From a virus (lineage: Duplodnaviria; Caudoviricetes), in the IMG/VR virus record IMGVR_UViG_3300018068_000001, positions 1 through 35,379 of that record: a stretch of DNA of 35,379 nucleotides. One strand, written 5' to 3'. A program made the position numbers and the translations under genes. The notes under the pieces were generated by a model that saw nothing but the letters and a program-made list of their open reading frames with translations, ran no database searches and was not told the DNA's origin. Shown here one piece after another: positions 1 through 35,379 of the stretch; within the stretch, counting starts at the first letter, position 1; each line of letters opens with the position of its first letter.

Positions 1-60
1 ACCTGATATCCGCCATGGCATGATCTAATCTATCTATTTGCTTTTTTTGTTGAAGCCAAT
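1..60. repeat. Terminal direct repeat (circular assembly overlap), copy 1
   Basis: Identical to 35320-35379; the TnpB reading frame runs across the junction without a break. Confidence 0.97.
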
Positions 61-832
61 GTCCTGATTTTTTTTCAAACTTTTTACTGCCGATTTTACG
101 AGAAAGTCTTGTTTGAAGTATAGTTTTACGATCTTCTAATTTTTTTAATTTATCAGTATCTAATTGATAACCAGTTCCATCGGATAATGCTACAGTCTTG
201 ACTATCCCACGATTTATACCTACTGCCGGTAATGCTCTAATAGTGACATCTATGGTTTTTTCAACTAATATACAGACATACCAATATTCTCTTTCGTGTA
301 CTATAGATAGACTTATTATCTTATCCGCTGGATGCTCTAAATATGGCCTATCTATATCAATTCGGATCAGTGCTTCAATTTTTGGTAATTTCAAGTAATG
401 CCTACCCTGATCGTCCATATCTATACGAAAAATAGATTTAGGGAAATACAGTCTATGCAAATCACCTCTGTGTTTTTTTCTAGGATAACCTGGAGTTTCC
501 CCCTTCTTGACTCTTTTAAAAAAATTCGAAAAAGCTTTATCCAAATCTCTCAGAACTTCCTGCTGGGTACAACAGGGAAGAGCATTTAACCACTCATAAC
601 GTGCCCGTAAGATTGTCAGACGTTTAGCAGTACCTACTGTATTAATGCCATCTGGATGTTTAGTTCCAAAGTAACCCATAGATAATTTATACCGCTTGTA
701 TAAGCCACTCTTCAACCGCAGAGAACGATTCCATAGATACCTACATGCACATGACCACTGATATAGAGTACTGGCACATGTAGGTGATATCCTCAAGGGG
801 TACTTGTAAACTGTGGTGATCTGCTTTTCCAT
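1..832 (-). CDS. tnpB: TnpB-family RNA-guided protein, N-terminal part (405 aa in total across the origin); RuvC-I D->N, predicted nuclease-dead
   Basis: Manual translation from ATG at 832: MEKQITTVYKYPLRIS...CRYLWN...QQEVLRDLDKAFSNFFKRVKKGETPGYPRKK...LKLPKI...WYVCILVE...AVGINRGIVKTVALSDG. It is in frame with the 34934..35335 ORF. Absent from the ORF track because it crosses the window end. Confidence 0.93.
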   Translation of the reverse strand, partial: MEKQITTVYKYPLRISPTCASTLYQWSCACRYLWNRSLRLKSGLYKRYKLSMGYFGTKHPDGINTVGTAKRLTILRARYEWLNALPCCTQQEVLRDLDKAFSNFFKRVKKGETPGYPRKKHRGDLHRLYFPKSIFRIDMDDQGRHYLKLPKIEALIRIDIDRPYLEHPADKIISLSIVHEREYWYVCILVEKTIDVTIRALPAVGINRGIVKTVALSDGTGYQLDTDKLKKLEDRKTILQTRLSRKIGSKKFEKKSGHWLQQKKQIDRLDHAMADIR

Positions 833-876
833 AATTTAACCCACCGGCTACAGGTGTATATTTTAGGCTCATAATA

Positions 877-905
877 AATATACGGAATTAAATTGAGTAA
901 CACAA
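877..905 (-). promoter_or_regulatory. Putative sigma70 promoter of tnpB
   Basis: TTGTGT-17bp-TATATT on the minus strand, about 45 bp upstream of the ATG. Confidence 0.4.
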
Positions 906-1011
906 CAATTATTTTAAAAAATTATGGATAGATAATTTTATGTCACCTATTACACCTATCCATAACATAGAAATCTGAGGTTTTACAGGTCTGAGAATAT
1001 TCGGGAGGCTC

Positions 1012-1722
1012 CTATTTTTCTCTTGAAGAGGTTGATAACTTTTGTGACAGACACTTTTTTATTCTACCGAGTTGCTGCAGCAACTGATACTTTCTACGTG
1101 ATAATTTACCGCTATTTAAACCTAATCGTTTTGCAGTATGGCCTATTTTAAGACCCTCCAAGGCATCCTGTATAATAGCCAGGTCAGTGGGATCCTCAAG
1201 TACCTTTAGCTCATCCTGTGCCAGATCTATCGCTATAGGAGACTGTTCCCCCCACTTTTTGAACTTTGCATTTATAGCACCCATTTGACCATCGATCCCC
1301 TTGAGGTTTAATAGTTCTGCTATCTCTGTATAGTATAGTCGCATATTTCGACATCGAGCTAAAAGGGATTGTCGCTCGGGTAGGATTTTTATAAATTTCT
1401 CCGGGTACTTAAAATATTCCTGTCGAGATAAACTCATACCAGTATAACCATCAAGTAATTTTTGATCATTCCTACGTTGATTTAACTCTTGTAATGCTGA
1501 TGCTTCGGTACGAGCAATCAAAGCGGTTTCGAGTTCTTTTTGGGTTAATACTGGTTTCCCTGATGGATCTTCTATCAGTCCTGTAACACCATCCCAATAA
1601 GACTCGTTCAGGTCAGCATCATCAAGAGTTCGTAGTAACTGATTATTACGTTTTGCGTAATTTATTATCTTACTCTGGATCTCTGGTATAACACGTATAA
1701 GATTTTCTTGGATAAATGACAT
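1012..1722 (-). CDS. Hypothetical protein with sigma-region-4/HTH-like segments
   Basis: 236 aa with AGGAG RBS. YTEIAELLNL and EGLKIGHTAKRLGLNSGKLSRRKYQLL resemble HTH motifs. Confidence 0.6.
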   Translation of the reverse strand: MSFIQENLIRVIPEIQSKIINYAKRNNQLLRTLDDADLNESYWDGVTGLIEDPSGKPVLTQKELETALIARTEASALQELNQRRNDQKLLDGYTGMSLSRQEYFKYPEKFIKILPERQSLLARCRNMRLYYTEIAELLNLKGIDGQMGAINAKFKKWGEQSPIAIDLAQDELKVLEDPTDLAIIQDALEGLKIGHTAKRLGLNSGKLSRRKYQLLQQLGRIKKCLSQKLSTSSREK

Positions 1723-1943
1723 GCTTTCCTCTCCTTATAATCTCAATATACATCTATGATTGTACCAATAACGGGCACCATATAAGATTTATTATCTTAC
1801 TGAATCTGATTATCTGGTTAATGCATAGGAAGCCCGTAAACTGAGGATCTGTATTAGAGCCTATCGATGGATGGGTGATGGATAGATCTTCGATCCTGGA
1901 TAAGGAGAACTATGCGAGATGGGTGATCTACAAGTAGTCTCCA

Positions 1944-1983
1944 AGTAATCCACGAGTAATCCACGAGTAATCCACGAGTAATC
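1944..1983. repeat. 11-bp tandem repeat (AGTAATCCACG x3 plus a partial copy), iteron-like
   Basis: Exact copies at 1944, 1955 and 1966, then AGTAATC at 1977, in a non-coding divergent region. Confidence 0.85.
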
Positions 1984-2217
1984 TGAAGAGTGGTTAATCT
2001 AAGAGTTTATATCTCTCTTGAGAAGTGGTGGGTGACACCACATCCTCCTCGAAGTAACCAGTGAGTAATCCAACAGTAATCCTGTTGGTAATCTAAGAGT
2101 TTAATACTCTCTGGGGATTATAATCCCTATAGATTATCTATATATATAATCCGTGGGTATAATCTTTCTTTAGGAGTATGAGAACCCTTTCTTATTTAGG
2201 TAGGAAAATATTACCTA

Positions 2218-2387
2218 TTGACGGCCATAAAAATTTATTGTAATTTAATATAGAGTGATTAGAACCACTCAAAGTTTTGAAATCCCATTACCGACTTTTA
2301 AAATAATAGCCGGGTGTTTTGTAAGCTTCTGCCTGTATGTAAATGGGACAGGCAGGTGGCGGTTCTAACAAAACACCCGGCTTTTTT
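2218..2387 (+). promoter_or_regulatory. Promoter with structured leader/attenuator (element 1)
   Basis: TTGACG-17-TAATTT; 5' hairpin GAGTG/CACTC; perfect 15-bp stem 2308-2322/2368-2382 followed by a T-run and an RBS. Confidence 0.7.
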
Positions 2388-2403
2388 ATTTGAAGGAGGA
2401 ACT

Positions 2404-3120
2404 ATGCCACCAGAATTTAAGCGATCCTATCGACGGGGGTATCTTACTGATTGTAAAATCGTTGACCAGTCTATTCATTTACTTATTGGAATACCATATC
2501 CTGGCGATAAGTGGTACAACTATATTGAACGGCGCCCCAATGCCATTAGCGCAGTTTATCGAGAGATGGGAGTACATTTAACTCACAACATATTGATTGA
2601 TCATAAAAATTTATCCCAGTTCATATCCTCTCATAGATACTGTGTTTTTCGGTTATCCAAACCTGTTGATTCTGCCAATGGTAGTTATTTTTTAAAATTT
2701 ATTAATCACGAAATGATAACTGGTTATCCTATAAGTATTCCCAGGATTACATGGGAACCTGCTAAAACAGACGGAATTACTAAAACAGAGGCAATTAATT
2801 TTCTGAGCACTTCGATTTTATCTCCTATATATAAACATTTAAAAACCTTCGCATATCTGCGGGATATCCCTGATGGGTTTACTATCCCATACATAGCATT
2901 ATCTCAATCTGATATCACATTATATAAGGATATTATAACTGCTGCATTTGGTACCCATAGAATTATGGTAGCAGAGTTATATCTGCGAAATTTACTTCAC
3001 ATATCAGAGGAGGTTATCCTATCTGGTAGAGCACAAATAAATAGGCAGAAGAAAATTGAAAAAATTGATGAAGAAAGTGTTAATCAGTTAACTATATCCG
3101 AAATCGCTGAAAGTTTATAA
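2404..3120 (+). CDS. Hypothetical protein (238 aa)
   Basis: ATG at 2404 follows the GAAGGAGGA RBS; the longer 2314 start lies inside the leader hairpin. Confidence 0.75.
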   Translation: MPPEFKRSYRRGYLTDCKIVDQSIHLLIGIPYPGDKWYNYIERRPNAISAVYREMGVHLTHNILIDHKNLSQFISSHRYCVFRLSKPVDSANGSYFLKFINHEMITGYPISIPRITWEPAKTDGITKTEAINFLSTSILSPIYKHLKTFAYLRDIPDGFTIPYIALSQSDITLYKDIITAAFGTHRIMVAELYLRNLLHISEEVILSGRAQINRQKKIEKIDEESVNQLTISEIAESL

Positions 3121-3130
3121 GGAGAACACC

Positions 3131-3409
3131 ATGAAAATATTGTTAAGTTTACAAACTATCAGGGCTTGGAAACCTCTGTTAGATCAACAGATGGAGGAGA
3201 ATTATAAACAGGGTATCATAGATAATTTTTTGGAAGACGGAAGTTTATCTGAGTTTGATTATAATTATCGAGAAAATCCGGTCATAAGCCGAAAAGATTT
3301 TATACGGTTAATCAATATTAATCCCACGTATCTTGCACTCCATATTAATGAGGATTGGCCTATTAACATGTACGTTGCGGATTTATTACGAGTTATTCCA
3401 CAAATATAA
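3131..3409 (+). CDS. Hypothetical protein
   Basis: AAGGAG RBS, operonic spacing. Confidence 0.75.
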   Translation: MKILLSLQTIRAWKPLLDQQMEENYKQGIIDNFLEDGSLSEFDYNYRENPVISRKDFIRLININPTYLALHINEDWPINMYVADLLRVIPQI

Positions 3410-3422
3410 AAAGGAGAACACC

Positions 3423-3650
3423 ATGCCACGTAAATCCAAGACAGCCTACAATCGGTCTTATGCCGATCCGGGTGCAGAACCATCGACCATACCAATTGAC
3501 AAATTCAGAATTTACTTCTTAGAGGATAAAATACCACTTATCAAGTGTCAGTATATTGGTGATGTGCGGTACATTGTGCGTTTTATACAGGTGCCATATC
3601 GAGTAATGGCTCTACAACTCGATGGGACGGAGGTCAAAATTGTCACCTGA
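3423..3650 (+). CDS. Hypothetical protein
   Basis: AAGGAGAACACCATG start (the same context as 3131), reading MPRKSKTAY... Confidence 0.7.
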   Translation: MPRKSKTAYNRSYADPGAEPSTIPIDKFRIYFLEDKIPLIKCQYIGDVRYIVRFIQVPYRVMALQLDGTEVKIVT

Positions 3651-3879
3651 GAAACCTATTTGTAATCTGCAGTTGATTGAACCTCCTAATACAATATCGT
3701 CAATTAGGATTGCGGAGTGCATGGCAGCATCCCTTAGGATAGCTGAGATATATGGTCTCGCACAGGTATATCAGAGAGTATCATATGAAACAGGTATGAT
3801 AGTGCATTATACATCGGAACTGGAATACCCTATAGTATCACTAGTGACATTGTTGAGTGAGATGGGTCTTATCAAATAA
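3622..3879 (+). CDS. Hypothetical protein
   Basis: ORF continues the operon; the true start may be TTG at about 3640 after GGAGG. Confidence 0.55.
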   Translation: MGRRSKLSPEKPICNLQLIEPPNTISSIRIAECMAASLRIAEIYGLAQVYQRVSYETGMIVHYTSELEYPIVSLVTLLSEMGLIK

Positions 3880-3882
3880 TTC

Positions 3883-4028
3883 TTGCATTAGGCATCTATT
3901 GCTGGTATCTTATATGAGTCCGGTAGCACGGGAATTAAAAGAAAACTAAAAAATTTATATAATTTGGACCAACTCCCTGCGGGTACATCCACTGTACTCG
4001 GTGCTACCAGGGAGGGGGTCCATTTTTT
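3883..4028 (+). promoter_or_regulatory. Promoter with structured leader/attenuator (element 2)
   Basis: TTGCAT-17-TATCTT; stem TGGACC..CTCCCTG / CAGGGAG..GGTCCA followed by T6 and a GGAGG RBS. Confidence 0.7.
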
Positions 4029-4040
4029 ATTGGAGGGAGA

Positions 4041-4247
4041 ATGGGTATGGAAGAAACTGAAATGGAGTTTATGCTAAACCTACTGGATGAGGATATGAAG
4101 CATGCTGTTGTCATTGATGGTAAACCAGAGATATTTGTTAATGCTGAGGGTCTCCGAAGACTTGCTGCATTTTCAAAGAGGACTGATGCACCTGAGGCGA
4201 TAGAAAACTTAATTAAACTTACAGGAGAAAACAAAAATGATAAATGA
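4041..4247 (+). CDS. Small hypothetical protein
   Basis: GGAGGGAG RBS; overlaps the start of the next gene. Confidence 0.7.
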   Translation: MGMEETEMEFMLNLLDEDMKHAVVIDGKPEIFVNAEGLRRLAAFSKRTDAPEAIENLIKLTGENKNDK

Positions 4248-5001
4248 TTTAGCTCTGATCGAAAAAGATGGGGAAAAGTTTATTGACTCAAGGGTAGTAG
4301 CTAATGGGTTAGGAATTGAGCACCATAATCTTATGCAAACTATAACTAAGTATAAGTACAATATAGAACAAGGACATGGAATACTTCTGTTTAAAAAAGA
4401 AGTAGCAAAAGGAAAGGGTCAGCCTCAAAAATACATATTACTTACAAAGGACCAGCTGTTTGCTAGTGGAGTTCTTTCTAGAAATTCTCCTGAAGCGGTA
4501 GAATTTAAATTAAAAATAGTAAAAGCATTTTCTGACGCCAGGAAAATTATTAAAAACATGTGCAGTAGCCCAATAGTACCCCAGACATACGCAGATGCTC
4601 TTAGGGCGTATGCTAATGAAGTTGAGGAAAAAGAAAAACTTTCCGGTAAATTACAGATGGCAGGCAGAAAAATAGAAAGGTTATCAGATAGTGATAGGAT
4701 AGTTCAGGACCTCATCAATAGGGAAGGTTTGATATCATATAGGGATCTAGCTGGAATGTGTGGCATACCAGAGGGTAAATTCATCGAAATTTTAGAAGGG
4801 ATAATACTAAAACAAAACGGCGACGTGTACGCTAACCTCAGAAGAAATGGCGATATAAAACCAAAACTTGAAGTGGTGCATGGTTCAGCTGTTGTGGTGG
4901 ACTATTTCAGTGCTAAAGGAGCACTGAACTTTTATAAGAGATTCATTAAGAAAAATGATGATATTCAGTTAGATAGCGAGAAACTCCCGGAATTCTATTA
5001 G
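4237..5001 (+). CDS. Rha-family / antirepressor-like phage regulatory protein
   Basis: N-terminal IDSRVVANGLGIEHHNLMQTI...EFKLKIVKAF is Rha-like. VPQTYADALRAYANEVEEKEKL is a linker typical of antirepressors, followed by a KilAC-like C-terminus. Confidence 0.8.
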   Translation: MINDLALIEKDGEKFIDSRVVANGLGIEHHNLMQTITKYKYNIEQGHGILLFKKEVAKGKGQPQKYILLTKDQLFASGVLSRNSPEAVEFKLKIVKAFSDARKIIKNMCSSPIVPQTYADALRAYANEVEEKEKLSGKLQMAGRKIERLSDSDRIVQDLINREGLISYRDLAGMCGIPEGKFIEILEGIILKQNGDVYANLRRNGDIKPKLEVVHGSAVVVDYFSAKGALNFYKRFIKKNDDIQLDSEKLPEFY

Positions 5002-5008
5002 TTAAATG

Positions 5009-5039
5009 GTAGGTGGTCAGATTCGTTCTGACCACCTAC
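5009..5039. terminator. 13-bp hairpin between convergent genes
   Basis: GTAGGTGGTCAGA-ttcgt-TCTGACCACCTAC between stops at 5001 (+) and 5045 (-). Confidence 0.75.
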
Positions 5040-5044
5040 TCTCC

Positions 5045-5380
5045 TCAGAACCTCCAGGTACTGTCAGCCTTAGCTATCCAGGTCACAGTATCATAGTATG
5101 TAACCATAGTAGGTTCTGGTAGGTACTCCAGAATAGCTATATTATACGTAGCAGTTAGCTTATAATTATTTCTCACTGTGATGCTAAGACTCTCTCCTGG
5201 GTTTATATATTCAATGACTACCCCCTCACAGCTTATTGCAGCATCCGATAGTATAGTGTCAGTAGAATTACTCCTCATAGATACATGGATAGTAACCTTA
5301 TTATCATTTGATGTACCTATCGGGTTAGAGCATCCAATCAAACTTATAACTGCTACGGCTGACAATAATAACTTTAGCAT
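5045..5380 (-). CDS. Predicted lipoprotein
   Basis: Signal peptide MLKLLLSAVAVISLIG-C with a lipobox; AGGAG RBS. Confidence 0.75.
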   Translation of the reverse strand: MLKLLLSAVAVISLIGCSNPIGTSNDNKVTIHVSMRSNSTDTILSDAAISCEGVVIEYINPGESLSITVRNNYKLTATYNIAILEYLPEPTMVTYYDTVTWIAKADSTWRF

Positions 5381-5486
5381 ATAAACTCCTGGGTTAGATT
5401 GTGTGCTATTATTATACTACGATATACTCTAAAATACAATGTAATTATCACTGCTCAATCAAAATTATATATTTATCACAAATATG

Positions 5487-5515
5487 TTGCACGTTTGTAT
5501 TTAAGTGTGTATCTT
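5487..5515 (+). promoter_or_regulatory. Putative sigma70 promoter
   Basis: TTGCAC-17-TATCTT, the same -10 as at 3906. Confidence 0.5.
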
Positions 5516-5535
5516 TATATTAATAGGAGGATAAA

Positions 5536-5799
5536 ATGATATATATAAAAACAGGACCATCTACTAAAGCAGCTATCTACGGTAATCGTAGGATCCCTGA
5601 TCATGGATTATCCTCAGGGGAATCTAAGGGGTACATCACCTACTCTAATAGGGGTAGGTCATCCCAGGCAGTGCAGGTCTACATTACTGGATCTCTAACA
5701 GCAGAGCTGATCAGGTATCTGGCGGAACTTAATTCAATAACCTTTGATATGGCGGTCATCACTCACTGGATACCCTTATGCGTAAGGAGTAAAAAATGA
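5536..5799 (+). CDS. Hypothetical protein
   Basis: AGGAGG RBS. Confidence 0.75.
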   Translation: MIYIKTGPSTKAAIYGNRRIPDHGLSSGESKGYITYSNRGRSSQAVQVYITGSLTAELIRYLAELNSITFDMAVITHWIPLCVRSKK

Positions 5800-6005
5800 A
5801 TCAGGCACCATTACATTCTCAACCTTTGGAGTATTTTTATCGGGAGATAAAAAAATTGACCCCTACTCAATTTAAAAAATATTCTTCTCTTGTAAAGAAC
5901 GAATGGTTGGTACGTCAGCTCAGGTGTATACCGCTTGAGGATCTTGATACATTACTCAAACATATAATCAAAATTGAGAGAGCTGGAGGGAATGAGCATG
6001 TCTGA
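5796..6005 (+). CDS. Hypothetical protein
   Basis: AAGGAG RBS, ATGA overlap with the previous gene. Confidence 0.7.
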   Translation: MNQAPLHSQPLEYFYREIKKLTPTQFKKYSSLVKNEWLVRQLRCIPLEDLDTLLKHIIKIERAGGNEHV

Positions 6006-6318
6006 TACTACACACTCTATACGGATATCTGAAAAGAACTATCTAAAAATAAAGGACTTGAGTGCTCAGCATGGATGCTCAGTAACATTTTTATCTGACC
6101 TGGCTATGCAGACGTTCTTCAGGACTGGAATAGATATAACTGCATTACGGACATCCATGACCGATGCTTTTGATGATGCTATAACAGCATCCTTACTTGG
6201 GATAGAGAAAAAAACTGGGGAGATAGCCAGCATACTCAAAAAAGATATTGTCCCTACAAAAATTCAACTAAAAAAAGACACACTTGACTTTAATGATATA
6301 CTCGGGGAGGATCTATGA
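5992..6318 (+). CDS. Ribbon-helix-helix-like DNA-binding protein
   Basis: THSIRISEKNYLKIKDLSAQHGCSVTFLSDLAM fits the RHH pattern; GGAGGG RBS. Confidence 0.6.
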   Translation: MSMSDTTHSIRISEKNYLKIKDLSAQHGCSVTFLSDLAMQTFFRTGIDITALRTSMTDAFDDAITASLLGIEKKTGEIASILKKDIVPTKIQLKKDTLDFNDILGEDL

Positions 6319-6587
6319 TCCTAGATATACATTACCAGACTTCACAAGATGGTTGCCAGAGAGCACAGGCATGGATCGAGGAGGGTTGGTTATACTTACA
6401 TAGCTCGCTAAAAACGTCCGCCTCTAAGATCATGGATATATCTTCTATTCCAATAGAGAATGTGACAGCAGAAGTTGCTCAATGTTATTCTAACCCACTC
6501 GGGTACTGTCCCATCTTATTACGATCTGGATCTACTCTACAGATGTTAGTAACCTTATACCGGATCAAAACAGAGGATCACTCGTAG
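6315..6587 (+). CDS. Hypothetical protein
   Basis: GGAGG RBS, ATGA overlap. Confidence 0.7.
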   Translation: MILDIHYQTSQDGCQRAQAWIEEGWLYLHSSLKTSASKIMDISSIPIENVTAEVAQCYSNPLGYCPILLRSGSTLQMLVTLYRIKTEDHS

Positions 6588-6979
6588 TGTTATTATCCCA
6601 GCATTTTGCTAACAATCAGCGATGCATCTCATATAGTATGCAGGTTGCTCACATACGGTGCATAGCTGATATATATGCTATGCGTAGTAGCTTATCCACT
6701 TATGAGATGCTCACTACTGTTATGCTTGTAGATATACAGGAGTCAGGTATAATAGTGAATGCTCGTATGTCCCTTTTGCATGATCAGGATTTTGATATAA
6801 TAATAAATAAATTGAAAGATATCTATTACTACATATATTCGGTTGAACCTGATCAACTACCTCTTAAAATAAATGATCAGTCTGTACTGGGGGATATCTC
6901 TCGTGCTATGATGAGCGGGAAACTTACTATTGATCACCTGAAAGATGAATGGGGCAGTTTTATTATGCCCCATTCTTGA
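6587..6979 (+). CDS. Hypothetical protein
   Basis: GAGG RBS, coupled GTG start. Confidence 0.65.
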   Translation: MLLSQHFANNQRCISYSMQVAHIRCIADIYAMRSSLSTYEMLTTVMLVDIQESGIIVNARMSLLHDQDFDIIINKLKDIYYYIYSVEPDQLPLKINDQSVLGDISRAMMSGKLTIDHLKDEWGSFIMPHS

Positions 6980-6981
6980 TC

Positions 6982-8205
6982 TTATATCAAAGTCACACCT
7001 ATTCTAACTGCAGTCAGGGACTGATTGAGGATATAGGTTGTCCCCGTAGTATGTGGTTTGATTTGAAGCTCTATTGAAGAGCCAGCTTTAAGCTCCATGA
7101 ATCCTGATCCCATTATCTGTTGATAACCATTGTCAACATTATTAACTTGATATGATTGTAATAACAAGTATTCTGATGTGTCCGGATCATATCTACGTAC
7201 TCTTGTTTCTACTATGTCACTTCCGCCTGGTATAGCATTGGATGAAATAGATAGACTATAGTTGACCTGATAGAAACCTGCGTAGGTTGCAAATAACTTA
7301 TGTGATGCCACTGTAAAATTATATGTAAATTGCTCAAATAAATTATCTACTATCTGATACCAAGTTCCGCCAGTTAATCCTAGAGCATCTCCACTATGAT
7401 CAGACGGAGCTATGATATTCCCGCGACATAAATTAATACCCCCGCTGATCATTCCCGTGGCGTTAAGTGAGCCGTTCAATTCGAACCACCCAGCAAAGGT
7501 GTTTGTAAGTCTTGATGGTTCTTGATGTGATGCATCAACAAATATCGGTATCGATCCCGCTATCCCGGTACCACCTATTTGTGCTGGGGGAGTTAAACCT
7601 GTAGCACCCTGGATACCTTGAGCACCAGTTTGACCCTGGAGACCCTGGATGCCAGTTACTCCCTGTAGCCCCTGATTGCCCTGGATACCTGGATCTCCCT
7701 GGATACCCTGAGTACCTATTGCTCCCGTATTACCTTGACTACCTTGGATACCTGTTACTCCTGTATCACCTTGGGTACCCTGAATCCCTTGAGCCCCTGT
7801 ATCACCTTGTACTCCTGTTTGCCCTTGAATCCCCTGACTTCCCTGTAATCCTGTTATCCCATCAGGTCCTATGATAGATGCTCCTGTTTGACCCTGGGAA
7901 CCAGTTTGCCCTTGACCACCTTGTAATCCGGTTGTGCCTATAAGACCAGTGACACCCTGTATACCAGTTACTCCAGTACCTCCTGGTATCGATAGACCAG
8001 TTTCACCAGGCATACCCTGGATACCTGTCATCCCATATATCGCCATCTGATCTTCAGGAAGATACTTTTTGATGGTACCATCCGAAAATTTATGGATCAT
8101 TTTATCCGTATCACTGGCAAAACCTGATTGCTGATTCCTTAAAGCATAATATAATCCGGTTTCCCCCGTTTCAACTCGTATAACATCTGATAATATTATT
8201 GACAT
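6982..8205 (-). CDS. Collagen-like fibre protein with a C1q/TNF-like C-terminal head
   Basis: Gly-X-Y run, then a beta-rich C-terminus with AGFYQVNYSLS...MELKAGSSIELQI. Confidence 0.8.
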   Translation of the reverse strand: MSIILSDVIRVETGETGLYYALRNQQSGFASDTDKMIHKFSDGTIKKYLPEDQMAIYGMTGIQGMPGETGLSIPGGTGVTGIQGVTGLIGTTGLQGGQGQTGSQGQTGASIIGPDGITGLQGSQGIQGQTGVQGDTGAQGIQGTQGDTGVTGIQGSQGNTGAIGTQGIQGDPGIQGNQGLQGVTGIQGLQGQTGAQGIQGATGLTPPAQIGGTGIAGSIPIFVDASHQEPSRLTNTFAGWFELNGSLNATGMISGGINLCRGNIIAPSDHSGDALGLTGGTWYQIVDNLFEQFTYNFTVASHKLFATYAGFYQVNYSLSISSNAIPGGSDIVETRVRRYDPDTSEYLLLQSYQVNNVDNGYQQIMGSGFMELKAGSSIELQIKPHTTGTTYILNQSLTAVRIGVTLI

Positions 8206-8221
8206 GTTTTATATCCTTGTT

Positions 8222-11200
8222 TTAAGTTCTATTTTGACCATCTTTAACTGTATCAGTTTGAGTACCTGATTCCACATGGGTATTAACATTTAATAGTTGA
8301 CCCCTCTCTATGATCAGGTTATCGATTACTATATCTTCAGGCTCCAGTATATAAGTCAGTTTCATTATATCTTTTTTTGGATCTATTTCGATACCACTTA
8401 TCCATCCAGTACGCACTCCAGAGTTTGTATAGATAGGATCTGTAAATTGCACGGTCTGCAACAATTCAGCCACTACTGTAGAACTTATGATAGGAGTCTG
8501 AAATATCGCCTTAGTTTTTTGTCTGGTAATCCACCTTATGCAATTATCCATAAACTTATAGGGAGAATCTTTTGTACTCAGGACAGGATTTGGGAGACCT
8601 TTAAAAAGCATAGCATTGGGGAACCATGATAACTTAGCCAGAGCATCCGGTAAAGGTTGTATCGCCCATGTTCTCCTATAAGATTCTGATATAGTATCCC
8701 ATATCTGTTTAGCATCTGCATATGATCCCCCACCGATCCCACCCACCCATGTTTTCCATAACTCCATGGTCACGGGGGCTGGTGACATTACTCCTATAGC
8801 TGGGAATGCTGCTTGATCAGCATTAGTGATGGTGATAGAACATTGATATTTTTTAGTAGCCTCATTGTAGTCATACCAGATACGATAATCATTATAAAGA
8901 TCTGCCATCTCTGTATTTTCCCACGTGATACTATCTACTATAACAGGCAGAGATAACTTTGTGGGTTCCTGATCTACCCATGTACTTCCTACATATTTAT
9001 AATAGGGATCTCTCCATGCTCTGAGTCCACGTTTCCCAGTCCTGGTAGGGTATACTACTACAAAGGATTGATTAGCTAACTCACTTATATAGTCAAAGGA
9101 ATTCTTACGATCATTGATCTGTCGACCTACATTCCAGTCATCCCTTACATAAGGTAAATTAGTATAATCGATATTAGCTGGAAGTATCCCATCGTATGTC
9201 TCAAGCATTAATCTAAATGCTCTATAAACTGTATTAGATTCTAAACCCCCTATAGTTTCCCCCTTGACCCTTACATAAAAATCATCCGAAGAAGGATTAA
9301 CAGACCGATACCCTATAAATCCAGCCTCTTTCATAGAAACTCCAAGTGTGAAGGGGAGTCCTATAGGGGGATCCGGGAGATCATTACCAAATTCATCTTT
9401 TTGAGTAGCACCTGTACTCGTCACATAAACATTGACCTGGATCATATTAGTAGTGGTGCCATCCTTAATAGCCCCAAATATATCATCTGAGAGTTTGAGT
9501 AAACCTTTCATGGTTTGCTCTTCACCATTACCGTTATAGTCTACATAAGGCCATAAGACATCACCAGTAACTATCCTATATCCCCCATGCGCATAGTACT
9601 CATCTGGTAGACTATCAAATCCTATTCTATCTGGCTGTACTGATTCATCTATGGGATAAAATACTGCGGGTTCTACTTCACCATCAGTAAGCATATCTAT
9701 TACGTTTCCATAGGCATCGATCATGGAATATTCCGCGAACATCCTGATATCTACTGGTTCTGAAGGTACTGCCAGCATATCAAAAGCTAAATATAGACTA
9801 TCATACTCAGTGAGCAGCTGTTCAGGAGGATAAGATACACGGAATGAAAATTTATATAGATTCTTCTTATTCCCATATTCCGGAAAGTGGATAGAACAAT
9901 TTGTTCTTTGAGATCTATCGCATAAAGAAAATCCTACTATCGATTGGGAATTACTTGTGATACTTTTCACAGGACCTGAGTCACTATCTATATACCCATT
10001 TTGATCAATAAATATCTCCCACTGTCTGGGTACGATAGGTACCATATAAATTACTGATCCATCTTTTTTCATTCTTGACGTATACATGCCAAGTTGAGGG
10101 TGCCCCATGGACCCTGTTGTGTCAATCACTTGATTGAGTACAATGCCCTGTACTTGTTCCATGGCGAGAGTCTGATCATTATAGATAAAGACCATAGGAC
10201 CTGCTGCATCAGATACAAATTCTTTTATACCATGAGTAGATACTACATGAGTATAAGGCATGTATAAAGATGAGAGGAACCAAGTGGATATATCAGATTT
10301 ATTATGGGTAGGTCTTAGAGTCTTGAGGATATTGACGTACCCATGGTACTTTGCATTACCCCCTGCAAAATTTATGAATATATCTACATCAGTACCATAT
10401 TGTTTCTTGATATCTACTGTGACCCATGCAAGTGGACCAGATATTATTGGTACTCGCCCTATCATTTCTCCAGTAGGACTATCTTTATGTATAGTTACTG
10501 TGCAATTCTGATTCATAGATATTTCGAGGAGAATCTGATTACACCCTGCTCCAGCATTAGACATATCTATATGAGCATATTCTATTTCTGCTTCTGATCT
10601 TATATCCCACATCCCCTGGAATACATCACCCTTTTGTGAGTGAGTAAAAGTTGTAGCTGTGTACGCTTTAATAAATGGTACACCCTCGCCTTGTCTCGGA
10701 TCATAAGCATAAGACTGATTAAAAATAGTTTCTGTCGTAAAATCAAAAGATGACCCAAGTTTTACCTTGGTTATCCCAGCTATGGTCGTAGCATCATTAC
10801 CCGTAATCCGAAGTAGTTGATCAGAATCAATTTCTCCCCCACCCTTAGCTGCATAAATATAATGGTCTTTGAGAGCATCCAAAATATAGGATACATTCTT
10901 GGTGTAAAGTTCGAGTTCTGGATTTGCCAAACCAGTAGTCTTATAAGTCTTTGCACCACATGCTTTGATCTCAAAGTTTTCATCTTTAGTAAGCTTAGAT
11001 ACTACGAGTGTATCATTAACAGGGGCGTCACTGATCACGGTAAGCTTTGCATAGGTACAATCACCTATCACTACTGGTATCGTGGTGCCTTGAGAATCTG
11101 GTGATGATCCAGGATAAGATGTCTGGTCCACCACTATAGGCGGGATCATCTTATGGAGTTTTTTGAATGGATCGGTGCAGATAAACTCATAATTGATATC

Positions 11201-11614
11201 ATCATATGGATTGTTAGATACTACTCCAGACCACGCCATGTAAAATATACCATCTACTACTACATAAAAATTGATGGTACGATTAGTAAGATAAATAGCA
11301 TTATCCCGGATGTATACCCAAAGTTTTATATCATTACGGATAGAGAAATTAAATCCTGACATAGTAGCATAATCACCTGTCTGGGACAGATCTGCTGATC
11401 GAGTAGGATTAGACATCTTATCCTTCATGATCCATCCCTCATACCAGACATGGGTATTATCTGAGAGATCCTCATTCTTAGGGTATACCGCAGAGCCTAC
11501 ATACCCAGGACGACCGGTGATGTACCGGAATATCCCTGCTACCAAACCATAGGCAGTATTGGTGAAGGAAGTTTGTTCGGTGATGATCTCTACTGCGTAA
11601 TTTATTACTGACAT
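8222..11614 (-). CDS. Large tail tip/hub protein with an internal CBM6-like segment
   Basis: 1130 aa at the end of the tail module; TIPVVIGD motif; carbohydrate-binding-like insert. Confidence 0.65.
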   Translation of the reverse strand: MSVINYAVEIITEQTSFTNTAYGLVAGIFRYITGRPGYVGSAVYPKNEDLSDNTHVWYEGWIMKDKMSNPTRSADLSQTGDYATMSGFNFSIRNDIKLWVYIRDNAIYLTNRTINFYVVVDGIFYMAWSGVVSNNPYDDINYEFICTDPFKKLHKMIPPIVVDQTSYPGSSPDSQGTTIPVVIGDCTYAKLTVISDAPVNDTLVVSKLTKDENFEIKACGAKTYKTTGLANPELELYTKNVSYILDALKDHYIYAAKGGGEIDSDQLLRITGNDATTIAGITKVKLGSSFDFTTETIFNQSYAYDPRQGEGVPFIKAYTATTFTHSQKGDVFQGMWDIRSEAEIEYAHIDMSNAGAGCNQILLEISMNQNCTVTIHKDSPTGEMIGRVPIISGPLAWVTVDIKKQYGTDVDIFINFAGGNAKYHGYVNILKTLRPTHNKSDISTWFLSSLYMPYTHVVSTHGIKEFVSDAAGPMVFIYNDQTLAMEQVQGIVLNQVIDTTGSMGHPQLGMYTSRMKKDGSVIYMVPIVPRQWEIFIDQNGYIDSDSGPVKSITSNSQSIVGFSLCDRSQRTNCSIHFPEYGNKKNLYKFSFRVSYPPEQLLTEYDSLYLAFDMLAVPSEPVDIRMFAEYSMIDAYGNVIDMLTDGEVEPAVFYPIDESVQPDRIGFDSLPDEYYAHGGYRIVTGDVLWPYVDYNGNGEEQTMKGLLKLSDDIFGAIKDGTTTNMIQVNVYVTSTGATQKDEFGNDLPDPPIGLPFTLGVSMKEAGFIGYRSVNPSSDDFYVRVKGETIGGLESNTVYRAFRLMLETYDGILPANIDYTNLPYVRDDWNVGRQINDRKNSFDYISELANQSFVVVYPTRTGKRGLRAWRDPYYKYVGSTWVDQEPTKLSLPVIVDSITWENTEMADLYNDYRIWYDYNEATKKYQCSITITNADQAAFPAIGVMSPAPVTMELWKTWVGGIGGGSYADAKQIWDTISESYRRTWAIQPLPDALAKLSWFPNAMLFKGLPNPVLSTKDSPYKFMDNCIRWITRQKTKAIFQTPIISSTVVAELLQTVQFTDPIYTNSGVRTGWISGIEIDPKKDIMKLTYILEPEDIVIDNLIIERGQLLNVNTHVESGTQTDTVKDGQNRT

Positions 11615-11627
11615 ATTTTATTTACCC

Positions 11628-12599
11628 TTACATCCATGATGCATTAAATTTTCCGTTATTTGTATCATCTACTATGGAATATTTGGTGATAGCATACCCA
11701 GATAATGAATCTGCTGATATATAGATATAATCTCCATCTACATAAGAGCCTACGTCAAAGTTAGTACTTCTTGGAAATATGTAAAGTGGTATAAAGTTGT
11801 ATTTATTGAAAAATATAAGATTGTATCTACTACCCATATCAGGGCTACATGATTTACCAACAAGATAATCTTTATATTTAGACATGAATGAAATGTTAAA
11901 ATCACCTGGTATGGAACATGGGAACTCTGCTATCTTATTAAATGATGATCCATTCCAATGTATAAGATCTATCCTATTCTCTATCCCTATAGGCATATCT
12001 TCATCTACAAGTGGTAGGTAGGGAAATCCTACTTTATTTGAATAACCTGCGGTATGATCATCTATTACATACTGAGCGAGCCATGTGAGTGTACTACCAG
12101 ATACTGACCAAGCATCAATATAGCAACCAAATCCAGAAGTGGTTTCTGATTTTGTCCAGAGTCTATCTCCTGATGGCATCATATAACCCCATAAGGCTCT
12201 TAAACCAAATGAGGTAGAGCTTATTACTGTACCTGTGTAATTATAAAATCTTATGTACCCAGAATCATACCCAAGAACATAAGACCCGTTGAGTGTGCAC
12301 ATATTGGATGAATTACCACGTGTTATAGAGTATATCTGAGAAACAATGGCACCATTAAAATGGGAAAATCTTAATATACAACTACTACCCACTACCCCAT
12401 CAGATTGGACAAAGTAATTATTATCCCAATAATGTGATTCTTTACTTGAGTATGGGCTGTACGCTACCCAATTCATGTTTAAATCATATATAGCTACTTG
12501 AGCATTCCAATTAGCACAATAAAAATAACCTCCAAATTTTGCTATATCATTAGATATATGATTGGTGCTATAGCTATGTGCTACCGAAGTAAGTATCAT
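11628..12599 (-). CDS. Hypothetical beta-rich (propeller-like) protein
   Basis: Aromatic/Ser-rich 323 aa in the tail module. Confidence 0.6.
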   Translation of the reverse strand: MILTSVAHSYSTNHISNDIAKFGGYFYCANWNAQVAIYDLNMNWVAYSPYSSKESHYWDNNYFVQSDGVVGSSCILRFSHFNGAIVSQIYSITRGNSSNMCTLNGSYVLGYDSGYIRFYNYTGTVISSTSFGLRALWGYMMPSGDRLWTKSETTSGFGCYIDAWSVSGSTLTWLAQYVIDDHTAGYSNKVGFPYLPLVDEDMPIGIENRIDLIHWNGSSFNKIAEFPCSIPGDFNISFMSKYKDYLVGKSCSPDMGSRYNLIFFNKYNFIPLYIFPRSTNFDVGSYVDGDYIYISADSLSGYAITKYSIVDDTNNGKFNASWM

Positions 12600-13438
12600 A
12601 TTATACTATACCCTATGTTAAGACTTAATCTATGCATACCAGTTACAGATACCAGATTAAATATTACTATATCTTCTGCTGACATAGATCTATTAGCCCA
12701 ATTGGTTATATCTGTATCACGATTTTTTACAGTGCCATTAAGTACCGCACCAGTCTCATTGTAATGCATAAGAGTTGCCCCAGGATATGTTGAGTAATTA
12801 GTCCTGCTTATATCGAATCGAGCATACCCACCGGTACTCCCAAAAATATTATACTTATAAACCTGAGATGTGACAGGGATAACGATCTGACCTTTGATTC
12901 CTGGAGTGAGAAGAGCTCCTCCTGCATCTACTATTATATTGATCATGCCAGTATAACTAGCGGTACCTCTCATCCCTGTTACTCCTTGTAGACCTGATGA
13001 TCCCTGGATACCTGTAACACCTTGAGAACCTACAGGACCAAGTGTACCTCGTAATCCTGTTAGACCTCTTAACCCAGTTATTCCTTGTAGCCCAGTTACT
13101 CCTTGTAATCCCTGAGCTCCCGTAACACCCATGGCTGCATATGCACCATCTAATCCTGTGGGACCTCTTAACCCAGTTGATCCCGGAGGACCACCAAATG
13201 CACCAGTTGTACCTTGGATACCAGTCTCACCTCCAAACGGAAGATCTACCCATGACATCCCGGTACCACCACATTGCATGATCTGACCAGTTGCTCCTGC
13301 AGTAGCCGGGAATGCATTATCATTGATATATAGATTAGTATCATCTACTGATATACTCACAGATCGATTATGCTTAGGAGTTATCCTGCGAGCATTGTAA
13401 GTTATATCAGCAAAATCTTTAAATTCCCAGACTGGCAT
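12596..13438 (-). CDS. Collagen-like virion protein
   Basis: Central Gly-X-Y repeats. Confidence 0.8.
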   Translation of the reverse strand: MPVWEFKDFADITYNARRITPKHNRSVSISVDDTNLYINDNAFPATAGATGQIMQCGGTGMSWVDLPFGGETGIQGTTGAFGGPPGSTGLRGPTGLDGAYAAMGVTGAQGLQGVTGLQGITGLRGLTGLRGTLGPVGSQGVTGIQGSSGLQGVTGMRGTASYTGMINIIVDAGGALLTPGIKGQIVIPVTSQVYKYNIFGSTGGYARFDISRTNYSTYPGATLMHYNETGAVLNGTVKNRDTDITNWANRSMSAEDIVIFNLVSVTGMHRLSLNIGYSII

Positions 13439-13538
13439 ATTTTATTATCCTTATATAAAGGGACATATGGTACTCCTGCCCGGGGAGGTTGGAGAACATA
13501 ACCGGGCTCTTTCCCATACCTGTCCCAAATTTTATCTA

Positions 13539-14096
13539 TTAAATATCTGCTAAATAAATCTTGTACTCCATATCATTGTACAGCAAACCTGGTACTTGAT
13601 AAAGTACTTTTTGTAGGAGTAGCTTATCCTTGCTCATCACCCCAGTCCATGGTCTATGTATCACAAAATCTGCATATAAATATTCTGTCCCGATTATAGG
13701 GATCTCATCATATTTATAAAGGGATGTTTCAGAGTCATGCATGATCACTACATCACAATACTCACGGACGATCGGAGCAAGCTTGTACCTTAGATCCTGA
13801 TGAGTATCCAGTAGGACTAAGTCTCTTGGCTGATTATAAGATCTTGCATAGGCTAAAACTTCTTCATGATCAGGCATCCAGAGTGTATTGGGATTGATAG
13901 TAAGAAGATGCTCATACCATTCCTGGGACTGAGACTCTATAGTAGTGACTTTAGCTTCCGGGATACTCATGAAGTATGCAGTGGAGAAATCACCACCCCC
14001 GAACTCTAAAATGTTAGAGAAGTTAGTGATCGATCTTATAGTCTCCAGGACTGGGATATGTGAGCCATATCCATCGAATCTTTGTTGTACTGCCAT
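13539..14096 (-). CDS. Class I SAM-dependent methyltransferase-like protein
   Basis: ILEFGGGDFST (motif I), VTTIES, DLVLLD, VVIMHDS. Confidence 0.65.
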   Translation of the reverse strand: MAVQQRFDGYGSHIPVLETIRSITNFSNILEFGGGDFSTAYFMSIPEAKVTTIESQSQEWYEHLLTINPNTLWMPDHEEVLAYARSYNQPRDLVLLDTHQDLRYKLAPIVREYCDVVIMHDSETSLYKYDEIPIIGTEYLYADFVIHRPWTGVMSKDKLLLQKVLYQVPGLLYNDMEYKIYLADI

Positions 14097-14124
14097 TTTG
14101 TTTTGTTCTCCATTTTTACCATAG

Positions 14125-14730
14125 TTAATTAAGTTTAGTTACTCTCATGAAACCATTTGCGTATAATGTGGCTGCTTGCTTTACAACTAAGGTATAAGTT
14201 CCAGCACTGTTATTGTTTGCTATGAATCCACGAAAGTCAGAATAATCAAGAACGTTACTTGCTGATATATTACTTAATGTAGTAACTACTGACCCATAAC
14301 CTGTGGAGGATAATGAACTACCCCATGAAGAAGATATAGCTGGACCAGTAAATCCTGCAATTACCGCAGCACTTTCTCTTAGGCACAATTCAAAAGCATA
14401 AATACCATTTGCTACTGCACTAAATGAAAGATCTGATACTTGTTGGGCTGTTGTGGTAGAACTAAAATTTGAAGTAAGATATTTTATCTGAGTATTAGAA
14501 GCTAATCCACTCAATCCAGTATACCCCTGTACCCCAGTAACACCAGTAGACCCTATAATACCATCAATTCCTGTGACCCCTACTAATCCTGTCACCCCTT
14601 GTGCTCCTGTATACCCTTGGATCTCTTGAGATACTATTATCCATTTACCATCTGCTGCTACATACTTATAGACTGTACCTAGAGCATTTGTATAAAGCTG
14701 ATTATCGGAAGGACCGATCGGAAAAGACAT
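14125..14730 (-). CDS. Short collagen-like fibre protein
   Basis: N-terminal SFPIGPSDNQLYT...VYKY...W module, then G-X-T repeats. Confidence 0.75.
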   Translation of the reverse strand: MSFPIGPSDNQLYTNALGTVYKYVAADGKWIIVSQEIQGYTGAQGVTGLVGVTGIDGIIGSTGVTGVQGYTGLSGLASNTQIKYLTSNFSSTTTAQQVSDLSFSAVANGIYAFELCLRESAAVIAGFTGPAISSSWGSSLSSTGYGSVVTTLSNISASNVLDYSDFRGFIANNNSAGTYTLVVKQAATLYANGFMRVTKLN

Positions 14731-14733
14731 TTT

Positions 14734-15456
14734 TTACCCCACATTTTTATATAATTGCCAAACTTCACCAGCAGCCCATATTCTTGCTGTGTCAAAAAAA
14801 ACATCTGACATATTCCCGTAATACCAATATACTGCATCTATTATGATTCCTACACCTAAACAGGCTGGAGCTGAATTATTCAAATTTATACCATTAGTAG
14901 CTACAGTAAGAGCTGCTGAATTAGATAATACTCCATTTTTATAATATCTTACTACCCCATTATCGCGGTCTACTGTAAACGCTATATGCGCCCATTCATT
15001 TATAGATAAATTGTGGTCCCATGAAGCATTAGAATATTGCCCAACTATTGTACCATATTGGATATTAGCAAACCAAACTGTACCCTCCAACCAAAATGAA
15101 TAACCCACTACATCTGAATATAGAGATTCTATCACATTCATTTTCTTAAATAATGGTCGTTTACCCGTAAAACTTTTTGGGCATACCCATACAGAAAATG
15201 AATAATTATTAGTACCGACATCTAAAGTGTCACCAGCACCAAGATACCCATTGCCTGCACCATCGAAATAAGCTGTAGTATTACCATTCAGTTTTATATC
15301 ATTGGAAGCAGGATCAGTACTTGTGAAATCTCCTGTACCTGGAGTAAGATATCTTCTAAAGGGTCCTGTAGATGATTCATTAAGCCTCCAATAATTAATG
15401 GTACTCGATAATTTAGAGGCACCGTCTTGAGATTTTTCAAATATTAATTTTGGCAT
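14734..15456 (-). CDS. LamG / concanavalin A-like domain protein
   Basis: YFDG...NYSFSVWV...NEWAHIAFTVD...YYKNG...YYGNMSDV...AGEVWQLY. Confidence 0.85.
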   Translation of the reverse strand: MPKLIFEKSQDGASKLSSTINYWRLNESSTGPFRRYLTPGTGDFTSTDPASNDIKLNGNTTAYFDGAGNGYLGAGDTLDVGTNNYSFSVWVCPKSFTGKRPLFKKMNVIESLYSDVVGYSFWLEGTVWFANIQYGTIVGQYSNASWDHNLSINEWAHIAFTVDRDNGVVRYYKNGVLSNSAALTVATNGINLNNSAPACLGVGIIIDAVYWYYGNMSDVFFDTARIWAAGEVWQLYKNVG

Positions 15457-15457
15457 A

Positions 15458-18046
15458 TTATCTCGATATACTTATAGTGAATGCTGCATCAGTAAACCCA
15501 TTAATACCTGTAAAATTCATGAATAATGAATTACCAGCGGATACTGTATTATTCCCAGAAGCATTAAAAGTCTGTTCAGTAGATGATGCCCATACTTTAT
15601 CTATAGATGTAATCGCTGTACTATCTATTTTACATGTCACCATTCCAGTACCTCCTGATGATTTTATTACTAAACTGGATATTGTATAGTTTGCCGGGGC
15701 ATATTGATCCAATGTATAAGTTTTATCTCTCGGTATTTCTATATGACCATTGATGGAATCTATAGTCACACCTCTTATACCTGTAGTTCCTTGTGATCCT
15801 TGAAGACCTGTGATCCCTTGAGATCCAGTTTGTCCTTGAGATCCGGTTTGTCCTTGAGACCCTGTAGATCCTATTAATCCAGTGACTCCTTGAGATCCAG
15901 TAGCACCTATTAACCCGGTGACTCCTTGAGATCCAGTAGCACCTATTAATCCTGTCACACCTTGTGCCCCAGTTCCTCCTATAAGACCAGTGATCCCTTG
16001 AAGACCAGTGATCCCTTGAGATCCAGTTTGTCCTTGAGATCCTGTTATCCCTATAAGACCCGTGATACCTTGGAATCCTGTAGGTCCTACCTTAGAGCCT
16101 GATGATATCTGTACCCAATTTCCATCTAATCCAGTGACAAAACCAAAGAATGCTTCATCCTGAAAATTCCACATGATAGCTGGTACTATCGTAGCATCTA
16201 CGAAAGACCCTTGTTCATAAAAGTTACCAAGACCCGTGATACCCTGAGAACCGGTTATTCCTTGTGACCCTGTATCTCCCTGAGATCCAGTAACACCAAT
16301 TAACCCGGTGATACCCTGAGATCCTGTTATCCCTATAAGACCCGTGATACCCTGAGATCCAGTTTGTCCTTGAGAACCTGTTTGTCCTTGAGACCCAGTA
16401 GTACCTATGAGACCAGTTATTCCTTGAGAGCCAGTGTCACCCTGAGATCCTGTTTGTCCTTGTGACCCTGTATCTCCCTGAGATCCAGTCGATCCTTCTA
16501 ATCCAGTAGCACCTTGTAGCCCAGTTTGACCCCGCAGTCCTATAGACCCTGTATCTCCCTGAGACCCTGTATCTCCCTGAGATCCAGTCACCCCATCTAA
16601 TCCGGTAGTACCTTGTAATCCTATAGACCCTGTATCTCCCTGAGATCCAGTTTCTCCTATGAGACCGGTGATACCAATGAGGCCAGTAATACCTTGAGAA
16701 CCTTGAGCACCTATTTGTCCTTGAGATCCAGTTTCCCCTTGATACCCTGTAGGACCCATTAATCCTGTATCCCCTGTACCAGTTTCTCCCTGAACACCAG
16801 TCATACCTCTTAAACCGGTAGCACCCTGTAGACCAGTAAATCCTACCATACCTGTGAGACCAAGTTGACCCGTGGGACCTGCCATACCTGTATCTCCTTG
16901 AGATCCAGTATCACCTTGAGACCCAGTAGATCCTTCTAACCCTGTAGTACCTTGAGCACCTGTTAGGCCTCTTGCCCCAGTTAGACCCTGAGATCCTGTG
17001 GTACCATGTAATCCTGTAACTCCTACGAGTCCTGTAATACCTTCTAACCCGGTGATACCTTGAGCACCAGTTTGTCCTATTAATCCTGTGATACCCTGAA
17101 ATCCTGTGAATCCTCTCATACCAGTCAAACCTAATTGACCAGTAGATCCCTGATTACCAGTTTCTCCCTGGGGACCTGCAAGACCATCTAATCCTGTGAA
17201 TCCTAATGACCCAGTTTCTCCTTGAAGACCCCGAGCCCCATTTTCTCCTATTATACCAGTTACTCCCTGAGATCCCTGTAATCCTGTAGATCCTACACCT
17301 GTGGCACCTTGTGACCCAGTAGACCCTTGTATCCCAGTTTGCCCTACAGAACCTGCAAGACCTGCTAATCCTGTCTGACCTTGAGAACCTGTGAGACCTT
17401 GGGACCCAGTATCTCCCTGGATGCCAGGTAATCCTATAATACCCGTCGCACCTTGTACCCCAGTATCCCCCATACCTGCGTATGATCCGGGGATACCTTG
17501 TACCCCAGTATCTCCTTGTACCCCAGTTTGACCCTGAGCACCTGCACCAGTCACACCTTGTACCCCAGTATCACCTTTTATGAGGGATTCATATGCTGCT
17601 CCAGTGATACCTGTATAATCTATAGGGTTACTGATCTTGATTATTATCTGGGGTGAAAACTGAGAAACAGATGCATCATTTATCTCATTTAGATAAAACT
17701 GAATGCCATAGTAATAACCGTGGACTGCTGTAGAAATAGAAGATGGATCCATCCTCCATGTTATCTGGATTCTTTTATCATCCAAAACTTTTGATGTATA
17801 AGTGAGTATCGAAGTAGTATATAACTCTGGAAGTACCTTACTCCATCTTAACTCATCTTCTGTAGGAGGCAGCACTCTATAAACTTGTGCAGTGAGCGTA
17901 TTGATGGTGATCAAGGTAGAAACTGATACAATGATCTCACCCTCTATGGTAGATCCTATATTAGTTTCTGCCAGAGGTACTTCACCTGAAAATGGCATCT
18001 TCTGCCCGTAGACAGTATAGCTTACTGGTTTGAAAATAACTGCCAT
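15458..18046 (-). CDS. Long collagen-like fibre protein
   Basis: Several hundred residues of G-X-T/G-X-Q triplets ([12 protein letters not shown]) with globular ends and one interruption. Confidence 0.9.
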
Positions 18047-18049
18047 TTT

Positions 18050-18475
18050 TTATGCATCCTTGAATTGATTTTTGATATGAATAATGATATCAGTCAACAC
18101 TTTCACTGCCGATGAATTTTCTAACTTATTGATATAAAAAGATATAGCAAAATAATCATCATTTGACACAGTGGCAATGCTATATGGGTCAAAACGGTAA
18201 AAGATCTGTAAATTACCATTTGATAATAATTCTTTTTCGTAAATAAGAACAAAGGAATCATAGAGGTCTGACCCTTCTTTGATATACCTGGGTTCTGTAT
18301 AAGATGGAGGGTCAACTTTATAAACATGAGCTTCTATGGTGCAATCTACTTTGATCCCAGGAGTCGTGATCTGAATATATCCCTCACAAGTATCGAGCAT
18401 ATTCATCTCGAGTACAGGGGGTTTACCTTGTTTGACCTGACATCCATAAAAATCATAGGAGACAGATTCTATCAT
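18050..18475 (-). CDS. Hypothetical protein, paralogous to the N-terminal domain of the long collagen protein
   Basis: AHVYKVDPP..LY..FYRFDPYSI..YFAISFYIN aligns with [29 protein letters not shown]. Confidence 0.75.
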   Translation of the reverse strand: MIESVSYDFYGCQVKQGKPPVLEMNMLDTCEGYIQITTPGIKVDCTIEAHVYKVDPPSYTEPRYIKEGSDLYDSFVLIYEKELLSNGNLQIFYRFDPYSIATVSNDDYFAISFYINKLENSSAVKVLTDIIIHIKNQFKDA

Positions 18476-19269
18476 AGATCCTCCACAGCTTTTATTTGGA
18501 CCCTATGAAATAACTGACCGAATGTACCAGTCTCTTTCACTTGGATATATTTGAGATTCTTAGGCCATGTATTTGATCTATTAGGACCAAAAGGGTATGA
18601 TACTCCTTTAAGTACTGTGGTGGTGATAGCAGCTGATCTTTGGTAAGCCAGTGTCCTACGGAATGTGACCATATCAGCTATCCTGACTGTAGCAGTAAAA
18701 TTAAGTATCCCACTATCTGATCTTTGATCGGTAGTATAAGGGATAGTACCCCCAAGTATTTCAGTCTGATTAAAAGTATACTCCGAATCCCCTGTATAAC
18801 CCACATCGATATGATTAAACTGTATAGCTCCTGCATGAGTACCGGTAAACGTCACAGGATGTAGCAGGATCAATGTTAACTTAACTGACCATGCTCTGAA
18901 GGTACTTTGCTCCCGAGGCCCTATATCCACAACCTTTACCCATATACCAGTTGAGTAATCCACATCACATCCAAAGATCTTTTCATCATCTGCTACCCAA
19001 TCAATAAAGATCTTATTAGCATCAGCATGGGTTACTACTCTATTCGAGAAAATATCAGAAAGAATAGTATTGATAGGGTTAGTATCTATCTCCCGACCGT
19101 ACACAGTGAGCACAGTCTTATACACGTCATTAGTGACACCGCGATCGGATGCCACCCATGATCCGGAGGCTGTTTGAGCCCAAGACAAGGATAAAGTAGT
19201 AGTGGGTACAAAATCATTTTTGATATGTACAGTCTTATACCCGGTGATGCCTTGCCCTGATATCCTCAT
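18472..19269 (-). CDS. Putative distal tail protein
   Basis: Size and position just downstream of the tape measure gene. Confidence 0.5.
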   Translation of the reverse strand: MRISGQGITGYKTVHIKNDFVPTTTLSLSWAQTASGSWVASDRGVTNDVYKTVLTVYGREIDTNPINTILSDIFSNRVVTHADANKIFIDWVADDEKIFGCDVDYSTGIWVKVVDIGPREQSTFRAWSVKLTLILLHPVTFTGTHAGAIQFNHIDVGYTGDSEYTFNQTEILGGTIPYTTDQRSDSGILNFTATVRIADMVTFRRTLAYQRSAAITTTVLKGVSYPFGPNRSNTWPKNLKYIQVKETGTFGQLFHRVQIKAVEDL

Positions 19270-19439
19270 TATTCTACATTACCTTTTTCTACTGCATGCT
19301 TAAGAAATATTGCAATTAACCCAGTGGAGATAAGTTGAACACCTTGATCAGTGTTACCATTTATCACGGTGGCTACACCAAATATAACGGTGGCTATGCC
19401 TGTCCAGAATGTTTTAGATGTCAATAAAGTCTTTATCAT
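19269..19439 (-). CDS. Small holin-like membrane protein (56 aa, not in the ORF track)
   Basis: MIKTLLTSKTFWTGIATVIFGVATVINGNTDQGVQLISTGLIAIFLKHAVEKGNVE; two hydrophobic segments, SKTFW motif, AAGGA RBS. Confidence 0.65.
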   Translation of the reverse strand: MIKTLLTSKTFWTGIATVIFGVATVINGNTDQGVQLISTGLIAIFLKHAVEKGNVE

Positions 19440-19469
19440 AGATCCTTCTTTCTCAATATACTGGTTTTA

Positions 19470-21989
19470 TTATACTAACTGAAGTTGATTCCTATAGGAT
19501 AATTCCTTTATGTCTGATCTTAACTGCATCTGTCTCTCTTCTTTCATTCGTCTAATCTCAGATACAGCAGATTTATCCAGGGAACCAGAGACTATATAAG
19601 TATCTCCAGCCATATTTATGTTATTGGATGAGGAACTTGTCGACCCTGATTTTGATGCTATCATGTTCCATAGAGATGCTTGTTGAGATGTATTAAGCAT
19701 CATCTCTCCACCATTAGCCTGGATAGGGACAGTATCTCCCGTAGTAGGTCCTTGTACGATACCTCCACCAGCAAACTTCTGTGACTCTATCACAGCGATC
19801 TGAGTAGCAGTGAGTGCTGCTATGACCACTGACATGGCTATACCCATGATGAGACCAGCAGGCATACCCATCTGCATTGATGATGACCATGCATTCATGG
19901 TAGCGACTGCTCCAGCTATAAGTGCATTTGCTATAGCAGCATTCTTTTGTTTCTCCTGGATCTCTTTTGCTTTTGCAGCCTGCTCATCCTGCAGTTTGTC
20001 AGAAGCTTCTTTTTGCTGCTTATCAAGTTTACCCTTATTTTTCACGTATTTTGAAGCATTAGCATAGGACTTATCAAGAGCCTTTTGGCGCTCATCTGTT
20101 TCACGACTGATATTATTAAGTTGTACCTGATAAATATTATTAGCTATTTCCACTATCATCGATGCACCTTGAGTATAAGCATCTACTGTTTTTGATATGG
20201 AATCTACCCGAGCCTGAGTAGCGTCATATTCAATCTGGGCAAGGGCATTAGATGTCTCAGTGGCTATATTGATTCTCATTTCAGCCAATTGTGCATCATT
20301 ATCTCCGATAGTGTTATTAAGATCGGTGTAAAGTTTAAGATCTGACTCAAGTTTTTTCTTAAGTTCTTCACTTCCTGAGACTGACACTTTACCTGCAGCT
20401 ACACTCCCTGTAACATTGGTGAGTGCTGCTGATCCTGGAGTGGTAGGCCTTATGGTAGACCCTACGAGACCTGCTGATGATGCTGCTCCTATAGCTGCGT
20501 TCAATTCATCTATACGTTGTTTATGCAGATCATCCATTATCTTTTTATCCCGTTCATACATTTGCTGGGATATTACAGATGTTTGTTCTGCATAAATTTT
20601 ATCAGAATCTAACTTTGCCTGATTTAGTATAGCATGATCTTCTGCAGTACCCTTTGATAGTATCTTCTCATATTCTGCTATCTGCATCTTTCTTTTTTTA
20701 TAATCTTCATCTACTTTTAATTGTTTTGCGGCATCCTCATTAATTGTTATCTGATTAGCTTGAGCTTTTAATTCAGCAGCCCACTTCTTAAATTCTTCAA
20801 TTTTACTCTGTACTTCTTTAGTAATAAACTTTACACCTGATGCTTTTGGTTTATCAAATATAGCCATAAAATCATTTTTGACTTTATCTAAGGATTCTAC
20901 AAGTTTATCCATGGACCCAGTTTCCATGGGTATAAATGCATGCGGTACCTCTTGTTCTCCTTTTTTTATCTGAGCAGTACGCACAGAATCTTTTTGAGTA
21001 GGAGACATTTTTGAGTACTTATCCATCTTTTCTGATAGTTTACTCCAATCCATATCAAATATGTCTTTAATTGCCAACTTAGTGGATCCAGCTGCTCTAA
21101 TCAAATCATCTGTAAATTGGATAAGCATGTTAACAGAATTATCATATATGGCTACTAAACCGAGTGCTACAGTGTTATCAATATTTAAGACAGTTTTTGA
21201 TAGATTAACAAGAACATTAATAGATCTTCTAATAAAATTTTCAATAGCTACAGAATTTTTCTCTAAAAAAGATGCAAATTCCTGAAGATGTGGTTCTAAC
21301 ACAGAACCTATCTCTACAGCGTACTGTCCAAATATCTGTTGTAATCTGGGACCAGCTGCCTTATTGCCTAAACTTGACTTAGCTGCTTCTTCATAATCTT
21401 TTACTGATTCAATAGCTGCTCTTGAAGCTTGTCTAATTAAATATATAGCTGCAGCCAAACTTATAAATCTCTTAGTAAGCTGGTCTATAGCATTTGCATG
21501 TTCTCTATGAGATGCTGTAGATTTTTTAGTATCATCAATAATACTTTTTGAAACTCTTTTAGATTGCTCTATCTCTTTATTTGCTACTTGTATAGCACTA
21601 TTGAGCCTATTATCATAAACTGCTTTTTCAGAACTGATCCTTTTATTTATATCTGAGTTTATAGATTCAGTAGTTTTTTCAGAAACTTTTTTTAAATTTT
21701 CAGAACTTTTATTGAAAGCATCAGTTACACCTTTAGCTGATTTTTCTGCTTCTGACTTTAAGGTATTATAATTAGATCCTATAGAATTAGTAAGGGATTT
21801 ATTTGCATCTAATAAAGTAGTACTAACCTTCTGCATCTCAGATGATATAGTAGAATTTAGATTAGTTATAGCTGTTTTTATATCAGCATTCATGTTCTTG
21901 AGGTCAGCCATGATTGTATCTATCGATGACTTGGTATTGTTTACGACCTCTACATTTATATTGATCTTATTATCAGCCACGGTTTCCAC
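19470..21989 (-). CDS. Tape measure protein
   Basis: 839 aa helical, Ala/Lys-rich; C-terminal FAGGGIVQGPTTGDTVPIQANGGEMMLN motif; follows the tail chaperones. Confidence 0.85.
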   Translation of the reverse strand: METVADNKININVEVVNNTKSSIDTIMADLKNMNADIKTAITNLNSTISSEMQKVSTTLLDANKSLTNSIGSNYNTLKSEAEKSAKGVTDAFNKSSENLKKVSEKTTESINSDINKRISSEKAVYDNRLNSAIQVANKEIEQSKRVSKSIIDDTKKSTASHREHANAIDQLTKRFISLAAAIYLIRQASRAAIESVKDYEEAAKSSLGNKAAGPRLQQIFGQYAVEIGSVLEPHLQEFASFLEKNSVAIENFIRRSINVLVNLSKTVLNIDNTVALGLVAIYDNSVNMLIQFTDDLIRAAGSTKLAIKDIFDMDWSKLSEKMDKYSKMSPTQKDSVRTAQIKKGEQEVPHAFIPMETGSMDKLVESLDKVKNDFMAIFDKPKASGVKFITKEVQSKIEEFKKWAAELKAQANQITINEDAAKQLKVDEDYKKRKMQIAEYEKILSKGTAEDHAILNQAKLDSDKIYAEQTSVISQQMYERDKKIMDDLHKQRIDELNAAIGAASSAGLVGSTIRPTTPGSAALTNVTGSVAAGKVSVSGSEELKKKLESDLKLYTDLNNTIGDNDAQLAEMRINIATETSNALAQIEYDATQARVDSISKTVDAYTQGASMIVEIANNIYQVQLNNISRETDERQKALDKSYANASKYVKNKGKLDKQQKEASDKLQDEQAAKAKEIQEKQKNAAIANALIAGAVATMNAWSSSMQMGMPAGLIMGIAMSVVIAALTATQIAVIESQKFAGGGIVQGPTTGDTVPIQANGGEMMLNTSQQASLWNMIASKSGSTSSSSNNINMAGDTYIVSGSLDKSAVSEIRRMKEERQMQLRSDIKELSYRNQLQLV

Positions 21990-22263
21990 CTTTACTCTTT
22001 GCTAAATCTGCCTTACTCTTTTCTACTACAAACTTATTATAATAAGAGTTATATATCGATGCTACTACTACCCATTTTTCTGTTTGCTGCCAGTAATCGG
22101 GGGCTGCCCCTGAGAATTCCTTATAATAGTTATACTCAGAAAACCACTCCACGATAGTAGATGGTACAAATAGAAAAGGACAATTATAGTACTCAATATC
22201 GAACTCATCATCCTCCCAGCAAGCCACCTGTGACGGAGTCTCACATCCCCAAGCATCTTTCAT
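21973..22263 (-). CDS. Tail assembly chaperone, frameshift (GT-like) portion
   Basis: Its frame is open upstream to the slippery site at the end of the 22326..22799 gene. Confidence 0.65.
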   Translation of the reverse strand: MKDAWGCETPSQVACWEDDEFDIEYYNCPFLFVPSTIVEWFSEYNYYKEFSGAAPDYWQQTEKWVVVASIYNSYYNKFVVEKSKADLAKSKGGNRG

Positions 22264-22325
22264 CTCGGGATCACGCTGGCAATCCCCGCATGAGCACGGG
22301 AGAACACCAGCATGGATAGCAGCTA

Positions 22326-22799
22326 TTACTTTAAACCCAACTTCTCGTGCTTATTTAAACCTGATATATTTCCGATCTTATGAGATATATCCAGGATAAG
22401 TGTCAGAGGAAACGATTCAAATAAACTTTTCTTTGCCCCAGTATCTGTAGCTGACTCTGGCTCAAATGCTACTTCTTCTGCGGTACTTGCATCAAGTAAA
22501 TTTACCCAGCCTTGTACAGACTTACGTACCAGATCCCGGATAAGAGTGTCATCCATATCGGTCTGGAATTTAGTGAGAGCTTTAACTGATTCGATAGTCT
22601 CTTTGCGGGACCACGGTCTTATAGTGATAGTAGGATGAAAACATTCAGGTATAAGATATTCGTTAAGTTCCTTACCTTCTGCATCACGTTTCTTTGTTAA
22701 ATAAGACGCTGGTACAAAATCAAATTTAGAATTAATCGAGAAAGGTGCAAGCCCGGTAAGGATCTTTCTCGTCTCTTCATCCATTTCTTTACGTTCCAT
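22326..22799 (-). CDS. Tail assembly chaperone (G-like)
   Basis: Lies between tail tube and tape measure; ends in G-GGT-TTA-AAG-TAA. Confidence 0.7.
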   Translation of the reverse strand: MERKEMDEETRKILTGLAPFSINSKFDFVPASYLTKKRDAEGKELNEYLIPECFHPTITIRPWSRKETIESVKALTKFQTDMDDTLIRDLVRKSVQGWVNLLDASTAEEVAFEPESATDTGAKKSLFESFPLTLILDISHKIGNISGLNKHEKLGLK

Positions 22800-22838
22800 G
22801 ATAATCTGTTCTCCATCTTTTTGATACTATAATAAGGA

Positions 22839-22861
22839 GGAGGCCCTATGATAGAGCCTCC
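22839..22861 (-). terminator. Hairpin downstream of the tail tube gene
   Basis: GGAGGCTCTA-tca-TAGGGCCTCC on the minus strand. Confidence 0.6.
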
Positions 22862-22867
22862 GATAAT

Positions 22868-23911
22868 TTACAAGTACATACCTGTTGAACCGGCAGCACC
22901 AGTTTCATGGTAACCAATCAGTAGCTCGAAAGTGCATTCCGAAGGAAGACCGGTATCACCAAGCATACCAGTTACTCCATTATTGAGGCATTTATAGTTC
23001 TTTGCCCATCCTTCAAGACCTTCTCTAGCAGCGAGTGCAGGGGGTAGCATCTGAGATCTTGGGATACAGACTCTATATCTTGGGCTCCTTAATACAATAC
23101 GATCGATAGCGAATAACCCTGTGCATCCTGCTACTACATCACCGATAGGATCATCGATTGTCTTAGCCTGGATCAAAGGATCTATGCTAAAGCGTGGCTT
23201 ACGGTCAGTGATCGCATAGTGCGAATAACCAGTAGGATCGCTTTGATCGATCACCGGGGTCACTGCACAACCTGGATCAAGGCTGAATTTAGTCACCTTA
23301 GTAGCTGTACCATCCACGTAAATGGTGTTATTGATAAACTTTTCAGGGTGGTTCTGACTCATACCAATTGGATATGGGATATCTGCATTAGCAACAGTAC
23401 TTGTACCTACAAGTTTACCTGTTAATGTCACTTTTGCTAACCAGGGTTTACCTATCCCCTCACAAGTGATGATAGCATTACCCATACATCCAGCAAGTAT
23501 TGTCTTGATAGCAGTAGGAGTAGCATCTCTTGATACCTGATAGAATCCCACTGTGAGGGTAGATTCATCCCCAGCTTTAAGGGGTTGCAGTGCTATCCCA
23601 GATGCCCCGTAAGTTACAGATTTGAGACCACAAGCATTTAAGACTCTCCATGTCTCAGGCTCTACGATATCCGAAGTACCATAAGCCAGACGCATGTCAA
23701 AAGTGATTTGACCTGATCTTGCCCCATATACTGATTCCGCTTCCGCATGATCACCTCTGGCATATTTTGCTGCCTCATCATCCACTTCAGTATTGTAGGT
23801 TAATGCTGGTGAGATGATTCGGATGTTAAAATCATTCGATGATAATGTTTCGGCAGTACCTACAACCGCTTCTTTCTTGCATATCACAAAGTTTAAACTC
23901 GAAGGGTACAT
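22868..23911 (-). CDS. Major tail tube protein
   Basis: KKEAVVGT start, LNACGL, ILAGCMGN; position in the module. Confidence 0.75.
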   Translation of the reverse strand: MYPSSLNFVICKKEAVVGTAETLSSNDFNIRIISPALTYNTEVDDEAAKYARGDHAEAESVYGARSGQITFDMRLAYGTSDIVEPETWRVLNACGLKSVTYGASGIALQPLKAGDESTLTVGFYQVSRDATPTAIKTILAGCMGNAIITCEGIGKPWLAKVTLTGKLVGTSTVANADIPYPIGMSQNHPEKFINNTIYVDGTATKVTKFSLDPGCAVTPVIDQSDPTGYSHYAITDRKPRFSIDPLIQAKTIDDPIGDVVAGCTGLFAIDRIVLRSPRYRVCIPRSQMLPPALAAREGLEGWAKNYKCLNNGVTGMLGDTGLPSECTFELLIGYHETGAAGSTGMYL

Positions 23912-23912
23912 A

Positions 23913-24050
23913 TTGTTTATTCCTTTTTAAAGTATTATATTGCTATTGAGTCTGCAAAACTCCATTTAAAAAATTCTAGGTTTGGTTGGGTACCCCCCCA
24001 TTAAAAGATGACGATTTCTTGCAGACTCCGTCGTCTGCCAATCCTTTTTT
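23913..24050 (+). promoter_or_regulatory. Promoter with structured leader/attenuator (element 3)
   Basis: TTGTTT-17-TATATT; GAGT/ACTC hairpin; nested stems ending GCCAATCC-T6; AGGAG RBS. Confidence 0.6.
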
Positions 24051-24064
24051 ATCATAGGAGTCTT

Positions 24065-24610
24065 ATGGTTAAAGGTTCTAAGCATTCTGAAGAATCTAAG
24101 AAAGAAATGAGTGTTAGTCATAAGGGTAAGACACTCTCTAAATTTACTAGAGATAGACTTAGAAAAAGTAACAGAAGACCTATAACTTTTATTGAGGGTA
24201 GCAATGGTTGTTATATCTGTACTTCCCATAATAGGGGTAATCAGGGCTATCCTGTTGTTAAGATTTATGGGGTTAGGACAGAAATAAGTAGGTACCTCTA
24301 CACACTTAAATTTGGTGAGATACCTAAAGGTATGTTTATTTGTCATTCCTGTGATAATAGATTTTGTATCAATATTAAGCATCTTTTTATCGGAACACCT
24401 AAAGAAAACTCTGAAGACATGGTGAAAAAGAAAAGAAATAGTTATGGCGAAAAAAGGTACAACCATATTCTTACTAAGGAACAAATAGCAGATATTAAGA
24501 ACCATAAATACTATAGAGGTCTTTATAAGCATCTTAGTGACAGATATAATGTTAGAACGGGCTACATTTGTGATGTATACCTCGGTAGATCTAGAAAGTA
24601 TGCTGAGTAG
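24065..24610 (+). CDS. HNH homing endonuclease with NUMOD3-like N-terminus, antisense to the structural operon
   Basis: [17 protein letters not shown] (NUMOD3); [28 protein letters not shown] (HNH). Confidence 0.9.
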
Positions 24611-24611
24611 T

Positions 24612-25091
24612 TTAAGCATCATGATCTGGGTATCTCCTGTCAGATTCCCATGTGAGTAGCCACTTAGTTTCCATAAAAGTTGGTATTAAAAGATCACCAT
24701 TCCTACTGAAGGTGCGTGTCATACCCTGATACATAATAACATCAGTATTACCCCCTAATGTAGGATTCTTACCAAATACAGCGAGTAAATCGTCCAAACA
24801 TCTGTTGAGGTCGGTATTTATATCCCATAGCGGATTTCCCATCTCCTGCTCTAACTTGGTAGTCACGGTAATCCTATAAACTGACTCATGCATGTACATA
24901 CCATTAGAAGATCCGCCTTGAGCATCTAAACTAGTGTCTGACTCTAAGTATATGTTCGCAAGAGGAAATGTCACCTTAGACCTATCTTGACAGTTAACTG
25001 CCCACGAGTAGTGATAGGCCCCAGGAGCCATAGACTCTATAAGTGACTGCATGAAATCCTCTATACGAGTCAAAATAGGCTTATTTGGCAT
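24612..25091 (-). CDS. Putative tail terminator/completion protein
   Basis: Size and position before the tail tube; TFPLANIY motif. Confidence 0.55.
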   Translation of the reverse strand: MPNKPILTRIEDFMQSLIESMAPGAYHYSWAVNCQDRSKVTFPLANIYLESDTSLDAQGGSSNGMYMHESVYRITVTTKLEQEMGNPLWDINTDLNRCLDDLLAVFGKNPTLGGNTDVIMYQGMTRTFSRNGDLLIPTFMETKWLLTWESDRRYPDHDA

Positions 25092-25104
25092 ATACTCTTA
25101 ATCC

Positions 25105-25383
25105 TTACTTATGGATGAATATCGGGATAATAAAGTTTATTGCCCCTACGATACCTGCTACTACTAAACTTACTTTGACCGTGAGCCCTGATACCTGCTC
25201 AGTTATCTTTTGTACCATCATCTTGATATCATATAGATCACGTTTAGTATCCTTTAACTCTTCACCTAAATGTTTTACATCACTATTCAAAGAAGTTCTG
25301 CATGCTATGCACTGTTCACTCATGACTAAAACCTTATTATTAAGTGATAGATATTCTTCTTTACTCACATATTCATCAGCCAT
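25105..25383 (-). CDS. Coiled-coil protein with C-terminal TM helix (possible lysis accessory)
   Basis: Heptad pattern followed by VSLVVAGIVGAINFIIPIFI. Confidence 0.65.
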   Translation of the reverse strand: MADEYVSKEEYLSLNNKVLVMSEQCIACRTSLNSDVKHLGEELKDTKRDLYDIKMMVQKITEQVSGLTVKVSLVVAGIVGAINFIIPIFIHK

Positions 25384-25415
25384 TTTTTTGGGTCTCCAAG
25401 TGTATTTATTTTATG

Positions 25416-25796
25416 CTATGCCCTATAGATGTTACCACATTGTACTGCCCTATCCCCTATTTGATTCACTGCTCCTGTAATCATTTCTATATTTATTTCA
25501 TCTTTTAATCCGGCAAGTTCTTTTTTATACATACCATACTGTATCGCATATTTTTCGGTAGCATCTATCCCAGTATCGTTTGCCCCAAGTTTATCCTGGC
25601 AAAGTCTCATAAGGATAAATACTATACCATATCTTTTGATCTTATAATGCAGAGGGATCTGGATATCATCTATATCCCGTACTCCTAAAGTTTCTGCAAG
25701 ATCATCAATCTCTTCATCAGCCTCTAAGATATAGTCTTGAAGAGCGAATCCTTGAGCTACATTTGCTTTGATATCAGAAATATTTATATAAGACAT
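25416..25796 (-). CDS. Putative head-tail adaptor
   Basis: MSYINISDI start, ILEADEEIDDL, IPLHYKIK; position. Confidence 0.6.
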   Translation of the reverse strand: MSYINISDIKANVAQGFALQDYILEADEEIDDLAETLGVRDIDDIQIPLHYKIKRYGIVFILMRLCQDKLGANDTGIDATEKYAIQYGMYKKELAGLKDEINIEMITGAVNQIGDRAVQCGNIYRA

Positions 25797-26177
25797 TTAT
25801 GCTAACCCCACTTCTCTTATTGCCTGTGCTATAGATTTATTAAGAGCTTTCGTTAAATCTGGTTCGTTATCAAGTACTGCCTTGTATACAAATTTATCAG
25901 GAGCCCAAGTACCATGGCCTTCATGGACGTATACCCCATAGTGAGCCACTGAGTCACTTATAAAAAGATCTCCTTTGAGCTCCTTCACTGCTGCCTGAGT
26001 AGCGCTGTATAATTTACCGGTCCTTACCTTATACCTGTGTGATACCTTTGCGATGGATGCCATATCAGTGAGCGCTGATTCAAGACCTTTTGAAAGGTTC
26101 CTTGATAGAGCCTCCCCGAGTTTACTAAAGGATGATATCACATCCTCTGCTTTTACTGCATCCTTTAAGAGTATCAT
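25797..26177 (-). CDS. HK97 gp10-like / virion morphogenesis protein
   Basis: VRTGKL...HYGVYVHEG...PDKFVYKAV. Confidence 0.7.
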   Translation of the reverse strand: MILLKDAVKAEDVISSFSKLGEALSRNLSKGLESALTDMASIAKVSHRYKVRTGKLYSATQAAVKELKGDLFISDSVAHYGVYVHEGHGTWAPDKFVYKAVLDNEPDLTKALNKSIAQAIREVGLA

Positions 26178-27013
26178 TGATACATCTCCTGATACTTAAG
26201 CTGTTTGATCCTCTTTGCTTGCTCTTCTTTAGCTCTTTGAGCATCTTCTTCATTAATCAAGAATGCAAGGAGCATAGCCATACTATTATAGTTGTTTGGT
26301 TTATTAGCTGCTCTTGTAAGAGTTTTAGTTGCTAACTTCATCTTAGCCCGATCAAGTACTGTATGGATAGTATCTGACGAGGCATTACTGATCGCTTTAT
26401 CGAGTACCTCTTGAGTGATAGTATCAGGTAGTCCATCTATGATCTTAGTCACTGTCATATCCAGTTCTTTTTCGATCTTTTTCTCGATTTCTTTCTGGAT
26501 TTCTTTATCTACTACCTTCTCTATTTCAAGAGTCACAGTCTTATCTATAACTTTTTCTGCTGGAGTGATTGTCGGTTTCACTTTCGCAGGTTCTATGGTA
26601 TAGACTATCCGGGGCCCTGGGGTAGATACCGGTACTTGCTCTGTCTCAACTTTAGCGAACTCTTTTGCCAGGGTAGCTTTGAGTGCTATGGAAAGTTCGT
26701 CCTCTAACTCCGCTACTGCGTCATAGATAAATGGATCAGGAGCCCAAGTCCGCTGACCATTATGTACAAACTTACCATAAGGAGCAAGCATATCATCGAT
26801 ATAAACTCTCCCTGATAGACCATACATCTCTGACTCAATAGCTGATACTAAATTACCAGTACGTGATCTGAACCTGTGAAGTATCTTAGCTCTCCTGGTT
26901 ATCCGGGAGATATATGATCCCAGCACATCCCCTAATGCAGCCTCTGCATAATCGGGGATGGAGGCATAGCCCAAAAGCTTATGGGCATCTAAGATAACTT
27001 CTACAGTGCTCAC
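26174..27013 (-). CDS. HK97 gp10-like domain with a charged C-terminal extension
   Basis: SRTGNL...PYGKFVHNG..WAPDPFIYDAV, paralogous to the adjacent gene. Confidence 0.7.
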   Translation of the reverse strand: MSTVEVILDAHKLLGYASIPDYAEAALGDVLGSYISRITRRAKILHRFRSRTGNLVSAIESEMYGLSGRVYIDDMLAPYGKFVHNGQRTWAPDPFIYDAVAELEDELSIALKATLAKEFAKVETEQVPVSTPGPRIVYTIEPAKVKPTITPAEKVIDKTVTLEIEKVVDKEIQKEIEKKIEKELDMTVTKIIDGLPDTITQEVLDKAISNASSDTIHTVLDRAKMKLATKTLTRAANKPNNYNSMAMLLAFLINEEDAQRAKEEQAKRIKQLKYQEMYQ

Positions 27014-27199
27014 TTACTTATTGAGTCTCTTTTTCAGGTACTCTTGTTCTGCTCTACTAAGCACAGTCTCGGGCTGGCTCAATGAATACCCCGCCTTCTC
27101 CCACAATTTGAGATCTGTCTCGATTATCTGAGCTGATCCCTCCATATTGTAAACTGTCAGTATCTTTACTTCTTTTACTTCCTTTTCCTTCTCTGCCAT
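27014..27199 (-). CDS. Small hypothetical protein
   Basis: AAGGA RBS; abuts the next gene. Confidence 0.65.
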   Translation of the reverse strand: MAEKEKEVKEVKILTVYNMEGSAQIIETDLKLWEKAGYSLSQPETVLSRAEQEYLKKRLNK

Positions 27200-27358
27200 T
27201 TTCCTTGTTCTCCTTTTTTATACCTTCTGATGCAATTTTATAGAATGATGTATCACTATGGACATGGGCATCTATACCCCTGTTCTGTGATATCTCATCC
27301 AGTATATTTCGTACTCTCATTTTGAGCATATCCTGTAATTTAGTGTGATGAAACAAAA

Positions 27359-27381
27359 GGAGGCTCTATAATAGAGCCCCC
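27359..27381 (-). terminator. Terminator downstream of the capsid gene
   Basis: GGGGGCTCTA-tta-TAGAGCCTCC followed by TTTTGTTT. Confidence 0.7.
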
Positions 27382-27388
27382 AATTTGA

Positions 27389-28510
27389 TTATCCCTGCAT
27401 TACTGCGCCAAACTCATTCATCGTTACTTTCGCACCGCAATAAAGGTCAAAGACCCATGAAGTAGCAAGAGTTGATGTAGAGGCATTCGACATGATACGG
27501 AGACCGACACCATTGATGGATGCTACGGCAGTCTGTGCATTAGTCACAGGACCTGGAAGAATAGCAGCAGCAACACCAATTGGGTTATATACTACGTTTG
27601 CAGAAGGTGCAGCCTGGAAAGTGATTGCAGCTTCAGCAGTAGCCTGAGCAGCAAGAGTCGGGGTAAATATGATAGGGCATTCACTGCCTGCGATAGGAGC
27701 ATCAGCAGTGATCGTATAAACAGTCGCATCACCAGCGATAGTGAAACGTGTTCCTTCATAGATAGGTACTCCACCACCAGTAGCATCCGTAAAGCCATCG
27801 ATTATGATGGTAGTTCCTGTAGCAGTAGTAGTCTTGACTAGGATAGTGCCTGTCAGATAACCACGTGTAAAAGCCATGTTAGGCGATCTGAACCAGTTGA
27901 TACCAGAAAGCATACCAAGGCTATTTGATCGAAGACCAGCAGGACGTTCTACCCCATAGTCAGAAGATGTGAAAATATTAAGAGCTGATAAAGAAGCATG
28001 AGCCGTTGAAGTGATAAGACCAACGAGCTGGCTATTATCCCCTCTATTGTCAAAGATCTTTTTGTCAGCAGCAAGAATATGCGCGTGAGTGCTAGGCTGG
28101 TTACCGGCAGTACCTACGATATTTCTGTTGAATCCACCGATGATCTTCTGGATCAAATACCCTTCGACTCCACGAGTAAGTGCCCGTACAGCTGGGATAG
28201 CAATCTGCCCAGTAAAATCATCTACCTGAAGAGCTGACTCATCTGATGTGAGATCTACTCTTTTGTAGAAATGCTTCTGGATAATAACATCCGTACCTCC
28301 CTCAGTCACCGCAGTAGCTGAAGTAGTAGTAGTAAATTCATCAGCGGTACCAAGATTGGCTGGTCCTTTAACTTTTACGGTAGAGCCTACTTTGGTTGCG
28401 AAGGTCTGCTCGACGTTACGATTAACCAGATTGGCTACCATAAGCTGATCATTTAGGAACAAGGCTGCATCACGTACAACCATGCTGGGGGTGACGAAAG
28501 TATTAGACAT
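27389..28510 (-). CDS. Major capsid protein (P22 coat-like)
   Basis: MSNTFVTPSMVVRDAALFLNDQL...KVGSTVKV...FDLYCGAK. Confidence 0.88.
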   Translation of the reverse strand: MSNTFVTPSMVVRDAALFLNDQLMVANLVNRNVEQTFATKVGSTVKVKGPANLGTADEFTTTTSATAVTEGGTDVIIQKHFYKRVDLTSDESALQVDDFTGQIAIPAVRALTRGVEGYLIQKIIGGFNRNIVGTAGNQPSTHAHILAADKKIFDNRGDNSQLVGLITSTAHASLSALNIFTSSDYGVERPAGLRSNSLGMLSGINWFRSPNMAFTRGYLTGTILVKTTTATGTTIIIDGFTDATGGGVPIYEGTRFTIAGDATVYTITADAPIAGSECPIIFTPTLAAQATAEAAITFQAAPSANVVYNPIGVAAAILPGPVTNAQTAVASINGVGLRIMSNASTSTLATSWVFDLYCGAKVTMNEFGAVMQG

Positions 28511-28537
28511 AGTATAACTCCTGTTTTTGGTTTTGTT

Positions 28538-29233
28538 TTATTTAAAAATGCCTCCGGAAGTCATAGCCCGGAGTCTGTTTAATCTTGCCTGATCATCAGT
28601 TACAGGGCCTGATGTTACGCCTCCGTTTGGTTGAGCTCCGCCTCCAGGGCGTTGTGTATTTTTAACAATGTCTGGTCTTGAATCGAGTAACTGCTTTACC
28701 CCATCTTCATAAGACATTGTAGTTTTATCTTCTTGAATGAATACTGGCTTATCTTCAACTAAGTCTACCCTTCCAGAGGATATCAAGTCATTGATCAGAT
28801 AATCATGGCCATAGACTTTATCTCTAAAAGTCTCTACCATAGTTCCTCTAAGTTTTTCATTCTTGGCTTTAATCTTAAGTTCCCCGGCTGCTTGTCTCTC
28901 TGTGAGTAACTCTGCCTGGGTCTTACTAAAATCTCCACTTAACTTCTTCACCTGATTCTGCAAGTCTGCAAGAGTAGTATCCTTCAAGGCTACTGTCTCT
29001 GTAGTAGTCTTTAGACCTTGTACAAAATCTGTCAGTTCTGTAGTACCATCATACCCAAGATTGTCAAAAGCTATCTTGTATTTTCTTAAGGACTCAGCTT
29101 CTTTGTTCCTTCTATTTACCTCAATGATACCTTTTGATTTTTCTCCCTCTACTTGCCCCAGGTGAAAATCTATTGCCTCTGATCCTTTAGGTAGTGCTTC
29201 AAGCATTGCCCTAAATTCTATTGCATCCATCAA
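28538..29233 (-). CDS. Capsid scaffolding protein
   Basis: Coiled-coil with a Gly-rich C-terminus (RPGGGAQPNGG), between portal and capsid. Confidence 0.75.
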   Translation of the reverse strand: MMDAIEFRAMLEALPKGSEAIDFHLGQVEGEKSKGIIEVNRRNKEAESLRKYKIAFDNLGYDGTTELTDFVQGLKTTTETVALKDTTLADLQNQVKKLSGDFSKTQAELLTERQAAGELKIKAKNEKLRGTMVETFRDKVYGHDYLINDLISSGRVDLVEDKPVFIQEDKTTMSYEDGVKQLLDSRPDIVKNTQRPGGGAQPNGGVTSGPVTDDQARLNRLRAMTSGGIFK

Positions 29234-29304
29234 AACCTCCAGGGTTATTTAAAAGATTATACTGGGTATCCTCCAATTTATTGAGTAGACCCAGTTTTGC
29301 ATTA

Positions 29305-30825
29305 TTACTCTGTTACTGTAGATGGCTCAGTAGAGAGCATTCCGGTTGCCCCTTCCATACCTATATCCACCATCTGCATACCTGTATCTCCACCCATCAT
29401 GTCGGTAGGTTCTATAATAGAAGCTGTGGACTTCTCTTCCCCTATTCTCTCTATCTCCTCTATAGCTGCTTCAAGATCTTCTGGATCTTGATCAGACAAT
29501 ATAAGCCTGGTCCATTTCTGCAAGGCGAGTGCATTAGCAAGGGGAGGTAGAGCAAGTTTAAGGTACTTATCCAGAGTATCTACTTCGATGGTGATATTAC
29601 CTGGGGCAAAATCTGTCGGGAAATCTGCCTCATAATCCAGAGTCTCTCCCGTATATAAACAAAAGAGATCAAAGATAGCATAATCTACTTTTTTGGCAAG
29701 TGCTGATGCTTTTTGCAATACAGTCTCATGACCATAAAACTTATAAGCTTCTGCTACTCCACTAGCTTCACTCTTTACCGCTGTGACACCACTCTGCTCT
29801 GCGAGTTTATACATATCATCCCTCATCTTCTCAGCATTGATCATGAGGCCTATAAGGATAGATGGATTCGGGGAAATGAATGTTGGCATGTTAGTTGTCT
29901 CATTTGAGATATACAGCACATTTTTATTACCAATACTGATATTACCGCCTCTGTCACTCTGGATACATAGTAAGCTAAATGACTGGGATCTCTCCAAGTC
30001 TCTCACCTCTGACTCCTTGTTATAAATAGCAAGTGCTATCCTGCTTATATCATAGTGAGGAGGGGATACGCATAGCTTGGTCTTATCTCTACGTACTGAC
30101 TTGTACACAGGGATCACCGGGATCACTCCTAACCCATGCACTATAGGGGGAGCATAAGCCGTATAACTATCCCTTGTCTTAGTTACTACCTGGGAATATT
30201 CAGATGTCCATGTACGATACGTTTGTATCTGTTTTTTGTTTGATGATACTTTGATATCGATAAATGTGATCGATCTTATATTCCCCCATTTATCCAATAT
30301 GCTACTATCTACATCAAGTGCATTTTTGATCATGATGTATGGATATATCCTATCCTGTCGTGCTGCCATCATAGTCTCAGGCATATCATCTGCCCGAAAA
30401 TTATCCATCACTATAAATGCCTGGCCGTGTCGGTTCACAGTGCAAAGGGTTTCCTGTAGAGCTTGGTCTAAATTTGTACCATTGTTATCAGTATCCTCAA
30501 TGAAGGAAGAAAACAGAGATGCTGTATCTACTTTTCTTGATACCACATCGGCGAATACCGGGTCAAGCATGGCATTTAAGATAGGCTTAACAAAATTCTT
30601 ATAGGTACTGATCTGTCTACGGGCATTGTAAAACATCTCTCTTAGATGTGGGCTCAAGTAAGTCCCATCCCCGAATCCTGCTTCCCCATAATATGCGTCA
30701 TCCATAAATTTATAGGGTGATACAGTATGAGGATTTACATATAATAAAGTATCATCATAGGTTGGGTCAACCTGGGTATTAGATATCATTGAGTTATTTA
30801 TGATCTGTTCGTTTTCTGCATCCAT
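29305..30825 (-). CDS. Portal protein
   Basis: 506 aa after terL; HGLGVIPVIP, ASGVA, FPTDF motifs. Confidence 0.85.
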   Translation of the reverse strand: MDAENEQIINNSMISNTQVDPTYDDTLLYVNPHTVSPYKFMDDAYYGEAGFGDGTYLSPHLREMFYNARRQISTYKNFVKPILNAMLDPVFADVVSRKVDTASLFSSFIEDTDNNGTNLDQALQETLCTVNRHGQAFIVMDNFRADDMPETMMAARQDRIYPYIMIKNALDVDSSILDKWGNIRSITFIDIKVSSNKKQIQTYRTWTSEYSQVVTKTRDSYTAYAPPIVHGLGVIPVIPVYKSVRRDKTKLCVSPPHYDISRIALAIYNKESEVRDLERSQSFSLLCIQSDRGGNISIGNKNVLYISNETTNMPTFISPNPSILIGLMINAEKMRDDMYKLAEQSGVTAVKSEASGVAEAYKFYGHETVLQKASALAKKVDYAIFDLFCLYTGETLDYEADFPTDFAPGNITIEVDTLDKYLKLALPPLANALALQKWTRLILSDQDPEDLEAAIEEIERIGEEKSTASIIEPTDMMGGDTGMQMVDIGMEGATGMLSTEPSTVTE

Positions 30826-30895
30826 TTTTTGATTCCTTTATATAAAAAAGTTTGATATGATCTTTAATAAGCCTCTACGATAGAGGCTATTTAGA

Positions 30896-30937
30896 TTACT
30901 TAGGTTTCTTGACCTTTTTACCACCACCACATGCCAT
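30896..30937 (-). CDS. 13-aa basic micropeptide MACGGGKKVKKPK
   Basis: AAGGAG RBS 6 nt before the ATG; followed by a hairpin at 30870-30888. Confidence 0.5.
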   Translation of the reverse strand: MACGGGKKVKKPK

Positions 30938-30959
30938 GATAATCTCCTTGATTAATTGT

Positions 30960-33131
30960 TTAGAATCGTTCCCTACTTGCACGTACCTCAGTATAGGTCG
31001 AAGCCACTTGATAACTTAACGAAACAGCATCACAATTATGTACTAGAATATGATTAGCATAATACATATGTGCTTCTTCTACTTTTAGATTATAGACAAC
31101 TATATCATTTTTTAAATTTTGTATTTGTCCTATAAATGACATGACATTTTTTTCCACATGTCTTTCTTGGCACACCGTTGATTGCTGCTGGAGTAAATTT
31201 TTCTCCGCAAACAATGCACATAAATACTTTACCAATAGCCAGTATTTTATTATGGTATTTTTGATAACAATATCTACTACAACATGTAGTATCGGACCTA
31301 AATGATAAAAACTCTTTATTACATTCAGCGCATTTAATTTTTGTTTTTTTAACGTTGCCTTCTGCCCATGACTTTTTTGACTGTTTACTGTGCTGCTCTC
31401 TACCCTCTTTTGATGCATGCCAAGATTTTGTAAGATGTCTGATACTCTCAAGATGTTTTTTTTGTGCATCTGTGCATTTACCGATAGATAGCGAGTAATG
31501 TTGCATACTGTGTAACAGCTGTAGATTGCTGTACTCATTATTAGATCGATCCCCATCAATATGATGGATGATATAACCCTCTGGTATCTCAGTTTTATTA
31601 TGTTTTTGCCAAATGTACCTATGTAGTGCAGTAATATACCTTTTTTTGTTGATAGTTTTTTGATGGTAGAAATATCCTTTTCCGAGTCTAAAAAATTTGA
31701 GTCCATCATAAATAACGCTCTTGCTACTACCCATCTCAGTTGTTCCTTTAATGTAATTAAAAATACTGTGCTTTTATAGTACAATATATTAACTGCATCT
31801 AGGCGTATTGTAAGATTATCCCCTTTAGATATAATTGGGTGATTACCAGTACCAGTTAATCCTATGTTTGTTATTACCTTATCTACTTTATGATTTACTA
31901 TATTTTCTACTTTTTTAATCCCGAAGGGGGTTATAACCCAATCCCCTATCCTTAATGTTTCTATTGGTCTATCCCCATATGGGGTAGATATCATAGTGCC
32001 AGCAATAAAACATTGGTCATCGTGATCATGGCTCATATCCGTGGTAAACTCATTGCACTCATCCAGGAATACCCTATTCCACGGACCCTCTACGAGTGCT
32101 ACCTTGCCTAACTCTGCCCGGGTGATCCAAGGGATAGCTCTGTTTAACTTATCTCCCTCTGGTCTCACTGCCTTGATCACATAATTCCTTAGTTCCGGGT
32201 CCCTCTTGAGCTCATCGATAAATCCCTGCTGCTGCCCAGATGCTTCTATAACTATGATAGTAGATATCCCGTCACTCTTAGCTGTTTCTATGATACGTTT
32301 CCGGAGCTCTGGGAATTCGAGTTTAGCCCTAAAGATATTACCTATTACAAAAGTATCCCCCACCCACTGTGATAAAGCTCCTACTGAATAATCCGCTGAA
32401 AGCTTTATACTGACTGCTAAATCCCAAGCCCTCACTGCCTGAGTAAATCTTACTGGTTTGATTATCCGGAACCAAGCTTCTTGGATAGTACCTGCACCGA
32501 TTACTACGATATCCCCATCAAGTTCCTGCTGGGCAAACTTAGTGAAATACCTCTTACGTAGATCCTCCTCGTATCCTTTGGGGAGAAAAGCATTCTCAGA
32601 AGTTTTTTGGTGTATGATTTCTATTGTTGGGTCATCAGATACCTCTAGTGCATACACCCAGTTCTTTCCCTTAGGAGAACTTATAAGATGCCACTGACCA
32701 TCCTCACATTCACTCATACGCCCGATACATATCAAAAAAATGTCATCAGCTTTAAACTGCCGTGCCTCATCGATAAATACATCTGCTACTTCAAGTCCCC
32801 TGAGTGCATCAGGACTATCCCCCGATCTCAAAAAGATATAGGTACCCATAAGGACCACTATCATATCAGTGAGATTTATTGTGTAATGCTCATACTCTTT
32901 TAAACCATGTTCCTCTAACGTCTTCCTCAAGGTGATAAGTATGGTATCCTTGAGAGTCCGATAAGAAAAACTCACTATAAGTTGGGTCCTCTTTTGAAGA
33001 GCATTTCGTACTGCTTTGATACAGGCTACTTTTGATTTGCCTGATCGGATCCCTGCACGAAAGATGATACCCTTCTTTTTTGAACGCATAAATATGGTCT
33101 GCTTGGGATTAAGGGGGATATTGAGTATCAT
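30960..33131 (-). CDS. terL: Terminase large subunit containing an intein
   Basis: Walker A AGIRSGKS, Walker B VFIDEA, coupling motif SSPKG, nuclease AWDLA and HDDQ|CDA. Confidence 0.95.
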   Translation of the reverse strand: MILNIPLNPKQTIFMRSKKKGIIFRAGIRSGKSKVACIKAVRNALQKRTQLIVSFSYRTLKDTILITLRKTLEEHGLKEYEHYTINLTDMIVVLMGTYIFLRSGDSPDALRGLEVADVFIDEARQFKADDIFLICIGRMSECEDGQWHLISSPKGKNWVYALEVSDDPTIEIIHQKTSENAFLPKGYEEDLRKRYFTKFAQQELDGDIVVIGAGTIQEAWFRIIKPVRFTQAVRAWDLAVSIKLSADYSVGALSQWVGDTFVIGNIFRAKLEFPELRKRIIETAKSDGISTIIVIEASGQQQGFIDELKRDPELRNYVIKAVRPEGDKLNRAIPWITRAELGKVALVEGPWNRVFLDECNEFTTDMSHDHDDQCFIAGTMISTPYGDRPIETLRIGDWVITPFGIKKVENIVNHKVDKVITNIGLTGTGNHPIISKGDNLTIRLDAVNILYYKSTVFLITLKEQLRWVVARALFMMDSNFLDSEKDISTIKKLSTKKGILLHYIGTFGKNIIKLRYQRVISSIILMGIDLIMSTAIYSCYTVCNITRYLSVNAQMHKKNILRVSDILQNLGMHQKRVESSTVNSQKSHGQKATLKKQKLNALNVIKSFYHLGPILHVVVDIVIKNTIIKYWLLVKYLCALFAEKNLLQQQSTVCQERHVEKNVMSFIGQIQNLKNDIVVYNLKVEEAHMYYANHILVHNCDAVSLSYQVASTYTEVRASRERF
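31035..32012 (-). mobile_element. Intein (326 aa) in TerL
   Basis: Starts CFIAGTMISTPYGDRPIETLRIGDWV, has block B TGNHP, ends VYNLKVEEAHMYYANHILVHN followed by Cys+1. Confidence 0.93.
31105..31734 (-). CDS. HNH endonuclease with C-terminal Cys4 zinc-ribbon repeats, nested out of frame within the intein
   Basis: LHRYIW...IIHHIDGDRSNNEYSNLQLL...H; CAEC..CCSRYC..CIVC..TCGKKC; own AAGGA RBS. Confidence 0.88.
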   Translation of the reverse strand: MGSSKSVIYDGLKFFRLGKGYFYHQKTINKKRYITALHRYIWQKHNKTEIPEGYIIHHIDGDRSNNEYSNLQLLHSMQHYSLSIGKCTDAQKKHLESIRHLTKSWHASKEGREQHSKQSKKSWAEGNVKKTKIKCAECNKEFLSFRSDTTCCSRYCYQKYHNKILAIGKVFMCIVCGEKFTPAAINGVPRKTCGKKCHVIYRTNTKFKK

Positions 33132-33134
33132 TAC

Positions 33135-33719
33135 CTAATCTCCCAGAGCATCTACGATAGAGCCTGGTTCCAGAGTGCTCCCTGGGAATTTCCCTTCCAG
33201 CCCCTTTATCACTTCTTGATAAACTATCTGCAGACCATCCAAACTATGACCATTACTGGTGACATCTACCTTATCACTCCACATACCCAAATATCTTCCT
33301 AAGAGTTCTAGAGCTTTTTCTGCTGAGTGTAGAGTGATACTTGCACCAAACTGACTTTGTTTAATGGACTGGATCAGTCTCCCATTGACCTTACCATCTA
33401 ACTTTCGTAAGCTACCATCTGGATTCAGAAAATCCTTGATGTCGACACACGCTATTTCCCGAAGTCGAGCGATCACAAAAGCCACCTGCTCCTGGTTCTT
33501 TTCAGCTATATCTTTGGTGTAATACGCAAGGTATCTCTTTACTTGGGGCTTCTGCAACTCTTTGGGACCCACGGTGTGACAAGACTTTACAGGGTAACCT
33601 GCTTGACGTGCAGCTTTACTTTTGTTCCAGCATAAGACATACTCGTGCACTAAATTGATTTGTCTTTGTGATAAATTGGAAAAATCCTCGGGATCTGTAG
33701 CGATCTTGGTACTGCCCAT
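33135..33719 (-). CDS. terS: Terminase small subunit
   Basis: LSQRQ..VHEYV..WNKSKAARQAGY...KPQVKRYL...KALELLGRYLGMW. Confidence 0.92.
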   Translation of the reverse strand: MGSTKIATDPEDFSNLSQRQINLVHEYVLCWNKSKAARQAGYPVKSCHTVGPKELQKPQVKRYLAYYTKDIAEKNQEQVAFVIARLREIACVDIKDFLNPDGSLRKLDGKVNGRLIQSIKQSQFGASITLHSAEKALELLGRYLGMWSDKVDVTSNGHSLDGLQIVYQEVIKGLEGKFPGSTLEPGSIVDALGD

Positions 33720-33811
33720 GTATACCTCCAGGGTGGTATGGGTATATGATTGATAGGGATCTCCAGGATCCCTTGGTTATATTTATATAATACTGTGATA
33801 TCATGAGATTA

Positions 33812-34300
33812 TTAAGTAGACTGGTATTTAGCCCACTGTACTCTGAGCTTTTTACGATAAAAGCTTACTCCTGACTTTGTCATGGAATGATCTTTTGCTA
33901 TGGTACTTTTATCCTTATCCTCTATAAGATCTTTTGCGATGGCTTTGTCCATACCTGTAAGTCCCATTATAAACGTTTGAAGATCTATGGTAGAACCTTC
34001 TCCAGAAATGGTGGGGGGTAATAGATCATCTGATATCTGTACTGTGATGTGTATTTTTTTTGCGTGATATCTATCATATATAAAATTTTTTATACTCTGG
34101 TATAGGTAAGTATCAAAGGAGGACTTTTGAGGATCATATCGTAGTAATAGATTATTATTTTTTATTTTTATATAGAAATCTGAGATGATCCCAGAAATTT
34201 CTTCTGCTGCTATTCTTTTCTTTATGATAAAAATACAGCATCTGGTTAGTTGATCATAATTTTTTACGATAAATTCATCTGGGCACTTTGATGGGATCAT
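33812..34300 (-). CDS. Sigma-70 family (ECF-sized) sigma-factor-like protein, 162 aa
   Basis: Region-2-like RYDPQKSSFDTYLYQSIKNFIYD and region-4-like STIAKDHSMTKSGVSFYRKKL. Start set at ATG 34300 because the upstream in-frame codons are CRISPR repeats. Confidence 0.75.
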   Translation of the reverse strand: MIPSKCPDEFIVKNYDQLTRCCIFIIKKRIAAEEISGIISDFYIKIKNNNLLLRYDPQKSSFDTYLYQSIKNFIYDRYHAKKIHITVQISDDLLPPTISGEGSTIDLQTFIMGLTGMDKAIAKDLIEDKDKSTIAKDHSMTKSGVSFYRKKLRVQWAKYQST

Positions 34301-34318
34301 ATATAACAATATAACATA

Positions 34319-34797
34319 TGATTCATCTCCATGTGTGTGAGGAATATTTTGATAGTTTTCTGGTTCATCCCCGCGTGTGTGGGGAACATTACTGCAATAT
34401 ACCCGGTTCATCCCCGCGTGTGTGGGAGACACATTTAATTTTTAAATGTATATTAAAAGTGTTCGGTTCATCCCCGCGTGTATAGGGAGCACTACATAAG
34501 GAGGTTCATCCCCGCGTGTGTGGAGAACACCAATTAATTCAAACAATAGTATCAGTTTTACAAGGTTCATCCCCGCGTGTGTGGGGAACACAAAAAGATC
34601 AAATCCTGAATCGGTGGGAAAAGCGGTTCATCCTCGCGTGTGTGGGGAACACTTTGTGGATAGTAAACCCATATAATAAATGACCGGTTCATCCCCGCAT
34701 GCGTGGAGAACACACCATGATTTAGTGCATCTATAATGTTTTTGTACTGTATACTGTACCACTATAGACGGTTCATCCCCGCGTGTGTGGGGAACAC
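34319..34797 (-). CRISPR. CRISPR array, 9 repeats of 29 bp (consensus GTGTTCCCCACACACGCGGGGATGAACCG), type I-E-like
   Basis: Repeats start (+ coordinates) at 34319 (degenerate, 8 transitions), 34361, 34404, 34464, 34502, 34563, 34624, 34685 and 34769. Spacers are 13, 14, 31, 9, 32, 32, 32 and 55 nt. Close to the E. coli I-E repeat GTGTTCCCCGCGCCAGCGGGGATAAACCG. Confidence 0.95.
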
Positions 34798-34835
34798 TTT
34801 GTGGATAACTGGTACCCACACAACTGTCAAAGAAC

Positions 34836-34923
34836 GTGTTCTCTACATACGCGAGACATTTCCCACTTCACAGACCCAGTTACCCGGCATCTCCATGGGC
34901 ACACCCCGGCGAACCTGCCGGTG
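34836..34923 (-). ncRNA. omegaRNA-derived, tracrRNA-like scaffold with anti-repeat
   Basis: Immediately 3' of the tnpB stop: hairpin CCGGC-AGGTTC-GCCGG, then GCCCATGGAGA...TCTGTGAAGTGGGAA (IS200/IS605 omegaRNA-like), then TCTCGCGTATGTAGAGAACAC, complementary to the repeat. Confidence 0.75.
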
Positions 34924-34933
34924 AATTTTTCTA

Positions 34934-35379
34934 TTATCTGTGCAGCATATTTAGTGCTGCGTTAGTATCCATGTTTTTTATAAACCCACATTTGGCACAT
35001 TTAAATCTTCTATATTTCTCATAAATATTCTCAGGTCCAGTATGCCCACAAGAGCTACATTCCTGGGTTATATAGGGGACTGATTTTTTAGTGACTGTAT
35101 GTCCTAATCTGTTCGATTTGTATTCCAGCATAATCCCTAATTGTCCCCATCCCTGTCGTAATTGTGCCCTGTTAAAATTAATTTTAATCTGGACATCAGT
35201 ACCTGGCTGTTCAATGGTGCCCTTAGCTGATTTAGTCATCTGCTTTATTTTATAATCTTCTATTGAAATATCCCCATAATGGGAAACTATGTGCCGTGAT
35301 GTCTGATGATTGAAGTTTAACCTGATATCCGCCATGGCATGATCTAATCTATCTATTTGCTTTTTTTGTTGAAGCCAAT
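34934..35379 (-). CDS. tnpB: TnpB-family protein, C-terminal part (RuvC-II, zinc ribbon, RuvC-III)
   Basis: ISIEDY (RuvC-II E298), MTKSAKGT, GWGQLGIMLEYK, ITQECSSCG..FKCAKCG, NMDTNAALN (RuvC-III D395). Confidence 0.95.
   Translation of the reverse strand, partial: WLQQKKQIDRLDHAMADIRLNFNHQTSRHIVSHYGDISIEDYKIKQMTKSAKGTIEQPGTDVQIKINFNRAQLRQGWGQLGIMLEYKSNRLGHTVTKKSVPYITQECSSCGHTGPENIYEKYRRFKCAKCGFIKNMDTNAALNMLHR
35320..35379. repeat. Terminal direct repeat, copy 2
   Basis: Identical to 1-60. Confidence 0.97.

Follow-up and report, generated by a model that had tools for sequence, protein, structure and literature searches.

An asparagine at RuvC-I shared by a clade of TnpB-like proteins, encoded in one phage genome beside an anti-repeat scaffold and a type I-E-like CRISPR array

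What might a phage do with a TnpB-like protein in which the first RuvC aspartate has become asparagine? The question arises from the window, by which we mean the whole stretch of 35,379 bases analysed here. This phage genome is circular and complete, it has genes for terminase, portal and capsid proteins, and its virus record is classed as complete, with direct terminal repeats. The gene and the elements that bear on its reading were as follows.

35320..35379, no strand: terminal direct repeat of 60 bp, a copy of bases 1-60
1..832, minus strand: tnpB-like gene, codons 1-277 (Pfam HTH_OrfB_IS605, E 9e-4)
34934..35319, minus strand: tnpB-like gene, codons 278-405 and stop, past the circular join (Pfam Cas12f1-like_TNB, E 1e-15; contiguous in locus L013)
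877..905, minus strand: candidate tnpB promoter pattern, seen by eye, common to locus L014, missed by the sigma-70 scan

At base 1 the ORF runs off the window, to resume at 35319, because the contig carries the 60-bp terminal direct repeat. Read through the join, tnpB encodes 405 aa, including N207, E298 (35260), D395 (34969) and the cysteines C365, C368, C385 and C388. In L013 the gene is unbroken over the join, the first 935 nt of the ORF are identical to the window and codon 207 is AAT; L014 is 92% identical and codon 207 is likewise AAT. A truncated gene was ruled out by the circular join and by the contiguous copy in L013. Neither cas1 nor a Y1 transposase was found in the complete genome. 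The plausible promoter proposed in an earlier note on this DNA fared unevenly, as a sigma-70 scan stood at chance level (one site, 1.3 expected), whilst the TTGTG-N-17-TATATT pattern at 905..877, again recognized by eye, recurs in L014 with different upstream genes. Since L014 carries other genes upstream of tnpB, the cassette appears to move between genomes.

Several other features of the genome were recorded. An ORF of 236 aa at 1012-1722 (minus strand), directly upstream of tnpB, had no Pfam or PHROG match, and tandem 10-nt repeats at 1945-1985 and 2035-2085, within non-coding 1723-2313, looked origin-like by eye. The large terminase gene (30960-33131, minus strand) contains an intein with Hint domains and is overlapped in another frame by an HNH ORF (31105-31734, minus strand). 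Long Gly-X-Y collagen-like repeats were present in tail-region proteins (6982-8205, 12596-13438 and 15458-18046, minus strand). A search for related phages with the capsid protein returned one identical 6-kb fragment.

The residue in question lies as follows.

212..214, minus strand: N207, RuvC-I Asp to Asn, followed by R208 (17/17 clade rows)

Translation confirmed that the AAT codon at 214-212 is residue 207 within AVGINRG, and N207 aligned with the RuvC-I Asp of ISDra2 TnpB. Contigs covered 212-214 in all four runs and all agreed, with no alternative letter; this support comes from assembled contigs rather than raw reads, contigs drop rare variants, and two of the runs (X1 and X2) are possibly the window's own source. 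A variant contig in X1 differed from the window at 12 positions, none of them at 212-214. The protein search gave 69 matches, 29 of them at 43-92% identity (16/29 Asn, 13/29 Asp), and a profile search added three more members, so that 17 of 32 close homologues read GINRG. Amongst 146 distant TnpBs, 143 had Asp, two His, one Ala and none Asn. In a tree of 36 rows (the window, the 29 homologues and six of the 146 distant proteins as outgroup), the 17 Asn rows formed a single branch, with support of 100/99, nested inside Asp relatives. The Asn rows were 50-94% identical to each other (median 60%). Clade members in the metagenome, viral and genome collections scanned were limited to L013, L014 and the window's own record, and the annotated phage set held no clade protein above 60% identity and no match to the scaffold described below.

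The earlier note had allowed for a private mutation or an assembly error, which is refuted by the same residue in four runs, at two other loci and throughout the clade. That such an erroneous or private change, or else a functionless, decaying relic, accounts for the locus is hardly credible. A degenerate far end of the adjacent array and a gene remnant in another virus would suit a relic, but Asn is fixed across full-length proteins at a median identity of 60%, and the same base recurs in the four runs and the two other loci. N207 is a real feature of the whole clade, and the system to which it belongs is larger than was first described.

The surroundings of N207 in the protein were compared in an alignment (A4) of the L013 protein, the 29 homologues and 66 of the 146 distant proteins, comprising 17 Asn, 13 Asp and 66 distant rows. 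The positions concerned are listed here.

35258..35260, minus strand: E298, RuvC-II, kept; L300 to Tyr (clade alignment)
35024..35026, minus strand: I376, replacing the zinc-finger-domain Arg aligned with AsCas12f1 R383 (clade and P0024 alignment)
34967..34969, minus strand: D395, RuvC-III, kept; A394 to Met (clade alignment)

Arg at position 376 was found in none of the 17 Asn rows, compared with 75 of the 79 Asp-type and distant rows; the window has Ile. Position 300 was Tyr or Phe in 17/17 Asn rows and Leu in 78/79 others, position 361 was Ile in 17/17 and Thr in 77/79 others, and position 394 was Met, Ile or Leu in 17/17 and Ala in 76/79 others. S362 was also changed in the window. The description of an otherwise intact TnpB therefore stands for E298, D395, the four cysteines and the full ORF, but not for R376, which is lost, nor for positions 300, 361, 362 and 394, which are changed. 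Through the Asp-type protein P0024, position 376 aligned with AsCas12f1 R383 and position 362 with S369, native numbers that were derived from a 10-residue offset in the chain. According to the available part of one report (bioRxiv 2023.07.03.547593), R383A abolishes cutting by AsCas12f1 and S369A lowers it; another, likewise available in part, states that a change of any DED residue abolishes TnpB activity (bioRxiv 2023.11.30.569447). On the strength of residues 207 and 376, crRNA-guided DNA cleavage is predicted to be absent, and we infer that the Asn-clade protein would not make double-strand cuts. Two Asp relatives, P0011 and P0029, are the nearest sisters of the Asn clade in the tree (92/96) and have Val at 376. 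They are already without Arg376, which suggests a stepwise loss.

The fold appears to be that of a TnpB. The structure model (pLDDT 93.7) had ISFba1 TnpB, AsCas12f and ISDra2 TnpB as its top matches, and the predicted WED/REC, RuvC and zinc-finger domains, with a best TM of 0.77 (ISFba1 TnpB), place the modelled protein within the TnpB superfamily.

Six residues of the site, N207, R208, E298, R381, D395 and N397, were each invariant in 17/17 Asn rows. Two of them, R208 and R381, are invariant arginines gained by the Asn clade, R381 through a one-residue insertion. As E298 and D395 stay invariant, residual chemistry is possible, and together with the gained arginines they could signal a rearranged working site. 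Cas12c reportedly retains its RuvC without cutting DNA. We judge it unlikely that the neighbouring array is used as proposed below whilst a rebuilt site keeps RNA processing, nicking or weak cutting. Under simple decay one would expect scattered residues rather than six fixed ones, rearranged sites that are conserved within TnpB clades are taken to stay active (PMC10691335, available text), and single substitutions may leave metal-dependent activity (PMC13622181, partial text). Yet two residues needed for cutting are absent, bulky residues have taken the place of small ones at 300, 361 and 394, and 117 of 394 columns are invariant within the Asn clade, so that invariance alone is common. The earlier suggestion that the protein is kept for binding rather than cutting is supported, and made stronger, by the fixation of Asn across the clade and by the changes at the nuclease site; the picture of a lone, otherwise intact TnpB that went with it does not hold.

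The protein had been treated as a lone TnpB, with no mention of the anti-repeat scaffold and the CRISPR array that lie downstream of the gene.

34828..34930, minus strand: omega-RNA-like scaffold, predicted tracrRNA; 81% identical over 97 nt in L083
34836..34859, minus strand: anti-repeat, a complement of the repeat's 5' part (sequence match, pairing)
34825..34835, minus strand: motif that we take to be boxA-like, kept in L013 and L083
34799..34823, minus strand: short hairpin between scaffold and first repeat (MFE folds)
34320..34797, minus strand: CRISPR array, nine repeats of 28 nt and eight spacers of 56/33/33/33/10/32/15/14 nt (repeat search)
34433..34464, minus strand: spacer 6, the first 20 nt an exact match to L083 2662-2681

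The scaffold is common to L013 and to L083, a locus in a 210-kb viral record. Its first hairpin is visible as a PAGSPG-like read-through at the protein level in 9/17 Asn and 8/13 Asp proteins alike, and therefore predates the Asn. At ordinary loci (L020, L025 and L044) a closed hairpin and then the end of the element come after the matching motif, the single omega-RNA layout of IS200/IS605 elements. The window departs from this layout, as only the 5' arm is present at the place of the last hairpin; the repeat supplies the 3' arm, with five bases left before the spacer. A boxA upstream of CRISPR arrays is described in the available text of PMC7862264.

Outside the array, on both strands, the anti-repeat was the best match to the first 18 nt of the repeat, with three mismatches compared with five for the next best; against repeat 1, three of the 18 positions were A-C mismatches. 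Anti-repeats paired better with their own repeats (14-16/18 in the window, four repeats tabulated, and 14-15/18 in L083) than in crossed combinations (12-13/18), and repeat and anti-repeat thus appear, by sequence comparison, to change together between the window and L083. Three scaffold helices were 100% paired in three loci, with three double changes, whilst the anti-repeat helix, for which two loci are informative, was 83% paired with two double changes. The whole named structure was 91% paired with five double changes, compared with 25-49% in slid controls. Between five and 25 of 500 shuffles reached the observed structure measures, which with three related rows give no probability; L013 stops short of the array, and the structure alignment puts some of its letters in repeat columns. 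Duplex energy was unremarkable, as the value for the anti-repeat was matched by 260 of 1000 shuffles with repeat 1 and by 23 of 1000 with repeat 5. The feature expected of a TranC, an omega-RNA-derived tracrRNA with an anti-repeat, is present here at the level of sequence, with a weak energy test. Rfam gave no match in 33700-35379. In the scaffold-motif scans, five of five matches were due to chance in one scan, one of 56 was real (L083) in another, and one of three was real in a third, in the same L083 record.

Many contigs carry the scaffold and diverge at 34819-34828. In four runs, contigs had 34819-34923 in common with the window but differed in both flanks, one of them following a different protein end; scaffold in such varied flanks points to more variants of the system in these samples. 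A third case of scaffold and repeats together may come from runs X2 and X6, where another contig led from the scaffold to a repeat-like end across some 87 other letters; the shorter side of this joint had just 23-24 letters, and joints of this kind are often spurious.

The array starts 136 nt past the tnpB stop. A plasmid array located beside casA-E, cas1e and cas2e (type I-E) has a repeat that differs from this one at a single base. The differing base, A10, was present in 8/8 well-preserved repeats, and the 3' nine bases, GGATGAACC, were invariant. A10 breaks the I-E hairpin (-9.0 kcal/mol or weaker, compared with -14.4 kcal/mol). Five of the eight spacers begin with G and three are only 10-15 nt long, and the far end of the array is degenerate. 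Run X4 contained an array with different spacer lengths, and hundreds of repeat-like contigs were found in the same runs. Amongst distant TnpB loci, this repeat occurred in 0/123 and some other spaced repeat in 6/123, and a motif scan for the exact repeat found 0 loci. A TnpB-sized effector beside a CRISPR array, as in TranC, was seen whole in the window only. L083 retains a remnant, in that positions 2750-3090 (G001) contain just the final codons of a tnpB like those of the Asn clade (P0020 is the best match, at 65% over 26 aa), and the scaffold, the anti-repeat and two repeats with a 33-nt spacer are kept right before a tmRNA gene. A full-length TnpB elsewhere in the same record (L111) was rejected as a member of the clade; it is a protein of the ordinary Asp type that shares 25% identity with P0002.

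The adjoining array most likely supplies the guides of the TnpB-like protein through the anti-repeat-bearing scaffold, to judge from these sequence relationships. A distinctly unlikely alternative is that protein and array are separate, the former a TldR-like dead TnpB with a fixed leader guide and the latter a mini-array feeding a host I-E Cascade. Compatible with such a separation are a repeat one base from I-E, spacers of 32-33 nt (4/8) with an AAG-type flank, the persistence of the L083 repeats without the protein, and the frequency of phage mini-arrays reported in the accessible part of PMC11656645. It fits poorly with the Cas6e hairpin, broken in 8/8 good repeats, with the three of eight spacers of only 10-15 nt, and with a scaffold that has no closed last hairpin of its own and whose arm co-varies with the repeat.

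The same near-identity allows another reading, namely that the dead protein and the anti-repeat act as an anti-CRISPR decoy that captures host I-E precursor crRNA from Cascade, the phage array being secondary. The host-type repeat is one base from the phage repeat and should therefore pair with the anti-repeat too; the hundreds of repeat-like contigs in the same runs would fit, and a phage Cas9 with a dead RuvC and a tracrRNA has been proposed to act in this way (PMC11656645 and PMC12669027, partial texts). We nevertheless regard a decoy as improbable, since the phage has retained an array of its own, with several spacers of which one matches a presumed promoter, and the stronger host I-E hairpins would resist pairing.

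Directly after the array, between it and the small terminase gene, an ORF at 33812-34306 (minus strand) had a weak Sigma70_r2 match (E 8e-4, below the cut-off and scored on the longer 33812-34432 frame). An RNA-guided activator acting with this sigma-like gene, comparable to dCas12f-sigmaE systems, is very improbable. The gene sits in front of the terminase genes, as a late regulator usually would; L083 has the tmRNA gene at its place; and the zinc finger is kept here, whereas it is described as lost in sigma-linked TnpBs in the available text of PMC10691335.

The one target found for the eight spacers is that of spacer 6 in L083, with 20/20 matches at the 5' end and 24/32 overall. It lies 13-32 nt upstream of the tmRNA gene and takes in a TATATT box, the start region and a boxA-like motif; a promoter at the target is assumed from this position. 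The flank is of the AAG type, AA preceding the first G of spacer 6. In shuffles of spacer 6 against the 210-kb record, 0/2000 reached 20 and 1/2000 reached 19, and the other seven spacers gave 5'-end matches of 9-10 nt at best in that record. Cascade would account for a 5'-anchored match and an AAG flank as well as TnpB would. L083's own repeats lie no more than about 70 nt from the target, which may thus be the promoter of a rival or a self-target that the cassette has inherited; both would suit a binder better than a cutter.

Against annotated phages, spacers 1, 2, 3, 4 and 6 gave nothing that spanned the spacer at high identity (the best was spacer 1, E 2e-3, 77% coverage at 84%), and spacers 5, 7 and 8 were too short for this comparison. 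The search for self-targets in the window found none that was convincing. Positions 14-28 of spacer 2 matched window 2873-2887 (plus strand) exactly over 15 nt, inside an ORF with no assigned function; the match is not at the 5' end, and 9/400 shuffled spacer sets reach 15. Spacer 8 matched 12/14 positions (the first nine exactly) at window 3940-3953 (plus strand), intergenic before a Rha-like gene, with an AAA-ending flank like that of the spacer 6 target; the site is A-rich and the match may be due to chance.

Taken together, these observations lead us to favour, by a modest degree of probability, a type V effector, TranC-like and dead as a nuclease, which would use a tracrRNA, borrow host I-E spacer acquisition and repress by binding. 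The clade-fixed D207N, with the loss of R376 and the changes at 300, 361 and 394, would prevent double-strand cutting. A tracrRNA:crRNA pair, or a natural fusion in the case of the first repeat, would present approximately the first 20 nt of a spacer as guide. Host I-E Cas1-Cas2 would write the spacers, a step proposed because the phage has no cas1, the repeat is I-E-like, four of the eight spacers are of 32-33 nt, five of the eight have a 5' G, and the one target found has AA before that G. Binding upstream of the tmRNA gene would then block transcription, either as a means of phage competition or as an inherited control on a neighbouring gene. Against this reading, L083 retains scaffold and repeats after losing the protein.

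A more specific history is conceivable but doubtful, in which the window holds a phage adaptive CRISPRi system near its origin. The last omega-RNA hairpin would have become an anti-repeat for captured I-E repeats, host Cas1-Cas2 would have provided the spacers, nuclease activity would have been lost in steps, with R376 going first, in the two nearest Asp relatives too, and D207 later, and promoters of other phages, such as that of a tmRNA gene, would be silenced; Asp-type sisters with the same scaffold would represent an earlier stage that still cuts.

If the favoured reading of a binding, tracrRNA-using effector is true, one small clade spans both the step from TnpB to a tracrRNA-using type V effector and that from nuclease to repressor, two transitions commonly reconstructed from end points that lie far apart. 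It would become testable how a class 2 system without its own cas1-cas2 gains spacers, by taking over class 1 repeats, and the protein would be a natural programmable DNA binder of 405 aa with an array for multiplexing. Screens that require two DED changes would then be shown to overlook such proteins. Our literature search, with most subscription journals outside its coverage, found no paper on this combination, and the clade may already stand in published tables as TranC or as a V-U group.

Of the known systems, ordinary IS200/IS605 TnpBs such as ISFba1 and ISDra2 are alike in fold, size, domain order and scaffold layout; they differ in that the window has no Y1 transposase, no closed last hairpin and N-E-D rather than D-E-D. 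TldRs, in the available texts (bioRxiv 2023.11.30.569447, PMC13622181), are dead TnpBs with a promoter target, some of them phage-borne, but the former source defines them by at least two DED changes and describes a zinc finger that is often lost and one fused guide RNA. The Asn clade, with one DED change (1/3), a whole zinc finger and an array, falls outside that definition, and its single change means that a TldR screen would have passed over it. Cas12m (V-M) is presented in partial texts (PMC11656645, PMC11013384) as CRISPR-guided, with an altered RuvC and binding-based repression, on mobile elements; according to the accessible part of PMC11013384 it is about 600 aa and without a tracrRNA, whereas the window has an anti-repeat. 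In the fold search Cas12m ranked 25 and below (TM 0.55-0.64, compared with 0.77 for TnpB), and the best PADLOC profiles were Cas12u4 and Cas12f, not Cas12m.

TranCs, transposon-CRISPR intermediates (Jin et al. 2025, as cited in the available portions of PMC13565253 and bioRxiv 2026.03.27.714800), resemble the window, as far as those portions describe them, in a TnpB-sized effector by an array, an omega-RNA split into tracrRNA and crRNA, and the lack of adaptation genes; CauTranC9 is moreover of about 414 aa and phage-borne (bioRxiv 2026.03.27.714800, partial text). The TranCs so described are active nucleases with repeats of 32-38 bp of unassigned type, whereas the window has an altered RuvC site and a 28-29-nt repeat of I-E type. 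LaTranC matched P0024 weakly (E 2e-5). In Cas12r of the Thermus Lalka phages, the available text (bioRxiv 2026.04.20.719267) describes a TnpB-like gene of a phage with degenerate 29-bp I-E-like repeats after it, spacers of 32-33 bp, proposed host I-E adaptation and conflict between mobile elements. According to the same text, Cas12r is a protein of 564 aa that depends on an active RuvC and works without a tracrRNA; the window protein, with 405 aa, no RuvC-I Asp and an anti-repeat scaffold, is therefore not a Cas12r. By analogy with these systems, the window's protein and array would work like Cas12m and TldR and be built like TranC, in a phage setting and with I-E-like repeats as in Cas12r.

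Follow-up and report, generated by a model that had tools for sequence, protein, structure and literature searches.

A phage-borne TnpB-derived effector with a predicted split omegaRNA scaffold and a type I-E-like CRISPR array: a candidate tracrRNA-dependent, probably non-cutting type V system

Organization of the locus

The window, the whole 35,379-nt stretch of DNA analyzed here, is a complete 35-kb phage record with direct terminal repeats and a completeness of 100. A 60-nt direct repeat is present at the window end, where positions 35320-35379 duplicate positions 1-60. After circularization a single minus-strand frame of 405 aa runs from 832 to 34934 across the join, which confirms the tnpB gene described in the original prediction. 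Downstream of the effector stop codon the same strand carries a scaffold of about 100 nt, a 38-nt linker and nine 29-nt repeats, the first repeat being separated from the stop by 136 nt. This arrangement of structured RNA, linker and repeats had also been predicted and is borne out by the sequence, but the earlier description did not name an anti-repeat inside the scaffold. Three spacers do have the 32 nt noted there. The first 'spacer', of 55 nt, probably belongs to the leader. The features are as follows.

1..832, minus strand: tnpB-derived effector, residues 1-277 (REC/WED and RuvC-I; N207-R208 replaces the catalytic Asp)
34934..35379, minus strand: tnpB-derived effector, C-terminal part (RuvC-II E298, C4 zinc finger, RuvC-III D395, stop)
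34906..34921, minus strand: scaffold 5' hairpin; loop GTTC is the predicted pseudoknot partner of the repeat end
34860..34900, minus strand: omegaRNA core with an inner hairpin capped by a GUAA loop (34887-34876)
34836..34856, minus strand: anti-repeat, complementary to repeat nt 1-21, in the 5'-arm place of the terminal omegaRNA hairpin
34798..34835, minus strand: linker, 38 nt
34319..34797, minus strand: CRISPR array of nine type I-E-like 29-nt repeats, decaying towards 34319
34769, 34685, 34624, 34563, 34502, 34464, 34404, 34361 and 34319, minus strand: positions of the nine repeats
34714..34768, minus strand: 'spacer 1', 55 nt, self-complementary, probably part of a leader
34592..34623, minus strand: 32-nt spacer 3, with a match in a foreign contig of run X1
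33812..34297, minus strand: sigma-70/ECF-like ORF directly 3' of the array, listed as a neighbor and not as a part of the system

A contig from sequencing run X1, possibly the source sample, covers positions 33700-34872 with 0 differences to the window. Four runs, labelled sediment metagenomes, contain at least half of the sampled words, and the listed sequencing runs that contain the sequence include no RNA run. Six-frame searches of the phage gave no match to Cas1, Cas2e, Cas6e or Cas7e, which served as positive controls in 7, 1, 1 and 1 of 14 genomes, respectively. Y1 TnpA (PF01797), resolvase (PF00239) and tyrosine integrase were likewise without a six-frame match in the complete phage, the controls being found in 6, 12 and 14 of 14 genomes. 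Other cas matches were absent from the Pfam search of 30 ORFs and from the PADLOC search of 16 window ORFs and two homologues. The prediction that cas1, cas2, cas6, Cascade and tnpA are missing from the phage holds for the Cas1, Cas2e, Cas6e, Cas7e and Y1 TnpA proteins searched.

Scaffold RNA and CRISPR array

The motif taken to mark an omegaRNA core occurs in tnpB loci: a script run on 237 fetched loci located it together with an upstream hairpin at 31 places, and the window scaffold keeps this core. Ordinary tnpB loci have a hairpin before the core, and a terminal hairpin plus a short end after it. In 13 of these 31 cases the complement of the loop tetramer precedes the presumed guide by two bases; over 2000 shuffles this count averaged 3.3 and never exceeded 9. 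The 13 cases comprise three different tetramer pairs and many near kin. The window follows the same register with loop GTTC and repeat end GAAC-CG, and all of its repeats except the last end in GAAC plus two bases. The repeat end can thus replace the omegaRNA end, and spacer base 1 would be the first base of the guide. In those 13 ordinary loci the stretch preceding the tetramer has a folding energy of -8 to -20 kcal/mol; for the cis stretch of the window it is 0.0. The window scaffold has no terminal hairpin of its own and does not provide a one-piece right-end RNA.

The anti-repeat at 34836-34856 is an inverted, diverged copy of the repeat. Against repeat nt 1-21 it forms 16 Watson-Crick pairs, 2 G-U pairs and 3 A-C mismatches, and its identity to the repeat is 16/21, the next best site outside the array reaching 14/21 (binomial 1.2e-6 per site). 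The duplex energy with the repeat is -22.4 kcal/mol, by which measure the anti-repeat ranks ninth in the genome, eight segments elsewhere being lower. Upon cofolding it paired with the repeat in all four tracr-crRNA pairs tried. Plus-strand transcription was considered, the opposite strand pairing better (-31.0 vs. -22.4), and was rejected because the I-E orientation, the AAG motif, the repeat decay, the GUAA loop and the omegaRNA core favor the minus strand.

In related contigs from four of four runs, the GUAA-capped hairpin carries compensatory changes of C-G to U-A and G-U to G-C, which are probably single events. The 5' hairpin reads PAGSPG in frame, and a C-terminal motif of this type was found in 18 of 28 homologues and in 0 of 146 outgroup proteins; because it lies near the end of those 18 homologues, the 5' hairpin is probably family-wide. 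Homologues P0008, P0010, P0011 and P0017 end in P[AV]GLP, for which a GTTT loop and repeats with the end AAAC-CG are predicted. The first 8-11 nt of the linker are kept in related contigs and can fold back on the anti-repeat, and the second linker half forms a hairpin of its own. A DnaA-box reading of the 10-mer common to the linker and spacer 2 was rejected, as this 10-mer is a hairpin arm in the linker and has a guide-distal position. Rfam gave nothing meaningful, and a search with the scaffold pattern returned one match, in locus L238, which is unrelated.

The sequence and its predicted folding suggest that the scaffold is a split omegaRNA in which a 21-nt anti-repeat replaces the terminal hairpin, a feature new in this analysis, and that the right-end RNA is divided into a putative tracrRNA and crRNA. 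The coupling of scaffold and repeats, which the original prediction had proposed, is supported by the anti-repeat, the pseudoknot register and the lost cis hairpin. The scaffold-plus-array layout expected in homologues may extend to relatives. At least one other contig (X1 record 2 / X5 record 29) has the anti-repeat followed by ca. 87 nt and then a repeat. In X1 record 4, a contig of 9.6 kb, the anti-repeat is present with no joint to a repeat among the matches listed. Separately, locus L230 looks like a further independent case of a nuclease-dead phage mini type V module.

The array holds spacers of 55, 32, 32, 32, 9, 31, 14 and 13 nt, half of them odd-sized (55, 9, 14 and 13 nt). The window repeat is identical at 27/29 and 26/29 positions to plasmid arrays located directly after cas1e-cas2e on the same strand, these being the best plasmid matches examined, 2 of 48 records; the plasmid type I-E arrays have 32-nt spacers throughout. 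Judged by repeat sequence, length, orientation and spacer length, the array classifies as type I-E, which agrees with the earlier assignment. All nine window repeats have A at position 10. This base breaks one pair and weakens the I-E hairpin (-9.0 vs. -14.3 kcal/mol), and it pairs with the anti-repeat. The I-E repeats of six IMG/VR loci without tnpB keep G10, and one X5 contig has G10 in repeat 5. Spacer content varies between strains. The 55-nt first spacer forms a hairpin and in X4/X5 seems part of a leader of ca. 87 nt; probably repeat 1 was inserted into this leader, to which 'spacer 1' belongs.

For spacer 3 a probable target was seen. Run X1 has two long loose ends at 34590 and 34624 with an extra depth of ca. 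7 in both bins, and because of these ends and this depth in two bins we infer one foreign contig that matches the spacer. The target reads as a coding frame of foreign DNA and not as a promoter; by eye it resembles the start of a dUTPase gene, and no dUTPase gene was found in the phage. AAG precedes this protospacer, the only one seen, on the crRNA-sense strand (its G matching the last repeat base), and AAG is the type I-E PAM (10.64898/2026.04.20.719267, Discussion). The 32-nt spacers and the AAG favor the proposed borrowing of host I-E Cas1-Cas2 for acquisition. No spacer target was found in the phage itself, where the best match had 9 mismatches of 32, nor in annotated phages beyond an 84%, 43-nt match (E 0.05), and the plasmid matches listed (20 of 48) were to repeats only. 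As the one target seen reads as coding and none is in the phage itself, the term 'regulator' used earlier seems less apt than 'non-cutting interference module'.

The repeat, the 32-nt spacers and the AAG suit I-E interference as well as acquisition, so that the array might be an ordinary phage mini-array feeding a host Cascade/Cas3, with tnpB and scaffold as a relic or a separate element. Phage I-E mini-arrays without tnpB do occur in IMG/VR, and such arrays target related viruses (PMC11656645). We nevertheless regard this as improbable. The anti-repeat is positioned exactly where the hairpin arm was lost and the pseudoknot loop is matched, the hairpin-weakening A10 is present in nine of nine repeats, the exact sequence of repeat 1 is absent from GTDB genomes, and the array counts nine repeats, not two or three.

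An unlikely alternative is that the dead protein and its tracr-like RNA capture host I-E pre-crRNAs in trans, withhold them from Cascade and perhaps use them to guide a harmless binder, acting as an RNA-guided anti-CRISPR. The anti-repeat pairs with repeat nt 1-21, which comprise the hairpin read by Cas6e, an enzyme that cuts 8 nt from the repeat end; a G10 repeat would still pair, as G-U. The 9.6-kb scaffold-bearing contig with no repeat among its listed matches also fits host capture, as do near-identical repeats of other arrays, which have deep coverage in the same samples. The phage, however, retains an array of its own with turnover and a foreign target. It is rather unlikely, in our estimate, that both sources of RNA are used by what would be a parasite of class 1 CRISPR, its anti-repeat opening the Cas6e hairpin of any I-E pre-crRNA, whether of phage or host, and rerouting it from Cascade to a 405-aa non-cutting binder. 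If so, one module would be an RNA-guided anti-CRISPR as well as a self-updating repressor. Relatives that have the scaffold but no array would then depend on host crRNAs alone. We prefer a TranC-like system that would take its crRNAs from the phage array.

Effector protein and its family

The halves of the window effector match the Pfam families PF12323, PF01385 and PF07282. Homologue P0002 shares 74% identity with the window protein in the N-terminal part and reaches 210 bits on NF040570, for which the cut-off is 100. The best Foldseek matches of its structural model (pLDDT 73) are the TnpB structures 8iaz and 8h1j. Profile and modeled fold both place the effector in the TnpB family. Through P0002 the RuvC positions were aligned to the motifs of ISDra2 TnpB, which has the triad D191/E278/D361 (PMC13639567). 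The window effector has the triad N-E-D, encoded by codons at 214-212 (N207), 35260-35258 (E298) and 34969-34967 (D395), and one of the three catalytic residues is replaced.

Residues 1-277, used as the query, matched 69 proteins. Of these, 29 had an E value of 1e-54 or better and 43-92% identity; the next match was at 1e-16. A profile search of 1.8 billion representatives gave four family clusters at the 50% identity level, after which the score dropped from 527 to 329 bits. The homologue alignment comprised 28 of the 29 proteins, a 256-aa fragment being left out. At RuvC-I it shows Asn-Arg in 15 sequences and Asp in 13, with the RuvC-II Glu in 28/28 and the RuvC-III Asp in 27/28. N207-R208 occurs in all 15 members of one clade, which is nested among Asp-bearing members. 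A quick tree was built from 72 rows, comprising the window and those proteins among P0001-P0075 that have at least 310 aa. Its 21 Asn rows group as a single branch within the Asp-bearing family (SH-aLRT 99), which argues that the D-to-N change arose once and was then kept. The N clade includes P0002, P0012, P0015, P0020 and P0007, on contigs of 135, 68, 65, 51 and 47 kb, respectively; the Asp-bearing members include P0029 (63 kb), P0011 and P0027. The clade members are 55-77% identical to P0002, and E298, D395 and four zinc cysteines are invariant among them, a pattern that suggests conservation and not decay.

Annotated phages gave no protein match above 30% identity to the effector among the best 15 of 323 rows. 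IMG/VR scans for close-homologue loci returned distant TnpBs only, and a DNA pattern of the family, present in both the window and locus L093, had 0 matches in the IMG/VR scan. GTDB contained 0 close-homologue loci; a metagenome scan found at least one, L093, which is incomplete.

The label 'nuclease-dead' depends on a single substitution, since only RuvC-I of the triad is changed. Single conserved triad changes can mean a rearranged active site, and rearranged sites are common (PMC10691335, section 8); for that reason the TldR search demanded at least two lost triad residues, although TldRs with a single triad change are also mentioned (10.1101/2023.11.30.569447). An effector that still cuts or nicks through a rearranged or partly active RuvC would be a phage TranC like CauTranC9 or a Cas12r analogue. 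The invariant E298 and D395 in 15/15 clade members are compatible with this, as is an extra clade-specific acidic residue, D270. In the alignment to ISDra2 TnpB, read by eye, D270 takes a helix position outside the motifs. Moreover, D191A impairs TnpB (PMC13639567), and Cas12m with N-D-D triads binds dsDNA but does not cut it (PMC11013384). Residual nuclease activity is very improbable on these grounds, and a loss of cutting by the effector is likely.

Proposed mechanism and relation to known systems

We consider it fairly probable that the locus encodes a TranC-like type V system that depends on a tracrRNA, is likely nuclease-dead, binds to foreign DNA and draws on the I-E Cas1-Cas2 of the host. 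Gene, scaffold and array would be transcribed on the minus strand, the scaffold serving as tracrRNA and the repeat-spacer units as crRNAs, with host RNases presumably trimming the RNAs. The anti-repeat and repeat nt 1-21 would rebuild the lost terminal omegaRNA stem, while the last six repeat bases (GAAC-CG) would close the pseudoknot with the scaffold loop, setting the guide start at spacer base 1. The effector is expected to read a short A-rich 5' motif (AAG-like) and to pair with about 16-20 nt of the spacer. With Asn at RuvC-I it may act as a roadblock without cutting, by analogy to Cas12m. New 32-nt spacers would be written by host type I-E Cas1-Cas2, which may explain why the repeat keeps its I-E form. 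Most likely the system would serve against competing phages, or against other mobile DNA, within a shared host. Taken as a whole, the original prediction is partly supported.

A one-piece guide resembling that of TldR would dispense with the array: the anti-repeat end, GAAC-AC, would close the pseudoknot in cis and the linker start with its TTGACA hexamer would guide promoter repression, leaving the array incidental. Both the fit of this cis end to the tetramer-plus-two register and the retention of the first 8-11 linker bases in relatives speak for it. Against it, no hairpin forms in cis ahead of the GAAC-AC end (0.0 vs. -8 to -20 kcal/mol), the retained linker bases pair back with the anti-repeat, and the phage contains no target beyond 8-nt matches. 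Such a guide is highly improbable. The sigma-70/ECF-like ORF starts ca. 20 nt after the last repeat, but it has one homologue besides itself, compared with 29 for TnpB, and a sigma-like gene ahead of terS is plausible as a late-gene regulator. Recruitment of its product by the dead effector for transcription activation, for which dCas12f with sigma-E is a precedent (PMC13472631; PMC10691335), is hardly tenable.

If the TranC-like reading with host-written spacers is right, the locus seems to show a transposon RNA in the course of being adapted, one base pair after another, to a class 1 repeat. Spacer acquisition in trans would then also serve an effector that depends on a tracrRNA. Because intact and altered proteins share one small family, the order of array capture and loss of cutting is testable. 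Binding at a three-base PAM, if true, would make the effector a natural 405-aa CRISPRi scaffold, and diversion of host crRNAs, if true, would be a new kind of counter-defence.

Among known systems, Cas12r of Thermus Lalka phages is alike in being a phage TnpB-like effector without adaptation genes, with 29-bp I-E-like repeats, 32-33-nt spacers and an A-rich PAM, and host I-E Cas1-Cas2 has been proposed as its spacer source (10.64898/2026.04.20.719267). Cas12r differs in having 564 aa, a RuvC needed for interference and no tracrRNA, whereas the window effector is a protein of 405 aa with Asn at RuvC-I, and its omegaRNA-derived scaffold includes an anti-repeat. The novelty claimed earlier is reduced accordingly: the use of I-E repeats by a phage TnpB system is already described for Cas12r (10.64898/2026.04.20.719267), while the altered triad and the anti-repeat scaffold set the window system apart.

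TranC (LaTranC, phage CauTranC9) likewise has a TnpB-sized protein beside an array, described without accessory cas genes; its right-end RNA is split into tracrRNA and crRNA, as predicted for the window, and one member is in a phage (PMC13639567 and 10.64898/2026.03.27.714800). The TranCs characterized in those accounts are active as nucleases, and their repeats, of 32-38 bp, are mostly of unknown subtype; the window has a 29-nt class 1 repeat and the altered triad N-E-D. LaTranC is a distant match (E 7e-4, 13-15% identity). Cas12m (V-M) is a natural non-cutting type V effector, N-first triads included, that blocks mobile DNA by binding, but it has ca. 600 aa, a Roof insertion and a crRNA only, with self-processing (PMC11013384), whereas the window effector is TnpB-sized and predicted to need a tracrRNA. 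Foldseek comparison of the P0002 model with Cas12m gave TMt values of 0.38-0.46, and the PADLOC Cas12u1 profile matches the C-terminal part of P0002 only (E 5e-13). P0002 remains below the curated cut-offs for Cas12f2 (50.6 bits of 450) and C2c8 (114 of 350), and its PADLOC matches to Cas12f and Cas12u4 are to profiles without a cut-off.

TldRs are nuclease-dead TnpBs without tnpA, some of them phage-borne, with the guide RNA downstream (10.1101/2023.11.30.569447; PMC13622181). They use one fixed guide against a promoter, with no array or spacer acquisition described. The window effector has lost one of three triad residues and not two or more, its array is variable, and the target seen reads as coding. 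IS200/IS605 TnpBs (ISDra2, ISFba1) have the same fold, size, RNA core and pseudoknot register, but the window is without tnpA and without a self-contained right-end hairpin, and has the RuvC-I Asn and a downstream array. Genes for type I-E Cascade, Cas6e and Cas1-Cas2 were not found in the phage.

About 50 independent TnpB-array associations have been inferred in print (PMC10691335, PMC12669027). In the parts of the literature compared, which include PMC12607003, PMC11656645, PMC13622181 and 10.64898/2026.09.14.751636, we found no system in which an I-E repeat goes together with an altered triad and with an anti-repeat derived from an omegaRNA; the family may nevertheless be listed in Jin et al. 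2025, in Al-Shayeb et al. 2022, in Tordoff et al. 2025 or in supplements. Cas12r, TranC, Cas12m and TldR each appear to cover part of the features of the present system. On its sequence it departs from tested features of Cas12r, Cas12m, Cas12f and TldR, and it probably works like TranC with a Cas12m-type outcome.

Late genes and repeats outside the module

Some 20 nt beyond the final CRISPR repeat lies a sigma-70/ECF-like ORF, and terS and terL come next; on the basis of this order the tnpB-derived module heads the late-gene strand. The main repeat families of the window were accounted for by the four collagen-like tail protein genes, and the repeat region in the non-coding gap is a candidate replication origin.

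33812-34297, minus strand: sigma-70/ECF-like ORF, one homologue
30960-33131: large terminase carrying an intein-like insert; an HNH ORF overlaps it
31105-31734: HNH ORF, same strand as the large terminase, different frame
1928-2117: non-coding gap holding a 34-nt direct repeat as well as tandem repeats of 11 nt
6982-8205, 12596-13438, 14125-14730, 15458-18046: four tail proteins, all collagen-like (Gly-X-Y)

Variation in the probable leader and the spacer 3 target

The probable leader and repeat 1 (34714-34835) were compared with matching contigs of the sediment metagenome runs X4 and X5. Between 34720 and 34870 these contigs showed a gap of 30 nt, together with an extra repeat at 34720, which suggests that repeat 1 may have been inserted within a leader of about 87 nt, beside a 10-mer common to the end of spacer 2. 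Speculatively, the guide of this insertion might correspond to the leader of sibling strains, in which the repeat is absent.

Spacer 3 with the last repeat base (34592-34624) translates as AFPTDSGFDLF, and by eye this frame remains open into the flanks of the matching contig from a further sediment run, X1. The target resembles, again by eye, the first motif of a trimeric dUTPase. The spacer 3 crRNA would be sense to this candidate dUTPase-like gene.

Scaffolds and arrays in other loci

The scaffold (34819-34923) was present in at least three other loci of the same sediments with differing flanks on both sides; for one of these, of 9.6 kb, no repeat occurred among the matches listed. On the plus strand, the scaffold 5′ hairpin also scored as an intrinsic terminator (34906-34929; shuffles give 0.8 such sites).

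Four IMG/VR contigs (L239, L241, L243 and L244) carry type I-E mini-arrays of two or three repeats, and no tnpB was found beside these arrays in the fetched flanks. Another IMG/VR locus, L230 (4980-6450), encodes a 396-aa TnpB that is unrelated to that of the window and has intact D-E-D motifs, accompanied by an omegaRNA-like core and four repeats spaced 62-63 nt apart. Its repeat end, GTTT-GG, is complementary to the 5′ loop AAAC in the same register as in the window scaffold; inspection of L230 by eye gave no clear anti-repeat. From these features L230 looks like an independent phage locus resembling TranC, the known TnpB-sized effectors that lie beside a CRISPR array.

Follow-up and report, generated by a model that had tools for sequence, protein, structure and literature searches.

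Does the RNA encoded at the 3' end of a phage tnpB gene serve as a tracrRNA for the CRISPR array that lies just downstream of it? The question is raised by one locus in a stretch of 35,379 nt, and we refer to that whole stretch of DNA as the window. An earlier, sequence-only reading had proposed that the omegaRNA at this locus is split, with its scaffold pairing to the repeats of the array. Our preferred explanation, to which we give a probability of roughly two in three, is that minus-strand positions 34926-34836 are a TnpB omegaRNA core in which an anti-repeat has replaced the right-end hairpin, and that this RNA is likely a tracrRNA for the adjacent array and for a TnpB that probably does not cut.

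The tnpB gene, the array and their surroundings

The window comprises the whole circular genome of a sediment phage, which has a terminal repeat of 60 nt (35320-35379 duplicates 1-60) and encodes head, portal and terminase proteins. The tnpB gene spans the terminal repeat and has 405 codons without an internal stop (Table 1). Its product matches TnpB models in profile comparisons, and the best structural matches to the predicted fold of one of its relatives are the TnpBs of ISFba1 and ISDra2. Past the tnpB stop, the scaffold is followed by the anti-repeat, then by a leader of 38 nt and finally by the nine repeats. Across the complete phage genome there were no matches to a Y1 or serine TnpA transposase and none to Cas1, and no Cascade-like gene was found among the phage ORFs that we scanned.

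Table 1. Features of the tnpB locus (positions in the window)
Feature	Position	Strand	Remarks
tnpB 5' part, residues 1-277	1..832	-	start at 832; RuvC-I reads GINRG, Asn207 replaces the catalytic Asp
tnpB 3' part, to residue 405	34934..35379	-	stop at 34934; Glu298 and Asp395 kept; zinc finger intact
omegaRNA stem 1, CCGGC-AGGUUC-GCCGG	34906..34921	-	overlaps the PAGSPG-coding frame that continues tnpB
Stem-1 loop, AGGUUC	34916-34911	-	predicted to form a pseudoknot with the repeat 3' end
omegaRNA core, stems 2 and 3	34862..34899	-	from folding, covariance model and variant letters
Anti-repeat to repeat nt 1-21	34836..34856	-	occupies the place of the 5' arm of the right-end hairpin
11 nt in common with type I-E leaders	34825..34835	-	TTTGACA motif; the block conserved in variant scaffolds ends here
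Remaining leader	34798..34824	-	variable among copies; folds into a hairpin here
CRISPR array, nine 29-nt type I-E-like repeats	34319..34797	-	A at position 10 in 9/9
First repeat	34797-34769	-	
Last repeat	34347-34319	-	degenerate
Sigma-factor-like gene, 162 aa	33812..34300	-	directly after the array; start set from homologues

The sequence of the repeat is 28/29 identical to that of an annotated type I-E locus, with matching orientation. The array has the 29-nt repeats and, in part, the 32-nt spacers of type I-E: eight copies of the repeat are good and one is degenerate, and the spacers between them are 55, 32, 32, 32, 9, 31, 14 and 13 nt long, so that three of eight have 32 nt, one has 31 and the other four are far from this length. 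Cas6e-type arrays have a perfect repeat stem, and here an A10-C17 mismatch interrupts it in eight of the nine repeats. All nine phage repeats have A at position 10, where all 137 repeats of four plasmid arrays have G; whichever host the repeat came from may carry A10 itself.

The leader points the same way. The 11 nt after the anti-repeat are also a stretch of an Acidiphilium type I-E leader, and their TTTGACA motif occurs in three of four plasmid I-E leaders, 38-39 nt ahead of the first repeat (27 nt here). The motif may be a promoter -35 box or an upstream motif contacted by Cas1; such contacts to an upstream leader motif are described for I-E systems (10.1101/2023.05.26.542337). Judged from sequence, the repeat and the leader motif derive from a host type I-E locus.

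GC content of the spacers is 27% (versus 39%). They had no targets in the phage's own genome beyond chance, and none for the whole array among GenBank phages and PLSDB; likewise, spacer 3 had no target in phages and spacer 4 none in plasmids. The same 10 nt precede repeat 1 (within 34798-34824) and repeat 3 (34653-34663), and spacer 2 may be a decayed copy of the leader. In the leader, this element holds what we take to be a DnaA-box-like 9-mer, in one arm of the hairpin. Separately, five phage contigs (L188-L192) carry 2-4 I-E-type repeats dispersed between small genes, with no TnpB or cas gene seen.

Sigma-factor-like genes lie on either side of the tnpB module (33812-34300 and 1012-1722; the profile matches are weak). 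A 206-aa reading of the first, which would overlap the array, was ruled out because its homologues begin 44 codons later. A partnership of TnpB with this protein is suggested by one thing, adjacency in a single genome. Elsewhere, the 723-aa terminase large subunit (30960-33131) has an insertion that looks like an intein, within which an HNH endonuclease is encoded in a different frame (31105-31734). Another HNH-like ORF (24008-24610) lies on the plus strand, against the direction of the tail genes, and overlaps a 218-aa minus-strand frame. Proteins of the tail region have long, collagen-like Gly-X-Y runs (6982-8205, 12596-13438 and 15458-18046).

The scaffold and its pairing with the repeat

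Between the two stretches that pair with the repeat, the sequence-only reading had recognized a core of the IS605 type, and a covariance search bears this out. Positions 34926-34858 on the minus strand match a model of TnpB omegaRNAs at 41.9 bits (E of roughly 1.8e-9; the next score is 8.3), which is the sole significant match genome-wide. The model was built from 14 ordinary TnpB downstream regions with the right-end hairpin left out. Training regions had been chosen by a core-resembling pattern (19 and then 36 regions, out of 155 distant TnpB loci whose 3' end could be read), and because this pattern resembles the core of the scaffold, the score of 41.9 bits is inflated. With a model of 12 regions that included the right-end hairpin (stem 4), the scaffold was the first of eight matches, at a weak 11.3 bits (E = 0.42). 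No Rfam family matches the scaffold, and none matches three ordinary examples either. Folding of the scaffold alone is no better than for shuffled sequences (z = -0.6 to -1.1).

Support for the core that is independent of the covariance model comes from the protein. If the tnpB frame is continued beyond two stops, stem 1 translates as NSPAGSPG, which is the C-terminal tail of many relatives; in the phage, a premature stop lies ahead of the PAGSPG tail. The motif that encodes the loop was found in 17 of 29 family proteins and in none of 134 outside proteins with a recognizable tail (186 were examined). By sequence, a structured RNA with stems 1-3 lies at the 3' end of tnpB, as in TnpB elements generally. 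The right-end hairpin and transposon end that such elements have in cis are absent, and the anti-repeat and leader are found instead. In our promoter scan, no minus-strand promoter reached the threshold, the TTTGACA motif of the leader included, and there was no minus-strand terminator.

Pairing column by column gives exactly the numbers claimed at the outset for 34856-34836 (minus strand) against nt 1-21 of the first repeat: 16 Watson-Crick pairs, two G-U pairs and three C-A mismatches. With 16/21 identity to the complement of the repeat, the anti-repeat outranks all others of roughly 69,600 positions on the two strands beyond the array, of which the next best has 14. Energy is a weaker filter, as 11 of 23,139 sampled 21-mers bind the GC-rich repeat equally well or better. 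Furthermore, the duplex formed on the plus strand is the stronger one (-31.0 versus -22.4 kcal/mol); our assignment to the minus strand rests on the direction of the gene and the core and on the I-E orientation rather than on energy.

The placement of the anti-repeat is that of the hairpin it was said to replace. In ordinary elements, the right-end hairpin starts 1 nt past the core, and about 8 nt separate its end from the guide. The anti-repeat of the window starts 3 nt past the core and covers nt 1-21 of the repeat, leaving 8 nt, and the loop of stem 1 matches positions -6 to -2 of these. The loop letters GGUUC are fully complementary to GAACC, and a sixth pair is possible with two of the nine repeats (those ending in U), which is also as proposed. 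This is the register seen in TnpB elements: in all 12 ordinary sequences, the loop of stem 1 pairs with -6 to -3, with two-sided changes at two of the four pairs. In ISDra2, the pseudoknot comprises -5 to -3 plus non-canonical contacts at -6 and -2; the paper on it compares stem 4 with the repeat:anti-repeat duplex of Cas12f and proposes a split (PMC10097598). By sequence and register, then, the loop would pair just before the guide, with the repeat end as its partner. Two ordinary elements (L063 and L095) have loops GUUC and GUUG and ends GAACGG and CAACGG, so the loop of an ancestor may already have suited the end of the repeat.

The differences between anti-repeat and repeat are all C>T or G>A, as expected from neutral decay of an inverted copy. 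We read the mismatches instead as likely adaptations to a palindromic repeat, which would unfold both the anti-repeat and the repeat and so let the two pair. Self-folding of the anti-repeat is -3.2, versus -10.8 for the exact complement. Similarly, A10 weakens the hairpin of the repeat (-9.0 versus -14.4 kcal/mol) and costs the duplex nothing (-22.4 versus -22.7 kcal/mol), so that net binding of the tracrRNA is predicted to double (-10.4 versus -5.3).

We also asked which repeat the anti-repeat would pair with. When scaffold and repeat were cofolded as separate strands, the duplex was part of the dimer of lowest energy for all three repeats tested. In a transcript that ends after repeat 1, the duplex has a probability of about 0.4 and ties with a fold that lacks it; if transcription reads through the entire array, repeat 3 (0.99) is the predicted partner of the anti-repeat, and repeat 1 (0.0) is not. 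In addition, contigs in two sediment runs lack repeat 1 (30 letters fewer) and contain a repeat-like piece farther along. Nothing singles out the first repeat, as read-through folding avoids it and another strain does without it. The sequence-only reading is therefore supported for the split itself, by the core, the position, the register and natural variants, but not for the suggestion that the first repeat gives a natural single guide in cis. It had overlooked the host type I-E origin of the repeat and of the 11 nt past the anti-repeat, as well as the missing catalytic Asp. The same data bear on the idea that the anti-repeat forms a leader-repeat hairpin that regulates only the first repeat, as in types VI and II, with no role as a tracrRNA. 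Such hairpins are described (PMC13187072) and a duplex in cis is possible, as just noted, but repeat 1 is not preferred, and the pseudoknot match and the omegaRNA core would be left unexplained. A real spacer follows the first repeat, which leaves no extraneous guide that would need blocking. We consider this reading highly improbable.

Natural variants were found in DNA contigs from six sediment runs; the copies are short and related, and are not independent events. The variant scaffolds agree from 34923 to about 34825 and then split into at least four different flanks. Ten scaffold positions differ, eight of them in predicted pairs, and seven of these eight changes keep the pair. Stem 3 has a two-sided change from C-G to U-A; two other changes turn G-U into Watson-Crick pairs, one turns a C of the loop into a U wobble, and a G-U/G-C swap lies opposite repeat nt 19-20. 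The exception, at 34863, breaks a pair of stem 2. No difference is listed in 34836-34853, whereas the flanks beyond 34819-34828 do differ. Because the copies are related and short and all changes are transitions, we regard this support as modest. One variant copy has repeat-like letters within about 110 nt (a weak case, as the joint has 24 letters on its short side), and one strain has a full 32-nt spacer in place of the 9-nt spacer of the window. In some scaffold copies (runs X4, X6, X7 and X8; window 34819-34923), the upstream flank retains only the last tnpB-like codons. These copies with another upstream flank may be stand-alone tracrRNA genes.

A rival reading is a decayed relic: a TnpB element that landed beside a captured host array, with an accidental inverted copy of the repeat that is drifting, and an array that serves Cascade or nothing. 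The C>T and G>A differences, the stronger plus-strand duplex, the irregular spacers, the loss of repeat 1 in another strain and the stop ahead of the PAGSPG tail would all fit. But the inverted copy fits the stem-4 position exactly and ends 8 nt before the end of the repeat, the loop match is in register, the paired changes largely keep pairing, and the 405 codons are intact in a gene with 29 relatives. Also, A10 spoils the hairpin that a host Cas6e would need. We consider a relic quite unlikely.

Of the 155 distant TnpB loci from which the training regions had been drawn, four passed a loose I-E pattern. On inspection, three were spurious and one was real. This locus (L040:4007-5600, IMGVR_UViG_3300032038_000051) encodes an unrelated phage TnpB (27% identity) that has lost all three RuvC acids. 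The omegaRNA core is followed by an anti-repeat and a degenerate I-E-like array. Its anti-repeat matches at 16/22, one above background (15), with a duplex of -26.6; the loop aligned by the model (GGAAC) does not pair with the repeat end, but an overlapping alternative hairpin does. The two relatives of this locus (34-36% identity) are ordinary elements. It also has a second, gene-less omegaRNA (3199-3306) just past a tRNA (3069-3140). In another phage (L006:5140-5240), two short repeats 64 nt apart lie immediately past the intact right end of a TnpB element.

How the system might work, and what it might do instead

The TnpB of the window belongs to a family with 29 relatives (43-92% identity), whose boundary is a clear gap in scores, from 527 to 329 bits, in a library of 1.84 billion. 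The first RuvC Asp is replaced by Asn in 16 of the 29 and kept in 13. In a quick tree, the Asn-bearing relatives and the window protein form one clade (SH-aLRT 99; 16 rows, with one short protein omitted) nested among the 13 that bear Asp. The loop-encoding motif occurs with and without the catalytic Asp, so the change in the RNA likely preceded the loss of the Asp. Close family loci were not found in viral contigs by peptide or DNA patterns; the DNA-pattern matches (L163-L183, L187, L193-L202) were due to chance and had neither scaffold nor TnpB. Scanning six of 64 parts of a metagenome collection gave one N-terminal family fragment (L083), and a genome scan gave three distant matches in Lachnospiraceae.

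Mutation of any one of the three RuvC acids is reported to abolish activity, which makes it likely that the window TnpB does not cut, although relocated residues are possible (10.1101/2023.11.30.569447). From its sequence, then, the protein probably binds DNA without cutting it; because just one of the three catalytic residues is altered, the absence of cleavage is something that we infer. If the RNA is split as we propose but the protein cuts or nicks through a rearranged active site, the system would be a TranC-like anti-phage nuclease. The retained Glu298, Asp395 and zinc finger, the Asp in 13 of 29 relatives, and known cases of altered yet active RuvC sites (PMC10691335, with caution in 10.1101/2023.11.30.569447) would be in keeping with this. 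On the other hand, the rearrangements described in those papers involve RuvC-II and RuvC-III, any single mutation is reported to be inactivating, and Asn is fixed throughout one clade. We regard an active nuclease as unlikely.

In our preferred reading, with a split omegaRNA and a TnpB that does not cut, the tracrRNA would pair with any repeat of the array transcript. Nucleotides 1-21 of the repeat would rebuild stem 4 and the last 8 nt would rebuild the pseudoknot, so that the first spacer base would also be the first base of the guide. Both RNAs would be trimmed by nucleases of the host. The TnpB would then bind matching DNA beside a short motif and block transcription or replication without cutting, with competing mobile elements or host promoters as likely classes of target. 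New spacers would be supplied by Cas1-Cas2 of the host type I-E system.

A different use of the same parts would be the capture of host type I-E CRISPR RNAs, either precursor or Cas6e-cut, by the scaffold and TnpB, as an RNA anti-CRISPR or to borrow guides. The last 8 nt of the repeat are the 5' handle of a crRNA cut by Cas6e, and the anti-repeat ends precisely at nt 21, sparing this end. A host-type repeat would still bind (-5.3), cofolding with a Cas6e-type crRNA built on phage repeats gives -9.3 kcal/mol, and hundreds of contigs in the same sediment runs have near-identical repeats with other spacers. Against this, the phage has an array of its own, and A10 in all nine repeats favors them twofold. 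Host I-E repeats also fold tightly and are normally bound by Cas6e and Cascade. Overall, we judge capture of host RNAs to be very unlikely. As a variation on it, the omegaRNA may have been retooled as an adaptor for host I-E crRNAs, so that a non-cutting TnpB could load host-made guides; the anti-repeat would grip the 21-nt half and the loop the 8-nt half of a repeat cut by Cas6e. We consider this quite unlikely; if true, it would mean that the output of spacer acquisition is stolen from the host and Cascade immunity is drained.

If the preferred reading is right, a host I-E repeat could be captured with few changes. Such a repeat resembles the 3' end of an omegaRNA, with a G-rich arm and an 8-nt tail, so an anti-repeat, a two-base change in the loop and a few hairpin-breaking mismatches would suffice. 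Conversion to a two-RNA guide would require no growth of the protein. The locus would also offer a small, testable two-RNA system (about 405 aa and a tracrRNA of about 90 nt), whose family would include both cutting and non-cutting members, and a possible route by which a phage gains new guides from host Cas1-Cas2.

Comparison with known systems

About 50 independent associations of TnpB with CRISPR arrays are known (PMC10691335 and PMC12669027). Relative to the TnpBs of IS200/IS605 and IS607 elements (ISDra2, PDB 8H1J; ISFba1, PDB 8IAZ), the window system shares the fold, the size, stems 1-3, the register of the pseudoknot between loop and 3' end, and the overlap of stem 1 with the end of the reading frame. 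It differs in that there is no right-end hairpin in cis and no transposase in the genome, the letters of the loop fit a repeat, and the guide would be derived from a spacer rather than from flanking DNA.

Like Cas12n (type V-N, formerly V-U4; PMC12216341), the system has a putative tracrRNA that overlaps the end of the gene and a predicted pseudoknot beside the guide, and Cas12n is the second-best sequence match among solved structures, with a RuvC insertion common to both. However, Cas12n is an active nuclease of about 500-540 aa with a 170-nt tracrRNA (about 90-100 nt here). Its expanded N-terminal half barely aligns; the window protein lacks the expanded REC/WED and the long disordered tail, and the C-terminal 240 positions alone align well. 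Cas12r from Thermus Lalka phages (10.64898/2026.04.20.719267) is also phage-borne and without adaptation genes, with a 29-nt repeat and 32-nt spacers like those of the host I-E system, whose Cas1-Cas2 is the proposed source of spacers. As described there, Cas12r is an active, tracrRNA-free protein of 564 aa, whereas here we find an omegaRNA-derived candidate tracrRNA and a protein without expansion.

Loss of RuvC acids with the fold intact is a property of TldR, Cas12m and V-U24, and TldRs are found in prophages. Unlike the window system, a TldR has a single fused guide and is defined by the loss of at least two acids (one of three is lost here). A TldR guide also matches a promoter and represses it, whereas for the AT-rich spacers here the searches above turned up no target. 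Cas12m, including a phage Cas12m, is described without a tracrRNA. V-U24 is CRISPR-linked, with a non-canonical RuvC-I and an HTH neighbor; by description, the window system fits this loosely, and its TnpB family could be V-U24. For the sigma-like neighbors of the tnpB module, dCas12f-sigmaE systems are a possible analogue.

The closest parallel is TranC (Jin et al., Cell 2025), in which the omegaRNA is split into tracrRNA and crRNA; it is described in PMC13565253, PMC13639567, 10.64898/2026.03.27.714800 and 10.1101/2025.09.28.678669. TranC has a TnpB-sized protein (300-600 aa), a split omegaRNA, a downstream array and no cas1 or cas2. The window has a protein of 405 aa with nine repeats downstream, and what its sequence indicates to be a split omegaRNA. 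CauTranC9 is phage-borne as well, with a clade mean of 414 aa and no domain expansion. The two differ in the repeats, which in TranC have 32-38 nt and are mostly of unknown subtype, while here a 29-nt host I-E repeat comes with a leader fragment. They also differ in the protein: TranC has an intact RuvC triad and RNA-guided cleavage, and the window TnpB has Asn207 in place of the first catalytic Asp and would probably not cut. LaTranC resembles the window TnpB only distantly (17% in the fold search). Within the literature we covered, no omegaRNA-derived tracrRNA is described as fitted to a host I-E repeat; the full TranC, Tordoff et al. (2025) and V-U24 data could contain this family. What is new relative to TranC is a phage TnpB, unexpanded and probably non-cutting, that has taken over the repeat and leader of a host I-E locus. 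For the arrays of type V systems, two origins have been put forward, duplication of an omegaRNA end and landing beside an existing array (PMC10691335), and the present locus illustrates at single-base level how the latter can operate.
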